A stretch of DNA of 62,962 bases, the filler included, from Asterionella formosa (Eukaryota): NCBI GenBank assembly GCA_002256025.1. It is 25 parts of 25 records of this genome, joined end to end, with 100 filler letters (N's around TTAATTAATTAA, not from the genome) between each part and the next. Parts side by side here need not be neighbours in the genome. Positions count along the whole stretch, not along the records: positions 39,164 to 40,660 come from NKIB01002194.1; 24 more parts are not named here. One strand, given 5' to 3'. The notes beneath the pieces were generated by a model, which saw only the letters and a program-made list of their open reading frames with translations, ran no database searches and was not told the DNA's origin. Position numbers and translations under genes: made by a program. Positions 1 to 62,962 of this stretch are shown piece by piece; within the stretch, counting starts at the first letter, position 1, and every line of letters starts with the position of its first letter.

Positions 1-883
1 ATCCGCAAAAAAAAGCAAAGGTCCCTCATCAAAAAACTCCGCTAAAAAGACAAGGAAGAAATCCAAGGCATCATCATAGGACTTGTTTAAATAATATTTA
101 TTGTGAAGTGGACACTTACAATGGAACGTTTTGTACAGAAGATTGTAGGACGAAAAATTGAATCACAAGACTTCAATTCTGATGATGACGTTTTGGCGAT
201 TATTGATTCTGACTCCGACTTTTTGGAGACCATTGGACTGAAAAGGCCAATATTGTTGAATTTTTTAATGATGACAGTTCAACTTTGGCAGGGTTTGAAG
301 AGGAGTTAAGTACATGGGTAATCTTCATATAGCCCCAGAACTTAACTTGCGGCAAGAAAGAGCAGAAAGGAATTTCGTTTCTTTAAACTAAGCCAAATAA
401 ACGAGTTTACCCGGTAAAATCCACTATTTTCAGCATACTGGTAGTTTAAAAACCGAAGTTCCTTTCTGCACTTTCTTGACAGATCCTATATCCTGACAAT
501 TTATATAGCGTTGACATATACCCCTACTTTGTCAGAAGACTTTTTCTAAGCATATGGAAAGGGTGTATGTTGGTGAAAGCTCCATTTAGCAATATACATC
601 TATGTTTTACTTGTAAGATGTGTGTGTTTGAGTATTCTGACTCAATATTTTTTAACCCCACCTCTAATCTAGGGTTGAAATGCAGGAACCTTAACAGATA
701 GTGGTACTAGACTATCTTGACTACATCATAAGGTACCTGGCTCTATCATATGTTGCCATATGCATACAACTATGTTTCAGTTAGTGGGTTGGTTGGAGGT
801 AGGGGTGGTGATCTATGTGAGGGTTTACCATGATACCCCAGAGTAATAAATATTTTTAGTTTACCAGTAGTAAGTGGTAATGC

Positions 884-1295
884 TCAATGGATTCCTGTGC
901 AGCTCCAATGGTGAAGCGGTGTGCGTTGTACCACTTGTGCCTGTTCGTGTTTGAAACAATTTGCAAGCTCATGGTACAAAGGGGGAAGTTGTAACTCATT
1001 TTCGACTTTGCACATCTTCAGCAAGAGGGGTAAAAGGCCTCGGAATTTAGAGGAAGGCAGCTTTGGTGTAACAACGGCGGACTCTTTGCTGTCGCGCCTG
1101 GGCCTGCCTGTTTTCCAAAGCGGCCACCATTGCTGCAGCAAAATGCTCCACGGTCATGTTGTTTGTTGAGACGTCAGGCAATTTTTGTTGGACTTGTGGA
1201 AAATCAAGTGCTAGTTTACAGGTGGCATACATGGCTAGATTCCAGCTAGTGGCATGACATATTGTAGGGCTTTTGTCGCCACAATGGGGATACAA
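884..1295 (-). pseudogene. Degenerate, frameshifted ORF remnant, possibly TE-derived
   Basis: Two overlapping minus-strand ORFs (FAAAMVAALENRQ...; KLPSSKFRGLLPLLLKMCKVENELQLPPLYHELAN) look like one broken reading frame; family not identifiable by eye. Confidence 0.3.
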
Positions 1296-1500
1296 CTTTC
1301 AGGGTCACCATTGTCAGATCTGCCCTAGCAGTTGGCAGCCCGCAACTAAGTGAGTATGTCGGCACACTCCCTCCTGGTAAGTCCATCTTTTCTTCTAGTG
1401 CTACCTATCTCTAGCCAGGCTTTTGCGGCCGGGATTTGTCGGGTCACTAGCATAGTGGCATAACGGGGTGGTAAATGGACAATATTTCGCACTGTAATGT

Positions 1501-1600
1501 NNNNNNNNNNNNNNNNNNNNNNNNNNNNNNNNNNNNNNNNNNNNTTAATTAATTAANNNNNNNNNNNNNNNNNNNNNNNNNNNNNNNNNNNNNNNNNNNN
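1501..1600. other. Artificial contig linker N44-TTAATTAATTAA-N44 (stops in all six frames); first of many, e.g. also 3101, 4700, 6299, 31074, 32673 ... 61372
   Basis: An identical 100-bp spacer recurs between unrelated fragments of about 1.5 kb, whose lengths mostly fall from 1500 to about 1491 bp. Confidence 0.98.
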
Positions 1601-2909
1601 ACAAAAGGCAAGGAATAAATGAAATAACAATCAACATCATACCAAGATAAGCGCCAGCAAAACAACCTTGACAACGACCTCAATTCGTCGTTGAATCTTG
1701 AATTTTCTTTCATGAGAAGCTGTAATTAAGAAAGGAGTAAGAGGTGTGAGAAGTAGAAGATCAGAAAGAGTCACAATCACATCAAACTGACCATGCAGAA
1801 GCAACCTTCATCGTGGCGGTTTCCTTGATTTTGGCATGATTTTATAATTTATGTGGCGCAAGTATGATCATGATGATTCTAGGGTACTGGTACCTGGTAC
1901 CATGTACCAGGTACCAGGTACAAACAAGTCTATAATTAATTAATTTAATATGGGCGCGGTCAATTGTGCTCATTTCCTAATAAAATGTACCAGACTCCTC
2001 TAATAAAATGAACACACAAACGAAACTGGCGCAGTCTGCAGTCTTGTACGAGTGTACCATGAGGACCTCCAATTTTACCACCATTCAACAACCAGGTACC
2101 TGGTACCTGGTACCAGGCACATGATACCAGGATTAAAAAGGTACATGAGGAAGAAAGTAAGGCTGCTGGTACCTGGTACCTTGCCAGGTATCAGGTAGGA
2201 GTACCTGTTACCTGGTACCAGGTAATGGAGGGTAGCCCTCGCAATCGCTACAAGGTAAATTATTGTTTAGCTGAGATACTGCGATTCTTTTGACTATACA
2301 AAATCCTACAGTGTAGTTGTTGTGATCATCTGGAGCATCCTGCATCATGTCGTCTCAACCTTGACCATGACGAAAATAGCGGAAATCTCTACGAAAATTG
2401 AGAACGACGCTCTCCTGTTAGGAACATATATCAATCACAACAAAGGCAATACAACCGTAAGAGAATAGTTGCAATGGCATTGATAGTGACAGCGAAAACT
2501 GCAATCGCCGATGGCACAATTTTTCTACATAATCTATAGCTGCTCAAATCAAAACGACGCTGTTGCGAACAGATTTGACATTTTTGCAGTTGCTGAGCAA
2601 TGAACGACTATAACAATAACATGATTAGTTGAAGCAAAAAATTGTTAAAATAGTTATTCATCAAATAAGAATGATTGATTGTACCAACGGCATTTGTGGA
2701 TGCGGATATCGGCGCCAACAACTGCTTGTGCTGTTTGTTCTTTGGCAGTCGATATCAAGGGAAAATGTGATAGAGGAAAAAATAATAATTGAATCGAAAT
2801 TAGTTACTCTTTACTTAATTATGTGGTGAGACCAGCATAATATTGCCGTGAAGTCGCGTAATTTCGCCATTATACCGTTATGAGGGCTAGTTGGAAAAAA
2901 ATATTGTTG

Positions 2910-3097
2910 CGAACTCACATAATTATTGGTTTGATCACATAATTATTAGATAAGTAGAATAAATTTTGTTTTAGAACACATAAATTTTGGTTTGACCCAA
3001 ATAAATTCCCAAAAAAGTAGCATAATATTTTAGAAAAGTAGCATAAATACGTCACTTTAGACATAAATTTGAAAAAGTGCCGTAAACGGCGTCTTAG
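2910..3097. repeat. AT-rich array of short CATAA(A/T)T-type repeats, probable DNA-transposon subterminal region
   Basis: TCACATAATTATT at 2915 and 2935, further CATAAAT/CATAAT variants, and AAAAGTAGCATAA twice. Confidence 0.5.
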
Positions 3098-3201
3098 ATG
3101 NNNNNNNNNNNNNNNNNNNNNNNNNNNNNNNNNNNNNNNNNNNNTTAATTAATTAANNNNNNNNNNNNNNNNNNNNNNNNNNNNNNNNNNNNNNNNNNNN
3201 G

Positions 3202-4699
3202 ATGGTTCCTCCACCTGAAATGAAAATACCTCCAACTGCTGACACACTCGACATTGACGAGATGGATCCATCCGAAAATGTCGTACCTGCAACTACTACT
3301 GGTACACTTCTTGACATTAACGAGATTCTTGGTCCCCCTGAAAAGAGGAAACCCTTTCCCGGTTGGCTAGCCAATATTGATGAGTTCGTCAACTCGCTCA
3401 TAGTACCAGATGACTTTATTCTGGATGAAAGTGGGCTGGGATTGATTCATATAAAAGGAATCGACATAAAACATATATCTGTCAAGGTACTTCGAAAAAT
3501 TTGCGTGAGATTTAAAGTGTCAGGGTACAGGAATGGCAAGAAGGACTCCACTATTTCCTTAATTGTCCGTTTACTGAAAAGAGACTGGCTGGTTGGTCAA
3601 CTATACCCCCCCACTCCTATGATCACTTATAATGAAGTGATTGGCATCCACAACAACAACAGGAACAATGATGAATCTATTATTGAAGATGAAGAAAAGA
3701 GTTGTGGCAATGTTGATATGGACTCTGATTGTTCACAGAAAGGGAAGCCAGATGAAGCAGAAAAAGACCCTGACTATGTTCTTAATTCGCAAAATAGCAG
3801 TGATGACGATGACAAATCATTGACTCTTCCTCCTCCTGTTGCAAAGAAGGCAACAAAAAAGAAAAAGGCTACAGTAGCAAAATCAACTCCTCCAAGCAGT
3901 GTGACATGTGCTAACACATATTTTCGTGTCATCAATGTGTACATGTGTGAGCAACACAGAAGTGATGTGTTGATGCTTGGTCAGCCTCCAACTATGGCTG
4001 AACTGGATGTTAGGAAATTCAGGCACAAATACATTTTCGATAGACTCATAACTACATTCCTTGATGATGAAGATGATGACAGCAATAATCTTGCATTTTC
4101 ACAAGATCCTTATTGGGAACAAATGGGAATAGACAGTTGTTACCCAAAGACGTATGACGCTCTGTCCTCTGTCGAATTTTCTATGGCAATGGGGTACATT
4201 AACTATCATTACCAAATTGCATACAGGAACAACAAAAAGTCAGGAAGTCATGATGACTTTGTTAATTTTGTTGGAAGCCGACCTTATATATATTACTACC
4301 ATTTATGGTTGTGCCAAGTTCCTCACCTTCTCAATTTCGCTGTTCCATTACTTCCAAAATCATCATTCCGTGAAAGTACTGATAGTGCCAAATCTTCATC
4401 CTTATCATCAAAGACTGTTGGCTCGAAGAAAGGAAAATGTTCATCTACCTCATCCAATTTGTCCCATCATTCCTCTTCTATGGTACAAATGGCAAATGCA
4501 TTAGAGTGTTTTGAACGAGTAAATGCAGTGAAACTTCAAGTGCTTCAGTCTTCAGCAGGACCAAGACGCGAGAAAGAGATCCTAGATGTTCTGGATCTCT
4601 ATAAAAGTCGTCTCAAGAATGCTCGGAAGGATTTGGAAGAGTTGGAGAATCATGGGTATGACTCCAATAATTCTGATGTAGTTCAGGCTCGACTAGAAA
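3202..4699 (+). CDS. Partial ORF of about 499 aa, probably the DNA-binding accessory protein of a PIF/Harbinger-like transposon (copy/allele 1)
   Basis: Open across the whole contig; helix-extension-helix-like segment (ISVKVLRKICVRFKVSGYRNGKKDSTISLI), acidic linker, basic NLS-like KKATKKKK, FRVINV...TMAELD motif resembling stramenopile transposon-associated Myb-like proteins, C-terminal coiled coil. Confidence 0.5.
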
Positions 4700-4799
4700 N
4701 NNNNNNNNNNNNNNNNNNNNNNNNNNNNNNNNNNNNNNNNNNNTTAATTAATTAANNNNNNNNNNNNNNNNNNNNNNNNNNNNNNNNNNNNNNNNNNNN

Positions 4800-6297
4800 T
4801 TTCTAGTCGAGCCTGAACTACATCAGAATTATTGGAGTCATACCCATGATTCTCCAACTCTTCCAAATCCTTCCAAGCATTCTTGAGACGACTTTTATAG
4901 AGATCCAGAACATCTAGGATCTCTTTCTCGCGTCTTGGTCCTGCTGAAGACTGAAGCACTTGAAGTTTCACTGCATTTACTCGTTCAAAACACTCTAATG
5001 CATTTGCCATTTGTACCATAGAAGAGGAATGATGGGACAAATTGGATGAGGTAGATGAACATTTTCCTTTCTTCGAGCCAACAGTCTTTGATGATAAGGA
5101 TGAAGATTTGGCAATATCAGTACTTTCACGGAATGATGATTTTGGAAGCAATGGAACAGCGAAATTGAGAAGGTGAGGAACTTGGCACAACCATAAATGG
5201 TAGTAATATATATAAGGTCGGCTTCCAACAAAATTAACAAAGTCATCATGACTTCCTGATTTTTTGTTGTTCCTGGATGCAATTTGGTAATGATAGTTAA
5301 TGTACCCCATTGCCATAGAAAATTCGACAGAGGACAGAGCGTCATATGTCTTTGGGTAACAACTGTCTATTCCCATTTGTTCCCAATAAGGATCTTGTGA
5401 AAATGCAAGATTATTGCTGTCATCATCTTCATCATCAAGGAATGTAGTTATGAGTCTATCGAAAATGTATTTGTGCCTGAATTTCCTAACATCCAGTTCA
5501 GCCATAGTTGGAGGCTGACCAAGCATCAACACATCACTTCTGTGTTGCTCACACATGTACACATTGATGACACGAAAATATGTGTTAGCACATGTCACAC
5601 TGCTTGGAGGAGTTGATTTTGCTACTGTAGCCTTTTTCTTTTTTGTTGCCTTCTTTGCAACAGGAGGAGGAAGAGTCAATGATTTGTCATCGTCATCACT
5701 GCTATTTTGCGAATTAAGAACATAGTCAGGGTCTTTTTCTGCTTCATCTGGCTTCCCTTTCTGTGAACAATCAGAGTCCATATCAACATTGCCACAACTC
5801 TTTTCTTCATCTTCAATAATAGATTCATCATTGTTCCTGTTGTTGTTGTGGATGCCAATCACTTCATTATAAGTGATCATAGGAGTGGGGGGGTATAGTT
5901 GACCAACCAGCCAGTCTCTTTTCAGTAAACGGACAATTAAGGAAATAGTGGAGTCCTTCTTGCCATTCCTGTACCCTGACACTTTAAATCTCACGCAAAT
6001 TTTTCGAAGTACCTTGACAGATATATGTTTTATGTCGATTCCTTTTATATGAATCAATCCCAGCCCACTTTCATCCAGAATAAAGTCATCTGGTACTATG
6101 AGCGAGTTGACGAACTCATCAATATTGGCTAGCCAACCGGGAAAGGGTTTCCTCTTTTCAGGGGGACCAAGAATCTCGTTAATGTCAAGAAGTGTACCAG
6201 TAGTAGTTGCAGGTACGACATTTTCGGATGGATCCATCTCGTCAATGTCGAGTGTGTCAGCAGTTGGAGGTATTTTCATTTCAGGTGGAGGAACCAT
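4800..6297 (-). CDS. Same ORF, copy/allele 2 (near-identical reverse-complement contig)
   Basis: Contig 4800-6298 is the reverse complement of 3201-4699; six substitutions seen (Y>S, S>I, R>W and three synonymous). Confidence 0.5.
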
Positions 6298-6398
6298 CNN
6301 NNNNNNNNNNNNNNNNNNNNNNNNNNNNNNNNNNNNNNNNNNTTAATTAATTAANNNNNNNNNNNNNNNNNNNNNNNNNNNNNNNNNNNNNNNNNNNN

Positions 6399-6931
6399 TC
6401 CATTTGCTCACCTCCACCAGTGGTAGACTCCAACTTCTGCCCCGTCTGCTTCTTTCGCATTGCAATTCTCGCTCGTGCACTGTCCACAACATTGCGCATT
6501 ACCTCCTCTCTATCGGCCACAGCCGGTGCCAACAGCTCAATCGATTTCTCAATCTCAACTCTCGCCTGCAGCTTCTTTTCAGCCTTGGCATCCTTCATAC
6601 GAGTGGCAAAGAACCGCTCTTCGCGTTGTTCCTTAATGGCCTGCACTCGTTGCATGGCAACAATGGTTTGACCCATCAGGTCGCGATCGTACTTGACAGG
6701 ACGGTTACGGCGCTTCTCAAATTCAAAGCTACGATCCACCGCCATCTCCTTCCCACGAGTCTTGCGGAAAGCCTTGGTCCACGCAACCTTGCGGGGATTG
6801 CGTTTCTTGTTGAAATTGCGGTGGCATTTTGATCGGCAAAAACGAAATTGTTTTGCGTCGTTTCGAACAAATACCATGCCGTGTCCAGGGTAGCATGGGG
6901 AGGAGCAAAAGTAACACTTTTCAATTCTCAT
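6399..6931 (-). CDS. RLP24: Ribosome biogenesis protein RLP24 (eL24-like); 3' end cut by contig edge
   Basis: [18 protein letters not shown]...[31 protein letters not shown]...[13 protein letters not shown] is the RLP24/RSL24D1 signature. Confidence 0.96.
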
Positions 6932-7768
6932 TGTGCTGGCTGTCTGATGAGTAAAGTAGGGAGGAAAGTGTGAAACGAACCGCCTATTTCACTTGGACGG
7001 CCTCCCAGCTAGCAAAACCTAACAAATTTGCATGTGTAGTACCCCTACTACCTGGCACTACCGGTATGTACCGGGTACCTGGTACCGGATCCTGTTGAGG
7101 GGGGACATGAAATGATTACAGAATTTACTTGATTATGCATGATAGCAAATCCCCCGTGTCGTTACCATTCGAACCTCTAGCTAAATAGGAATTTTCCCGT
7201 TTCAGTCCTCCTTCCTCCTTGAATGGCTGTGGAGCAAGCACGATCCGTGCAAGACTGTGTCCGGGTTCTCTTTCATAAGAATACAGGTACTAGGCTGATA
7301 ACCGTACCGGTAGTACAGTTCGTTTTGTTTTCACTTGTTACTTTATAGAAGCAAGTACAGTACCGGTTTACGTATAGCTACACATATAGCAATGTAATGG
7401 TATACATGGAATCTCAAATATATGCACGGGTAAATGCTTGTGCTTCAAACATTGTTAGTTGATTAAATGGGCAATTGAAAATCATTATAAAAAGAATCCT
7501 AGTCACTCCTGTGCTTTCTTAACATATTGTCTTGCAGCATCTCACAGGTTAATTGTGCATAGTTTTTGGTAGTCATCTGGAGCTGAGGGAATTGTGCACT
7601 TAGTCCCTAATGTGACAATAAAACAAGCAAAGTAACCTTCCAACAAACAGTAAGTGACAAGCAGCAGACCAGAGATTGTTGTCCACCAGAATCTCACTCA
7701 GTTGTAATGAATGAATGTATGTTAAATTGGTTTCGATTAATTTATTTACCGACTAATGATTTAATTAC

Positions 7769-7911
7769 AGAAACAGAGTTTATGTTCATGTCTACTATGC
7801 AAATCATAAAAAACTCATTTCTTCGAGTAAGCCAAGCAACCATGATCCCGTAGAAAGAAGTGGGTATGTAGCCTACGTAAGACAATCCGTCCTAAAATAA
7901 GCTGCTTGGCA
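7769..7911 (+). repeat. Dispersed repeat, diverged homolog of 53511-53640
   Basis: Shared collinear blocks AGAAACAGAGTTTA..TATGTTCATGTC..TCATAAAAA..CTCAT..TTCGAG..GTAGAAA..GGTATGT..GTCCTAA(A/G)ATAAGCTGCTTGGCA. Confidence 0.75.
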
Positions 7912-8186
7912 CTGAGTCTTCCAATAATCGATGCAAATCTATGAACGCTTCCAGCAAACCAACAACATCAAGGCCAGCACTTCCTGAGCCTGCAGCATTC
8001 AGCTCGATAATCGCACCACAACAAACTTGCAACTTGCAGCTTTGATGATTGAAATATATCTCAAGCCAAGGATATTGCCATCGCAAATTTTATTGGCATC
8101 ACTTGTGTTGTTGTTGATTGTTGTTTCATCATGGTGACCAATGCATATTAAAACCATTATAATATTTATGTATAAATAAATTGCTA

Positions 8187-8256
8187 GTGGAATAGCTTAG
8201 TTGGTTAGCTTAGCTTCTAAGGTAGCAAGTTCAATTCCTGCATTTTACACCTGCTT
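8187..8256 (+). ncRNA. tRNA-derived Pol III-like element (tRNA pseudogene or SINE head) with truncated anticodon arm
   Basis: A-box TAGCTTAGTTGG, B-box GTTCAATTCC in a T-arm-like stem; related copy at 46760-46826. Confidence 0.5.
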
Positions 8257-9062
8257 NNNNNNNNNNNNNNNNNNNNNNNNNNNNNNNNNNNNNNNNNNNN
8301 NNNNNNNNNNNNNNNNNNNNNNNNNNNNNNNNNNNNNNNNNNNNNNNNNNNNNNNNNNNNNNNNNNNNNNNNNNNNNNNNNNNNNNNNNNNNNNNNNNNN
8401 NNNNNNNNNNNNNNNNNNNNNNNNNNNNNNNNNNNNNNNNNNNNNNNNNNNNNNNNNNNNNNNNNNNNNNNNNNNNNNNNNNNNNNNNNNNNNNNNNNNN
8501 NNNNNNNNNNNNNNNNNNNNNNNNNNNNNNNNNNNNNNNNNNNNNNNNNNNNNNNNNNNNNNNNNNNNNNNNNNNNNNNNNNNNNNNNNNNNNNNNNNNN
8601 NNNNNNNNNNNNNNNNNNNNNNNNNNNNNNNNNNNNNNNNNNNNNNNNNNNNNNNNNNNNNNNNNNNNNNNNNNNNNNNNNNNNNNNNNNNNNNNNNNNN
8701 NNNNNNNNNNNNNNNNNNNNNNNNNNNNNNNNNNNNNNNNNNNNNNNNNNNNNNNNNNNNNNNNNNNNNNNNNNNNNNNNNNNNNNNNNNNNNNNNNNNN
8801 NNNNNNNNNNNNNNNNNNNNNNNNNNNNNNNNNNNNNNNNNNNNNNNNNNNNNNNNNNNNNNNNNNNNNNNNNNNNNNNNNNNNNNNNNNNNNNNNNNNN
8901 NNNNNNNNNNNNNNNNNNNNNNNNNNNNNNNNNNNNNNNNNNNNNNNNNNNNNNNNNNNNNNNNNNNNNNNNNNNATGCATTCATGTACTGCTGATGGAG
9001 ATATTGTGCATGCTGTGTGCTTGCTTGTAAGTGAGGGGGTGTCTTCCGGGTATATGGAGACC

Positions 9063-11054
9063 CTAATCCATTCGGCACACTCCATCCCAACATGCCGGTC
9101 CAGCAGCAGGCACAATACGAATCACATTGGCAGCTCCAGGGGTGCCGAACGGAAGTCCAGCAGTCACAACCAAAAGATCATTTGGGTCGCTCACCAACCC
9201 CTTCTTCAAGGCAGCCCGACAGGCATTGCGCAACACCAAATCAAAGTCATCAGCATCGCGTTCCATGACTGGAGCATCATAGTCAAACATTTCTTCTTCG
9301 GAAACCGTGTAGCCGTACGACCCTGCCTTGGGCAAGTCAGGATAGACGCCCCAACTAAGGACGAGTTGACGGGCAGTTTCTTTGAATGGACAAAGAGCCA
9401 AGATAGGAACACTGGGGCGGTTTTTGGAAGCCCTGAGGACTGTAGATCCTCTCAACGAAAAGCAAGCAATGGCTTTGGCCCCTATCGTCTTTGAAATTTG
9501 CTTAGCAGCAACGATAACAGCATCCGTTGGTGTGTTATCCGGTTCTGGAGCAGCCTGGTCCAGGAACTTGCGGTAGTGTGAGTCGCCCTCAACGCGATTA
9601 ATGATACGCTGCTGCATGGCCACACTCTCTTCGGGATACTATCATTTTCGGATATTTGAATCAAGCAAAGAGGTTAGATTCTAGTAGTATTCAAATAAAG
9701 TTGGTTGCTCATGACAAAATACCTACCTTTCCTGCGGCACTCTCTGCCGACAACATTATGGCATCCGCTCCATCATAAATCGCCGTCGCCACATCACTTG
9801 CTTCTGCCCTTGTCGGGGTAGGCGACTCAATCATGGACTCCAACATTTGTGTCGCCACAACAACTGGCTTGCCTTGCTTTCTGCATTCATCAATGATTTC
9901 CTTTTGCAGCAAGGGTACATCTTCCGGTGGACATTCGACTCCCAAATCTCCACGGGCCACCATGATCCCATTGCAAAGAGCCACAATGCGTTTTAAGTTG
10001 TCTCCGTCAAAGCAGGATGGCTTTTCGATCTTGGCCATGACACACGGTTTGAACATCCCTTCAGGAAGTTTTTCTTCAATGAGTGCATGGATTTCTTCAA
10101 TATCTTGTGGTCGCTGGACGAACGACAGGGCAACCCAGTCGACGCCAATGCTGAGCATGTATTCCAAATCAGAGCGATCCTTGGGTGTGAGTGGACTTAT
10201 TTCCAAGAGCGAGTCTGGTGTGTTGACGCCCTGTAAATGAAGGCCGTGTCAGTGATGCACAACATGACTCGAAACGACACCGAATGAATCACAAACAAAT
10301 GTCCTCCGTGTGGCGCACCTTTCTGTTGCTAATTTTCCCGTTCACATCGACACGACAATCCAAATAATCGGCCCCTTTGCCAATGACTGTCAGCTTGACT
10401 TTACCATCGTCCACCATCAACACATGTCCAACCTCACAAGCGTCAATGATTTCCGGATGGGGTAGCTGCACACGCTTGTTGTCTCCCATGGCTGCATCAA
10501 GATCCAGACGAAAGGTCTGTCCCTGTTCCAAGTATTCTCCAGCAGGATTGCTGAATTCGCCCACCTGGGTAGGAAGCAGCTAGTTAGCGCAGGATTCGAC
10601 AAGGTTGTGATGGCAAGCAAATTAATCGCAAACGTACTCTCAATTTGGGACCCTGCAAATCCCCCAACACAGCAATCGGGTGGGAGTACTTTTCTTCGAC
10701 TTGTCGAATCATTTTCAACAAGCCCAACTTCTGCTCTTGAGATCCATGCGAGAAATTCAATCGAAAGACGTCCGCACCAGCAAGGAAGAGCTTTTCAATC
10801 ATCTCCAAACTGGACGAAGCAGGACCCAGAGTGATGAGCTGCTTGGTAGATTTGCGCCAGCGCTGGGCTACCTTGGGGACAGCCGCGACAGTCGGAGCTT
10901 CGGGTGCGGCCTTGTTGACAGCCCCATTGGGAACGAGAGTGGCCGCATTCAGGGGAGTGACGGCCGTCCGAGGCGCAAAGGAGGCCCGAGGCGCAAAGGC
11001 CGCAACGGCGATGCTGCACAACGCCAGATTGACGGCAGCAAAGAGGATCTTCAT
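9063..11054 (-). CDS. PK: Pyruvate kinase, plastid-targeted, 4 exons, about 580 aa
   Basis: Exons 11054-10638, 10564-10319, 10230-9727, 9638-9063 joined by GT-AG introns of 73, 88 and 88 bp; motifs [50 protein letters not shown]; signal peptide ending AVAA|FAP. Confidence 0.96.
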
Positions 11055-12348
11055 CGCGGATGAATAGGACTCGGCTAATGCGGTTTAATGTGGTAGCAAC
11101 ACAGCAACGACCTGATGTGAACCGAGGAGAAAAAGAACATTTGAGACTCCAGATGGAGGGACTACGTCAACGCGAGAAAAGCAAGGACGATGGAATCTTT
11201 GTCGGTGGGCTGGTTGTGATGGCTGGAGTAGACAATTGGACGTCACCATTTCTAATGGTTCTGCAGGGGATGCTTATGGTACGATGCTTTCCGGGTTTCA
11301 ATCATGTGCGTTTGTGACATCTTGTGTCAGCCAGTATGAAAAATTGGAATCACAATTTCCCCACTATGTACGATGCTGTTCCGGTATTGCCGTGCTGTAC
11401 CTGGCACATATGATATAAATTTATGTTTACCGCTACATTTATACCGGTATGTCATCTCGATGGATGTTTGAATTTTGCGTAGAATGTACGGCCAGTAAAC
11501 CAATTCCTCCCTGTGTACGGGCACCAGTACACCACCACGATAAGAAATCAAAAGAACAATGTTAGAGCGATGTCAACAAAATAGAGCGATGTCACCAAAC
11601 CTTTCTCGGACGATTGTTTGATGTTGCTTGGTCTACATGATTGTCATCAAATTTGGTTCCGTCANNNNNNNNNNNNNNNNNNNNNNNNNNNNNNNNNNNN
11701 NNNNNNNNNNNNNNNNNNNNNNNNNNNNNNNNNNNNNNNNNNNNNNNNNNNNNNNNNNNNNNNNNNNNNNNNNNNNNNNNNNNNNNNNNNNNNNNNNNNN
11801 NNNNNNNNNNNNNNNNNNNNNNNNNNNNNNNNNNNNNNNNNNNNNNNNNNNNNNNNNNNNNNNNNNNNNNNNNNNNNNNNNNNNNNNNNNNNNNNNNNNN
11901 NNNNNNNNNNNNNNNNNNNNNNNNNNNNNNNNNNNNNNNNNNNNNNNNNNNNNNNNNNNNNNNNNNNNNNNNNNNNNNNNNNNNNNNNNNNNNNNNNNNN
12001 NNNNNNNNNNNNNNNNNNNNNNNNNNNNNNNNNNNNNNNNNNNNNNNNNNNNNNNNNNNNNNNNNNNNNNNNNNNNNNNNNNNNNNNNNNNNNNNNNNNN
12101 NNNNNNNNNNNNNNNNNNNNNNNNNNNNNNNNNNNNNNNNNNNNNNNNNNNNNNNNNNNNNNNNNNTGCTACCTGGTACCCTGGTACCTACTGATGATAG
12201 CACAGTGATATCAGCCAGTATAAGTGAAGCCACGAAAAGATTTGAATTGCCCCTACCGTGTAATAGAAGTACCTGGTACATGTTACTACTCTCCCCTGTT
12301 GGCTGAGTCGAGAATCAAGTACATACTGATATCCGACCAATCCTGTTG

Positions 12349-15168
12349 TTACTTCTTCTTCTTACTCTTGATCTTTCGCTCCTCCGCGGCTTCTTTTAGC
12401 TTAGAATGCAACGCGTTCTTCTTTCTTGGATCACCTGTTGGTTCGGCTACTTTCGGTTTAGATATCAAGATTCCATTCACAATGGTCCTATATGACCCCG
12501 TTCCCTCGAATTTGCGACCATGGGAGGTTTGCACTTTTTCTATTTGTGTATCAAGAAAGGCCATATCGTCGAGATTATCGGGAATGCAGGAAGTAGAAGG
12601 TTGTACGACACTGCCGCCCAGCTTTTGACTGCTCTTGTTCTTCTTCACGTTAGCAATGGGTTTTGTGGGCTTCGCTAGCTTACAACGAAGACGCTCTTGA
12701 CGTTCATTGGCAAGATCAGCAAGGAGTTGGTTCGGGATAGGGAGAGCTTGTGGCGTGAGCTCTGGATCAACAACACTAATTTCATCTTCGTCGGACGACT
12801 CATCTATAAAGGCAGAAAACGAGATATCTTGCTTCGTTGGCATTCTGTCCATGGGAGTAATTTCATGATTTAACATCACTTCTGGCAAGGCCACTTCTTT
12901 TTGAATTTGAAGAACAATTTGCCGGTCTACTCCATCAATCCCTACACTCGCATGCCCTAATCCAACTTGTGTTGCGAATTCATGTACCACCATGCGATCG
13001 AAGCTTGTTAAGGACGGACTGAGTTTCATTTCGTCTTCGTTCTTGCCAGTTTCTGCGAATTTCGAAATTCGATCAAGTAGCAGCTTACGGCGGTCATCAA
13101 TGGATTGCTTCTTTGGTGCATCAATTTGATTGACAATTTTTGCGGTTTCCATCATCTTCATAAGCTCATGCTCGGCACAAACAAAATCCTCTTCTTGAAA
13201 CTCCATGGCAGACCTATGCTCTCCACATTGGTCGATCCAGTCAATCAATCCAGCTATAAATTTGCTCATGGATACTGTCTCCACGTCACAGACAACACAG
13301 ACGTGCCGTTTGGCTCTGGTGACTGCCACGTTTAACCGACGGTCGTCTTTTAAGAACCCAATCTCATGTGAACTCGAAGATCTGACCAACGACAAGACAA
13401 CTGCTTCACGTTCGCCGCCTTGAAAGCCGTCCACAGATTTTATTTCCAATTTGGGATAGTTCGAGAGGAGTAAGTTCTTGAGCAATTCAACTTGACCATT
13501 GTATGGAGAAATAATAGCAATGTCTTGTTGTGGGAGCCCCATTGCTACCAACTCCACCACGTGCTGAACCACCAATTGAGCTTCACCTTCATTATACCTG
13601 GACCCTGCTGCATTTGTCGACTCTGACAAGTCGCATGCAGCTGTATCAATTAAAAGCATTGTAGGTTGATCACCAGTGACTTTGTCCAACTCATGCAATT
13701 TTCGGGTGGCGACACCAGCAAATGTTGTTAAACGATTTTGATACATACTTGAACTCGCCCAATCTGAAATGCTTTGGTGCATGCGATATTGAACCTGAAG
13801 TAGGCGAGAAACTTGGTCTGGATGTTTCACATACAGTTCCATTATTCGCTCAAACAAAGTGACACCAAGTTCTTGTTCCACGGTATGATTCTTGATCGTA
13901 GGTGGCAACTGACAATGATCTCCTGCCAAACACAGTCGCCTCCCTTTCATGATTGGAATCCAGCAAGATGCCTCCAACGCCTGAGCCGCCTCATCAATAA
14001 TGACCAAATCAAAGTTTTCTTCACGAAGCATGTGACTAGCGGCACCAACATTTGTGCATAAAACGACTTGGGAATTCGATATTAATTGCTTGACGACTTG
14101 CTCTTCCCTTGTCCGGATTTCTTTTCTTAGTCCTTTTATTTCCTTATAAGCCGCTTTCTTTTCAGAAAATCTTCCTTTAGGATTGTTGGCTATGCGCAGA
14201 TATGATTGGAGTTCTTTTCTGACATCTTGGACGATTTCGGTACCGTCTTGGCATTGAACCAGTGATTCGAGAGAAAAGTGTAGAATGCTTGGCTTTAGTC
14301 GGGCGGGATGGCCCAATCGCACCATCCGGAGTTTCGTATGTTTCCTGGATTTAGATTTTCTTCTTTTTTTGTCATTATTTTGTTGTTTTAGTGACTGCAT
14401 ACTGACTAAGCGTTCCAGCACATTATCAATGGCAACATTACTTGGAGCAGTCACCAAGACTCGCCACTTGTAAATTGTAATGGCTTGGTAGATTAATTCA
14501 GCCAAGGTTGTCGTCTTCCCAGTCCCCGGTGGGCCATGAATAAGTGAAACCGTTGAGGATAGGGCAAACGAAATGGCCTCAATTTGAGAGCTATCGAGGT
14601 TGGAATTGAGGGGAGTTATTTGGGGTGGTGTAGGGTAAGCAATCATTTCCTTTTGAAAGCACCTAGTGATTACTTTTCCCGAAATAGCATCATTGACTCC
14701 TTGTTTCTCCAGATTTTCCAAGGCTTTATTAAGTTTGTTGTGTACATCCACAGATGATCGTGGTACGACAGAAAGTGGTCCATCTAGGCCTTCGTCATCA
14801 GTGTCCTTATTACTCTCGGACATTGCAATCTCCATATATGTTTCTGTGACTGTACAAATCACCCCGCCTCGTTTCGAATCGCAACTCTTTTGCAATATTT
14901 CGACATCATCTCCCACTTTTAGCTTGTGCGAGGGCAACAATTTTTCTGGATCCTCAATGTTCCCCAATTGAAGCACGGTTCGTCCGTACAGGCCCACTGC
15001 AATATTAAGGATCTGAACGTTCCGTAGAATGCTAGACGAGTTCCTTTCTCCTGCAGCTAGATTAGCTTCGTTAGTTTCTGCTTTTAGTTCGAGCGCAAGA
15101 AGCTCCTTTTGGCGAGCAACAAAGGCGTGAATGGTGGAGCCAATGTCGCCATGGTCATTGGTCGTCAT
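12349..15168 (-). CDS. IGHMBP2: SF1 (UPF1-like) helicase SMUBP-2/IGHMBP2/Hcs1 with R3H domain
   Basis: GPPGTGKT, APSNVAIDN, VRLGHPAR, IIDEAAQALE, GDHCQLPPT, QYRM, SVDGFQGGERE, RRLNVAVTRA; R3H-like SFDRMVVHEFA. Confidence 0.92.
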   Translation of the reverse strand: MTTNDHGDIGSTIHAFVARQKELLALELKAETNEANLAAGERNSSSILRNVQILNIAVGLYGRTVLQLGNIEDPEKLLPSHKLKVGDDVEILQKSCDSKRGGVICTVTETYMEIAMSESNKDTDDEGLDGPLSVVPRSSVDVHNKLNKALENLEKQGVNDAISGKVITRCFQKEMIAYPTPPQITPLNSNLDSSQIEAISFALSSTVSLIHGPPGTGKTTTLAELIYQAITIYKWRVLVTAPSNVAIDNVLERLVSMQSLKQQNNDKKRRKSKSRKHTKLRMVRLGHPARLKPSILHFSLESLVQCQDGTEIVQDVRKELQSYLRIANNPKGRFSEKKAAYKEIKGLRKEIRTREEQVVKQLISNSQVVLCTNVGAASHMLREENFDLVIIDEAAQALEASCWIPIMKGRRLCLAGDHCQLPPTIKNHTVEQELGVTLFERIMELYVKHPDQVSRLLQVQYRMHQSISDWASSSMYQNRLTTFAGVATRKLHELDKVTGDQPTMLLIDTAACDLSESTNAAGSRYNEGEAQLVVQHVVELVAMGLPQQDIAIISPYNGQVELLKNLLLSNYPKLEIKSVDGFQGGEREAVVLSLVRSSSSHEIGFLKDDRRLNVAVTRAKRHVCVVCDVETVSMSKFIAGLIDWIDQCGEHRSAMEFQEEDFVCAEHELMKMMETAKIVNQIDAPKKQSIDDRRKLLLDRISKFAETGKNEDEMKLSPSLTSFDRMVVHEFATQVGLGHASVGIDGVDRQIVLQIQKEVALPEVMLNHEITPMDRMPTKQDISFSAFIDESSDEDEISVVDPELTPQALPIPNQLLADLANERQERLRCKLAKPTKPIANVKKNKSSQKLGGSVVQPSTSCIPDNLDDMAFLDTQIEKVQTSHGRKFEGTGSYRTIVNGILISKPKVAEPTGDPRKKNALHSKLKEAAEERKIKSKKKK

Positions 15169-15389
15169 GATCGTATGTGTTTAGGCAGGCCATCCTATAT
15201 GGACGAAGAAGATACACCGATAACAGCAATTATTGTTGTGGTCGTCTGATTCTTTTGCTTGGTCTTGTATTGGAGGGACGAAACCCGGAAATCCATGCGT
15301 TTGTACCCCGGCCGAGGAGGACACATCACAAGAAAGTATTTTTTGTTGGATCTTCACAGCACTAAAGGAGATGTTCACATTGGCTCACC

Positions 15390-17282
15390 ATGCGACTCTT
15401 GCGTTCGCTCAAGAGCCGAATGAGGCCTCTCCTGACGAATAGATACCCATTTACCAACCACAGAGTCCCTTACTCTTTTAATCTCAAGAAACAATCCATA
15501 CAAACCAAGCACAGCTCCCAAAACAGAACTGTCTCGACCGCACGACTGTCATCGATCTTTCAATTGCTATCTCATGACGAGTCGACTCTACTTGCAGAAC
15601 AACGAGCCTTGACTGAACGCGCTAAAAATATAGCCAAACAGATACCTGAGGTGGCATCCAACCTGGCAAAAAAATCACTGCTACCGGAAACACCTTTTTC
15701 CGTTGTGATATGTGGGGAATTCAACGCTGGCAAGAGCACACTCCTTAATGCATTGCTGGGAGCTCATGTACTTGATACCGGTCCACTCCCCACCACCGAC
15801 TGTATCACAATCCTGTTACATGGTGAATTGGAGACCGTGGAGAGAAAAACACACGGCAATACACTTTATTACACATCTCCATATATTCCCCCGGATGTCG
15901 TGTTCGTTGATACCCCAGGAACAAATGCCGTGGTCTTGAATCATACACTGACAACACTGGATTTATTACCTTCGGCTGACTTGATTTTATTTTGCACATC
16001 TGCTGACAGGCCCTTCTCTCAGAGTGAGAGAGACCTCCTCCAGCAAATGCAACACTATCGAAAGAGCATTGTCGTTGTTATCAATAAGATGGACATTTTG
16101 GAACAGTCTGGCGGTGATCATGGTGCCATGGCAAAGAAACATGTAGTAGATTTTGTTACGGAACACGCAGCTGACTTGTTAGGAGCCAAACCTGTGGTTC
16201 TTCCTGTCAGTGCGAGGGATGCCCTCTCGTGCAAGGTGAATGGTATGACGGAAACATCCGCCATGTATGTTCGATCCCAATTCAGCGTGTTGGAAGAGTA
16301 CCTGCAGACTCACCTTACTGCAGATACGAAAATTACTTCCAAGCTTTTGTCTCCCATTGGTGTAGTTCAGGGTGTGGTGACTGATTATTTGGAGCTGTTA
16401 CAAAAGCAGCAAAGGGAATTGCAAACGGACATTGCAACATTGAGGTTGTTGCAGTCACAATGTACTTCTTGGAGGACGGAAATGAAGCACGAATTAGATG
16501 CTTTTCGAAAGGATATGTGCCATGTATTGTATCAGGAAGGAAACCGAGCGCAGAAATTCTTGGAACGCGTGTCAATGTTAAATCTATTTCTATGGAGTCT
16601 GACTGATAAGGGCCGATTGGACATTGAATGGACAAAGCTCCAGAGGCCGTTGATGAAGGAATTGGACGAGAGACTCCAAGAAGCGGCAAGGTTAATGAAT
16701 ACTCGAGCACGAGCCCAAGGTCAAGCTGTTGTCGAATACCTGGGAAAACGTCCGGTTATAAAATCCCAATCCCTTGTGGGTAGCGTTTCGGCACGGTGGA
16801 CAGACTCGTCCTTCCAAACCCAATTGGAGTCCGCTGTAGAAGCAGAGGTGGGAGGAGGTACCATGACAACCGGATTAGAATTTTTGCACAATCGAGCTAT
16901 TTTGGCTGCTGCCTGTCAAGTCGTGGCAGTCGCTGGAGGACTGGCAACTGTGATTAGTGAAATGGATCCCGTTATGTGCCTGCCTTTGGTCGCAGCGTTG
17001 TCGGCCTGTGGCGGAGTCGCCATGTACAATGGGAAAGTATCATTCATCAGCCAGCATCGAAAAACATGGAATGATATAAGTAGTGATTTAGATGAAGCTC
17101 TTCGAGTTGTTTCGGACAAGGAGCTGGCCAGTTGCAATACCACCATTATGGACGGGGTCGCGCCATACACCAGATATGTCGAGACCGAAAAACAACGACT
17201 AACGACCTTGACGAAAGAAAGCGAAGATGTTTTGGCAACAGCTCAATCATTACGCAATCGAATAATTAAACTAAGGACATAG
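15390..17282 (+). CDS. Dynamin-superfamily GTPase, FZL/mitofusin/bacterial dynamin-like
   Basis: GEFNAGKST (G1), PTT (G2), DTPG (G3), NKMD (G4), SADRPFS, coiled coils, two C-terminal hydrophobic segments, basic N-terminal presequence. Confidence 0.88.
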   Translation: MRLLRSLKSRMRPLLTNRYPFTNHRVPYSFNLKKQSIQTKHSSQNRTVSTARLSSIFQLLSHDESTLLAEQRALTERAKNIAKQIPEVASNLAKKSLLPETPFSVVICGEFNAGKSTLLNALLGAHVLDTGPLPTTDCITILLHGELETVERKTHGNTLYYTSPYIPPDVVFVDTPGTNAVVLNHTLTTLDLLPSADLILFCTSADRPFSQSERDLLQQMQHYRKSIVVVINKMDILEQSGGDHGAMAKKHVVDFVTEHAADLLGAKPVVLPVSARDALSCKVNGMTETSAMYVRSQFSVLEEYLQTHLTADTKITSKLLSPIGVVQGVVTDYLELLQKQQRELQTDIATLRLLQSQCTSWRTEMKHELDAFRKDMCHVLYQEGNRAQKFLERVSMLNLFLWSLTDKGRLDIEWTKLQRPLMKELDERLQEAARLMNTRARAQGQAVVEYLGKRPVIKSQSLVGSVSARWTDSSFQTQLESAVEAEVGGGTMTTGLEFLHNRAILAAACQVVAVAGGLATVISEMDPVMCLPLVAALSACGGVAMYNGKVSFISQHRKTWNDISSDLDEALRVVSDKELASCNTTIMDGVAPYTRYVETEKQRLTTLTKESEDVLATAQSLRNRIIKLRT

Positions 17283-17601
17283 CTATTATGAAAAAGGTAA
17301 AAGGGCCTCCGACAGGGAGCAAGATATTTTTTTACTTTTCTTCTTGTCTTCATTTCCTCTGCTCTCCATCAGAAAATCAAATTCAATAATTGGCATTGAC
17401 ATTTTCTGGTTACAACAGTAACGGTAGATATCGTTCAAACCAGTGAGTCACTGCTGTTATAAACAACAAGTGCAGCCAAGGGGAAGTGTGGTGGAAGTTG
17501 AGCATGCATGTCGAGAGATCTTTTCCCGTCATTTAACTTAGAATAGACTAATAGTGACCTGAAAGCTTTTGGAAGGTTATCACCTCTACAGTATCATACA
17601 T

Positions 17602-19326
17602 TTATCGTCTCATTTCCTTTGTTTTCAGTTTCTTCGCTCTTCGCCGTTCTCGAAAGAATTCCCCCACGATATCCATGAGAGGTGCCATTTGAAATAAATC
17701 CTCGTCATCATCCAACAAGCTTTTACCCGCGAATTCCACGTATGGACGCTGTACTACCTCTGGTGATGATAATAGCAAAATGTCATCCCAATTCTGAGTT
17801 ACTGAACGACAGCAAATGTCAGGTGATGAAAAGGATTGAAAAGGATGCATGTCAACCAAAAAGCAAGATTGGGCGGTTGTTGGCGAGGCCCATGTCAGTC
17901 CTGGTCCAATTGTAGGGGTTGAATGAAAAGAATGTTCGATTCCAGTGATTTTTCCAAAATGTGGTTCTTCGATCATAGGATTCAAAGAACTGTCCATGTC
18001 ACTTGATTCAACAAGCTGACGAGTCATTTCAGGGCTTATCATTGCCGATTTGGAATGAATAATAGGCTTCCATAGGCATTCCAGCGAAGGATTCTCCATG
18101 AAACAGGTGGAAAGACTAGGTTCTTGTTTGTAATTGAGCTCGCTGACTGGTCCTTTTTCGCGAGCGTATGAAAAGGATTCCATATTGTTATATCGTTGCC
18201 GTAACTCGTACAATTGGCATAAAAATTCTCTTGTGATGTTAACGCCATGATCTACCAACTGCTTGGATCTCTCCGCATGATTCGTGGCAAAACAAATAAT
18301 TACATTGCCTCCAATGAAAAGCAAAATTAACAGCAACTGTTCGGATTGCTTCTGGCGTTTCACTTTTGGTAAGATAGGATTCTCCAATGACGAGAGCGAC
18401 GAACCATCGGTTCCATCGGCTGCTAGTGTCTTCATAGTGATTACATCGTTGCGAATAGGTTGCGTAATTGGCTTTCCCTCCATCAAATGAACGAGCTGAA
18501 CGAGGTAGCTTTCGTTGTTTTGGGTTGTGTGTGGACTTGACATGTCATGGGGCTGTAATTCCGCTTCCTGCACAATGTCATCCTCTAACGGTCGCCTTGG
18601 ACCACTCCATGGAGAACCAGTGGATATCGGAGACAACTGAGGTTCGCATTTGGAATCTCTTTCCGGATAAGAGTCGCTCTTATTGAAAGTTCTCACATTT
18701 GGATGTTGACGACTGGACAGTGGTGACAAATGGCGCCTTGCTAATTCTGCCAGGGCTTGTGCAGCCATTGGATTCTTTGACGATAGCAACGGCAATGGTT
18801 GCTGGTTGATGAGGGTATTTTTGGTGGATGGAAAAGAATTCTGGCCAGATGTCTGCAGAGCCTTTGATACGACGGCTTTCTTGTGCTCTAGTGGTGTTGC
18901 TTGAGGATTGGATGATTTCCTTGTCGCGAACATCTGAGACGAATCATTGTCTCTATTTTGATATACCCGAAGGTCACGGGCGTTTGCTGCGAGAATCGAC
19001 GCCTGGGATATGATTTCCGCAGCAGAGTTTTCATTTTCCGGATGATGAGGTTGCTGTTCTGGCATCAACTTCCTTAATGCAATCAAATCAATTCTTCGCT
19101 GTTCACAGTCCAATTCAATCCTTCGTTCAAGTATAGCATCGTCTCTGACAACATTCCATTTATATCTTCTATTTTGATGCTGCTCTTCAGTTTGCGCCAA
19201 TCTAGTAGCAGCTAGTTGGTGGAGCCGCTGGCTATTGAGGATTGACGGTAGCTCCTCGTCGTCGTCGACGCTGGCCGCTAGCTCCACGTCGGGACCATCG
19301 TGCTGTTGTTGTTGCTGTTGGTTCAT
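17602..19326 (-). CDS. Hypothetical protein, 574 aa, largely disordered, one predicted TM segment
   Basis: Long uninterrupted ORF in gene-dense region; hydrophobic LLLILLFIGGNVIICFA; no recognisable domain. Confidence 0.7.
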   Translation of the reverse strand: MNQQQQQQHDGPDVELAASVDDDEELPSILNSQRLHQLAATRLAQTEEQHQNRRYKWNVVRDDAILERRIELDCEQRRIDLIALRKLMPEQQPHHPENENSAAEIISQASILAANARDLRVYQNRDNDSSQMFATRKSSNPQATPLEHKKAVVSKALQTSGQNSFPSTKNTLINQQPLPLLSSKNPMAAQALAELARRHLSPLSSRQHPNVRTFNKSDSYPERDSKCEPQLSPISTGSPWSGPRRPLEDDIVQEAELQPHDMSSPHTTQNNESYLVQLVHLMEGKPITQPIRNDVITMKTLAADGTDGSSLSSLENPILPKVKRQKQSEQLLLILLFIGGNVIICFATNHAERSKQLVDHGVNITREFLCQLYELRQRYNNMESFSYAREKGPVSELNYKQEPSLSTCFMENPSLECLWKPIIHSKSAMISPEMTRQLVESSDMDSSLNPMIEEPHFGKITGIEHSFHSTPTIGPGLTWASPTTAQSCFLVDMHPFQSFSSPDICCRSVTQNWDDILLLSSPEVVQRPYVEFAGKSLLDDDEDLFQMAPLMDIVGEFFRERRRAKKLKTKEMRR

Positions 19327-20009
19327 GGACGCAATGGTTTATCTTGGACTAATCTACGACTGACTGTATAGTACTATGCTGCAAATACGGCAGTCGCAAA
19401 GAAGCAATGCGGCGAGAGTGTATCTTGCAAAAGTAAGCAACGAAATGATCGCGACATTCAAATCAAGGCACCTGTGTCAATTATTGTCGTCATGCATGTT
19501 GTAGTACTGTCTGCCAGGTGCCTGTTACCGGTAGTACTGGTATCGCTGCAAACCGTTTGGATATTTGTACCTGGTACCAGTACCGGTGCGTATGCTCCTA
19601 TGGACTGATAAATAAATACGCACGCACCGGTATCGGATTGCCTACCGGTATGTAGACGAGAGTATTGTTTATAGAAATAATGTATATATGTAGACTACCG
19701 GTATGTGGTGTACTGGTACCGGTAGCATCGTCAACTGGTATTAAATTACCGTTAATTATCATAGCAGTTTCTATCTGGACATATTCTTCCCTACCGGTTT
19801 TGATTAATAGGTATGCAGGGAAATTTTGCTATGATATGCTCATGCATTCAGGAATTGAATATTTATTAACTAACAAGTTTCCGAAGAATGCGATTTTCAA
19901 AGATACTGGGTAGTAAAAAGAAATCTACCCAGTATCATACCGGTAACCGCGGCAAATTCATCATTTTTTCAACGCATCGAATACATTTCTCCAATCATTG
20001 CCCTCGCTC

Positions 20010-21402
20010 ATGGTTCGCATCAACCCCAACAGGAATGGCTCTCTCCGTCGATCTCCATCGAGCCGAGGCTATGCAGGGATCGTCATGAGCCTTGCAGTGG
20101 TTGTGTTATTTCTCTTGGCGTATAAAACGCTGACTATGAGGAGGACCGGCAGTCCCAGTGACAACCTGCCTTCTACCAGTAATGGCGCGACAGTGGCATA
20201 TGCCGTCTCGGTGACTGGATGTGGAAGTGATCCCATCACGGAAGGTGCTGCAGTATTGAAGCATAGTATTCATCAGTCGTCTTCTCGGGCTGGAGTGTCT
20301 AAGTATGACTATCAAATGTATGCCATTGTGCACCCAGATGCTACCGCCTGTGGGTCGCCTTTGAAGGATCTGGGATATCAAGTCTTGATCAGGAAAACTC
20401 CCGTTGATGTAAAAGATATTAAAGGAGATTTCCTTAGAACTCATATTGAGAAGAATGGGTACGTTGATTTCTCCACCTATTGTTATCATTCTAGCGGTTT
20501 CGTTTCGTTGTTTGATTTCGTTCTTTATTGCTTTGTTGGTTTCACTAACACTCATTGACGAGAAATAAAGGTGCTGTGGAGAGAAGGAATTAATCAAACT
20601 CGAAGCATACACTCTCACGAAACATCCTATAGTGGTGCACATGGATCTCGACACGCTCGTATTGAAGCCAATGGATGATATTTTTGATCGGATGATGGGC
20701 CACTCGACGACTGATCCCGCCGGTATCATCAGCCAACGCATGTGGAAGGACGAACCTACGCCCCAAACAATCAATGCGTTTTTCACTCGTGACTACAACA
20801 TGGTCTTGCCCAAAACCAAATACAAACCTGTCCAAGGTGGATTCCTCGTCTTGCGGCCAGACTTGAAGGTATATAATGAATTTGTTGAGATTGTTAGAGA
20901 TGGAGACTTTCGGGACAGCAGTGGTTGGGGCGGAAAGGTGGGACCCTTTTATGGAAGCATGACCTTTCAAGGAATCATTCCATACTATTACGACTTTCTT
21001 AATCCCGGAACTGCCGTGGAATTGAACCGCTGTGTGTATAATCAAATGTGTGACAACCCTAGGGATCAAAAAACAGTAGATAACGTTGTTCATGGAAAAT
21101 GTCGTACGGGCGAAGACGATTGCGAAGATTGTCGGAGACGCGACCTAAAGGACGTTGTCACTGCTCATTTTACTCTGTGTCAAAAACCATGGTGGTGCTT
21201 ACCACAAGATGATGACCGGATTCAAGAATGGTTGTGCAGGAAATTGCATCATGAGTGGTATCGAATAAGGAGTGATTTGGAGAAGTCTTGGGGAAGGAGT
21301 GGTAAAGGGCCTGGGACTTTTCAAATGGATCAGTTTTATGGATACTGCAAAGGCGCCGGAAAGGGGCAGTATATCCCAATTGATCAACCATTTGGGCAGT
21401 AA
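20010..21402 (+). CDS. Glycosyltransferase family 8-like, type II membrane protein, 2 exons
   Basis: Exons 20010-20458 and 20571-21402; intron 20459-20570 is GT..CTAAC..AG and restores NGCCGEKELIKL; DxD in HMDLD, QGGFLVLRP, QG, YN, HFT.CQKPW; N-terminal TM. Confidence 0.88.
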
Positions 21403-21924
21403 TCAAGTCCACAATCAGTAAGAAGAGGTGGTTTTTGTATCCTTTGGTACTGTGATTTGGATACATTATGCCAGACAATGAAACTTCTTAAATGAGTGGT
21501 TGCAGCAAGAGGTGATACCTTGCCATTTTCCGGGCTGTAGGTAGTCTGGTACTGTGATCAGCGAGAGCTTTGGGGGTGAAACGTTTCCTGCAATGTCGCT
21601 ACAGTTCTCCTCCCTTATTACAACAGTTCGACTGCTATAATCATTTGCTGTACTCGTCGTAAATCTTAGACTAAAACCAATGACGATCGAAGAACAAATC
21701 GTGATGGGGCGTAAGTTTTCCGAGAAGGACAAAGATTGGATTGCTACTGGACAATGTAAATGCGAAGACAGGTAAAGGTTCTTCTATTCTTACTTATTTG
21801 GTTCTGCGAAGCTTTCTTAAAACTCTGCGATCCCTTTCTTGCCTTTCCAATTGTTTACTTGAGTATAATCTTTCAATGCATTTTTATTCTAATTCGTGAA
21901 ACACTCAATAGTGCAGTGTTGCTC

Positions 21925-23197
21925 TTAAAAGCAGCCCCCGAGGGGACACTGAGGATCACACCAACTTTCATCCGCTAGCATGTTGGAGTACCAATTCTCT
22001 GAATTTACATTGCAATTTCCAGGTTTGATGTATCTGCATACTTGAATGTTGCAAGTACTTCCTGATCCAAACGTCTTGGATGCCATGCCACAGCCAACGT
22101 ATTTCGTAGCTCTCCATCCAACCTGGGTGAAATGCCCGTTAGCGCCATACGGCCTGCCCATTTCATCTTCAAACCAAGCTTGTAAGACTTCTTCTGGTGT
22201 TCGAGACCGACTGTATAGATAACTACCGTACCCCCAATTGGCCGCAACGTTTTCTGCAGAAGTGGATGAAAGAATGGTGGTCAAGGTCAGCTGAATCTGT
22301 ACAACAAGCTTCTGATATTGCGACGAACGTACCTCCGCCAAATGAATTTCCGTTATACCCATGAACGATAGCGCATTGCGGCGAATAACTCAATAGTTCC
22401 TCGGCATAGGCTTGAGCAGATACGGCTAAAGTATTGGACCATGTCAGTGGGACGAAGGACTTCGATCCAGCTCTATGCAAATACTCTCGTCTGATGTTGT
22501 GTGCCACTACCCAGGATGCAGCCAATCCTGCCAAGTTGTCGTTCACAGGTGCCGGAATAGGTGGTCTTGTTGGAATTTTCGTTAACGCAGCTTTCTTGGT
22601 AGGTCGACTGGTTGAAGCAGGACGAAGTACCGGTCTTTTTGTAGGTCTACGCGTGGGGGTAGACGACCTAACTGGTCGAAGCGTTGGGGCGGGAATTATA
22701 CGACTTGAAACTGGTGGATTCACACCCGCTGCACCGCCCGATACAATATCTGTACTTGTACCAAAAGGAATGAAATCTGGCGATTCGACCGCGTTCACAG
22801 TTGAATAGGTGTAGAGTCCTCCTCCGGTAGTAGTGGAGCCGAAACCGGAACCGCCATCAACTTCGTCCATATTGACAATACCGTTGTTTGGAAATTTCGA
22901 ACTCGCAGCAGACACAGGGGCGTTTGTTGCGACGCCATCATCTTCTACTTTGGCATTCACTGATGAATATGTATAGAGACCATCTCCGGTTGTTTTAGAG
23001 CCAAAGGCCGACCCTCCGACAACTCCGGTCGCATAGTGCACGGAATCTGGCAAAAAGGGCGTGTCGCTGTTTTGAAGGGTTCGCGGAGAAGGAAACAGAT
23101 CTTTGCGGGAAGTGCCTCGGATGGCTCGCAATTGTCCAATGGACGACGCTGGCCATGTCGACAAGAAAGCAAGACAAGCAAAGGAATTGGTCTTCAT
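21925..23197 (-). CDS. Secreted CAP (SCP/PR-1) domain protein with Pro/Thr-rich linker, 2 exons
   Basis: Exons 23197-22333 and 22253-21925 (79-bp GT-AG intron restores GGENVAANWG); HNIRR, LTWS..LA..AQAYA, GHFTQVGWRATKYVGCG, VCRY..PGN; signal peptide. Confidence 0.9.
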
Positions 23198-25276
23198 TTT
23201 TGAATATTAACTGATACGTTAAATCTGTGTAGATAGAAAATTTTATTCTCAAGAAATTATGTGACAAATAACTGCAAGAAATGGGATAGTAAACTTATCT
23301 TCAAGCAGGCCGAACCAAACGGTCGATTCCAAAAAATAATAAGCAAATCAGAATCTATTTGAAAATCGAAAACGCCGCCGATGGGTCAAATTGTTTAGAA
23401 ATGCTTTGATATACCCCGGTATCATAGAACCATATGAAAGAACATTGTTTACCAGATACCAAGCAAATAATAAGTGGGGCAGTAATACGGTACACAAGCC
23501 GGTACCTGGTACCCTCCAGGTACCTGTAATCATCATACCAGTTGATCACGATGGCAAAATGTTTCAAAAAAATTCCAATTTCAAATGCGGAATTCATTTC
23601 AAGTTTGCAGCTCATGTAGTAGCGATTTCTTTATACAAATATTTTATTGTATGTGTCAATTTATCTACCGTATGTATTATTGTGTTTGCATGTGTTTATT
23701 ATGTATGTATTGACAGGAACTAATTTGGATCCATGATCAGATCGTTTACTTCTTGCTTGCTGCAACAAGCCACAATGCTCTAGTTCTGAATACGCATGTA
23801 GAATCAATGCCTCCCACATCCCCGAGGACGAGTTGCTAAGAATTTTGGACAAAATTCTGAACCAATCCTCAGAAATTCTTTCACGAGAGGTTTAGCTTCT
23901 CAGCTGAGGGCACCATGAGGCTCCCTTGGTGTTTTTGACCAAATCCTTCACAACGAAAAACTTCTGCTCCAATTAGCTAGAAAGGCATCAATTGCATCCT
24001 TTTTGAGAGTCCTCTGCTGCCAAAAAGGAGCCATCAATTGTTTTATCAGAACAGCAAAAAGCTGAGGCATTTCTCCTCTCCAACCAATCAATGGGCAGGA
24101 TCATGGCCTGATCCCACTAATATTTTCAGATCAACACAATCATATTTTGACAGTCTAAAAGGATCCCCCTTATTGAACTATGTGAGTGCATGGCTATTTG
24201 CATTTACATTGTATGGTGCTTTTTTCACACTGCNNNNNNNNNNNNNNNNNNNNNNNNNNNNNNNNNNNNNNNNNNNNNNNNNNNNNNNNNNNNNNNNNNN
24301 NNNNNNNNNNNNNNNNNNNNNNNNNNNNNNNNNNNNNNNNNNNNNNNNNNNNNNNNNNNNNNNNNNNNNNNNNNNNNNNNNNNNNNNNNNNNNNNNNNNN
24401 NNNNNNNNNNNNNNNNNNNNNNNNNNNTTTCATCATCCACATCGCCTCTCTTAAGGTTTTGCAATATATAATCAAGCATCATCTGCCACGTTCAGCATTT
24501 AGTTCCAGTTTCTTGTGCTTCTTGTTGAGAAATGGCAGTGGCAAAAATGACACATCATGGTTCATAAGTTTGCAGAAATTTTCTGTTCATGTCATTTTAT
24601 CATTTTCGAACTTTCTTTTTGTATCTATAAGCTTGCTGCATATATTTCATATATAGTTAGGAAGCTTATAGAAAAGTGAAAACGAGACTTATTGGGCCAC
24701 TCAGTCCCTGGAGAAATTACTCTAAGCGCAGCAACTGTTTCCAGACAGATGGAATCAGTGAATATCAGGTAGGATGAGTAAAAATGCACTGTTACGGTCA
24801 TACCAGGTGTACCACAGCATGTCCTAATCAACAATAGTCAAGTATCTGCCTACTATAGCCTACATATAAGTCTAGAACTTATCCAATGCAAGCCTACAAA
24901 TAGTCTACATGAAAATCCCAATAGTCTACTTAATTTTGGTTGCTTTTACTCCCTCTGACCAGAACGAGTTGCAGGAATTCTCGATTATCTAGAGAAAAGA
25001 AGGTTTTAGCTGTCTTCGAATTGTAAATCCTCACCTTCTGATACTAATAGGAATACAATTTACGACACGATTGATTACGAACTTCGTTTCATTTATGTCA
25101 TTTGGAATGCGCATGCATAATTGTTTTGCATGTATTCTTTTTGCGTCCAGGAATAGGCACATGAATGAAGTCGGCAATCGAATTAGCTGCAAATGGCGAA
25201 TCTTTCAGTAGATTCAAACAATCGTTAATCTCAAGAAATACCAAGCAGTTTTCCCATCTTGAGATTTGTCGACGAG

Positions 25277-27133
25277 CTATGGTCGCAACTTCACCCAATC
25301 AAAAAATTCTTTCTGTGTCACATTGTATTGCAGATCAGGGGATGTATTGAAGAGTTCCAAAAACGATATTAGTTTGCGACCCTCGTCAATGACTACAGAC
25401 TTCACTTCCCCGTTTGCCTCCCATTCTTTAAGTTTTCGACAGTACCACCGTTTCCATGGTACAAGTGATTGAAAGATATCAGGAACCCTAGACACTTGTC
25501 GGCCCAGCGTTCCAATCGTCCTGCCCACAGGACCAAAGCTTTCCAAGAGACCCCAAAGACTGCCAGTTGCCAGCGATAATGAGAGGCGATACAAGAGATA
25601 TCCATGAGACGGATATGCATGAATAGAGCGCGCCATGTCTTGGACGGTTAGATCGTTCACAATTGCAACGCCCACTTCGTTTGCCAACTCTGCAGCTGAA
25701 GGACCACATGCCGTCAATCCCAGGATGCGACCTGTTGTTTTAGTGGCTCGTAGCTCAACAAAGGTAATATTGGTATTACGCTCCAGTTGGTCCATGTCAC
25801 CACGATCGGTGCCCTGTTCCGAAACCGACAGACAAGCAAATCCTTTACTTCCATATTTTCTTATACACTCTACTTTACTCAAGCCCACGGATGCCATTTC
25901 CGGATCGGAAAATATTACACTCGGAACTGAGGCGTGTACCGACTTCGCTCCCACTCTCAAAATCCAAGGTACCGCAATATTCCTAGCAGCATGATAACCA
26001 GTCCAGGCAGCGTGTGCAGCAGTCCTGGCTTTACCTTTCACAGCGGAACAACAATCGCCGCAAGCATAAACATGTGTGTTGGAAATCGACTGAAGTGTGC
26101 TGTGATGAACAAGGATTCCATCATCTTGCGTCCAATCAACTCCAGCCATGTCCAGATCTAAATTTGCAATGGATGGATTTCGTCCAAGGCACAAGACTAG
26201 TGCATCAACAGGTAATGTGGACTTATCATCGAGCTCGACCATCCCGTCAGCTGTAACTCCCATTATTCGTTTTCCAAGCTGAAGCTTAGCTCCATCGTCG
26301 GTCAATAGTTGCATGGCAGCTTGTTGAAGACTCACATCTTCCGAAAGCAATAGACCTGGTGCAATAATCGTAATATTCCAATCCTTTCCGCCCAGTCTCG
26401 CCAAAGCTTGTCCCAGCTCGCAGGCAGTTGGCCCGCCTCCGGCAATTACGATCTGTGATATTCTCTCGTTGTCGTCGAGGAGGTTCCAAATGGATGGCTT
26501 CGACGAATCTTTTTCTGGATATAAAATAGTGCGATAGGTGAAGATAGGAACGTTGGCGACTTTCGCCTGGGTGACGACGCTTTCAGGCAGTATTGGAGAC
26601 GCTCCAGTTGCAATTAGAAATTTCTTGCTTCGTATTCTAAGAGTTTCAGTCTCGTTTCTGGGTTGAATGTCCATCTCTTGGTTGGAAGTAAAGCGGCAGT
26701 CTTTACAGAGCAGCAAGTCGAGATTCTTATATGCAGCCATGGCGACAGGGTCTTCTCGCTTTCGAACGGCGGAGACAGTGTCGGCGGCATGTTGTCGCGC
26801 TCGTCGGAGCCAATCCTTTCCATGATCATGATTCCGTCGATCCACTTCAAAGTCCCGAATCGGAACGCTATTTCGTCGCATTCGTGCCACCGATCGCACA
26901 GCCTTGCTCGGAACACATGCAGCATTGGTGCAATCCCCTCCCAGGTGTTCTTGTGTGTCTAGAAGTAGGACTCTCTGTCCCAAGGACGATGCGACGCCAG
27001 AGGCAAACAGCCCCGACGCTCCGGAGCCGACGATCACCAAATCATACTCAAGTCGACGTGGTAGCGACAGAGAGGATGCAAAGGGAACTAGCTGAAGGAT
27101 GAATAATAAAATGGCGATCCATGATGAGGCCAT
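25277..27133 (-). CDS. Class I pyridine nucleotide-disulfide oxidoreductase (dihydrolipoamide dehydrogenase/mercuric reductase family)
   Basis: GSGASG FAD motif, GGDCTNAACVPSK redox disulfide, ATGA, GGGPTACE, GR.P, GD, C-terminal IHAYPS; N-terminal signal peptide. Confidence 0.88.
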   Translation of the reverse strand: MASSWIAILLFILQLVPFASSLSLPRRLEYDLVIVGSGASGLFASGVASSLGQRVLLLDTQEHLGGDCTNAACVPSKAVRSVARMRRNSVPIRDFEVDRRNHDHGKDWLRRARQHAADTVSAVRKREDPVAMAAYKNLDLLLCKDCRFTSNQEMDIQPRNETETLRIRSKKFLIATGASPILPESVVTQAKVANVPIFTYRTILYPEKDSSKPSIWNLLDDNERISQIVIAGGGPTACELGQALARLGGKDWNITIIAPGLLLSEDVSLQQAAMQLLTDDGAKLQLGKRIMGVTADGMVELDDKSTLPVDALVLCLGRNPSIANLDLDMAGVDWTQDDGILVHHSTLQSISNTHVYACGDCCSAVKGKARTAAHAAWTGYHAARNIAVPWILRVGAKSVHASVPSVIFSDPEMASVGLSKVECIRKYGSKGFACLSVSEQGTDRGDMDQLERNTNITFVELRATKTTGRILGLTACGPSAAELANEVGVAIVNDLTVQDMARSIHAYPSHGYLLYRLSLSLATGSLWGLLESFGPVGRTIGTLGRQVSRVPDIFQSLVPWKRWYCRKLKEWEANGEVKSVVIDEGRKLISFLELFNTSPDLQYNVTQKEFFDWVKLRP

Positions 27134-27310
27134 TGTTAAATTCGACTTCGACTACCGGTACCGGTACTAGCTCTACCATTTAGAGTTGGGGCTGTTCTCC
27201 AAAAAAGCCAACAAGGATCGAATGATGCGATTGTCTCATCGAATAAAAATATTTTCATTTACTGGAAACAAACATAAATGTGTACCGTACCGGTAGTTGG
27301 GAAATGCCTA

Positions 27311-27432
27311 CCCCGGAAAATACACTATTACAACGAGGTCAGCCAGCTTGATGTCCTAACGACCTTCACCACCCAGGAAAATGCACTATTACAACAAGGC
27401 CAGCCAGCTTGATATCATAACAACCTTCACCA
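27311..27432 (+). repeat. 61-bp tandem duplication, 2 diverged copies
   Basis: ccc(c/a)ggaaaat(a/g)cactattacaac(g/a)agg..cagccagcttgat..c.taac(g/a)accttcacca twice. Confidence 0.9.
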
Positions 27433-27965
27433 GTATCTACTAGAGTTTTGATGGTCCAAAGCATAAATTTAGAAACTATAAAATAAGTCTACCCCTACTG
27501 TTTTGTATCATAGCTTGTATAAATATACTCAACTCCACCATTATTCACACTGTCTCTTGCATGAGTTGATTATTATTGCCAATTGATGCAAGCAAGAAGG
27601 GTCATGATGCAAAATCCACAAAAGTGCAGTCTGGTGGACCATGCTGAGATTCTCTGTGGATTGTTGCTGGTTCTGCCTGCAAGGTAGGGAGCATGTTTGA
27701 AAAGGTTTTACAGCTGGAATATCACTTCTCCAAAATCCAAATGATAACAAGAACTGCCATGGTTTCATGCAACACTAATTTAATTTTTGTTTCTGTTAAT
27801 CCTCTTGAAAAACAAGCCAACAAAAAATGATGATAAAACAACAGGTCGACTACTTGATTGTTTGATTTATAAAGTAAGACCATATTGCAATGGCCATTCC
27901 CCTCTTTAACTCTCATATAAATAAAGCTCGTCTTCTCCAAGCAGCAGTATGGAAAAATGTTGACC

Positions 27966-28949
27966 TTACTGTCCCTCTGATGAGCCAGTGCCACCAGTAC
28001 TATTCCCACCACCACCCATGCCCACAACTGGTATGATTCCAAGACCACCTCCAGATGGCACTCTACTAGCGATCTCACCAATCATTCGTTCTGGTGGCTG
28101 TCCTTGCAGCCAAACTGTCCCAGGGCCTTTCAACGTAGTCAAGAATAGTCCTTCTCCTGAAAAGAGAGAATTCTGAATGCCCTTCATAAATTGAACGTCA
28201 TAGTCAACACCTTGAGAAAAGCCTACCAAGCTTCCTGAAGATATTCTCAACTCTTCCCCTGGCTCCAAATCTCTACGAATCAGGGTTCCTCCAGCCTTGA
28301 CAAAGACATCACCAAATCCAGTGAGAGACTGCAAGATGAATCCTTCCCCCCCAAAGAAGCCCGCAGTGATGGTCTTTGTAAATTCCATTTGAATATCAAT
28401 TGTATGAGATGCACAAAGCAACGCTCCCTTCTGACAAATAATCTTGCCTCCGTAGTCATTGACATTTAATCTCAGAATCTTGGACGGAAACGACGTTCCC
28501 AACGCCACTTGCCCCTGGGTCGGTCCATCGTAAGAATAGTCCGAAATGAAGACGTTTTGACCAGTCAGCATGCGCTGAAATCCAGCTGAGAGACCTCCGC
28601 CGGTCGTTGTGTTCATGTTTATTCCGTCCGTCATGTACATCATGGCCCCACTTTCGGCTCGTAGAATCTGTCCAGGTTCGAGGGTGACAATGACAATTTG
28701 CGATTCATTGCCTTCAATTTTGGCAGCGACATCGAAATCAATGGGCTTTCCAACAACTCCGTCGGAACTAGTTGTGGCTTGTGGAGAACGATCTATCTGC
28801 GAAACCATATCCGAAGCTGACGACTGAGATGACGTGTGGCGCCTAGCACTGGACGAGACAGTCGCGATTACGGAAAGGTCTCGTGGAACGCAGCGCCTAT
28901 TCATTGCGGCGAGAAGCAACATCCTTCTGGCAAGCACCAAGGAAGTCAT
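27966..28949 (-). CDS. AIM24: AIM24 family (TRAP-like) mitochondrial protein
   Basis: LEPGQILRAESGAMMYM, CQKGALLC, GFFGGEGFILQ, LFSGEGLFLTTLKGPGTVWLQ; Arg/Ser-rich presequence; the 3' end could include an undetected intron. Confidence 0.88.
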   Translation of the reverse strand: MTSLVLARRMLLLAAMNRRCVPRDLSVIATVSSSARRHTSSQSSASDMVSQIDRSPQATTSSDGVVGKPIDFDVAAKIEGNESQIVIVTLEPGQILRAESGAMMYMTDGINMNTTTGGGLSAGFQRMLTGQNVFISDYSYDGPTQGQVALGTSFPSKILRLNVNDYGGKIICQKGALLCASHTIDIQMEFTKTITAGFFGGEGFILQSLTGFGDVFVKAGGTLIRRDLEPGEELRISSGSLVGFSQGVDYDVQFMKGIQNSLFSGEGLFLTTLKGPGTVWLQGQPPERMIGEIASRVPSGGGLGIIPVVGMGGGGNSTGGTGSSEGQ

Positions 28950-29617
28950 GATGGAGAATGCGGGATGTTATGACAACGGTGAGATGCAAGTGTGCCCAGT
29001 GGGTTGTTCTCTCTAATGGAATCGCAAGAAGTAATCGATCGTTGTCGGGCGTCTGACCAGTGTTGGCCGGTATAGCAGTGCCGGTAATAGCTATACAAAG
29101 TACATACCGGTATATGTGTCATTTTATGTATTGCTAACAGCGCATACAAGTCATATTATCCTATGTACTTGCTATATTTTTGTTTCACGTCGCTGTTTCA
29201 GAATCTCGACAGGAGGTTGCTATTAATGTCGATCATAAATTAATTAAGTTACTGGTGTGTATTAGTTATAGGTCGTCCTAGAAAAAGAGATGTAAATAAT
29301 GTAGAAAAGACATACCCTATATCCATACCGTGCTATATATTTATTTCTGTTATCATGATATTTGCACATATCATCAGCTACATCATTTGGTGATGGACAC
29401 ACCGGGGCGGGCGGACATTCCGATACACCGGTATGGATGTCCATCAAGTATGACCTGGTACCAGGCAACAGGATAGGTAGTACCTGGTACCAGTTACCTG
29501 GCACCGCCATTAATTTTCGCATCGGCGTCACTGTATTTGGCACTTGGCATCCTCATCTGTGGACCTCGATCGCCATGCAATAATTCGCACGTCCTTCTTT
29601 GCTTCCATCACTCCTAA

Positions 29618-31030
29618 ATGAGAGGACTCACTAGATTCTCTGTGGACGGCTCACGCCTCCAGGATGTTCCTCTCGATCCCGAAGACGGCGACGACGATGA
29701 CGGCGCTGATGGGCGACAAGAAACTGTGCGTCGATCCTTCGCCGTGCATGCAAGTGCCCCAGTGATGACGATGGACGACGACGATGGGGCTTCGATGGTA
29801 TCGTCGATCGCATCTATTGCAGTTTATTCCATGCGAGGATCGCTCTCGTACACCCTAGAACACTGGAAGATTATTGCTTTTGGACAGGCCCTTTCATTAG
29901 TTTTGGCATGCAACGGGGCGTCACAAGCGACGTTGCATTTCGAGTGCTCCTTGTCTGCACCAGCCTTTACAATGGCGCTCTATTATTTTGTGCTGTCCTT
30001 GTTTTTAATACCGCTCTATATGAAAGGATGCAGCTTAAGAGCCACAACAACCTATCGGATTGCGGATGCAGCCATGTCCGCTGAGGGACCACCAGAACAT
30101 CAACATACATTTACTGCTCCATATTGGTTTCTAGGGAGAATACCGCTGTATGCGCCCGCTTGGGTATATTTAGGAATTGCATTCTTGGATTTTGAGGCTA
30201 ATTACTTCACAGTGTTGGCCTTTCGTTACACAACACTGACATCAGTAACACTTTTTGATGCACTTGCCGTTCCAAGTTCCATGGTCTTTTCGGCGCTGTT
30301 TTTGCAACGAAAATTTACCAGCATGCATCTCGTAGGGGTGGGTTCCTGCATGTTGGGCATCCTTTACAACGTATTGGCGGATTATGAACTGCAAGGGGAC
30401 GACCAGGATTTCCCCAACAGGCTGTTGGGTGACATACTTGCCATTACGGGGGGTATCATGTTTGGGCTCACGGACGTTTTGGCGGAAAAGTCAGTATGTC
30501 ATTTTGGTGGACCTGCAGAATTTCTCGGTATGCTGGGATTCTTTGCTACCCTAATTTCAATTATACATGCTGCTATATTTGAACGTGCTGAGATCACTGA
30601 ATTCTTCCAAGGTTTTGAAAATGGTACTGGCGATAATTGTTCTGTTGGAGCCGGCATCCTTTTGACATTGGCCTTTGTCGCAGGCAGTTCTCTTAGCTAC
30701 ATTGGAAGTTCCCATTTCCTGGTGGTCTCGGAAGCAACTCTACTTAATCTTTCCTATTTGACAGGAGATGCATGGGCGGTGTTGTTTTCCATAGTAGCAC
30801 AAGGAATTGTCCCATCAGCTCTCTTTTGGGTGGCTCTTGTCATGACCGTGAGTGGTGTCATCATTTATGAAATGGGGCCCACTTCTTTTGCGGGCGATTT
30901 GGGACACGATCAACAGCTTGAAAACAACAAATCGATAGGGCCAGGAAGGAGAAATTCAACATCTCACAAGCCAGTGATAGTAGAGATGACCAATGTGTCG
31001 AAATCAGTAAGCACGAGGAGTATCGTATGA
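29618..31030 (+). CDS. SLC35F1/F2-like DMT-superfamily transporter
   Basis: GQALSL, DFEANYFTVLAFRYTTLTSVTLFD, GD.L...G...G, NLSYLTGDAW; about 10 hydrophobic segments. Confidence 0.88.
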   Translation: MRGLTRFSVDGSRLQDVPLDPEDGDDDDGADGRQETVRRSFAVHASAPVMTMDDDDGASMVSSIASIAVYSMRGSLSYTLEHWKIIAFGQALSLVLACNGASQATLHFECSLSAPAFTMALYYFVLSLFLIPLYMKGCSLRATTTYRIADAAMSAEGPPEHQHTFTAPYWFLGRIPLYAPAWVYLGIAFLDFEANYFTVLAFRYTTLTSVTLFDALAVPSSMVFSALFLQRKFTSMHLVGVGSCMLGILYNVLADYELQGDDQDFPNRLLGDILAITGGIMFGLTDVLAEKSVCHFGGPAEFLGMLGFFATLISIIHAAIFERAEITEFFQGFENGTGDNCSVGAGILLTLAFVAGSSLSYIGSSHFLVVSEATLLNLSYLTGDAWAVLFSIVAQGIVPSALFWVALVMTVSGVIIYEMGPTSFAGDLGHDQQLENNKSIGPGRRNSTSHKPVIVEMTNVSKSVSTRSIV

Positions 31031-31173
31031 GGAAATGGTTCAAGGGAGTTTTAGGAGTTACACCATGTAACAANNNNNNNNNNNNNNNNNNNNNNNNNNN
31101 NNNNNNNNNNNNNNNNNTTAATTAATTAANNNNNNNNNNNNNNNNNNNNNNNNNNNNNNNNNNNNNNNNNNNN

Positions 31174-32672
31174 AATCTGCTCTTTGACATTCTTCGTCAA
31201 AATGTCTGCTGGATTGTTTTCTGATCTTAGAAAAACAATATGCAGCTCACCCTCATCTATCATGTTCTTGACATGATGAAACTTAATATCAATGTGTTTT
31301 GTTCTTGTTCCAAGTTGTTGATTCTTCGCTGTGAATATTGCACCTGTATTATCCTCACGTAAAATGCTTGGTAGGATATTTTTGCCACCTGTCACTTCGT
31401 TGAGTAACATTGCAATAAATTTAATCTCTTGAGCACATTGCGACATTGCAACGTATTCTGCTTCTGTGCTTGATAGCGTAACGGATGACTGGCCCTTTGA
31501 TTGCCAACTGATCAACGCACCACCAATGGTAACCAGAAAACCCGTAGTACTTTTCCGGCTTACCTTATTAGCAGCCCAGTCACTATCAACATAAGCAATA
31601 ACCCGTAATTCCTTAGGTTTTCGAATCTTGAGAACTCTGTCCAATTTGCTTGATAAGAATCCAACAACTCGTGAAATTCCATCCCAGTGTTCTTCGCCTG
31701 GACAGCTTAAATACGAAGATAATTCACGTACTGCATTGGCACAGTCCGGGGAATCTTTCTTAGTAGACCATAATAGTTTCCCAACAATCTTGCGATATTC
31801 CGCCTCCATAATAGTTTCTCCATTATTGGCTCCTAATGTTTTTCCTGGTGCTCCTGGTGTCGCATAAGACTTTATCTTCTTACCAGTAAGCATCTCATAT
31901 TCCAGTAGCATTTCAGTACGAAATTTCTTCAGTGGTACTTCCCAGTATTCTCCAAATTTGTCATGCCTGCGCATATATTCCACACCTAAGTGTTTTCGTA
32001 GGGGACCTTGTTCCGTGATATTAAAATCCTCCTTGATCATATTTTTCATATAGTCGACTGCATTCCTGGTACCACAAATAATTCCATCATCCACGTAGTT
32101 TGCCAACAGCCCTTCAATTTGTCCATCGTTGTTACGGTAGATAAACAACATTGGGTCTATTTCGCTTTTCGTTATACCTGTCTTGCTGGTGACGCACTTC
32201 GCGAATGTCTTGGACCAGCATCTTGGAGCTTGTACAATTCCATACATAGCCTTAATTAATTTGCAGATATGTATATTCTGATCGATCCCTGTCAATCCTT
32301 CTGGGGGCTCAATATAAATGTCTTCGTCGACGTCAGCATTTAAAAACGCTGCTTCAACATCGATTGCTTCCGCTATCCAACCATAGTACAAAGTAACAGC
32401 CAGAACAGTTTTTATTGTAGCATCACTTGCAACAGGAGCGAATGTTTCAGTAAAATCAACTCCCGGGATCTGTTCATATCCCTTTACAACCAACCGTGCC
32501 TTGTATACTGTCTTTCCAGTTATCACGTCCTCCTTAATACGGAAGACCCATCTTGTCTTAAGAGCTCTCTTGTTCACGTCATTTCTCTTAACTATTTTCC
32601 ATACTCTTCTTGCTTGGAAGTTTTCAAATTCTTTCTTTATAGCTTTCATCCACTCTTTGCGATCAGGTCTTA
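31174..32672 (-). mobile_element. Ty1/Copia pol fragment (RT + RNase H), intact frame; family B
   Basis: KARLVVKGYEQIPGVDF, DVEAAFLN, YGIVQAPRCW, YVDD, DSDWA, SSTEAEY, EDN, KHIDIKFH, NPADILTK; the last ~107 bp overlap contig 47144. Confidence 0.96.
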
Positions 32673-32772
32673 NNNNNNNNNNNNNNNNNNNNNNNNNNNN
32701 NNNNNNNNNNNNNNNNTTAATTAATTAANNNNNNNNNNNNNNNNNNNNNNNNNNNNNNNNNNNNNNNNNNNN

Positions 32773-34270
32773 CCGCTTGACACCGTTAGACATTGTGATG
32801 AACGCGTCCTCTTTGTTGAGTGCTGTCGCATTCCGCCTATGATCGATAATGTCGTCAAGAAGTACGTGTCATTCGCCCTCCTCGTCAATCTGTCAAAACA
32901 AATTCTTAGCAAAAAGGTTAGAGGACAATGCCTCCGAGTGTCCGTCTATGAACTCGACCTCATACTCTCTCGTGTCAAGCAAAGGATTTTCGTGAGCCTT
33001 GCCGATAGGTCTACCATCAGCGTCGCGCAATCTCTTGGTGACTCTGCCAAATTGAACACCGTCCAAAGGATTTTCGTGAGCCTTGCCGATAGGTCTACCA
33101 TCGGCGTCGCGCAATCTCTTGGTGACTCTGCCAAATTGAACACCGTCATTGTCATCACCAACGCCCCTCGCTATCGCTATCTCTTTGTTGAGGTATGTAT
33201 CCTCGAAAATATCGGGCGTGAAAGTGTCATCGGCATTTGGTATTTGGTGATCGCTCACAACAATTTTTATCTCTTCGCCGAATACTGAATCGTCCTGCAG
33301 ATCCGAGTATTCCTCCCAATCCTGCAATTGTTGCTCCTCCTCGTCGCCTGCATTTTGGTGGTTGTCGTCACGCATGATTTCCTTTATCCTCTCATTGTAC
33401 TCCTTGCATCTGTCGTTGACCTCGCTAGTTGTCAGTTCAAGGTGATTGATATGCTGCACTGTAGTGCGTGAGATAACGCGACAAGCAATGGTTAGAATCC
33501 AATACGACAATAGGTTACCAACTCGGTGAGACACACCAAGCCAGCGCCCGAACATGTTTTCGCCAACCCCTGCATTATCCTTGTACCACACCCAATCGTA
33601 GAACCCGAAATCCAAGTATTCGGATATGTTGGGTGTCTCGCCTGTGATCTGCTCTATAGGAGTCCGACCTTCCAGCGCAAATGATGAGTTAGCAGTGAGA
33701 GACATTATTTCACACACCCACACAATTCCGTAATCCCACAAACGCTTCGGAACCCGACGCTTCATCATTTGTCGAAACCATCGCTTTTTCACTTCACGAA
33801 TGACTGACTCCGCTCGATTCTGTCGATGCTGTTTAGTTTCGCTCACGTGATGTTCAATCCCATACTTCCTTACGTTCTTAATGAATTCCGTTTCCGGTCC
33901 AGTCTGTTCCGACGCCCCGTCAGACGTGAGGTACTCAGGTGCTCCGTAATCATGAATGAATTGTCGGAGCGCCAGACCCGCGCCAGACTTCTTCTCCATC
34001 GGGTACGCTTTTACGAAATACGCTTCATTTGCAAAGATTTGAGCACATGTGTTGTTAGTCAGTGATTTGCATTTCCCGAAAATGGTTTCAGTGTGGAACC
34101 GTTGGTTCCGTAACTTCCGCTGGCCATACATCCTATCTGTTCGGTACCGCCTGCTCAATGGGAGTATTGCTGACCGAATGCCCTTCTGAGTGGTGACCTC
34201 TAGGGTCTGTTTCGCTGGAATCAGTCCGATATTCCACCTTTCGCTGAGTGTCTCTAATTCACTTGAGCAT
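32773..34270 (-). mobile_element. Diatom CoDi-like Copia integrase region, pseudogenised
   Basis: LSERWNIG..AKQTL..TTQKG.R, YPM, SDGASEQ, QNRAESVIREVKKRW, VPKRLWDYG, GRWLGVSHRVG, NPLLDTREYEVEF; in-frame TGA stops near 32893 and 32870. Confidence 0.9.
32980..33147. repeat. 84-bp in-frame tandem duplication inside Copia pol
   Basis: DGVQFGRVTKRLRDADGRPIGKAHENPL x2; one nucleotide mismatch. Confidence 0.95.
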
Positions 34271-34635
34271 NNNNNNNNNNNNNNNNNNNNNNNNNNNNNN
34301 NNNNNNNNNNNNNNTTAATTAATTAANNNNNNNNNNNNNNNNNNNNNNNNNNNNNNNNNNNNNNNNNNNNACCTGGTACCTGGTACCGGTACCAGGTACC
34401 TGGCATAGAATATGATGGTCTATGTGTCAATAAATAAATACCGTATCCTGTCAATATGTACCGGTGAACGGTAGAAAGATGTACCGGTATGTAAATGGCT
34501 GGTTGCAACCTGAAGATCAATATAGTAGGATACGTAGGCCTCAGTATAGATTTTCTTTTTCTTTTGCATCTAATAATTAAGAGTAAAAATTGTGACACAT
34601 ACAAAAATTGATGCAAATTCTTTGATATATATATA

Positions 34636-35868
34636 CCGTATACTGCCCTCCGCTCATTTCCCCTCAAAAGGTATGTAACATCGATCTGTTGTCGTCCTTC
34701 ATGTTTGTTGATTTTGCTGCTTGCTTCTTGTTTGCTTCGTTGCTCTGTTGTTTGCTATGTTAGATCGTTGACATAGGTTGCCTTGCAGAACGTTGTGTCG
34801 AAATCGCGAGCACAGCGGTGTGTTTTGAATTGTTTGACAAGCTTCTCAACACTGATGGGGTCCGCTTCATGTGTTGTTGTGTTAACTTCGGCGTCCATCC
34901 TGTCATGTTGTTGTTCGTCCAGATCTTTCCAAATCTTGAAGTATGCACATATATATTGTCTTGCTCGCCTTGAAAAATGTCTTATCCTTTTTGTTGTTAA
35001 CACTTTTTCTGTTGACATGCTCTCTCACACCACAGACCTGAATTCTCTTTACCCTTTTCCTCTTCAGAGAAACCCGACGGTAAAAATTTTCTTGGCGCAA
35101 CTCCAAGAATACTCGATTCCCTCTCCTGCAAGTTCACAGTGACATTTCGGCGTTCGGTCAACAAGTACTCCCATTTCCTTTCCCATTGACTGCAATAGTG
35201 TCTCCTCTTCCTCGAAATCAAGACAGTTTCCCTTCAGCGACTTCAAAGAAAAATCTTTCTGCACAAATCCAAATGCATCGTGCTTTCCATTCAACATGTA
35301 GTTCTCCAATCTCAATTCGTCAATAAATCCACGCTCCCAAAGTATCCGCAACAGACCGTTTGGTTTATTTTCCCATCCTTCGACAACTTTTGCTTTAGTC
35401 TCTTCAATTCTTGGTAAGTTGTGTTCTTGCGCCTTAGACTGTATTGCTTGCTTCTTACCCTTTGCTAACATTCCTCTTTGCCTTAGTTGTTTAAGGAGCT
35501 CATCCTTTGTGTATTGTCTTGTGATTGTTTGCCCTTCCAGTACCAAGTCATGGCGCTTTTGATCTCGTTCAGCTTCAGTCATCCAGAATGGTCCGGTGTC
35601 ATCTATTCTGAATAACATTGATTGCATTGATTGCGTTTTTTTCAGCTAAGGTAAGTGAGGTCCCAGGTAACCAGGTGTTTGCCATTTTCCTCAACCGTTT
35701 CTGGGCACCTCCATAGGACTTAGTCATTCATTCCACATTTAAGCCATCTTCTTTCTGACGGTCGTGCCCACAGGAGTGATCAAAAAGAAACAAGAAATCG
35801 AATTGAGGGTAGAGTACTTTGAGAACATCAATGCAATCTTCGAGCTGCAATACCATGTGTTGATAGGA
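34636..35868 (-). mobile_element. IS630/Tc1/mariner-superfamily DNA transposon, 3' half with a degenerate transposase and probable right end
   Basis: FLFDHSCGH (second D region), GL.RILWERG, TPKCHCELAGEGIEYSW, FSRRARQYICAY, KTHRCARDFD; one stop and frameshifts; probable terminus CCGTATAC abutting a (TA)n run at 34626-34635. Confidence 0.85.
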
Positions 35869-35968
35869 NNNNNNNNNNNNNNNNNNNNNNNNNNNNNNNN
35901 NNNNNNNNNNNNTTAATTAATTAANNNNNNNNNNNNNNNNNNNNNNNNNNNNNNNNNNNNNNNNNNNN

Positions 35969-37466
35969 TCACAACTCCCTCCGAGGAGCCATGCCAACCG
36001 TTGTTGGTCAAAACCGAGGGCGAAATTCGGCCCTAACGTCCGAACTTTCGCGATCAATTCTGCCATGTGTGGCTCGGTACGTAGAACACGCCACCGACCA
36101 CACGTGAACACTAAGTGTTCCAGCGTTTCTGGTTCATCCATACCACAAAATGGACACTTCCTCAAATACCTATGAGGCATTCGCTTCCACCCCACCAAGG
36201 TGGGGACAGTTACAAATGCCCCAATCCGACACCGAACTATCAAAGCCAGTCCTGCTTGGTCTTTGGGACTGCCCCCCACACGTGACCGTGTGAGTGGATG
36301 CTTGTCAAATCCGGCTCCCTCATACCACACTGTGCGGGCCCCCGACGGACGAGTCAAGTTCCGTCGGATCCCACACTCTCTCTCCAAGATGCATGCTTTC
36401 ACTACCTCAGCCAGTACCTTTGGTTCCAGGCTCTGCCATCCAGCACCCAAGTACCGGTACCTCTCCACAATAGACACCGGTGCATGGGGGAGCGCATAGC
36501 GTTTCAGCCAGCGCGGAACCCCTGAGCACCATGTCCATTTCTGACTTCGGAATGGTCTTAGGACCAATTCCTGAAGCCAGGTTTTGAGACCCGAGGCCTT
36601 GGCATAAGCTCTGGCCCGTCGGGCACCCGCCAAGGCACACATTGGCAACATCCGTGCCTCCTTCCAAAGGCCTACTGATGGCACATCCCCTGCCCTCCTG
36701 GCTCCAATGCTAGCCCTAAGGCATCGGTTCAGAAGAACCTGCATTTTGTCCGTAAGGTGACGGTTCATACCATACAGCTCAGCCCCAAAAAGGAGGCGGG
36801 GGGCAACTACTCCTGCAACAGTCAGCAAACGCATGGCCATTGGTACCACCGGGCACCGTAGAAACGGTACCAAGGTGGCAACTGTGGCCCGCCCTTGCTT
36901 GACTCTATGGTCCACCATAGACGAGATAGACAGACCTGGTGTCATGAGGACACCCAGATACATATATCTGTCCACAACAGGGAGTGGAAGTCCCTCCAGT
37001 TCCAGTCCAGCCACATCTTGTCCAGGGACAAGCGGTTCGGTGGCCGGGTCTGGGTCTGGCGGTAGGAATTCCATCAGCCCGCACTTCCCTATGCCCACAC
37101 TCATCTCGTTAGCTGTAACCCAGTTGGTAACGTGCGTACAGAACCGTTTGGCCGCCTCCAGGGAGGGGCAGATTCCGGCCGCATCATCAGCAAAGAGGGT
37201 ACATCCTACTGTCAGTGTGGAGTTCCGCCATGTGCGACTGTCCCCAGTTGGTACCAGGGCACCGCTCTCCTCCGTCCCCACTGCCAAGTCATCAATGAAG
37301 ATGTTGAACAGTATAGGCGAAAGAGGGCAACCCTGCCGCACACCTCGCAACAGTCTGCAGGGGTCCGAGTAAAGGGCAGTCAAGCCACCCCCCACTCGTA
37401 CCCTGATTGTACTGCTGCGATAAAGGGCACGTAGAAAAGCAAGGCAACGTCCCCTGATCCCAAACC
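35969..37466 (-). mobile_element. Non-LTR retrotransposon (LINE) ORF2 fragment: RT C-half plus CCHC zinc finger, intact frame
   Basis: GVRQGCPLSPILFNIFIDDL, LFADD, YMYLGV, CPFC...ETLEHLVFTC; open across the whole contig. Confidence 0.94.
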
Positions 37467-37635
37467 NNNNNNNNNNNNNNNNNNNNNNNNNNNNNNNNNN
37501 NNNNNNNNNNTTAATTAATTAANNNNNNNNNNNNNNNNNNNNNNNNNNNNNNNNNNNNNNNNNNNNGGTGAACAAAACAGGCAAGGCCATGAAAAAAGTG
37601 GAGAAATGCTGGAAACCAAAAGGAACAAAAGAGCA

Positions 37636-37754
37636 AAAGAACAACACCCGGGATTCCAACGTGGTCCCCCACCGTAGTACTAACCGGGCCCGATGATGCT
37701 TGACTTCGCTGAGCAGACGGGAAGCGGTATTGTCATCATGGTATGGTCGTTCCT
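37636..37754 (-). rRNA. 5S: 5S rRNA gene
   Basis: Minus strand AGGAACGACCATACC...GAAGTCAAGC...GGTTAGTACT...GGACCAC..GGAATCCCGGGTGTTGTTCTT; helix I pairs; TTTT terminators downstream; AT-rich TATA-like element about 25-30 bp upstream. Confidence 0.95.
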
Positions 37755-38527
37755 GAATTTAGAGTTGTTGAGAAAATATAAAAATAGTGCTAATGATATT
37801 ACCGGTGTACTATTCCACATCTATGTACCTGGTACCAGGTACCCTGTACGAGGTTCTCCCATGTGGTACGGTACCCTACCTTGCACGGAATTTGGCAACC
37901 AGATGCATAACGGTACCAGTTAGTAGTATAAACTGTATGTACCAGTTCTATGATTTTGTATTTGGTACCCTGCTAGCAGGTAGATTTTCACGATAACTAC
38001 CATACCGTAAATATTAGCCAACAATCAAGATTCGGTTCCCATTGGAATATTGAATCTTGACACTCCTGCTTTGTTGTTTTGCTTCTTCATCATGCAGTCA
38101 CATTAACAATCATCATTAGCCATGGCTGAACTGATCCTTTCCAGCCAGCACGTTGGCTGGCCATGTATGTTGCTGTTTTCATATGCCATACGTATGAAAA
38201 TACATATATTTGCTTATATAATGTGCACTCATCACTTGATGGTTACTGATTTATAGTACAATGCCAGTACTACGCATGATAGTGTTTAACAGTTCAGTAT
38301 ACATACACAACAGTCACTTTCTGGAGAGAAACTGACGAGAGAAAGTATAAGAACGATTCTCATTGTTTGTATCCTATACTAACGGCAGTCTACTTCCACC
38401 TTTATTTGATAATACATACATGCATGTGAATGCCACAAAACGAGGCAACGCAAATACTAAGCAAGGAGTCGTTTACATTCCATTTTACTATACAGCTATA
38501 ATATAATATATACCAACATAAACAAGG

Positions 38528-39063
38528 ATGTTGTATGGATCCATTGTGAATGAAGAATATGCCATACCGCTTGATGATGATGATGATGATGACTTGTTGT
38601 TGAACAAGAGCAAGAACAATGATTACAAGGCATCCACTACCATGACATATTCAACCAGTTCCGTCGAACGATATTGCTTCCAAGAGACTGCTGACAATAC
38701 CGACTACAATGACAATGTGACAACCTTCAAAACTGGAGGCAATACTACGACTACTAATTGGTTCTTCCAACTACTTGGATTTTCATCCAACCCTCTCATT
38801 AGTACTACTTCGATCACTGGCCTTAAACAACACCAACTACACTACTCTGGAAAAAACAGCGCAGCTGCTGATATGAGACTTGCCATGTTATCCAACTTTT
38901 CGACGGCATATAATATCATGAGCATATCCTTGGCACTGCCAATGTTACAAACTACTACTGCAAGGAATGACTCTGATAATAATATCAAGTCTCTATGTTC
39001 CTCAGCACTTATTGCTGGTATGATACTGGGTCAATTATGTGGTGGAACATTGGGTGACGTTTG
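38528..39063 (+). CDS. MFS transporter, PHO84/PHT1-like phosphate transporter; N-terminal part only
   Basis: LAMLSNFSTAYNIMSISLAL (TM1) and SSALIAGMILGQLCGGTLGD (TM2, start of motif A); cut by contig end. Confidence 0.78.
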
Positions 39064-39163
39064 NNNNNNNNNNNNNNNNNNNNNNNNNNNNNNNNNNNNN
39101 NNNNNNNTTAATTAATTAANNNNNNNNNNNNNNNNNNNNNNNNNNNNNNNNNNNNNNNNNNNN

Positions 39164-39996
39164 CAGTCTCTTGCAATATGCCCGACATATTTATTGCAAT
39201 TATAGCACTTTATCTCATTTTTTTCGTTCGTACCGTTTGCATTCGTTCCGCTTGTGTTCGTTTTTGATCGGCACACGTCGGCCTTGTGCCCTTGTTTGCC
39301 GCAGTTCTTGCAGATACCTCTGTATTTCTGCGTGAATAGGGCGATCTCCTTTGTGCTCTTCGTGCCCTTTAGCTTTCGTTTGTAGAATGCTCGGATCTTG
39401 CCTTTCAATTCGTTGAGGCTGATTGTTGTCATGCCCTCGACGACTGTAACAACCTCGCTGTACTCCACTGGAAGCTTGTCGATAACGTTCGCAATCACTT
39501 CCATTTCTTTCTTCTCAAATGACGGGTCGATCGCCATCATCTTGCTTTGTATTAGATCGAGCTCAATGAACCATTCGTCTGGATCAGAGGAGCTATCGTT
39601 CAGCTTGCATTTGTTGAAATCGCTTGCCAGCTGGATCAGGTCCGACACAGAATGGGGGGCATACCTCGCTTCGAGGTTCTTCCACGCCATGTATGCATCG
39701 CCATCGATCAACGTTTTCGTTTTGGCTTGGTTTACGAGTCCGAAGGCGATTCCGGTGCAGCTCATGATGAGCAACTGGTACGCCTTGTCGTTGGCCTCGT
39801 AGATAGCCCTGACTCCTTTGTCTGTCTCGACTTCGTACTCTTCGTCAGAACACGGGTTGTGGTTCTTGGAGTACATCGTTCGGAATCCTCTTGCCTTCGC
39901 CAGAGCGAGCGTTTTAACGCTCCACTGGTACCAGTTCGTTTCGTTGCCATCAAACTTGATGAGCCTCATGCTCTCTTCAGACATTTCTGTAGACAT
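39164..39996 (-). mobile_element. Copia family A gag (intact, partial) with two CCHC zinc knuckles
   Basis: KFDG....WYQWSVK, AW..LEARYAP, DPDEWF, LP.EY, CKNCGKQGHKADVC, CYNCNKYVGHIARD. Confidence 0.92.
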
Positions 39997-40025
39997 GTTA
40001 AAACACTTAAGTCCGTTTATAAACG

Positions 40026-40447
40026 TGTTAAAGTATTACCTTTTTGTATAGATCTATATCGTTAGACAAAGAAGACTATAGATAGAGACGTTCGTTTCTC
40101 TTTCCGTTTCTATATTCTTATTGTGAGTTTACTAATCTAGTTTAGGTTGTTCTGTTTGAACAAAACAAACGAACTATTCTCCAAATGCTGTTTGCATTTC
40201 TAGGAACATACAATCATAGATAGACCCATGCCTATCTCATACTTACTGATCATAGGTTTTTAACCATGATCATTCATTTCAAACTATTGGTCTTCCGAAA
40301 TAGCTTATAATGTCCGGCTCATTATAGTCGGAGTAACAAGGTATAATGTGTGGTTGATGAGAGCTTGGTACATCAAAGTTGACTCATTCGAATCGGTTGA
40401 CTCGTTTGACTCCGAGTCCTAACTACGTAAATGAGCTCACTTTAACA
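40026..40447 (-). mobile_element. 5' LTR of Copia family A, 422 bp
   Basis: Bounded by a perfect 9-bp terminal inverted repeat TGTTAAAGT...ACTTTAACA; ends 29 bp upstream of the gag ATG. Confidence 0.85.
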
Positions 40448-40760
40448 CAGGTTTACCAAATTTGGTCAACACAAACACAAATTTTGGGGTTATGGGTACA
40501 ACGATTTGTGTTATAATACACATGATATAGTATTATTTTATTATCAGAGCGCGCCCAGTAAAAACCCATAATTCTATTAAAACTCTTAGGAACGATTACA
40601 ATCGATCACGGAGACATCGTTGTTCATATCTACAGCCTATTTGGTCCCTGACGTGTCCTTNNNNNNNNNNNNNNNNNNNNNNNNNNNNNNNNNNNNNNNN
40701 NNNNTTAATTAATTAANNNNNNNNNNNNNNNNNNNNNNNNNNNNNNNNNNNNNNNNNNNN

Positions 40761-41526
40761 AATTGCTTGAATTCTGATTCACCGACTCAAGTAGTTCAAT
40801 TCTATCCATGGCGATGTCCTTCAAATTGCAATCATTGTTGTATTTGCCAAATGGCGCAAAAAGGAGCCGGGCATCACCAGAAGTCTACCAATCAACAAAT
40901 CCAGGAACATGTCAGGTTGATTGCTATCATAAAGTAAGTCAAAATTATGAGAATCATCTGCTGTATTGTCACTATTCCATGCTTCTTCACCAAAGTCGCA
41001 TTTTCTTCTACTGGCAGAATGTATCATCACGCACCTTTGTAAAAATATTGGCAGAAGGTGTCATGACCTTTGTGAATATGTCATCAATTACTACATTGCC
41101 ATCATCCTTCCTCCCACCACACAATCACCTTGCAACACATGTATCCAGTCACAAAGATGAATTATTTCCAGATGGAAACTTCGGCTTGACTCCTCCTTCC
41201 ATTGTCAGGTACAGGTACACAAACTCATGCCAACCACTTCCTTTCTCACAATGACCATGCTGATACATGTCAACCAGAAGATTTTCTGCCAGAACCACCA
41301 CTTTATTTGCCTCTCTTCCTGTCTTTGCATTATTTTTAAAAATTGTTCTTGTTGACATAGTCTTGGTGAACTTCATGTCATCTTCGACAGTGAATCTCAG
41401 GTGCATGTGGTCACACAGCAGCTTGATTGGTATCCATTTCTGTTGGTCGGAATTTTCTGAACTGATAATATTAAAATAGCTCAAAATTAAATGAGAATAA
41501 ATGCCCTTGCAGATACATTGGCTCAT
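40761..41526 (-). pseudogene. Degenerate unknown ORF, possibly TE-derived
   Basis: 125-aa ORF continuing into broken frames; no recognisable motif. Confidence 0.25.
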
Positions 41527-43950
41527 TCTATTAGAACAGACGATGGTGAATCTTGAACCAGAGTTGGATCCATGAGATCACTAAGTTGTACAAAGAAAAG
41601 CGACAGTCAAAGATGACCATTGAGCGAGGAGGCAAAACAACAAGCTTTTTTGCCTGTTATCATAAAATTTAGAAGGGTTAGGGTTATCCGTTGTACTAGG
41701 TCTACATGAGCCAACCCGACGTCCTCAAAATTTGGACACAGCCAGTCATAAGATGAATACCGGGATGGCTGAATCAAATATTCCATACGTGAGTGAGTCT
41801 CTCCGTTCCAGGCTGGTACCAGGGTACCAGGTACCAGGTACCGGTGCCCGGGACAGTAGCTATTGTAGTCCAGACGTGGTGGCTGATGTCTAAAATCTAT
41901 TTTTATTATGTACCGGTACCTTGTACCGCACTGGTACTACCGGTACTCCGGAGTAATCTATTAAACGTCATATGACAACCGGCAATCCAAGTAGTATGTA
42001 GGTACCGGTACCTGTACCCTGGTACCAAGCAAGTTTCGGTTGCAGGTACCACCAGGTACAGGGTGGACTGGTACCAGGTACGGGGTTTTACTATCATACT
42101 GGTTCATAGTACCTGGTACCTAACACTCGTGGCTGTACAACAACTTCGATCCCTTGTAATATTTTACGGCGACCACTACAGCATTGTCGAGACGTGCACT
42201 TTTAAATCAAGACGGATGAACTTTCTTTCAAATTACCACCAACACAGCATTGAATNNNNNNNNNNNNNNNNNNNNNNNNNNNNNNNNNNNNNNNNNNNNT
42301 TAATTAATTAANNNNNNNNNNNNNNNNNNNNNNNNNNNNNNNNNNNNNNNNNNNNGGCTGGAGTCACTTAGAAAAGAGGTGGAATGTACCTTTGGAAATG
42401 CATGGCCTGCTGATTTTTCTTGCCATTCTCAAAGAATCAAACCCTTGTTATCAAGAGAATAGAATTGAATTCATCTCTAGTACTAATGGCAACAAAAAGA
42501 CTTGAATCCAATCCAGCCGTGAAAACAATAATTCATAGGCATTTCAACATCATCGTTTGATGCCAAAGCAGCACTTGTGATATCCTCCTCCTCCTCTTCA
42601 TCATCATCATTTGTTGCTGGGTTGCTGTAGCTTGTTCGACTCTTGAGGTATCGAAACATATGGTTTAAAAAAGATTGTCATTGTAGTCAACATTGTTCCC
42701 AGAAGGGAAAGTTCCATCAGGGATTAAAGATTGCGAACCAAATGCCAAGGCCTTCTTACAATTCAGCAGGGCAAGTTGGGCCATCTTCAAAATATTTTGA
42801 ACAGTAATTAAAGTAGGCATATTTTTCATCCTGCAAGAGATCTTGTGGTGAATTGGGAGTCAACTTCATATCTGTTTTGACAGTGGTCAAGAGAGTTGCA
42901 ATCTTTCAGCACCAAATCAAAGGCAGAAACTCAATCTAGATTTTCTGGGACAATTGAATGAGTTCCTCTCTAATCCAAAGGTTGTCAAACTGACCTTCTC
43001 CCCTCAGCAGAGACTCCAAATATCCAATGCTTCCTTTCACGGATGGATCGCTCGCCATCATGATAAAATAGGTAAATTTTATTTTTAAAATTTTGATCAT
43101 AATTGTTGGCCCTCCTGATATCTTCTCCGGAACAGCAATAGCAACAGTTTGTTTTGCAACTTCTTCTGCAATGCAGAGGGAGAAAGAGCTTCTTTCTTAA
43201 ACGGAAGGGGTGCTGGCGCCATGGTAAATGATGAGTGACAAATGACAGACAGATGTTGTAATGTTCTTGTTGCTGTTGTGAATGTACCCAGAGTATAAAT
43301 TTACGACACTGCATACACCATACTACTGCTACTATGTACAGGTATATATGTACGGTAATTGGATGAGGAGGCAGCAGCATCGCTCAAATTGCTGTAAAAA
43401 CTAACTAATTCCCGAATAAGAATCATGCTAGGAGTACCGGTATTTCATTTATAAAAGGAGTCTGATAAAAATATTTTACGGTTTTAAAAATATTTTTGTC
43501 GTCCTACCACATCACAGTCAATGGGTGGTTGAGAATGTTTAGGATTTCCCAAAAACCTATAGCATCGTTTTTGAGTCAGCCTGACCAAAACCAATCCAAA
43601 AAACGTTTTGGCTTTTGGCTTAGGTCCCTGGTAAGCAATGGCCTAACATTCTATATTTATTTTAACCATTTTGATTCCAGCTTTGGGCAATCTTGAATAA
43701 AATGCACAACGATGACAACCTATTTTTTTTCACCACCTATTCTAGAGCAAGTAGCAGAGGAAGATTGAACTCCATATTGGCCTATGAGCAAAGTTAAAAG
43801 AGAGAGATGAGAAATGGGATGATGAAATGGATTGTGGGCTTGATTTCGCTNNNNNNNNNNNNNNNNNNNNNNNNNNNNNNNNNNNNNNNNNNNNTTAATT
43901 AATTAANNNNNNNNNNNNNNNNNNNNNNNNNNNNNNNNNNNNNNNNNNNN

Positions 43951-44647
43951 CCCTTTCGTGTAGAAGGCCTGTTCACTCTTGTTCTTGTTAGTCGTTTTGA
44001 CGTCATCCCGGACATATAGATCGTAGTAGTCCCGGATGTCTGTCTTAATCTCTTCGACCGTTAGCGTGTTGCGCGCCAGGCCGAACCTTCCTACTACCAA
44101 ACTCTTGTAGCTTTCAGGTAGGTTGTTGATCATGTGTGCCACATAGGCACCATCCGAAACGGCGGAGCTCGTATTGCCCAATCGTTCCCGGATTCGATCC
44201 AACTCCACATACCAGCTGTCGGGGTTCTCGTTTTCCCCTAGAGTGCACTTCGTCCATTGGTGGGACAAGGCAATGACATTCGCCATGTTGCCTGACTCAT
44301 ACGTAGAAATGAGCTTGTCCCATGCTTCTTTAGCATTGCCGTTAGGAAACTCGGCACTTCTTGCATTATTTACGTGTCCGAATGGCCCAGCCACTCTGGC
44401 ATGCCATTATCAGACTTGCGTAAGCAACTGTGTTGCTCCTTCGGATGCGTCTCTCGTCAGCATCCGACAACACGATCGTATCGCCCTTTAGGTCTTTCTC
44501 TCCTCTTGGTAGTTCGTCACCGTTAAGTATTCCTTGAAAGTTCTTGTAGCACGCGTATGCGAGAAACTTCGCTTTCCACATGTGCCATTTAGCATCTTGC
44601 CCATCGAATGTCGGCAACCTCACTGACGTGTCTTCGTCACTTCCCAT
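43951..44647 (-). mobile_element. Copia family B gag, one frameshift near 44390
   Basis: LPTFDG..AKWHMWKAKFLAYA...LIMAC | PFGHVNNA..GNAKEAWDKL..YE, NPDSWY, NNLPESY; homologous to family A gag. Confidence 0.92.
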
Positions 44648-44691
44648 GGTTCCTGAGTAGCCTGTGGCCTTAAAGTGAACGCTTTAAAGCG

Positions 44692-45070
44692 TGTTGAAAG
44701 GTCTCGTACTCCTTCCCGTCTGACGGGTTCCTCTTACGTAGAACTTACCTGCTATACCACTAGTATTGTTATCTTCTTTCTGCTGCTAGCCTTCGTGCTA
44801 GTTTTCGCTATTGACCTTACTCTGTCAATTCTCACTGTTTCTTAATTATAAGATTAAACTAAAACTAAGTTTCAATCCCATTCATCACACTTCGAGAACC
44901 TGTTCTTCGTGTTCCCTTTTCGTTGATGTAAACCTTCTTCTGATTGATCTAAGACATCAATCTCGTTAGCAAGCTTCTTGACATGGGAACGCACCATTTG
45001 ACTCATTGGACTATAGTCGAGTCCACAGTCCTTGTGACTCATTATAGCCATTGATGCTATATTCTTGACA
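44692..45070 (-). mobile_element. 5' LTR of Copia family B, 379 bp, TGT...ACA
   Basis: Reverse complement of 47322-47700 with two mismatches. Confidence 0.96.
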
Positions 45071-45336
45071 CAGAAGGTCCGGGTAGACTAGACTACTGGT
45101 ACGTGGTACCACCTAGTACCAGGTACCAGGAGTAAGAATGATACGACATCCGACAATCCACATCACATGATGGACAAAGCCCCGAGGAGCATGTTTTCTA
45201 TTTCTTTACCCGGTCTATACAGTTGAGTCCTTCTTAACTTCCTTGTTGACCACCACCATACCAACCGGAAGCAGCACTCACTTATCATAGTCCCCAATCT
45301 AATCCAATCTAAAACACATCATAGAAAACACACAAA

Positions 45337-45449
45337 ATGAAGGATCGAACAAGCAACAATACACCCTTCCGTTCTCTCTGCTGCTTGTTCTTGTTGTTGC
45401 TTGGCCAAGTAATACTGACACCTGGATCGGCTTGGTCAAGTGCCGTCAC
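45337..45449 (+). CDS. Probable start of a host gene with a signal peptide (partial)
   Basis: MKDRTSNNTPFRSLCCLFLLLLGQVILTPGSA|WSS; hydrophobic core and a cleavage-like site; cut by contig end. Confidence 0.45.
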
Positions 45450-45569
45450 NNNNNNNNNNNNNNNNNNNNNNNNNNNNNNNNNNNNNNNNNNNNTTAATTA
45501 ATTAANNNNNNNNNNNNNNNNNNNNNNNNNNNNNNNNNNNNNNNNNNNNACTACCTCCTTTGCACCATT

Positions 45570-46397
45570 ATGGCAACGCATATGAGCTTGAGACAGCATC
45601 TCCTCAGTGGAGGAAAGTCATATGGTACCATGCTCTTGTCCAACTCACCAATTGTCGCTGAGTTGATGGCATCCATGGGATACAGCCACTTGATTCTGGA
45701 TCATGAACATTGCCCAACGGACTTTGCAAGTGGTCAACAAATACTCCAAGCCATTCGAGCTGCACAATCCAAAACAGAGCCTATTGTACGAGTTCCCTCT
45801 GCTAATGACCCTGTCTATATGAAAAAGGTTCTGGACTCCTTGCGGCTACCAGCTGGTTTGCTGGTGCCAATGGTGAACGATGCAGCCACAGCTGAGGCTG
45901 TTGTCAAGTCAATACGATATCCAAGGCAACTGAATCATCAAAACGAGGTAGACGGCATTAGAGGATGTGCTGTTCCTTTTGTTAGAGCGAGTGGCTGGGG
46001 TATGGAAGATGATTACATGAATCGATGCCATGAAGACTTAATTGTTATGGTTCAAGTAGAAACACCGCAAGGTGTTGCAGCCATTGACGAGATTGCTGAC
46101 GTGGAAGGAATCGATCTCATTTTCTTGGGACCAATGGATTTATCCTGCAGCATTGGGAAGATGGGGCAATTCGATGATCCTGAAGTGAAAGGACTGATCA
46201 CCAAAGCAGAAAGGACCATACAGAGGAATCCAAAGGTACTCCTAGGTGGGTTTCGTCCACCTGGCAGAGACTTGGGAGAGATGTTTGGTGACAGTGGATA
46301 TAGCCTTGTGTGTGGTTCTGTTGATATGGGTCTATTGCGAGAGGCTGCTCAAGTGGATGTTGCATTGGCTGGGAAACTAACCAATTATGGAATTTGA
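45570..46397 (+). CDS. HpcH/HpaI family aldolase (class II pyruvate aldolase)
   Basis: ILDHEH, IVRVP, KKVLD, LVPMV, RYP...GIRG, QVET, IFLGPMDLS. Confidence 0.92.
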   Translation: MATHMSLRQHLLSGGKSYGTMLLSNSPIVAELMASMGYSHLILDHEHCPTDFASGQQILQAIRAAQSKTEPIVRVPSANDPVYMKKVLDSLRLPAGLLVPMVNDAATAEAVVKSIRYPRQLNHQNEVDGIRGCAVPFVRASGWGMEDDYMNRCHEDLIVMVQVETPQGVAAIDEIADVEGIDLIFLGPMDLSCSIGKMGQFDDPEVKGLITKAERTIQRNPKVLLGGFRPPGRDLGEMFGDSGYSLVCGSVDMGLLREAAQVDVALAGKLTNYGI

Positions 46398-46555
46398 TTT
46401 GCATTGCTGTGGCAGGTTCAGTGGAGAAAGGATTATTATTGTAGCATTGAGATTCATCATGAATATTAATTTCGCATTAAATTTACGCATGTTAGTTTAG
46501 TAAAGATGATGCTGAACAATGATGTGCACATCAAATCACACACGGGAAAATAGTG

Positions 46556-46670
46556 TGAATTAAATTTTATAGTACATTAAAGCTATCCAATAATTGCACC
46601 TGTGCCCACTTGAAATTAAATTTTATAGTACATTAAAGCTATCCAATTATTGCACCTGTGCCCACGTGAA
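46556..46670 (+). repeat. 56-bp tandem duplication
   Basis: aattaaattttatagtacattaaagctatccaat(a/t)attgcacctgtgcccac twice. Confidence 0.9.
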
Positions 46671-46759
46671 TGGAAACAATTTTTTTGTCCACAGTACAAC
46701 GGGACCTGTCTCTTTGTCAGCCTCACCTCCAGAACCTTAGGGACTACATAAAAGAAAGA

Positions 46760-46826
46760 CAGGTGGAGAATGCAGGAATCTAACCCAGCAACTCATGAAG
46801 TGTACTAACCAATTAAGACATTCCCC
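46760..46826 (-). ncRNA. tRNA-derived Pol III-like element, second, more degenerate copy
   Basis: Minus strand GGGGAATGTCTTAATTGGTTAG...GGGTTAGATTCCTGCATTCTCCACCTG followed by TCTTTCTTTT. Confidence 0.45.
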
Positions 46827-47143
46827 ACACAGCATCCTCATATCAATGACCTGATATATAACTATTATAAACTATGTATGCACAATGCATTCAACTTGAA
46901 TGTTGACTAATGAAGAGACTGGTAATAGAATACTAGTACTTACTGGTAAACAAACAACTTTGAAATCTCATCACCATATCTTACTTCCATGATAATTCCC
47001 ATGTCATGCACAATTCATCCTTTGTGCAGACAAGTTGATACAANNNNNNNNNNNNNNNNNNNNNNNNNNNNNNNNNNNNNNNNNNNNTTAATTAATTAAN
47101 NNNNNNNNNNNNNNNNNNNNNNNNNNNNNNNNNNNNNNNNNNN

Positions 47144-47700
47144 TTCATCATGTCAAGAACATGATAGATGAGGGTGAGTTGCATATTGTTTTTCTAAGAT
47201 CAGAAAACAATCCAGCAGACATTTTGACGAAGAATGTCAAAGAGCAGATTTTTACAAGGTTATCTGGACCTGTGCTGAGTGGTACAATTTTAGAACTTCT
47301 TGAACATGGTAACGAGGAGGATGTCAAGAATATAGCATCAATGGCTATAATGAGTCACAAGGACTGTGGACTCGACTATAGTCCAATGAGTCAAATGGTG
47401 CGTTCCCATGTCAAGAAGCTTGCTAACGAGATTGATGTCTTAGATCAATCAGAAGAAGGTTTACATCAACGAAAAGGGAACACGAAGAACAGGTTCTCGA
47501 AGTGTGATGAATGGGATTGAAACTTAGTTTTAGTTTAATCTTATAATTAAGAAACAGTGAGAATTGACAGAGTAAGGTCAATAGCGAAAACTAGCACGAA
47601 GGCTAGCAGCAGAAAGAAGATAACAATACTAGTGGTATAGCAGGTAAGTTTTACCTAAGAGGAACCCGTCAGACGGGAAGGAGTACGAGACCTTTCAACA
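47144..47700 (+). mobile_element. Copia family B 3' end: RNase H tail, polypurine tract (about 47311-47321), 3' LTR 47322-47700
   Basis: NPADILTKN; AACGAGGAGGA then TGTCAAG...TTTCAACA; overlaps the contig at 31174; LTR matches 44692-45070. Confidence 0.96.
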
Positions 47701-48737
47701 TATCCATACGGGTGCGCTAAGATCCATTTTATTCCTTGCTATTTCATTGTTATAGAGACAACTGGATACCGGGTAGTCCCGGTCGTGGTGAATCTGAGAT
47801 GCTTGAATATAAAGTGGGAGTATTGTTAGTAAAGTACCTGCACAAGTACTCGAGTACCAATAATGATATCAATAATGACCGTGAGGTCTACATGTAGGTA
47901 ATATGACGATTTTATATAACATTCATGCACCCGGCATAATTCAATACATATATTAGGGGAGGCAGTGACACATGAGAACATAATTAAAACTGTGAAATGG
48001 TCATCAATGACTGAAAATAGCCATTGCTACTCTACCATTGTTTCTTTATTTTGCTACCAGTATGTACTATCTAAAAATGCTGACTAAATTTTCATGCCAT
48101 GAAAAGCCCCCAGCCCCCCTCTATCCCATCAAATCAAGCCCTCTTGTCAGAGGTGCTAAAATCGATCAATTTGTTGACTCCCTCATAGTAATAGAACCCT
48201 TGTCAAGATGATGCTTAAATTGATCACTTTGTTGACTTGTCCTTCTAATAGTGTAGAAGACACAAGCTGACCCAAACCCCTCTCCAAATGCTGTGATTTG
48301 TACTGAATCATACTTTCTTTTAATCAATGTTTAATGTGCTAGCTACAAGCATTGCAGTGATGTTTTGAATCTAGTTCAGTCATCCTATCTTTGACAGACT
48401 TGGAGTTAGTACATATCTACAAAGTAATGATAGTGACTACACCCTACTCCTAGCATTCTCTGAAAATGAAAACTGGGACCAAGTTGGAATTGATGCTGAA
48501 TATGCCAAGCCATACAATGTCTTGACACATCCACTGAGTTTTCGATGGCCATGGGGTACATTAACAATCATAATCAAGTGGCTTTTAGAAACAACAAGAA
48601 ATCATGACGATTTTGTTAACCTTGTTGGGTCGTGTTGNNNNNNNNNNNNNNNNNNNNNNNNNNNNNNNNNNNNNNNNNNNNTTAATTAATTAANNNNNNN
48701 NNNNNNNNNNNNNNNNNNNNNNNNNNNNNNNNNNNNN

Positions 48738-50231
48738 GATGGACCGACTAACGTTTTCTGTGACAACGAGGTGGTGATGAATAGACATTGAAAAAGAAAC
48801 ATAATGCGATAGCGTATCACAGAGCGATAGAAGCTGTGGCGGCAGGGACGATTCGGGTAACGAAGGAAGATGGAATTTGGCTGATGTGCTCACGAAGCCA
48901 TTATCCCAAATTACACGAGAGTATTTGTGCGACAAGTTCATGTATTGATGGCTGTTGGATCACAGTGGGTCGAAGATTGAAGCCAAGGTTCATCGCGATG
49001 TCACAACCTATGACACCGGTTACCTCCTGGGCACGCAATGACGTGTGGCACCGAATCCAGGTCGATGTTTAGTTGTATATTTGTTTGGTTTCATCTCCCA
49101 TGTATTCGAGGGGACTGAACGAATATTGCAGTGCAGTGTGGGCGCGTGGATGAACGTACCGTGTCATACGGTACAGGGGACTAACTAGCCGTTAGAGTGT
49201 TTTAGCGATAGTACAGCATGCAAGCTTGGAGCAGCGAATGCGCTAGAACGGCGTAGGTTTATATATCTTTAAGTCTATCTTTTCAACCTTTATCTTTCTT
49301 TCCTTGTGCACCATGTAAGTTGTTCTGCCGACCACACTAGCGTATTTATTCGCATAGAATGGCAGTTGTACCTCACATAGAAGATTGCTCAGCTCTTTGG
49401 ATCGAACATCCTACTTTGATTGATGTTGAGCGATGTTCACCTCCCTTGTCTAATGGTTTCTTTTGACAGTATTGACCTGGATGGATCTCTTCTTACTTTT
49501 TCAGGACATTACTCTGGTTTCTGCTTACAACATTTCTCATTAGCAAGTACATGCTCCTCTTCCATCTTCCTGAGGAGTGCATTGGAACAGTAATCGACAG
49601 AGCACTGTCAAGACATCGATGTTTGGTAGCGAATTTGTGGCACTGAAAATCTCGGTTGCACTGATCGAGGCATTGAGGTATAAGCTGAGACTGTTTGGAA
49701 TCCCAATTGATGGACCGACTAACGTTTTCTGTGACAACGAGGTGGTGATGAATAGACATTGAAAAAGAAACATAATGCGATAGCGTATCACAGAGCGATA
49801 GAAGCTGTGGCGGCAGGGACGATTCGGGTAACGAAGGAAGATGGAATTTGGCTGATGTGCTCACGAAGCCATTATCCCAAATTACACGAGAGTATTTGTG
49901 CGACAAGTTCATGTATTGATGGCTGTTGGATCACAGTGGGTCGAAGATTGAAGCCAAGGTTCATCGCGATGTCACAACCTATGACACCGGTTACCTCCTG
50001 GGCACGCAATGACGTGTGGCACCGAATCCAGGTCGATGTTTAGTTGTATATTTGTTTGGTTTCATCTCCCATGTATTCGAGGGGACTGAACGAATATTGC
50101 AGTGCAGTGTGGGCGCGTGGATGAACGTACCGTGTCATACGGTACAGGGGACTAACTAGCCGTTAGAGTGTTTTAGCGATAGTACAGCATGCAAGCTTGG
50201 AGCAGCGAATGCGCTAGAACGGCGTAGGTTT
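48738..50231 (+). mobile_element. Degenerate CoDi-like Copia 3' end (RNase H remnant, PPT, LTR about 49116-49439) repeated with a 971-bp period
   Basis: FGSEFVALK, LRYKLRLFGIPIDGPTNVFCDN, KKKHNAIAYH; GAGGGGAC then TGAAC...GTTCA; 48738-49260 = 49709-50231. Confidence 0.88.
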
Positions 50232-50537
50232 NNNNNNNNNNNNNNNNNNNNNNNNNNNNNNNNNNNNNNNNNNNNTTAATTAATTAANNNNNNNNNNNNN
50301 NNNNNNNNNNNNNNNNNNNNNNNNNNNNNNNCTGGTCCAACAATAATTTATTTTAACTAGCTAATTTAACTAATTAACTTTATTGAGTTGTTTCCAGAGC
50401 TTGAAAGCAGCTGATTCCGAAGCTTGCTTCTTTAACAGGAACTTCGACACCACCAGTGCGTGGGGAAGGGAAAATCAAGAAGGAGGACATTCCTACTATC
50501 ATCAAGACCCCATTCCTTGGTGAAAGCGCTTTGTTAC

Positions 50538-50611
50538 AAATTCCATACTGGTCCGATGCGATGCGCACGCCTCTGGAAATTCCATACTGGTCCAATGCGC
50601 ACGCCTCTGGA
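50538..50611 (+). repeat. Short tandem duplication, units of about 35-40 bp
   Basis: aaattccatactggtcc..atgcgcacgcctctgga twice. Confidence 0.85.
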
Positions 50612-51019
50612 CAATGATCCAACTGTAGTAGGTTGTGGTATGCATGGTGCCGTGCCGGTGGGGCTGGTATGATGGTATTCTTCTTCATATCTTGTACAGA
50701 AGGCAGGTGCACCTACACCTAGCGAAGGGGAGATTGAGACTTGGGAGGAGGCATTCGATTTTTGTTCCTTTGAGTGTTGGTGAAACTGGTCCGCTAAAGT
50801 TGATTGTCAAGATAGGTCATGAGTGAGTCACGCTAGAACAAAAAACGGATTCAATAAGCAATCACGAAAGAGACTTTGACTTTGCCAATCCGCTCCGCTC
50901 CGTTGCCTGCTTGCTTGCTTGCTTCCTTTCCATTGACCAGAAGAAGCAATAAAACCACTCTCCATAGTGGACACGAACAAAGCTCGATCGCACAAGCGCG
51001 GCACTCACATCAGCAACCC

Positions 51020-51090
51020 GTTCTGTTCTGTTCTGTTCCGTTCCGTTCCGTTCCGTTCCGTTTCGTCGCGTTCGCGTTCGCGTTCGCGTT
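51020..51090 (+). repeat. Compound microsatellite (GTTCT)n(GTTCC)n(CGCGTT)n
   Basis: Read directly from the sequence. Confidence 0.95.
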
Positions 51091-51545
51091 GACGTGAATC
51101 TCAGTTACCACCGGTCACCCATTGCGCCGTGCATCGCTTGCTTTCATTTCTCGTCATGCTCACACTGGAGAATACCGGCTCAGCAGCCCACTCGCCACTC
51201 GCCGTATTCGTCCTCCAAAAGTTAAAGGTCCCTCCCGAATCTCGCCGGTTCCCACTGAGTCGATGAAGAAAGCAAGAAGCACCCGTGTGTCAACCGTAAC
51301 AACAAAGTATGCCTAGCAGGAGACCGCCATCGAGGTTGGACCACAGGGAGCCAGCCTTTTTTTCGTACGAACAAGCGCGCAATAAGACAAGCGTTAGATG
51401 CGATATTTAAAAAAGCATCAAGATTTCGCATGTGGATGGTTTGTTTGTACTTTACATTTTATAGGTTTTTTATTTATTTTATGAACAAAAGTGCAAAAGT
51501 GTACCGGAAATAATATTCTCATTATTATTACCGGTATTATTAGAC

Positions 51546-51637
51546 TACCGTATACTTCATTGTCCTGGACCCCCCAATGTACACTGCCGTGACTGAATTT
51601 GACTGATTTTACTGAAGGGGGGCCCAGGACAATGAAG
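51546..51637 (+). mobile_element. Probable DNA-transposon end (TA|CCGTATAC) with a 21-bp inverted repeat
   Basis: CTTCATTGTCCTGGACCCCCC (51555-51575) vs GGGGGGCCCAGGACAATGAAG (51617-51637), one mismatch; terminus matches that at 34636. Confidence 0.55.
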
Positions 51638-51917
51638 AGATTTCCCTTATAATGGACCTAAGTAAATTTCTTTAGTTCTACAGGATAGCTCACATTTTTC
51701 TAAGATGTATTAATATGACAATTATTTCCGTCTTGTGAAAAATGAGAGAGTTCTTCACCTCGCAAGAAAAACGCGACTTCATGTTGTTATCGGCGATCTC
51801 AATTTTCGTTGTCATTANNNNNNNNNNNNNNNNNNNNNNNNNNNNNNNNNNNNNNNNNNNNTTAATTAATTAANNNNNNNNNNNNNNNNNNNNNNNNNNN
51901 NNNNNNNNNNNNNNNNN

Positions 51918-53410
51918 GCGAGTTCTTTTGCTGCTCGATGCCTTGCCATTCTTTTCCAACAGTATTGCGCTCTGATTATCCTGGAATATAATTGAATCTT
52001 TAACGTCATACCCTTGAGCTTCCAAGAAATATCGTGTCCACAATATCTGTGGCATTGCATCGTTGACTCCGACAAGCTCACCTTCCGTAGAACTTCTTGT
52101 GTTAATTCTTTGTCTAGTTGATGTGCCATATATTCCTCCTTTTCCTAGGGTCATTACAGCTCCGGTGTGGCTTTTCATGTCTGGGTGAACAGCAAATGAA
52201 GCGTCGACCCACCATTTGACTATTTGCATACTCTCTGCCTCCAGTGTTAGTGGCATATTCACAGTTCCTCGTAAATACCTCATTACCCGAGTCAATTTTT
52301 TATAATCATCGGTGTCTGGAGCCTTAACACGTGTACATAGAAAGGCCACTGCAGTCTGAATATCCGGGCGGGCACGTTTACATAAAAACAACAGCTTAGC
52401 CACGTTATGATGAAACATTGCGGATTGTTCCTCGTTCAACTTGATTGGGTCTGTTTCGTTCACTTCAAAGAGATGATTTGCTGCTGCGGTCACAGCTTCC
52501 CCATTCATGTCTGTTGGTAGCTCGTTTAGCATCCGTTCAATGAAATCCTTCATTGACACCATGACTTTTCCTGGTGTAGTAAAATCAAGAATCATGCCTA
52601 GGTATTCATGAACTTTTCCACGTGCCTTTGTAAGGGGTGCCTCAATGCCAAACTCCGCCTCCAGCTGTTTGATTACCTTGGTAACCACATTTGGCTTGAC
52701 ATGAGATATCTTTAGATCATCTACATGCCATAATATTGTGCATTGGGTCCCATCAATTGTCTTGTTCATTACACACCAATCGTATGGGTTCACCTCAAAT
52801 CCCCATTGTTTCAATTTCATTGTGAGTTTCTTCCAAAATAACAGTGCTGCTTTGAGAGTTCCGTACAGTGCTTTCTTTAGTTCCACATATAAGACCTGCT
52901 TACCCCCTTGCATCTGCACGTGTTTGCGGTATAGTTTGGGATCTATTCTCACAAGGAGTTCGGCCATTTTACCTTCCAACTTCATGTGAACGACATCCTC
53001 CATATCCGCCTGCATGAATGCCCCGGGTATGTCAATTGTGGCAACATCGCGACCTTCCATTGCATCGATTACACAGGACAGCAGTACTGATTCGATAGCC
53101 ACAGTTGGTGAACTTGCCTCTTCCTTGTTTGTATATGCTCTCTGCTTTCGGCCATCGGCACATCCCCTTCCCTTTATGACACCATTCCGCTTTTGTTTTA
53201 GAAACATTAAATATTGCAGAGCACCTTGTTTTTCCTCATTTGTCATCTCTTTGGCATTCACCGGCTCTAGGACCTTTCTGTCGTGTAGCTGTTGTAGTTC
53301 CTTTAGTACTGCATCAATTCCGGCATCACCGAAGAGCTTAATCCCTTTTTTCATGTTATGCTGTGTCATCACTGTATTTTCAAGAGTTGTATGCATGTGG
53401 CTATAGTCCC
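51918..53410 (-). mobile_element. Diatom CoDi-like Copia RT-RNase H fragment, intact frame (distinct family)
   Basis: KGRGCADGRKQR, SSPTV, DIPGAFMQA, KALYG, WHVDD, RARPDIQTAVAFLCTRV, WWVDASFAVHPDMKSHTG, SSTEGELVG, QDNQSAILLEKNG. Confidence 0.96.
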
Positions 53411-53510
53411 NNNNNNNNNNNNNNNNNNNNNNNNNNNNNNNNNNNNNNNNNNNNTTAATTAATTAANNNNNNNNNNNNNNNNNNNNNNNNNNNNNNNNNN
53501 NNNNNNNNNN

Positions 53511-53640
53511 AGAAACAGAGTTTACTATGTTCATGTCCATGTAACTCATAAAAACTCATATTTTCGAGGAAGCCGACCCCCATGTAGAAAAATGGTATGT
53601 TGTCCAGGTAATTTGTCCTAAGATAAGCTGCTTGGCATTT
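53511..53640 (+). repeat. Dispersed repeat, homolog of 7769-7911
   Basis: Collinear shared blocks ending in GTCCTAAGATAAGCTGCTTGGCA. Confidence 0.75.
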
Positions 53641-56600
53641 GGTGTTGGGAAGATTGATGCAATTGATATTGGACAGAGGGAGTACCTGGTACCTAGAAAC
53701 AAAAGGATATATTGGTGTAAATTATAGTACCAGGAAGGGATCAAATGATTGCATATACATTTAGCCATGTATTGGAACCAACATTTGTTTTGCACGCGGA
53801 TCTTTCTGAATGTAATGTCAGAAGAGTCCAAACTTGCTTAAAGAAAATATAGTTGTGCTTAATTTTCAAGAATTATGAAGAGCGCGAACTTCTCAAAGGT
53901 ATGCGAACTTCGCAGGAGAACGCGCGACTAGAATATCGCAAGTTATTTGGAGAAAAACCAGCAAGGTCTGTGCACAATATGCATAAGGAATTTTCCATGT
54001 AGTGAGGAGGTATTGAGTTTCCCATAGCCCCCAATAACCATCAGGTTTGTAGACGGAATGAATGATTTTTCAGAACTGAAATACATCAGGGAATAATTGA
54101 CTGAGGGTCAATAGATTGAAAACCCAGACTGAATCTACTAGCTACCCTGGTACCTGGTACCATAGCCAGAATGAATCACTACTAACTTTAGATCATGCAT
54201 ACTGCTGATGGTATGTAATAGTATGTTCTGAGGGTGTACCTGATAGTTTTAAAAGGGTCCAGGTACCTGGAAGGTCCAGTAAGGCCCTATTGCTTAGGCG
54301 CACCTTCTCAGTTTCGACTCCCTCCCCCCGCCTGCCAGGCGAGGTTGGCTAGCTTTCTATTCCAAACTGATCGTATTGGTGAAAGATAATTTTAACTTGA
54401 ACTATTTTAAGCAACAATAATATATTTTTTTGGACTTTTAGATCTGGTATGTTTTGACGTAGAAACAGGATGTAGAAGTAGTTTCATCACGATGAAGCTA
54501 GACAAAGCTACACATACATACAAAGGATTGTCACAATGATGAGCCTGATTGAAGCGACAATTTCTCTGCAGCTAACTGGGATGTTTTGTTCCACTTTTCC
54601 ACAGTGCTGTTGATCTCAAAGTATATTAACGTCGTGCCATGAGTGAATAGTTGTCTGTAGTAATTGAATACAGCTACTGGAAAATGACAATAATCGGCAA
54701 TCAACAGGTTGATGCAAGCTCCTCAGCACCCATTTCATCTAACTACCAACAAGTGCCACGATGGAAATGTCATCAAATCATCAAATGCTGTCATAAAACA
54801 AGCGTCACAACAGCAACAAACGACGTCTACGAAATCAAGAACAAGACTGATTTCAGGACACACAAGCGTCCACAAGAAATAAAAATCAACAATCACGCAA
54901 CCAAGCACAATATTGACAATAATACCGGAAGATCTTACTGCCAAGAACCAACACAAGGGATAATAATGAGCGCCGCAACCGCAATGAAATCTACGAAATC
55001 AAGNNNNNNNNNNNNNNNNNNNNNNNNNNNNNNNNNNNNNNNNNNNNTTAATTAATTAANNNNNNNNNNNNNNNNNNNNNNNNNNNNNNNNNNNNNNNNN
55101 NNNTGTTCTGTTCTGTTCCTTCAATGTAAGTACTTTTCCGCGAAGTGTATTGAATTCTTGTTGCCTTTTTGTTTCTTTTGTACTAATGACAATGTCTGAA
55201 ATTCGCTTCCGTTCCAGTGTAGCAGCAAGAATATTTGGCCCAAGGGCAAAGGTTTGGGTTAACTATAATTGTATTCTTACCAGTCACCATTATGAAACAA
55301 CAATCAACAGCACGAGCAAGCCAATGACATTTGCGATGGCGATATCCCTGTCGTGAGATCTATTTCAAAAGTCGAAGCTGCAACTTGCATGCTTGTTGTG
55401 GAGCGATTATCAAGCTAAATGCTTAAGGCTCAGGCAGTTCTGGCCTTGATGTTGTCGGCTTCCCGGAAGTGTTCACAGAATCATTTCGTCTGCTGCCTCA
55501 TGATGCAGAAATATTTCGTGCATGTCATGATTCTGGTCGAATAATCATATAAGTGATGAGGTTGGCTTATATTAATTTCCATCACGATCCAAGTCGTAGA
55601 GTCTACACAAGTTAATACCGTTGTAGGATTTGGTACAAATGGGTACACACAGTTAGAATTACTATTGATGCCATCAAAAGACTTGGGCGCACCGGTGCAC
55701 CAAAAATAGAAATTGTATTGATTATAGAAACTGTTTGAACCTACAACAATATATATCTTTTAATATTGCCATTTTCGTTTAGACTACGGAGAAAACGGTG
55801 GTGAAGTTGGTTTGCTCGCCAAGGTTCAATGTCTTGTACTCCCCTCTAAGTAAAATCAGTTGTGGCTGTGTACATTGAGGGGTACGAGACACCAGGTTTG
55901 ACGGGTAGTCAAGAAGCAACTCCCGCTCCAGCTATCGTCTTGCCATTTGGGTACTTCTAAGTAATTTGTAGGCTCTAAGTAATTTCTTAAGTAATTTTTA
56001 TTTAAGGGCAATATGGGGCACATTGAATTTTTCGGCAATAAAATTGCCGATTTTAGCATGACAACCAGAATAACAGTAACATGCATAGAGATGGTACAAC
56101 AAGCGTAAAACACACAAGAATGAAACAAGCAATGCAACATCAATGAAAATTGAACATGATGTTTGGAGCAACCAAAGTATGAAATGCGATTTAATAAGTA
56201 GCATCAAATGAGAAATAGAAAAATTGTTTTGGGCTAGAAATGAAACAAAAAATAAGAGTTCCAATGGAGACGTATGCATTGTGAATCATTGTAGTACTTA
56301 CACAGGCAAGCAACATTGACTTTCCATCACCATATACAATCGAAGACCGAAAGAAGAAGAAAAAAAGCTGAACCCAATGTAGACCTGCATCGTTATGTAG
56401 CATAAATGGTCTAGTTGCTGCAACCATGCGCATCGCTGTAGCAGCCTGACACCAGTAGCAGTATTTCCGCCACAGTCATTCCTCTCTGCCCATCAAACAA
56501 GCAACCCAGATCATCACATTCTGAGCAAGCATGATCGCCATGCTGCTCCAGCACTATTGACTCTCTCTAGCTGAGTATTCATGTAGCTTCTGATANNNNN

Positions 56601-57049
56601 NNNNNNNNNNNNNNNNNNNNNNNNNNNNNNNNNNNNNNNTTAATTAATTAANNNNNNNNNNNNNNNNNNNNNNNNNNNNNNNNNNNNNNNNNNNNCCGAT
56701 GACTATGATAATGGTTTATTCCTTGATAGTTTAGTAGATCATGATGCTGCTGCTATTAATGGTCCAATCATTCAGAACGGAGAAATAAACGACATTATAA
56801 ACCCTACCAACTTCCGATTTTGCGCACAAAGTATATCCGTTTCGTCCACTTCAGCATGACAATCTCGCCAATCAACCCGTAAACAGACACATTCTACCGG
56901 TACTTGTTCTCGTTGAAATTTTCAATTCTCACATGATACTACATCTACTATTTCGATTCAGCATAGAAGGAGATACGAAAATGTGCGTAACAGACTACTG
57001 TCCACATAGCTATAGTTATAGAATGATTCTGATTAGAACGCATTTCATT

Positions 57050-57540
57050 TTCATATCGCTCGCTCGTTTCTGCATTTGGTATACTGTACTTGAATTAACT
57101 ATTGAATTTGTCCGCATCTTTGATACCATCAAGCAAGAGAGCGAAAGCAAGTGGCTCTTTTCATTGTTGTTTGCTCGTAGGAAGAATTTGATATCTGTAT
57201 CGTCATTTGCTTGTTGGAATTGTCCGTTGCCTCAAACTTGCTTGGCGTGTGCGTACACACACTGTCGACTTGTTTTCATTGGTATGTTGTTCTTGTATTC
57301 ACTGTTGAACTTGTCCGCATCTTTTTTACCATCAATAGAGCGACAAGTGGGTCTCTTCATTGTTGTTTGCTCCTGAAAAAGTCGGTGTTTGTGTCCGTGT
57401 CATCCTCATCAATAGAGAGACAAGTTCTTTCATTGGAAAAATTGGTACCGTATCATCATTCGCTCGTTCGAACCACTGTCCGTTGCCTCAAACCTGATTA
57501 GCGTTTGAGTACCTGTACCCGGTATGTGCACTGTCGACTT
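57050..57540 (+). repeat. Degenerate direct repeat, two units of about 200-270 bp
   Basis: TTGAA.TTGTCCGCATCTTT..TACCATCAA, TCATTGTTGTTTGCTC, TGTCCGTTGCCTCAAAC and CACTGTCGACTT each occur twice in the same order. Confidence 0.8.
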
Positions 57541-57629
57541 TAGTACATTACAGGCGGAGTGACTTGTTAGCTACTAAATTGCGTGATATAATAATATACC
57601 CTGTAGCACGATGCATAATACAGTTGCTT

Positions 57630-58070
57630 CCCAATCATCTCATCATGATTGATAAGATGATACTGTGATATCATGATAAGGTTACATCGATGCATACATC
57701 ACCAAAGTATGATATGTAATATTGACTAAAGTACATCACATAGCTATGATACATTGATCCTAAAATTATGATGATTTTATAAAATATATATGATATAATT
57801 TTGATCAAAATATGATCATGTAAAAATAGTACAATGACAATAAAATACGATAAAATATGTACGCAAGTGTTATCGATACATCACAGAATATAAATCAAGC
57901 AATCATAAAGTATGTTAATTAATATATATGTTTGTCGTTTAATATATACAGTTAAAGTCAACAGTTAATATGATAGTATTATACAGTGGATAGGATCTAA
58001 GTATACGGATGCGTTGATATGTACATCACTATAATATGATTTGTGATATGGATTGATGCATATCACATAC
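57630..58070. repeat. Very AT-rich region dense in TATGAT/ACATCAC motifs, probable transposon subterminal repeats
   Basis: TACATCAC occurs four times; many TATGAT/ATCAT. Confidence 0.45.
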
Positions 58071-58913
58071 CGGTATCCTCAACAACCAGCCATCACGTTC
58101 ATTGTCGTGTCGTCTTTCCTTGTTTTAGCTATATATATGCTCAGATCCGTTCCATTGCAAATCTTCCTTCAATAGGTCAAACTCGTCNNNNNNNNNNNNN
58201 NNNNNNNNNNNNNNNNNNNNNNNNNNNNNNNTTAATTAATTAANNNNNNNNNNNNNNNNNNNNNNNNNNNNNNNNNNNNNNNNNNNNGAGACTTTTTCAA
58301 GATAATTTACAGATTAACTCACTGGGGGAACTACTTTTGAATATATTATGATAGCATCAATAGCAATTTTTTTCTTGTTACCTGTATGACAACCACCAAT
58401 TTCAGGTCACCAGAAGGTATTATGATATAAGATAGTATCAATATCTTCGAAAGGACAACATTTCTATTACCTGATTACATTATGTCTTGTATGATTAACC
58501 ATGCTAAGCATAGCCCTATCTTGATAATTTATAATCATCAAGTAAACCTAGGAGGGCCCAATTTTCGCGTACGGGCGCATTGCTCGCATTGTTCTTGATC
58601 AGTATACTGTACGTAATATTTACCAGTATCAGTATACCAGTATACTGTTGGATTGGAATAAAGTAACTGTAATAATAACTGGTGGGACTCCCCAATACCA
58701 TACTGCCTCACGTTAGTAGAAGTATAACTGGTATACTGCTGGAAGCCAAAAAATGGCTCGCAGTTAACTGCAGTATAAAATCACCGACCTATGCCTGGTA
58801 CCAGGTACCCAGTTACTGGTTGGTACATACGTATGGTAGCAGAATTTCGGGACTTTTCCCAAAACGGGATGAAACTGGAAAAACTATTCGTAAATTCAAC
58901 TGCCCATTGGCAT

Positions 58914-58984
58914 TTGCACCACCGTTGCACCACAATTGCACCACCAATTGCACCACTTTACTTAGAGTAACCTGAATTGCACCA
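58914..58984 (+). repeat. Five TTGCACCA direct repeats upstream of ORF 59131
   Basis: tttgcaccac-cgttgcaccac-aattgcaccac-caattgcaccac ... aattgcaccag. Confidence 0.85.
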
Positions 58985-59130
58985 GACTATATCAAATCCG
59001 TGCAACTATATAAATATACATAACTGTATAGGAATACATGTGATCCTAAAAATTACAGCCCGCCAACATTTGATGAATAATTTGTTCACTTAACTTGCCA
59101 ATTTCGCATCCATATACTTGAATTGTCAGA

Positions 59131-59779
59131 ATGAGTAAGAAGAATACACGCGGTGAGACTAAAAAGCTTGCCAATCTACCTCGGGATGTCTTATATGCCA
59201 AGGATACAACAGCAGATATTGAAGATAAAGTAGCCCAAGGAATTCTGAATGCTTTGGACAAATTGAAAAAGACATCTGTTGACCGACGCTTGGCAAAATT
59301 GACTGGTACAAGTGCACTCCGGTATCGTACAGAGCTAAGCTATGAGGTTCACTTTCGTGGTCTTACAAAATTCTTCAAGTTGATTGGTGATTATGAGTCA
59401 CTGTTGATGCTTAGGGACAAATGTCCTGCAAACTGTCCATCGATGAAGGTAGAATCCCTTGTAATGTATGTATGGTGGAAATACAATGCACCAAGTATGA
59501 CATTATTGGATCTTGGTGGAAAGGAAGTTTACGATGTCATGGGGCATCTTATAAAATGTCGTGGGGATTGGAATGCCCCTGAAAAGCGTAAGGGATTTCG
59601 TACGGCAGTATGGTGCATTCATAAGGCTCACAATCAAACTGGTAACTACATACAGGCTTGTCAAGACTGTCGTGATATGCCCTTTGATGAGTGGTATAAG
59701 GGATGCAGTACCCACAAGGGTCATCCTGCTCTACTTAGATCTGGTAATCCTGCATACGATTCGGTCTTTACAGATTGTT
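59131..59779 (+). CDS. Partial ORF, possibly the N-terminal (core-binding) region of a Crypton-like tyrosine recombinase with a Cys/His insert
   Basis: T..SY..HFRGL..FF..IGDYES, W.AP, AV..IH, C..C...GC..H, GNP..D.VF; catalytic domain not in the contig; family call is inference. Confidence 0.45.
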
Positions 59780-59879
59780 NNNNNNNNNNNNNNNNNNNNN
59801 NNNNNNNNNNNNNNNNNNNNNNNTTAATTAATTAANNNNNNNNNNNNNNNNNNNNNNNNNNNNNNNNNNNNNNNNNNNN

Positions 59880-59947
59880 AAGTATTTCAAATAATTATGT
59901 GAAGTATTTCAAATAATTATGAGAAGTATTTCAAATAATTATGTGAA
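59880..59947 (+). repeat. 22-bp tandem repeat x3 (AAGTATTTCAAATAATTATG[T/A]G)
   Basis: Read directly; core AATAATTATGTGA is the reverse complement of the repeat at 2915/2935. Confidence 0.92.
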
Positions 59948-61792
59948 GGTGATCACGTAATATAGTGATGATCAGGAATGCATGCATGATACTCTGATCA
60001 AATAATGAACGTGATGTATTCAGATAATATATAGATATATTCAAGAAAGCATTTTGATGTATTCATCTAATTCATGTGATCCATTCAAAATCAACTAGGT
60101 TTATTTACGTGATGGTCACTTCACGTAATACTCGGCTTAGATGCAGTTCCAAATTTTTTTCAGTGGGTCACAGCATTTCTTTACTGCCACCTGGTACCTG
60201 GTAGTGTACAGTGCATCTACCGGGAACGTAGTGGTAAAAAATTAAACTCCCAGTTAAACCCTTAGTGGAAGCTAGCACTAGCAGTTTACTCGTACTCCAC
60301 TACTGTCCACAAAGCTAGCGACAATACCGGTACTGGTAGCAGCTACCATTGCTCCTATCGACTGGTACTGGTACTGGTACCGGGTACCAGGGTACCGTAA
60401 CAGGGTACGTGTATGCGGTGAATTGACAATTGTATATATTAGAGTACTTAATATGGAGTCACCATGAGTACATATACTTTTGTACTATATTACAGTAAAT
60501 AGAGGACCAAGTCGATTACTGGTAGGTATGTCTATTTATCATATAACCGAAATGAAGTGAATCAATCAATGTGTAGCTACATATATTGAAAAATAGTGAG
60601 AAAAAAATGTAACTACAGAAGTATGAAATCATGCATCTGTGTAATAATAACCTAAATATATACTAGCTGTGTATGACCACCAATGTGATGATCAGCAGAT
60701 ATCAATTGATTGGCAATCTAATCTGTGGCACTGTTCTATCTGGAATATATACCTCATACATTTTGTCAATTTGCAATGTGGCAGTGAAAAGAATGCAGCT
60801 CAAAGTAGGGTAGTCATCATTTCCACACAACGCTTTGCCAAGCAACAATACTCCACTTTTTTACTCTATCCTGCACATCCCTCTTAACATTTGTAGCCAC
60901 CTCACAAACCTAGTTCCAACTTTGCATTCCTACCAAAGAACAAATAGCTTTTGGTGTAACAGAAAGACTACAATACTGACAAAATTGCTTCCTCTCTCCT
61001 AACTCTTTGATGCACATCCTGCATCATTTCTGTTGGTTCATCAACTTGTTAATTGTTGAAAACTTCTTTCTGGACTCTCAATCATCATTCTGCATACTTG
61101 TCACTCCTTCTACCACCAATAATACTAGTAGTCAGAAGTCAAAACTCCTTCAAGATGAGAGTTGATTGCCTGATGTCATCCACCATACTTTCAAAACTAG
61201 GCGATATTGCATCTCGATCTGCTGGGAGTACAACCCAAGTATATCCTGCAGGTAAGAAGTACCTGTAGTCTACCGATGCTGCATACCTCATTCATGTACC
61301 ATGGTACCATACCTGGTACCAGGTACCAGGTACCAATGGTACATAAATGAGGATGGGGTTTAATTTTTGTGNNNNNNNNNNNNNNNNNNNNNNNNNNNNN
61401 NNNNNNNNNNNNNNNTTAATTAATTAANNNNNNNNNNNNNNNNNNNNNNNNNNNNNNNNNNNNNNNNNNNNGGTATTTCGTTTCGCTTGTTACCCCCCCT
61501 TATATTTCCTATATTGTTCTTAATTAAGTAAAAAGCTTAAATAAAAGAAACGCCCACCCTGTTGTGCTTCTCCTTCAGTACTATAAAAACACATGAAGGA
61601 AAATTATGTCTATCAAACGTCGAAATCCGGGTTTTTTCATGTGCACAATCCTGCTAAGACAATACACAACAATCAACCACAAAACATAGACCCTCCCTGG
61701 GGATGGAAACTACTTGGCCATACTTCAACTTGGCCGTAGTTCTATTACAGGAAAAAATCCGGGTTTCTTCATGTGCAGCGACCCCTCCCCTG

Positions 61793-62962
61793 GCCAGGAG
61801 GGCAGGGGATGTGCCATCAGTAGGCCTGTGGAAGGAGGCACGGATGTTGCCAATGTGTGCCTTGGCGGGTGCCCGACGGGCCAGAGCTTATGCCAAGGCC
61901 TCGGGTCTCAAAACCTGGCTTCAGGCCCACCGGAAACGTGGTTACCCACCACCGTTACTGTGGCTAGTAGTAACTATTGGCAGCCACTAGCTGACTCGCT
62001 GGAGGAGGACCTGGAGGATGTAATCGAGTGTTCACATTCACTCGAAAACCCCACCAGTTACCACCAGGAAAGGTTGGATGGTATGGCCAAGAAGTTCACT
62101 ACAACATGTCACCAGGTGGCAGAGGACCTGAACCTCCACCAACGGGTGGCGGGACAATACCCACTGAACTGCTACAGGCATGTTTGGCGGAGGAACGGGC
62201 CCTACTTTCCCACCTTCAAAACTATCGGGAAGAGGAGCCCGCCCCGCCACCATCCGCTCCAATGACGGACTCACTAGGAACCCTACTCAACTTTGCGTAT
62301 GAGAGGGGACTGGTGGCCCAGTCGTGGGCTGAGTCACTGGTCGTCTCAATACCTAAGAAAGGGGACTTGGCTGATATGAACAACTATCGGGGGATTTCGC
62401 TCATGGCCACTGTCCTCAAGGTGGTGTGTGTGATCCTTGGTACCAGGATAAATGTGGAAGCGGAATCTCGAGGGCTGTTTAGCCGAGCCCAGGCTTCCAC
62501 CGGAAACGTGGTTAAACTATCTCACCGAAATGTGGCAAAACTAGGTGGGTGGGATAGGATTCTTGATGCTATGGGTGGCATGCACTGGAGTTCTGTCTCC
62601 TACCCCACTCCCACCTGAGTATTCACTATCATGACTACTCGCGGGACCTCTCTCTAAGCCTGGCAGGTCGAGATGCGGTTCCGGGCACGGGGAGACCAAA
62701 AAAAGTGCCGAAACAAACACGTGCTTCGACAAATTATAGGAATCGACGGAGTGTCGTTCCACCCGCAGCTCCTCGGGGGCTGAACCAAGAAATTGGGACA
62801 GCTGAATTTGTGCAGGAGACTGGAGATTCTGCCAGAACAGCGTTTGTGGGCCCTTTCCAAGGGGGGACACAAGGAGAGGAGGAAAAGGAACCTGGAGGAG
62901 AGGGAAGCATGGGGAGACCACAGGGTGGTGACCAGAGAGTAGGGGAGAACAGGGGACCACAT
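61793..62962 (+). mobile_element. Rearranged mosaic of LINE fragments, same family as 35969-37466
   Basis: 61793-61925 is the reverse complement of 36570-36702 (one mismatch); RT N-terminal motifs IPTE, W..SLVVSIPKKGDLADMNNYRGISL, AQA at about 62150-62495. Confidence 0.88.

What the first reader, a model, noticed from the sequence alone, without database searches (positions are those of the whole stretch)
40014..40025. Copia family A has a 12-bp palindrome instead of a tRNA primer-binding site; it covaries with the one in family B
Seen: reading the element strand, the 5' LTR ends ...TTTAACA and is followed immediately by CGTTTATAAACG, a perfect palindrome, then GACTTAAG, with the gag ATG 17 nt after the palindrome. 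Family B has a different-looking LTR and a divergent gag, yet carries CGCTTTAAAGCG at the identical position. The two 12-mers differ at four sites, and these form two symmetric pairs (3/10 T-A vs C-G; 6/7 A-T vs T-A), so self-complementarity is preserved while sequence changes. Established: Copia PBSs normally start TGG (tRNA CCA end) or match half of tRNA-iMet (GGTTATGGGCCC). tRNA-independent arrangements are known from Tf1 self-priming and from the conserved hairpin site of fungal GalEa Copia. Inference: this lineage may prime minus-strand synthesis without tRNA, through fold-back or intermolecular pairing of two genomic RNAs at the palindrome. Only two examples support this.
Basis: partly seen in the sequence, partly recalled or inferred. 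Interest (0 to 1): 0.82.

Follow-up and report, generated by a model that had tools for sequence, protein, structure and literature searches.

The report
Palindrome replaces tRNA primer site
A group of diatom-type Copia retrotransposons carries, exactly where the tRNA primer should bind, a 12-letter sequence that pairs perfectly with itself and keeps doing so while its letters change, which suggests that these elements start reverse transcription from their own RNA and not from a host tRNA.

Summary

**Site and borders**
- CGTTTATAAACG (40014-40025, minus strand) abuts the last base of a 422-bp 5' LTR. Public reads and a 99%-identical metagenome copy confirm that border.
- Family B's CGCTTTAAAGCG abuts a 379-bp LTR whose end is fixed by a 3' LTR copy.

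**Relatives**
- I examined 34 related gag 5' ends. Of these, 16 have a perfect palindrome right after ...CA, in nine different versions.
- Three sites are degenerate, one has the half-tRNA-iMet type site, and 14 show none.
- All six base pairs covary: 95.6% of cells are paired and 0 of 500 shuffles reach that value.
- The central four bases are always self-complementary. Hairpins are near 0 kcal/mol and homodimers are -11 to -21 kcal/mol. This points to a 12-bp duplex between two copies.

**What was excluded**
- None of the nine palindromic versions starts with TGG.
- No LTR segment complements the site, so it is not Tf1-type.
- There is no second downstream copy, so it is not the fungal GalEa hairpin-site layout.

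**Best reading (inferred)**
The site is the primer-binding site, and the primer is a sister genomic RNA cut at the 3' edge of its palindrome. Host tRNAs could not be tested. I class this as a new variant of a known kind.

The parts
40014..40025 (-). Family A palindromic site CGTTTATAAACG, at the primer-binding-site position directly after the 5' LTR
   Evidence: Same 12-mer at the same place in L001, L002 and L008. No variant in 40014-40025 among the 40 variant rows shown (116 more rows not shown).
40026..40447 (-). Family A 5' LTR, 422 bp, TGTTAAAG...CTTTAACA (perfect 8-bp terminal inverted repeat)
   Evidence: Loose ends at 40026 and 40448, and about two- to three-fold summed depth between them in X1 and X4 (not in X10), in public runs. 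L001 shows PPT | TGTTAAAG at the start and the palindrome at the end.
40031..40037 (-). U5 arm AATACTT of a stem that brackets the palindrome
   Evidence: Pairs with 40002-40008 in the minimum-free-energy fold. Bracketing complementarity is significant over 12 families taken together, but not for this family alone.
40002..40008 (-). Leader arm AAGTGTT of the bracketing stem
39166..39996 (-). Family A gag (277 aa, runs off the contig end), with a CCHC knuckle
   Evidence: Pfam PF14223 Retrotran_gag_2, E 2e-8. 1572 relatives at E <= 0.001.
44680..44691 (-). Family B palindromic site CGCTTTAAAGCG (14-nt palindrome if the LTR's last A and the next T are counted)
44692..45070 (-). Family B 5' LTR, 379 bp, TGTCAAG...CTTTCAACA
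   Evidence: 99.5% identical to 47322-47700 over exactly this span. Ends read.
43951..44647 (-). Family B gag, broken by a frameshift (93 aa from ATG 44647, then 152 aa in another frame)
   Evidence: PF14223, E 1.2e-11 on the second part.
47322..47700 (+). Family B 3' LTR copy on another contig, preceded by the purine-rich tract AACGAGGAGGA (47311-47321) and followed by unrelated flank
31174..32670 (-). Family B pol fragment (RVT_2). Its contig end overlaps the start of the contig that holds the 3' LTR.
   Evidence: Pfam PF07727, E 1.6e-47. 107-bp, 99% overlap with 47144-47250.

Best explanation
The 12-nt palindrome is the element's primer-binding site, and it has dispensed with tRNA.

Shown:
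- It starts at the first base after the LTR, which is where the 3' end of the minus-strand primer must sit.
- It is a clade-wide trait of diatom-type Copia elements.
- Selection acts on pairing of the whole 12-mer with a copy of itself, and not on its letters.

Inferred mechanism:
1. Two co-packaged genomic RNAs pair through their palindromes into a 12-bp duplex. Complementary U5 and leader arms on either side help.
2. One strand is cut at the 3' edge of its palindrome, by analogy with the RNase H cut in Tf1 and with the cut tRNA-iMet primer of copia. Both analogies are recalled, not tested.
3. The new ...CG-3'OH, paired to the first base of the partner's site, is extended by reverse transcriptase through U5 and R to give minus-strand strong-stop DNA.
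4. Plus-strand synthesis later copies the 12-nt RNA primer and so regenerates the site.

A single mutation would therefore break two pairs of the duplex at once and must be compensated at the mirror position. This is the pattern seen.
For: Position:
- The palindrome abuts the LTR end in family A and family B.
- In L052 the LTR runs PPT | TGTTAAAA...TTTTAACA | palindrome, and L020 shows a like layout.

Spread:
- 16 of 34 related gag 5' ends have a perfect palindrome right after ...CA.
- The nine versions are CGTTTATAAACG, CGTTTTAAAACG, CGCTTGCAAGCG, CGCTTTAAAGCG, CGATAATTATCG, CGATTATAATCG, TACTTTAAAGTA, TACCAATTGGTA and the 14-mer CGTTTTTAAAAACG.

Covariation (16 rows, with the three degenerate copies left in):
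- 95.6% of cells are paired, against 68.0% in shuffles, and 0 of 500 shuffles reach the observed value.
- 6 of 6 pairs have changes on both sides.
- Slid controls give 35-43% paired.

Duplex and not hairpin:
- The central 4 nt are self-complementary in all nine versions.
- Hairpin energies are 0 to -2.5 kcal/mol. Homodimers are -11.0 to -21.1 kcal/mol.

Decay:
- Copy 1 of L006 has lost its ATG and reads TACTTGCAAGCG. The intact copy 2 keeps the palindrome.

Bracketing U5/leader complementarity over 12 families:
- Summed duplex energy is -117 against -77.6 +/- 7.9 kcal/mol in shuffles, and 0 of 1000 shuffles are as low.
- Summed symmetric stem length is 71 against 56.3 +/- 4.2, P = 0.001.

Relatives and tree:
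- Relatives in the same gag family use the half-tRNA type site GGTTATGAGCCC (L023, L029). That string ends an oligonucleotide listed in a yeast Met-tRNAiMet paper (passage seen).
- On the gag tree the palindrome trait needs only 2 changes (0 of 500 shuffles as low), and one origin is not rejected (AU p = 0.13).

Expression:
- An RNA-library contig bridges U5, the palindrome and gag (39617-40055, 0 mismatches).
Against: - Nothing here shows priming, a cut, or an RNA 3' end at the palindrome. The RNA run was available only as contigs and may hold DNA.
- No host genome or tRNA set was at hand, so complementarity to a tRNA fragment was not tested directly.
- L024 has an open gag frame of 409 aa up to the contig end, yet its site is imperfect (CGATAATTCTCA; 4 of 6 pairs).
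- L005, a near-twin of L008, reads TGTTTATAAACT.
- The bracketing stem is weak or absent in single families (wB, L021, L051, L025).
- In clade 2 the LTR end is backed by a PPT/TG signature only for L020 and L052. For the others it rests on the shared ...TTTTAACA / ...CTAACA / ...CTCAACA motif.
- Priming by a sister RNA destroys one genome copy. That cost has no measured compensation.
Confidence: 0.5

Rival explanations
1. Fold-back self-priming in cis. The RNA is cut after the palindrome, the 3' end folds into a small hairpin on itself, and it is extended through its own U5-R.
For: The palindrome can form a 4-bp hairpin in 8 of 9 versions. The minimum-free-energy folds place it at the tip of a U5/leader stem in family A. 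The flanking complementarity fits a closing stem.
Against: Hairpin energies are only 0 to -2.5 kcal/mol, and TACTTTAAAGTA does not fold at all. In a hairpin the central 4 nt would be loop and free to vary, yet they are self-complementary in all nine versions and covary (AT, TA, GC at pair 6/7). Local folds are no better than shuffles (z -0.26 to +0.11).
Confidence: 0.12
2. The palindrome is only a dimerisation or packaging signal, like a retroviral dimer initiation site. The primer is something else, not yet recognised.
For: Self-complementarity of the full 12-mer and strong homodimer energies are what a dimer linkage site needs. Retroviral DIS elements are palindromic (as discussed in PMC5445492, passages seen).
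Against: The LTR's last base is set by where the primer's 3' end sits, so the primer-binding site must start within a few bases of ...CA. That is where the palindrome starts. In clade 1 only 17-39 nt separate the palindrome from the gag ATG, and they share no other conserved block. None of the nine versions starts with TGG.
Confidence: 0.15
3. A host RNA (a cleaved tRNA half or another small RNA) primes by pairing to part of the 12-mer. The palindromy is incidental, for example a relic of an anticodon stem-loop site.
For: Relatives use a half-tRNA type site of the same length at the same place (L023, L029). The pattern Y-T-T-N-N-A-A inside several versions looks like the complement of an anticodon loop (my reading, not tested). 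Host tRNAs could not be checked.
Against: Nine different 12-mers would need nine different primers. An even, perfect palindrome cannot be the complement of a 5-bp stem with a 7-nt loop. Changes are always compensated at the mirror position (6 of 6 pairs), which a fixed host RNA would not require.
Confidence: 0.08
4. The palindrome acts in DNA as the binding site of a dimeric protein (integrase, a transcription factor or a nuclease).
For: Palindromic DNA sites are typical of dimeric proteins. The site lies at an LTR edge.
Against: The letters are not conserved. CGTTTATAAACG and TACCAATTGGTA share only one position (position 9, A), while pairing is kept throughout. That is the signature of nucleic-acid pairing and not of protein recognition.
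Confidence: 0.05

Closest known systems
[quoted passage not shown] 2017, PMC5445492; abstract and passages read)
   Same: A Copia element with no tRNA-type site. [quoted passage not shown] The mechanism is unknown. That paper places GalEa and the diatom CoDi-like clades in the same major Copia branch.
   Different: The fungal site is a 9-bp CTGATCAGT/CTAATTAGT that is palindromic only together with the LTR's last A. It is followed 12-41 bp downstream by a second, inverse-complementary copy with a fixed A/A mismatch. Here the palindrome is 12-14 nt with other letters. It starts after the LTR in clade 1. No second copy follows it (summed best match 84 against 84.0 +/- 2.8 in shuffles). Whether the two are homologous could not be tested, for lack of reference RT sequences.
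Tf1-type self-priming (Tf1/Tf2, Maggy, Skippy; predicted for the plant TAR Copia lineage, PMC6317226, passages read)
   Same: No tRNA. The element's own RNA would give the primer after a cut at the end of an RNA-RNA duplex of about 11-12 bp at the primer-binding site.
   Different: In Tf1 the first 11 nt of the transcript pair with a non-palindromic site. Here no LTR segment complements the site beyond chance: the longest matches are 5-6 nt, and 70-98% of shuffles do as well, in 5 of 5 families.
Half-tRNA-iMet priming of copia, Ty5 and Osser type elements (hemivirus type; named in PMC6317226; details recalled)
   Same: A 12-nt site directly after ...CA, with a primer made by cutting an RNA bound to the site. 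Relatives in the same gag family carry GGTTATGAGCCC (L023, L029).
   Different: The palindromic families do not carry that string, and their sites differ from one another.
Retroviral dimer initiation site (DIS)
   Same: A self-complementary sequence in the 5' leader that can join two genomic RNAs.
   Different: The DIS is a 6-nt palindrome in a hairpin loop, and it exists in addition to a tRNA primer-binding site (as summarised in PMC5445492). Here the palindrome occupies the primer-binding site position itself.

Membership tests
Ty1/Copia LTR retrotransposon | Copia-type gag and RVT_2 reverse transcriptase, with TG...CA LTRs and a polypurine tract | tested here: met
   PF14223 on both gags and PF07727 on the family B pol. 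L004 holds one 1509-aa gag-pol frame, and its database twin P0151 carries PF14223, PF00098, PF22936, PF00665 and PF07727. LTR ends and PPTs were read.
Fungal GalEa Conserved Hairpin Site | No tRNA-complementary site after the 5' LTR | tested here: inconclusive
   None of the nine versions starts with TGG, and covariation argues against a fixed host RNA. No host tRNA set was available.
Fungal GalEa Conserved Hairpin Site | CHSeq1: conserved 9 bp (CTGATCAGT / CTAATTAGT), palindromic together with the LTR's final A | tested here: not met
   The sites here are 12-14 nt with other letters. The LTR's A is part of the palindrome only in family B, L020 and the L022 group, and not in clade 1.
Fungal GalEa Conserved Hairpin Site | CHSeq2: a second, inverse-complementary copy 12-41 bp downstream with an A/A mismatch | tested here: not met
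   The best downstream match is 6-8 of 12 (8 of 14 for the 14-mer L051) in 12 families, which equals shuffles (P = 0.55).
Fungal GalEa Conserved Hairpin Site | RT/RNase H groups inside the GalEa clade | not testable with these tools
The nearest named RT relatives are diatom proteins at 43-46% identity.
Tf1-type self-priming elements | The 5' end of the transcript (start of R) is complementary to the primer-binding site over about 11 nt | tested here: not met
   The longest LTR match to the site's complement is 5-6 nt in 5 of 5 families, no better than shuffles.
Half-tRNA-iMet (hemivirus-type) primer-binding site | A site complementary to the anticodon stem-loop of initiator tRNA (GGTTATGAGCCC type) | tested here: not met
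   Absent from all palindromic families. Present in relatives L023 and L029. The string's link to tRNA-iMet rests on an oligonucleotide in PMC11230868 and on recall.
CoDi (diatom Copia) clades | RT groups with the CoDi elements of Maumus et al. 2009 | not testable with these tools
   No reference sequences were available. The main text of PMC2806351 does not mention a primer-binding site (term search).

The most novel reading that the evidence does not exclude
In this old clade of diatom-type Copia elements one 12-nt palindrome is at once the dimer linkage site, the primer-binding site and the primer. The co-packaged sister RNA, cut at the edge of the palindromic duplex, starts reverse transcription. 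The host tRNA (the half-tRNA-iMet still used by relatives) has thus been replaced by the element's own genome. The fungal GalEa hairpin site may be a second outcome of the same strategy in the same Copia branch.
Probability: 0.4. Interest if true: 0.85.

Novelty: new variant of a known kind. Interest (0 to 1): 0.72.

Why it matters
**An unexplained precedent becomes testable.** How LTR elements without a tRNA site start reverse transcription is known only for Tf1. The fungal GalEa hairpin site has had no mechanism since 2017. Here nine naturally compensated versions show that the whole site pairs with a copy of itself. That narrows the options to a duplex between two RNAs and gives a clean test: break the palindrome, restore it, and try mutually complementary pairs.

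**A possible path of change.** The palindromic site sits beside relatives with half-tRNA sites. This offers a route from a cut tRNA primer to a self-derived primer.

**A practical consequence for annotation.** Pipelines that keep only LTR candidates with a tRNA-type primer-binding site (for example the LTRdigest filter described in PMC7466962, passage seen) would drop these elements. Diatom Copia content may therefore be undercounted.

Tried and rejected
- **Whole genome:** none is held for this window.
- **tRNA genes:** none in the window or in 58 loci, so no direct tRNA test was possible.
- **Reads over several pieces:** Only piece A was laid, so family B has no read support. The RNA run shows presence only.
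- **Broad gag alignment A1:** too diverse for a locus scan. The narrower A2 found 9 metagenome loci, and nothing in viral contigs or genome contigs.
- **Polyprotein alignment A4:** found 9 loci in genome contigs and 1 in viral contigs. L014 has no LTRs, and L019 lacks the 5' end.
- **Protein Atlas:** gave no taxa.
- **Earlier findings of this scan:** none.
- **Local RNA folds:** no better than shuffles.
- **Tf1-type complementarity:** rejected.
- **Second downstream copy (CHSeq2):** rejected.
- **Supplements of PMC2806351:** CoDi sequences that may sit there could bear on whether published CoDi elements carry the same site.
- **Literature:** searches for a palindromic primer-binding site in diatom Copia found only the fungal GalEa paper and a bivalve TRIM paper that cites it.
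- **The 14 gag 5' ends without a palindrome:** left unclassified. L056 has only 100 nt upstream. L050 has a 14-nt palindrome, CTGAATTAATTCAG, that is not preceded by CA.

Full report
**1. What the window is**

The 62,962-base window is not one stretch of genome. It is 25 contigs joined by 24 linkers of 100 bases (N...TTAATTAATTAA...N). Four contigs are about 1.5 kb, one is 24.7 kb, and twenty are about 1.49 kb. The finding lies in piece 39164-40660 and family B lies in piece 43951-45449. These pieces are not neighbours in a genome. No whole genome is held for the window.

**2. The observation**

*Family A.* On the minus strand, piece A reads ...GGTAATACTTTAACA | CGTTTATAAACG | GACTTAAGTGTTTTAAC | ATG.
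- The palindrome is at 40025->40014 and the gag ATG is at 39996, 17 nt later.
- The ORF has a Copia gag domain (PF14223) and a CCHC knuckle.

*Family B.* Piece B reads ...GAGACCTTTCAACA | CGCTTTAAAGCG | TTCACTTTAAGG...ATG. Its gag is frameshifted.

*Chance.* Each 12-mer occurs once in the window and never in 100 shuffles. Perfect 12-nt palindromes as such are not rare here. After removing the 24 linkers there are 35, against 16.1 expected (30 shuffles). Many of these belong to a GGTACC-based repeat. The argument therefore rests on position and covariation.

**3. LTR borders**

*Family B.* The 379 bp at 44692-45070 recur at 99.5% identity at 47322-47700 on another contig. There they are preceded by ...AACGAGGAGGA and followed by unrelated sequence. 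The LTR is therefore TGTCAAG...CTTTCAACA, and the palindrome starts at the next base.

*Family A.* There is no second LTR in the window, so I used outside data.
- The piece is held by 20 of 24 listed public runs from 14 studies, including six RNA libraries.
- I laid contigs of four runs on it. In X1, 22 contigs have unrelated loose ends at 40026.
- Contigs end or diverge at 40448 in X1, X4 and X10. In X4 and X10 the sequence beyond 40448 reads, in element orientation, ...GGAACAAGGAGAG. That is the polypurine tract next to a 3' LTR.
- Summed depth between the two places is about two to three times that over gag in X1 and X4. X10 shows no such rise.
- Locus L001 (99% gag identity) shows the same PPT | TGTTAAAG...CTTTAACA | palindrome.

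The family A LTR is thus 40447->40026, 422 bp, with a perfect 8-bp terminal inverted repeat.

No variant inside 40014-40025 is among the 40 variant rows shown (116 more rows were not shown). An RNA-library contig bridges 39617-40055 without a mismatch. This shows presence in an RNA library, not a transcript end.

**4. Relatives**

*How they were found.*
- The gag has 1572 relatives at E <= 0.001 among 1.84 billion representatives.
- A scan of metagenome contigs with a gag alignment gave nine loci at 58-99% identity.
- Several of these contigs are collapsed assemblies with one LTR between the pol end and gag, so they show PPT, LTR and site in one piece.
- A polyprotein alignment then hit contigs in assemblies labelled as bacterial. 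A search of those assemblies with the gag profile found 53 matches in 4 of 5 of them. I fetched eleven more stretches.

*Tally.* I examined 34 gag 5' ends with at least 100 nt upstream. They are not all independent, because several are copies of one family.

| Class | Count | Loci |
|---|---|---|
| Perfect palindrome directly after ...CA | 16 | wA, wB, L001-L004, L006 copy 2, L008, L020, L021, L022, L025, L051, L052, L054, L058 |
| Degenerate version | 3 | L005 (TGTTTATAAACT), L006 copy 1 (TACTTGCAAGCG, ATG lost), L024 (CGATAATTCTCA) |
| Half-tRNA type GGTTATGAGCCC | 1 | L023 (also seen in the partial L029, outside the count) |
| No such palindrome seen | 14 | |

*The nine versions.* CGTTTATAAACG, CGTTTTAAAACG, CGCTTGCAAGCG, CGCTTTAAAGCG, CGATAATTATCG, CGATTATAATCG, TACTTTAAAGTA, TACCAATTGGTA, and the 14-mer CGTTTTTAAAAACG.

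*LTR ends in clade 2.* For L020 and L052 a PPT | TGTTAA... start lies upstream at LTR distance. For the other clade 2 families the LTR end is inferred from the shared ...TTTTAACA-type ending.

**5. Covariation**

I aligned 16 sites without gaps, leaving the three degenerate copies in, and counted pairs.
- 95.6% of cells form a standard pair, against 68.0 +/- 3.2% in shuffles (0 of 500 as high).
- All six pairs have changes on both sides, and 25 cells are changed on both sides, against 7.2 in shuffles.
- Sliding the partner by 1-3 columns gives 35-43% paired.
- Pair types seen are CG/UA at 1/12, GC/AU at 2/11, AU/CG/UA at 3/10, UA/CG at 4/9, UA/AU at 5/8, and AU/UA/GC at 6/7.

The letters themselves are barely conserved. 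This excludes a protein-binding motif and a fixed host RNA as the main constraint.

**6. Duplex or hairpin**

The middle four bases would be the loop of a hairpin and free to vary. They are self-complementary in all nine versions.

| Form | Predicted energy |
|---|---|
| Hairpin | 0 to -2.5 kcal/mol (one version does not fold) |
| Homodimer | -11.0 to -21.1 kcal/mol |

Selection therefore acts on a full 12-bp duplex between two copies of the site.

Around the site, the end of U5 and the leader are complementary in family-specific ways. Examples are AATACTT/AAGTGTT in A, GTGTAAGG/CTTTACAC in L002, TAGATAC/GTATCTA in L008 and TAGGTA/TACCTA in L020.

Over 12 families this is significant:
- Summed duplex energy is -117 against -77.6 +/- 7.9 kcal/mol, and 0 of 1000 shuffles are as low.
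- Summed symmetric stem length is 71 against 56.3 +/- 4.2, P = 0.001.

In single families (wB, L021, L051, L025) it is not significant. These arms could close a hairpin in cis or extend a dimer in trans.

**7. What it is not**

- *Canonical tRNA site.* None of the nine versions starts with TGG. Host tRNAs could not be tested.
- *Tf1 type.* The longest match between the site's complement and the LTR is 5-6 nt in 5 of 5 families, as in shuffles.
- *Fungal GalEa layout.* There is no second copy downstream (summed best match 84 against 84.0 +/- 2.8, P = 0.55), and the letters differ.
- *Half-tRNA-iMet type.* That string is absent from the palindromic families but present in relatives L023 and L029. 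The same string ends an oligonucleotide in a yeast Met-tRNAiMet paper (PMC11230868, oligonucleotide table seen). The identification with the iMet anticodon stem-loop is otherwise from memory.

**8. Distribution**

- On a gag tree of 26 rows, the palindromic families form clade 1 (A, L002, L003, L005, L006), several clade 2 groups, B and L051.
- Nine rows without a palindrome form one well-supported clade (98/99). L023 (iMet type) pairs with L026.
- The trait needs 2 changes (0 of 500 shuffles as low), and a single origin is not rejected (AU p = 0.13).
- Rows left out of the tree: L001, L004 and L008 (duplicates of families already included), L048 and L053 (near-copies of L035), and L050 and L056 (poor or short).
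- Gag identity between the clades is about 30%, so the trait is old.
- The nearest named RT relatives are proteins of the diatoms Fragilaria crotonensis and Fistulifera solaris, at 43-46% identity. "Diatom-type" is therefore likely, but the host of the window was not determined.

**9. Mechanism**

*Shown.* The site occupies the primer position and is selected to pair with itself over its whole length.

*Established knowledge.* The LTR's last base is set by where the minus-strand primer's 3' end lies, so the primer must end opposite the first base of the palindrome.

*Inferred.*
1. The primer is another copy of the same RNA, cut just after its own palindrome. Its ...CG-3'OH pairs with the partner's first C.
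2. Reverse transcriptase copies U5-R. RNase H trims the primer down to the 12-nt duplex.
3. Plus-strand synthesis copies those 12 nt and restores the site.
4. The cut would resemble the RNase H cut at the end of the 11-bp duplex in Tf1 and the cutting of tRNA-iMet in copia (both recalled).

I put this reading at 0.5. Within it, the trans (dimer) version is favoured over cis fold-back.

**10. Comparison and novelty**

The closest precedent is the Conserved Hairpin Site of fungal GalEa Copia (PMC5445492; abstract and passages read). It is also a palindrome at the LTR edge, it also lacks a tRNA site, and its mechanism is also unknown. That paper places GalEa and the CoDi-like diatom clades in one major Copia branch.

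The present site differs in four ways:
- its length and letters;
- the lack of the second repeat;
- its host group;
- the strength of the covariation evidence, which points to a duplex between two RNAs.

The main text of Maumus et al. 2009 (PMC2806351, term search only) does not mention a primer-binding site. Five literature searches found no report of a palindromic site in diatom Copia.

I class it as a new variant of a known kind.

Noticed in passing
window 1501-1600 and 23 further places (e.g. 39064-39163, 40661-40760): The window is a chain of 25 contigs joined by 100-base N...TTAATTAATTAA...N linkers. Neighbouring pieces are not neighbours in a genome, and the linker itself is a 12-nt palindrome.
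   Followed up: yes
window 2092-2117, 2211, 29454, 34382-34403, 37828, 42001, 54259, 58794, 61296-61323; also 45100-45140: A GGTACC-based palindromic motif (CCTGGTACCAGG / CCAGGTACCTGG / GGTACCGGTACC) recurs on many separate contigs. It accounts for much of the excess of 12-nt palindromes (35 against about 16 expected). It may be a dispersed repeat or the ends of a transposon.
   Followed up: no
window 3201-4699 and 4800-6298: The same 1499-bp contig is present twice in opposite orientation (99.6%). It has a 499-aa open frame without any Pfam match.
   Followed up: no
window 48738-50231: The first and last 523 bp of this contig are identical (100%), which gives a 971-bp period. It is a tandem repeat or a circular molecule assembled past its start.
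   Followed up: no
window 40047-40058; L003 3075-3100; L008 about 4280-4300; L006 about 5900-5920: About 20-30 nt before the LTR end, each clade 1 family has its own second palindrome or hairpin in U5. Examples are TATAGATCTATA in A, AGATCTTA-AAAG-TAAGATCT in L003 and GCAGTC-A-GACTGC in L006.
   Followed up: partly
window about 40125-40135; L003, L006, L008 LTRs: A conserved LTR block, (A/G)CTCACAATA(A/T), lies about 100-130 nt before the LTR end in four clade 1 families whose LTRs are otherwise unalignable. It may be a transcription start or a poly(A) signal.
   Followed up: no
L004 4640-4670; L003 2650-2670: The single 1509-aa gag-pol frame runs through the polypurine tract, and its stop codon TGA is the first three bases of the 3' LTR.
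   Followed up: partly
L023 about 185-200; L029: Relatives in the same gag family carry ...CACA | GGTTATGAGCCC, the half-tRNA-iMet type site.
   Followed up: partly
L027 (=L016) 393-410; L041 about 885-900; L035/L048/L053: Other relatives share ...ACA | ATATAAGT (L027, L041) or ...TTAAACA | CTACGTAAAAACCCTCGAACCGG (L035 group). These may be further primer types, such as a tRNA-Ile half or T-arm complementarity. That is my reading and was not tested.
   Followed up: no
L021 2037-2088 (minus strand): The palindrome TACCAATTGGTA overlaps by one base a second 12-nt palindrome, ATCAGCGCTGAT. The leader to the gag ATG is 553 nt long and holds tandem repeats.
   Followed up: no
handles G001-G004 (loci L010-L058): Four assemblies labelled as bacterial hold 1 to 32 Copia gag matches each, on short contigs. 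These are eukaryotic sequences binned into bacterial genomes.
   Followed up: partly
L005 3376-3447 versus L008 4334-4405: These two copies are 98.3% identical overall. They differ at about seven positions within 50 nt around the site, and the differences break both the palindrome and the bracketing stem in L005.
   Followed up: partly
window 40449-40660: The flank into which the family A copy is inserted is itself highly repeated in public runs. Contigs run through 40448 into other sequence (57 loose ends in X1), as an empty site would.
   Followed up: no
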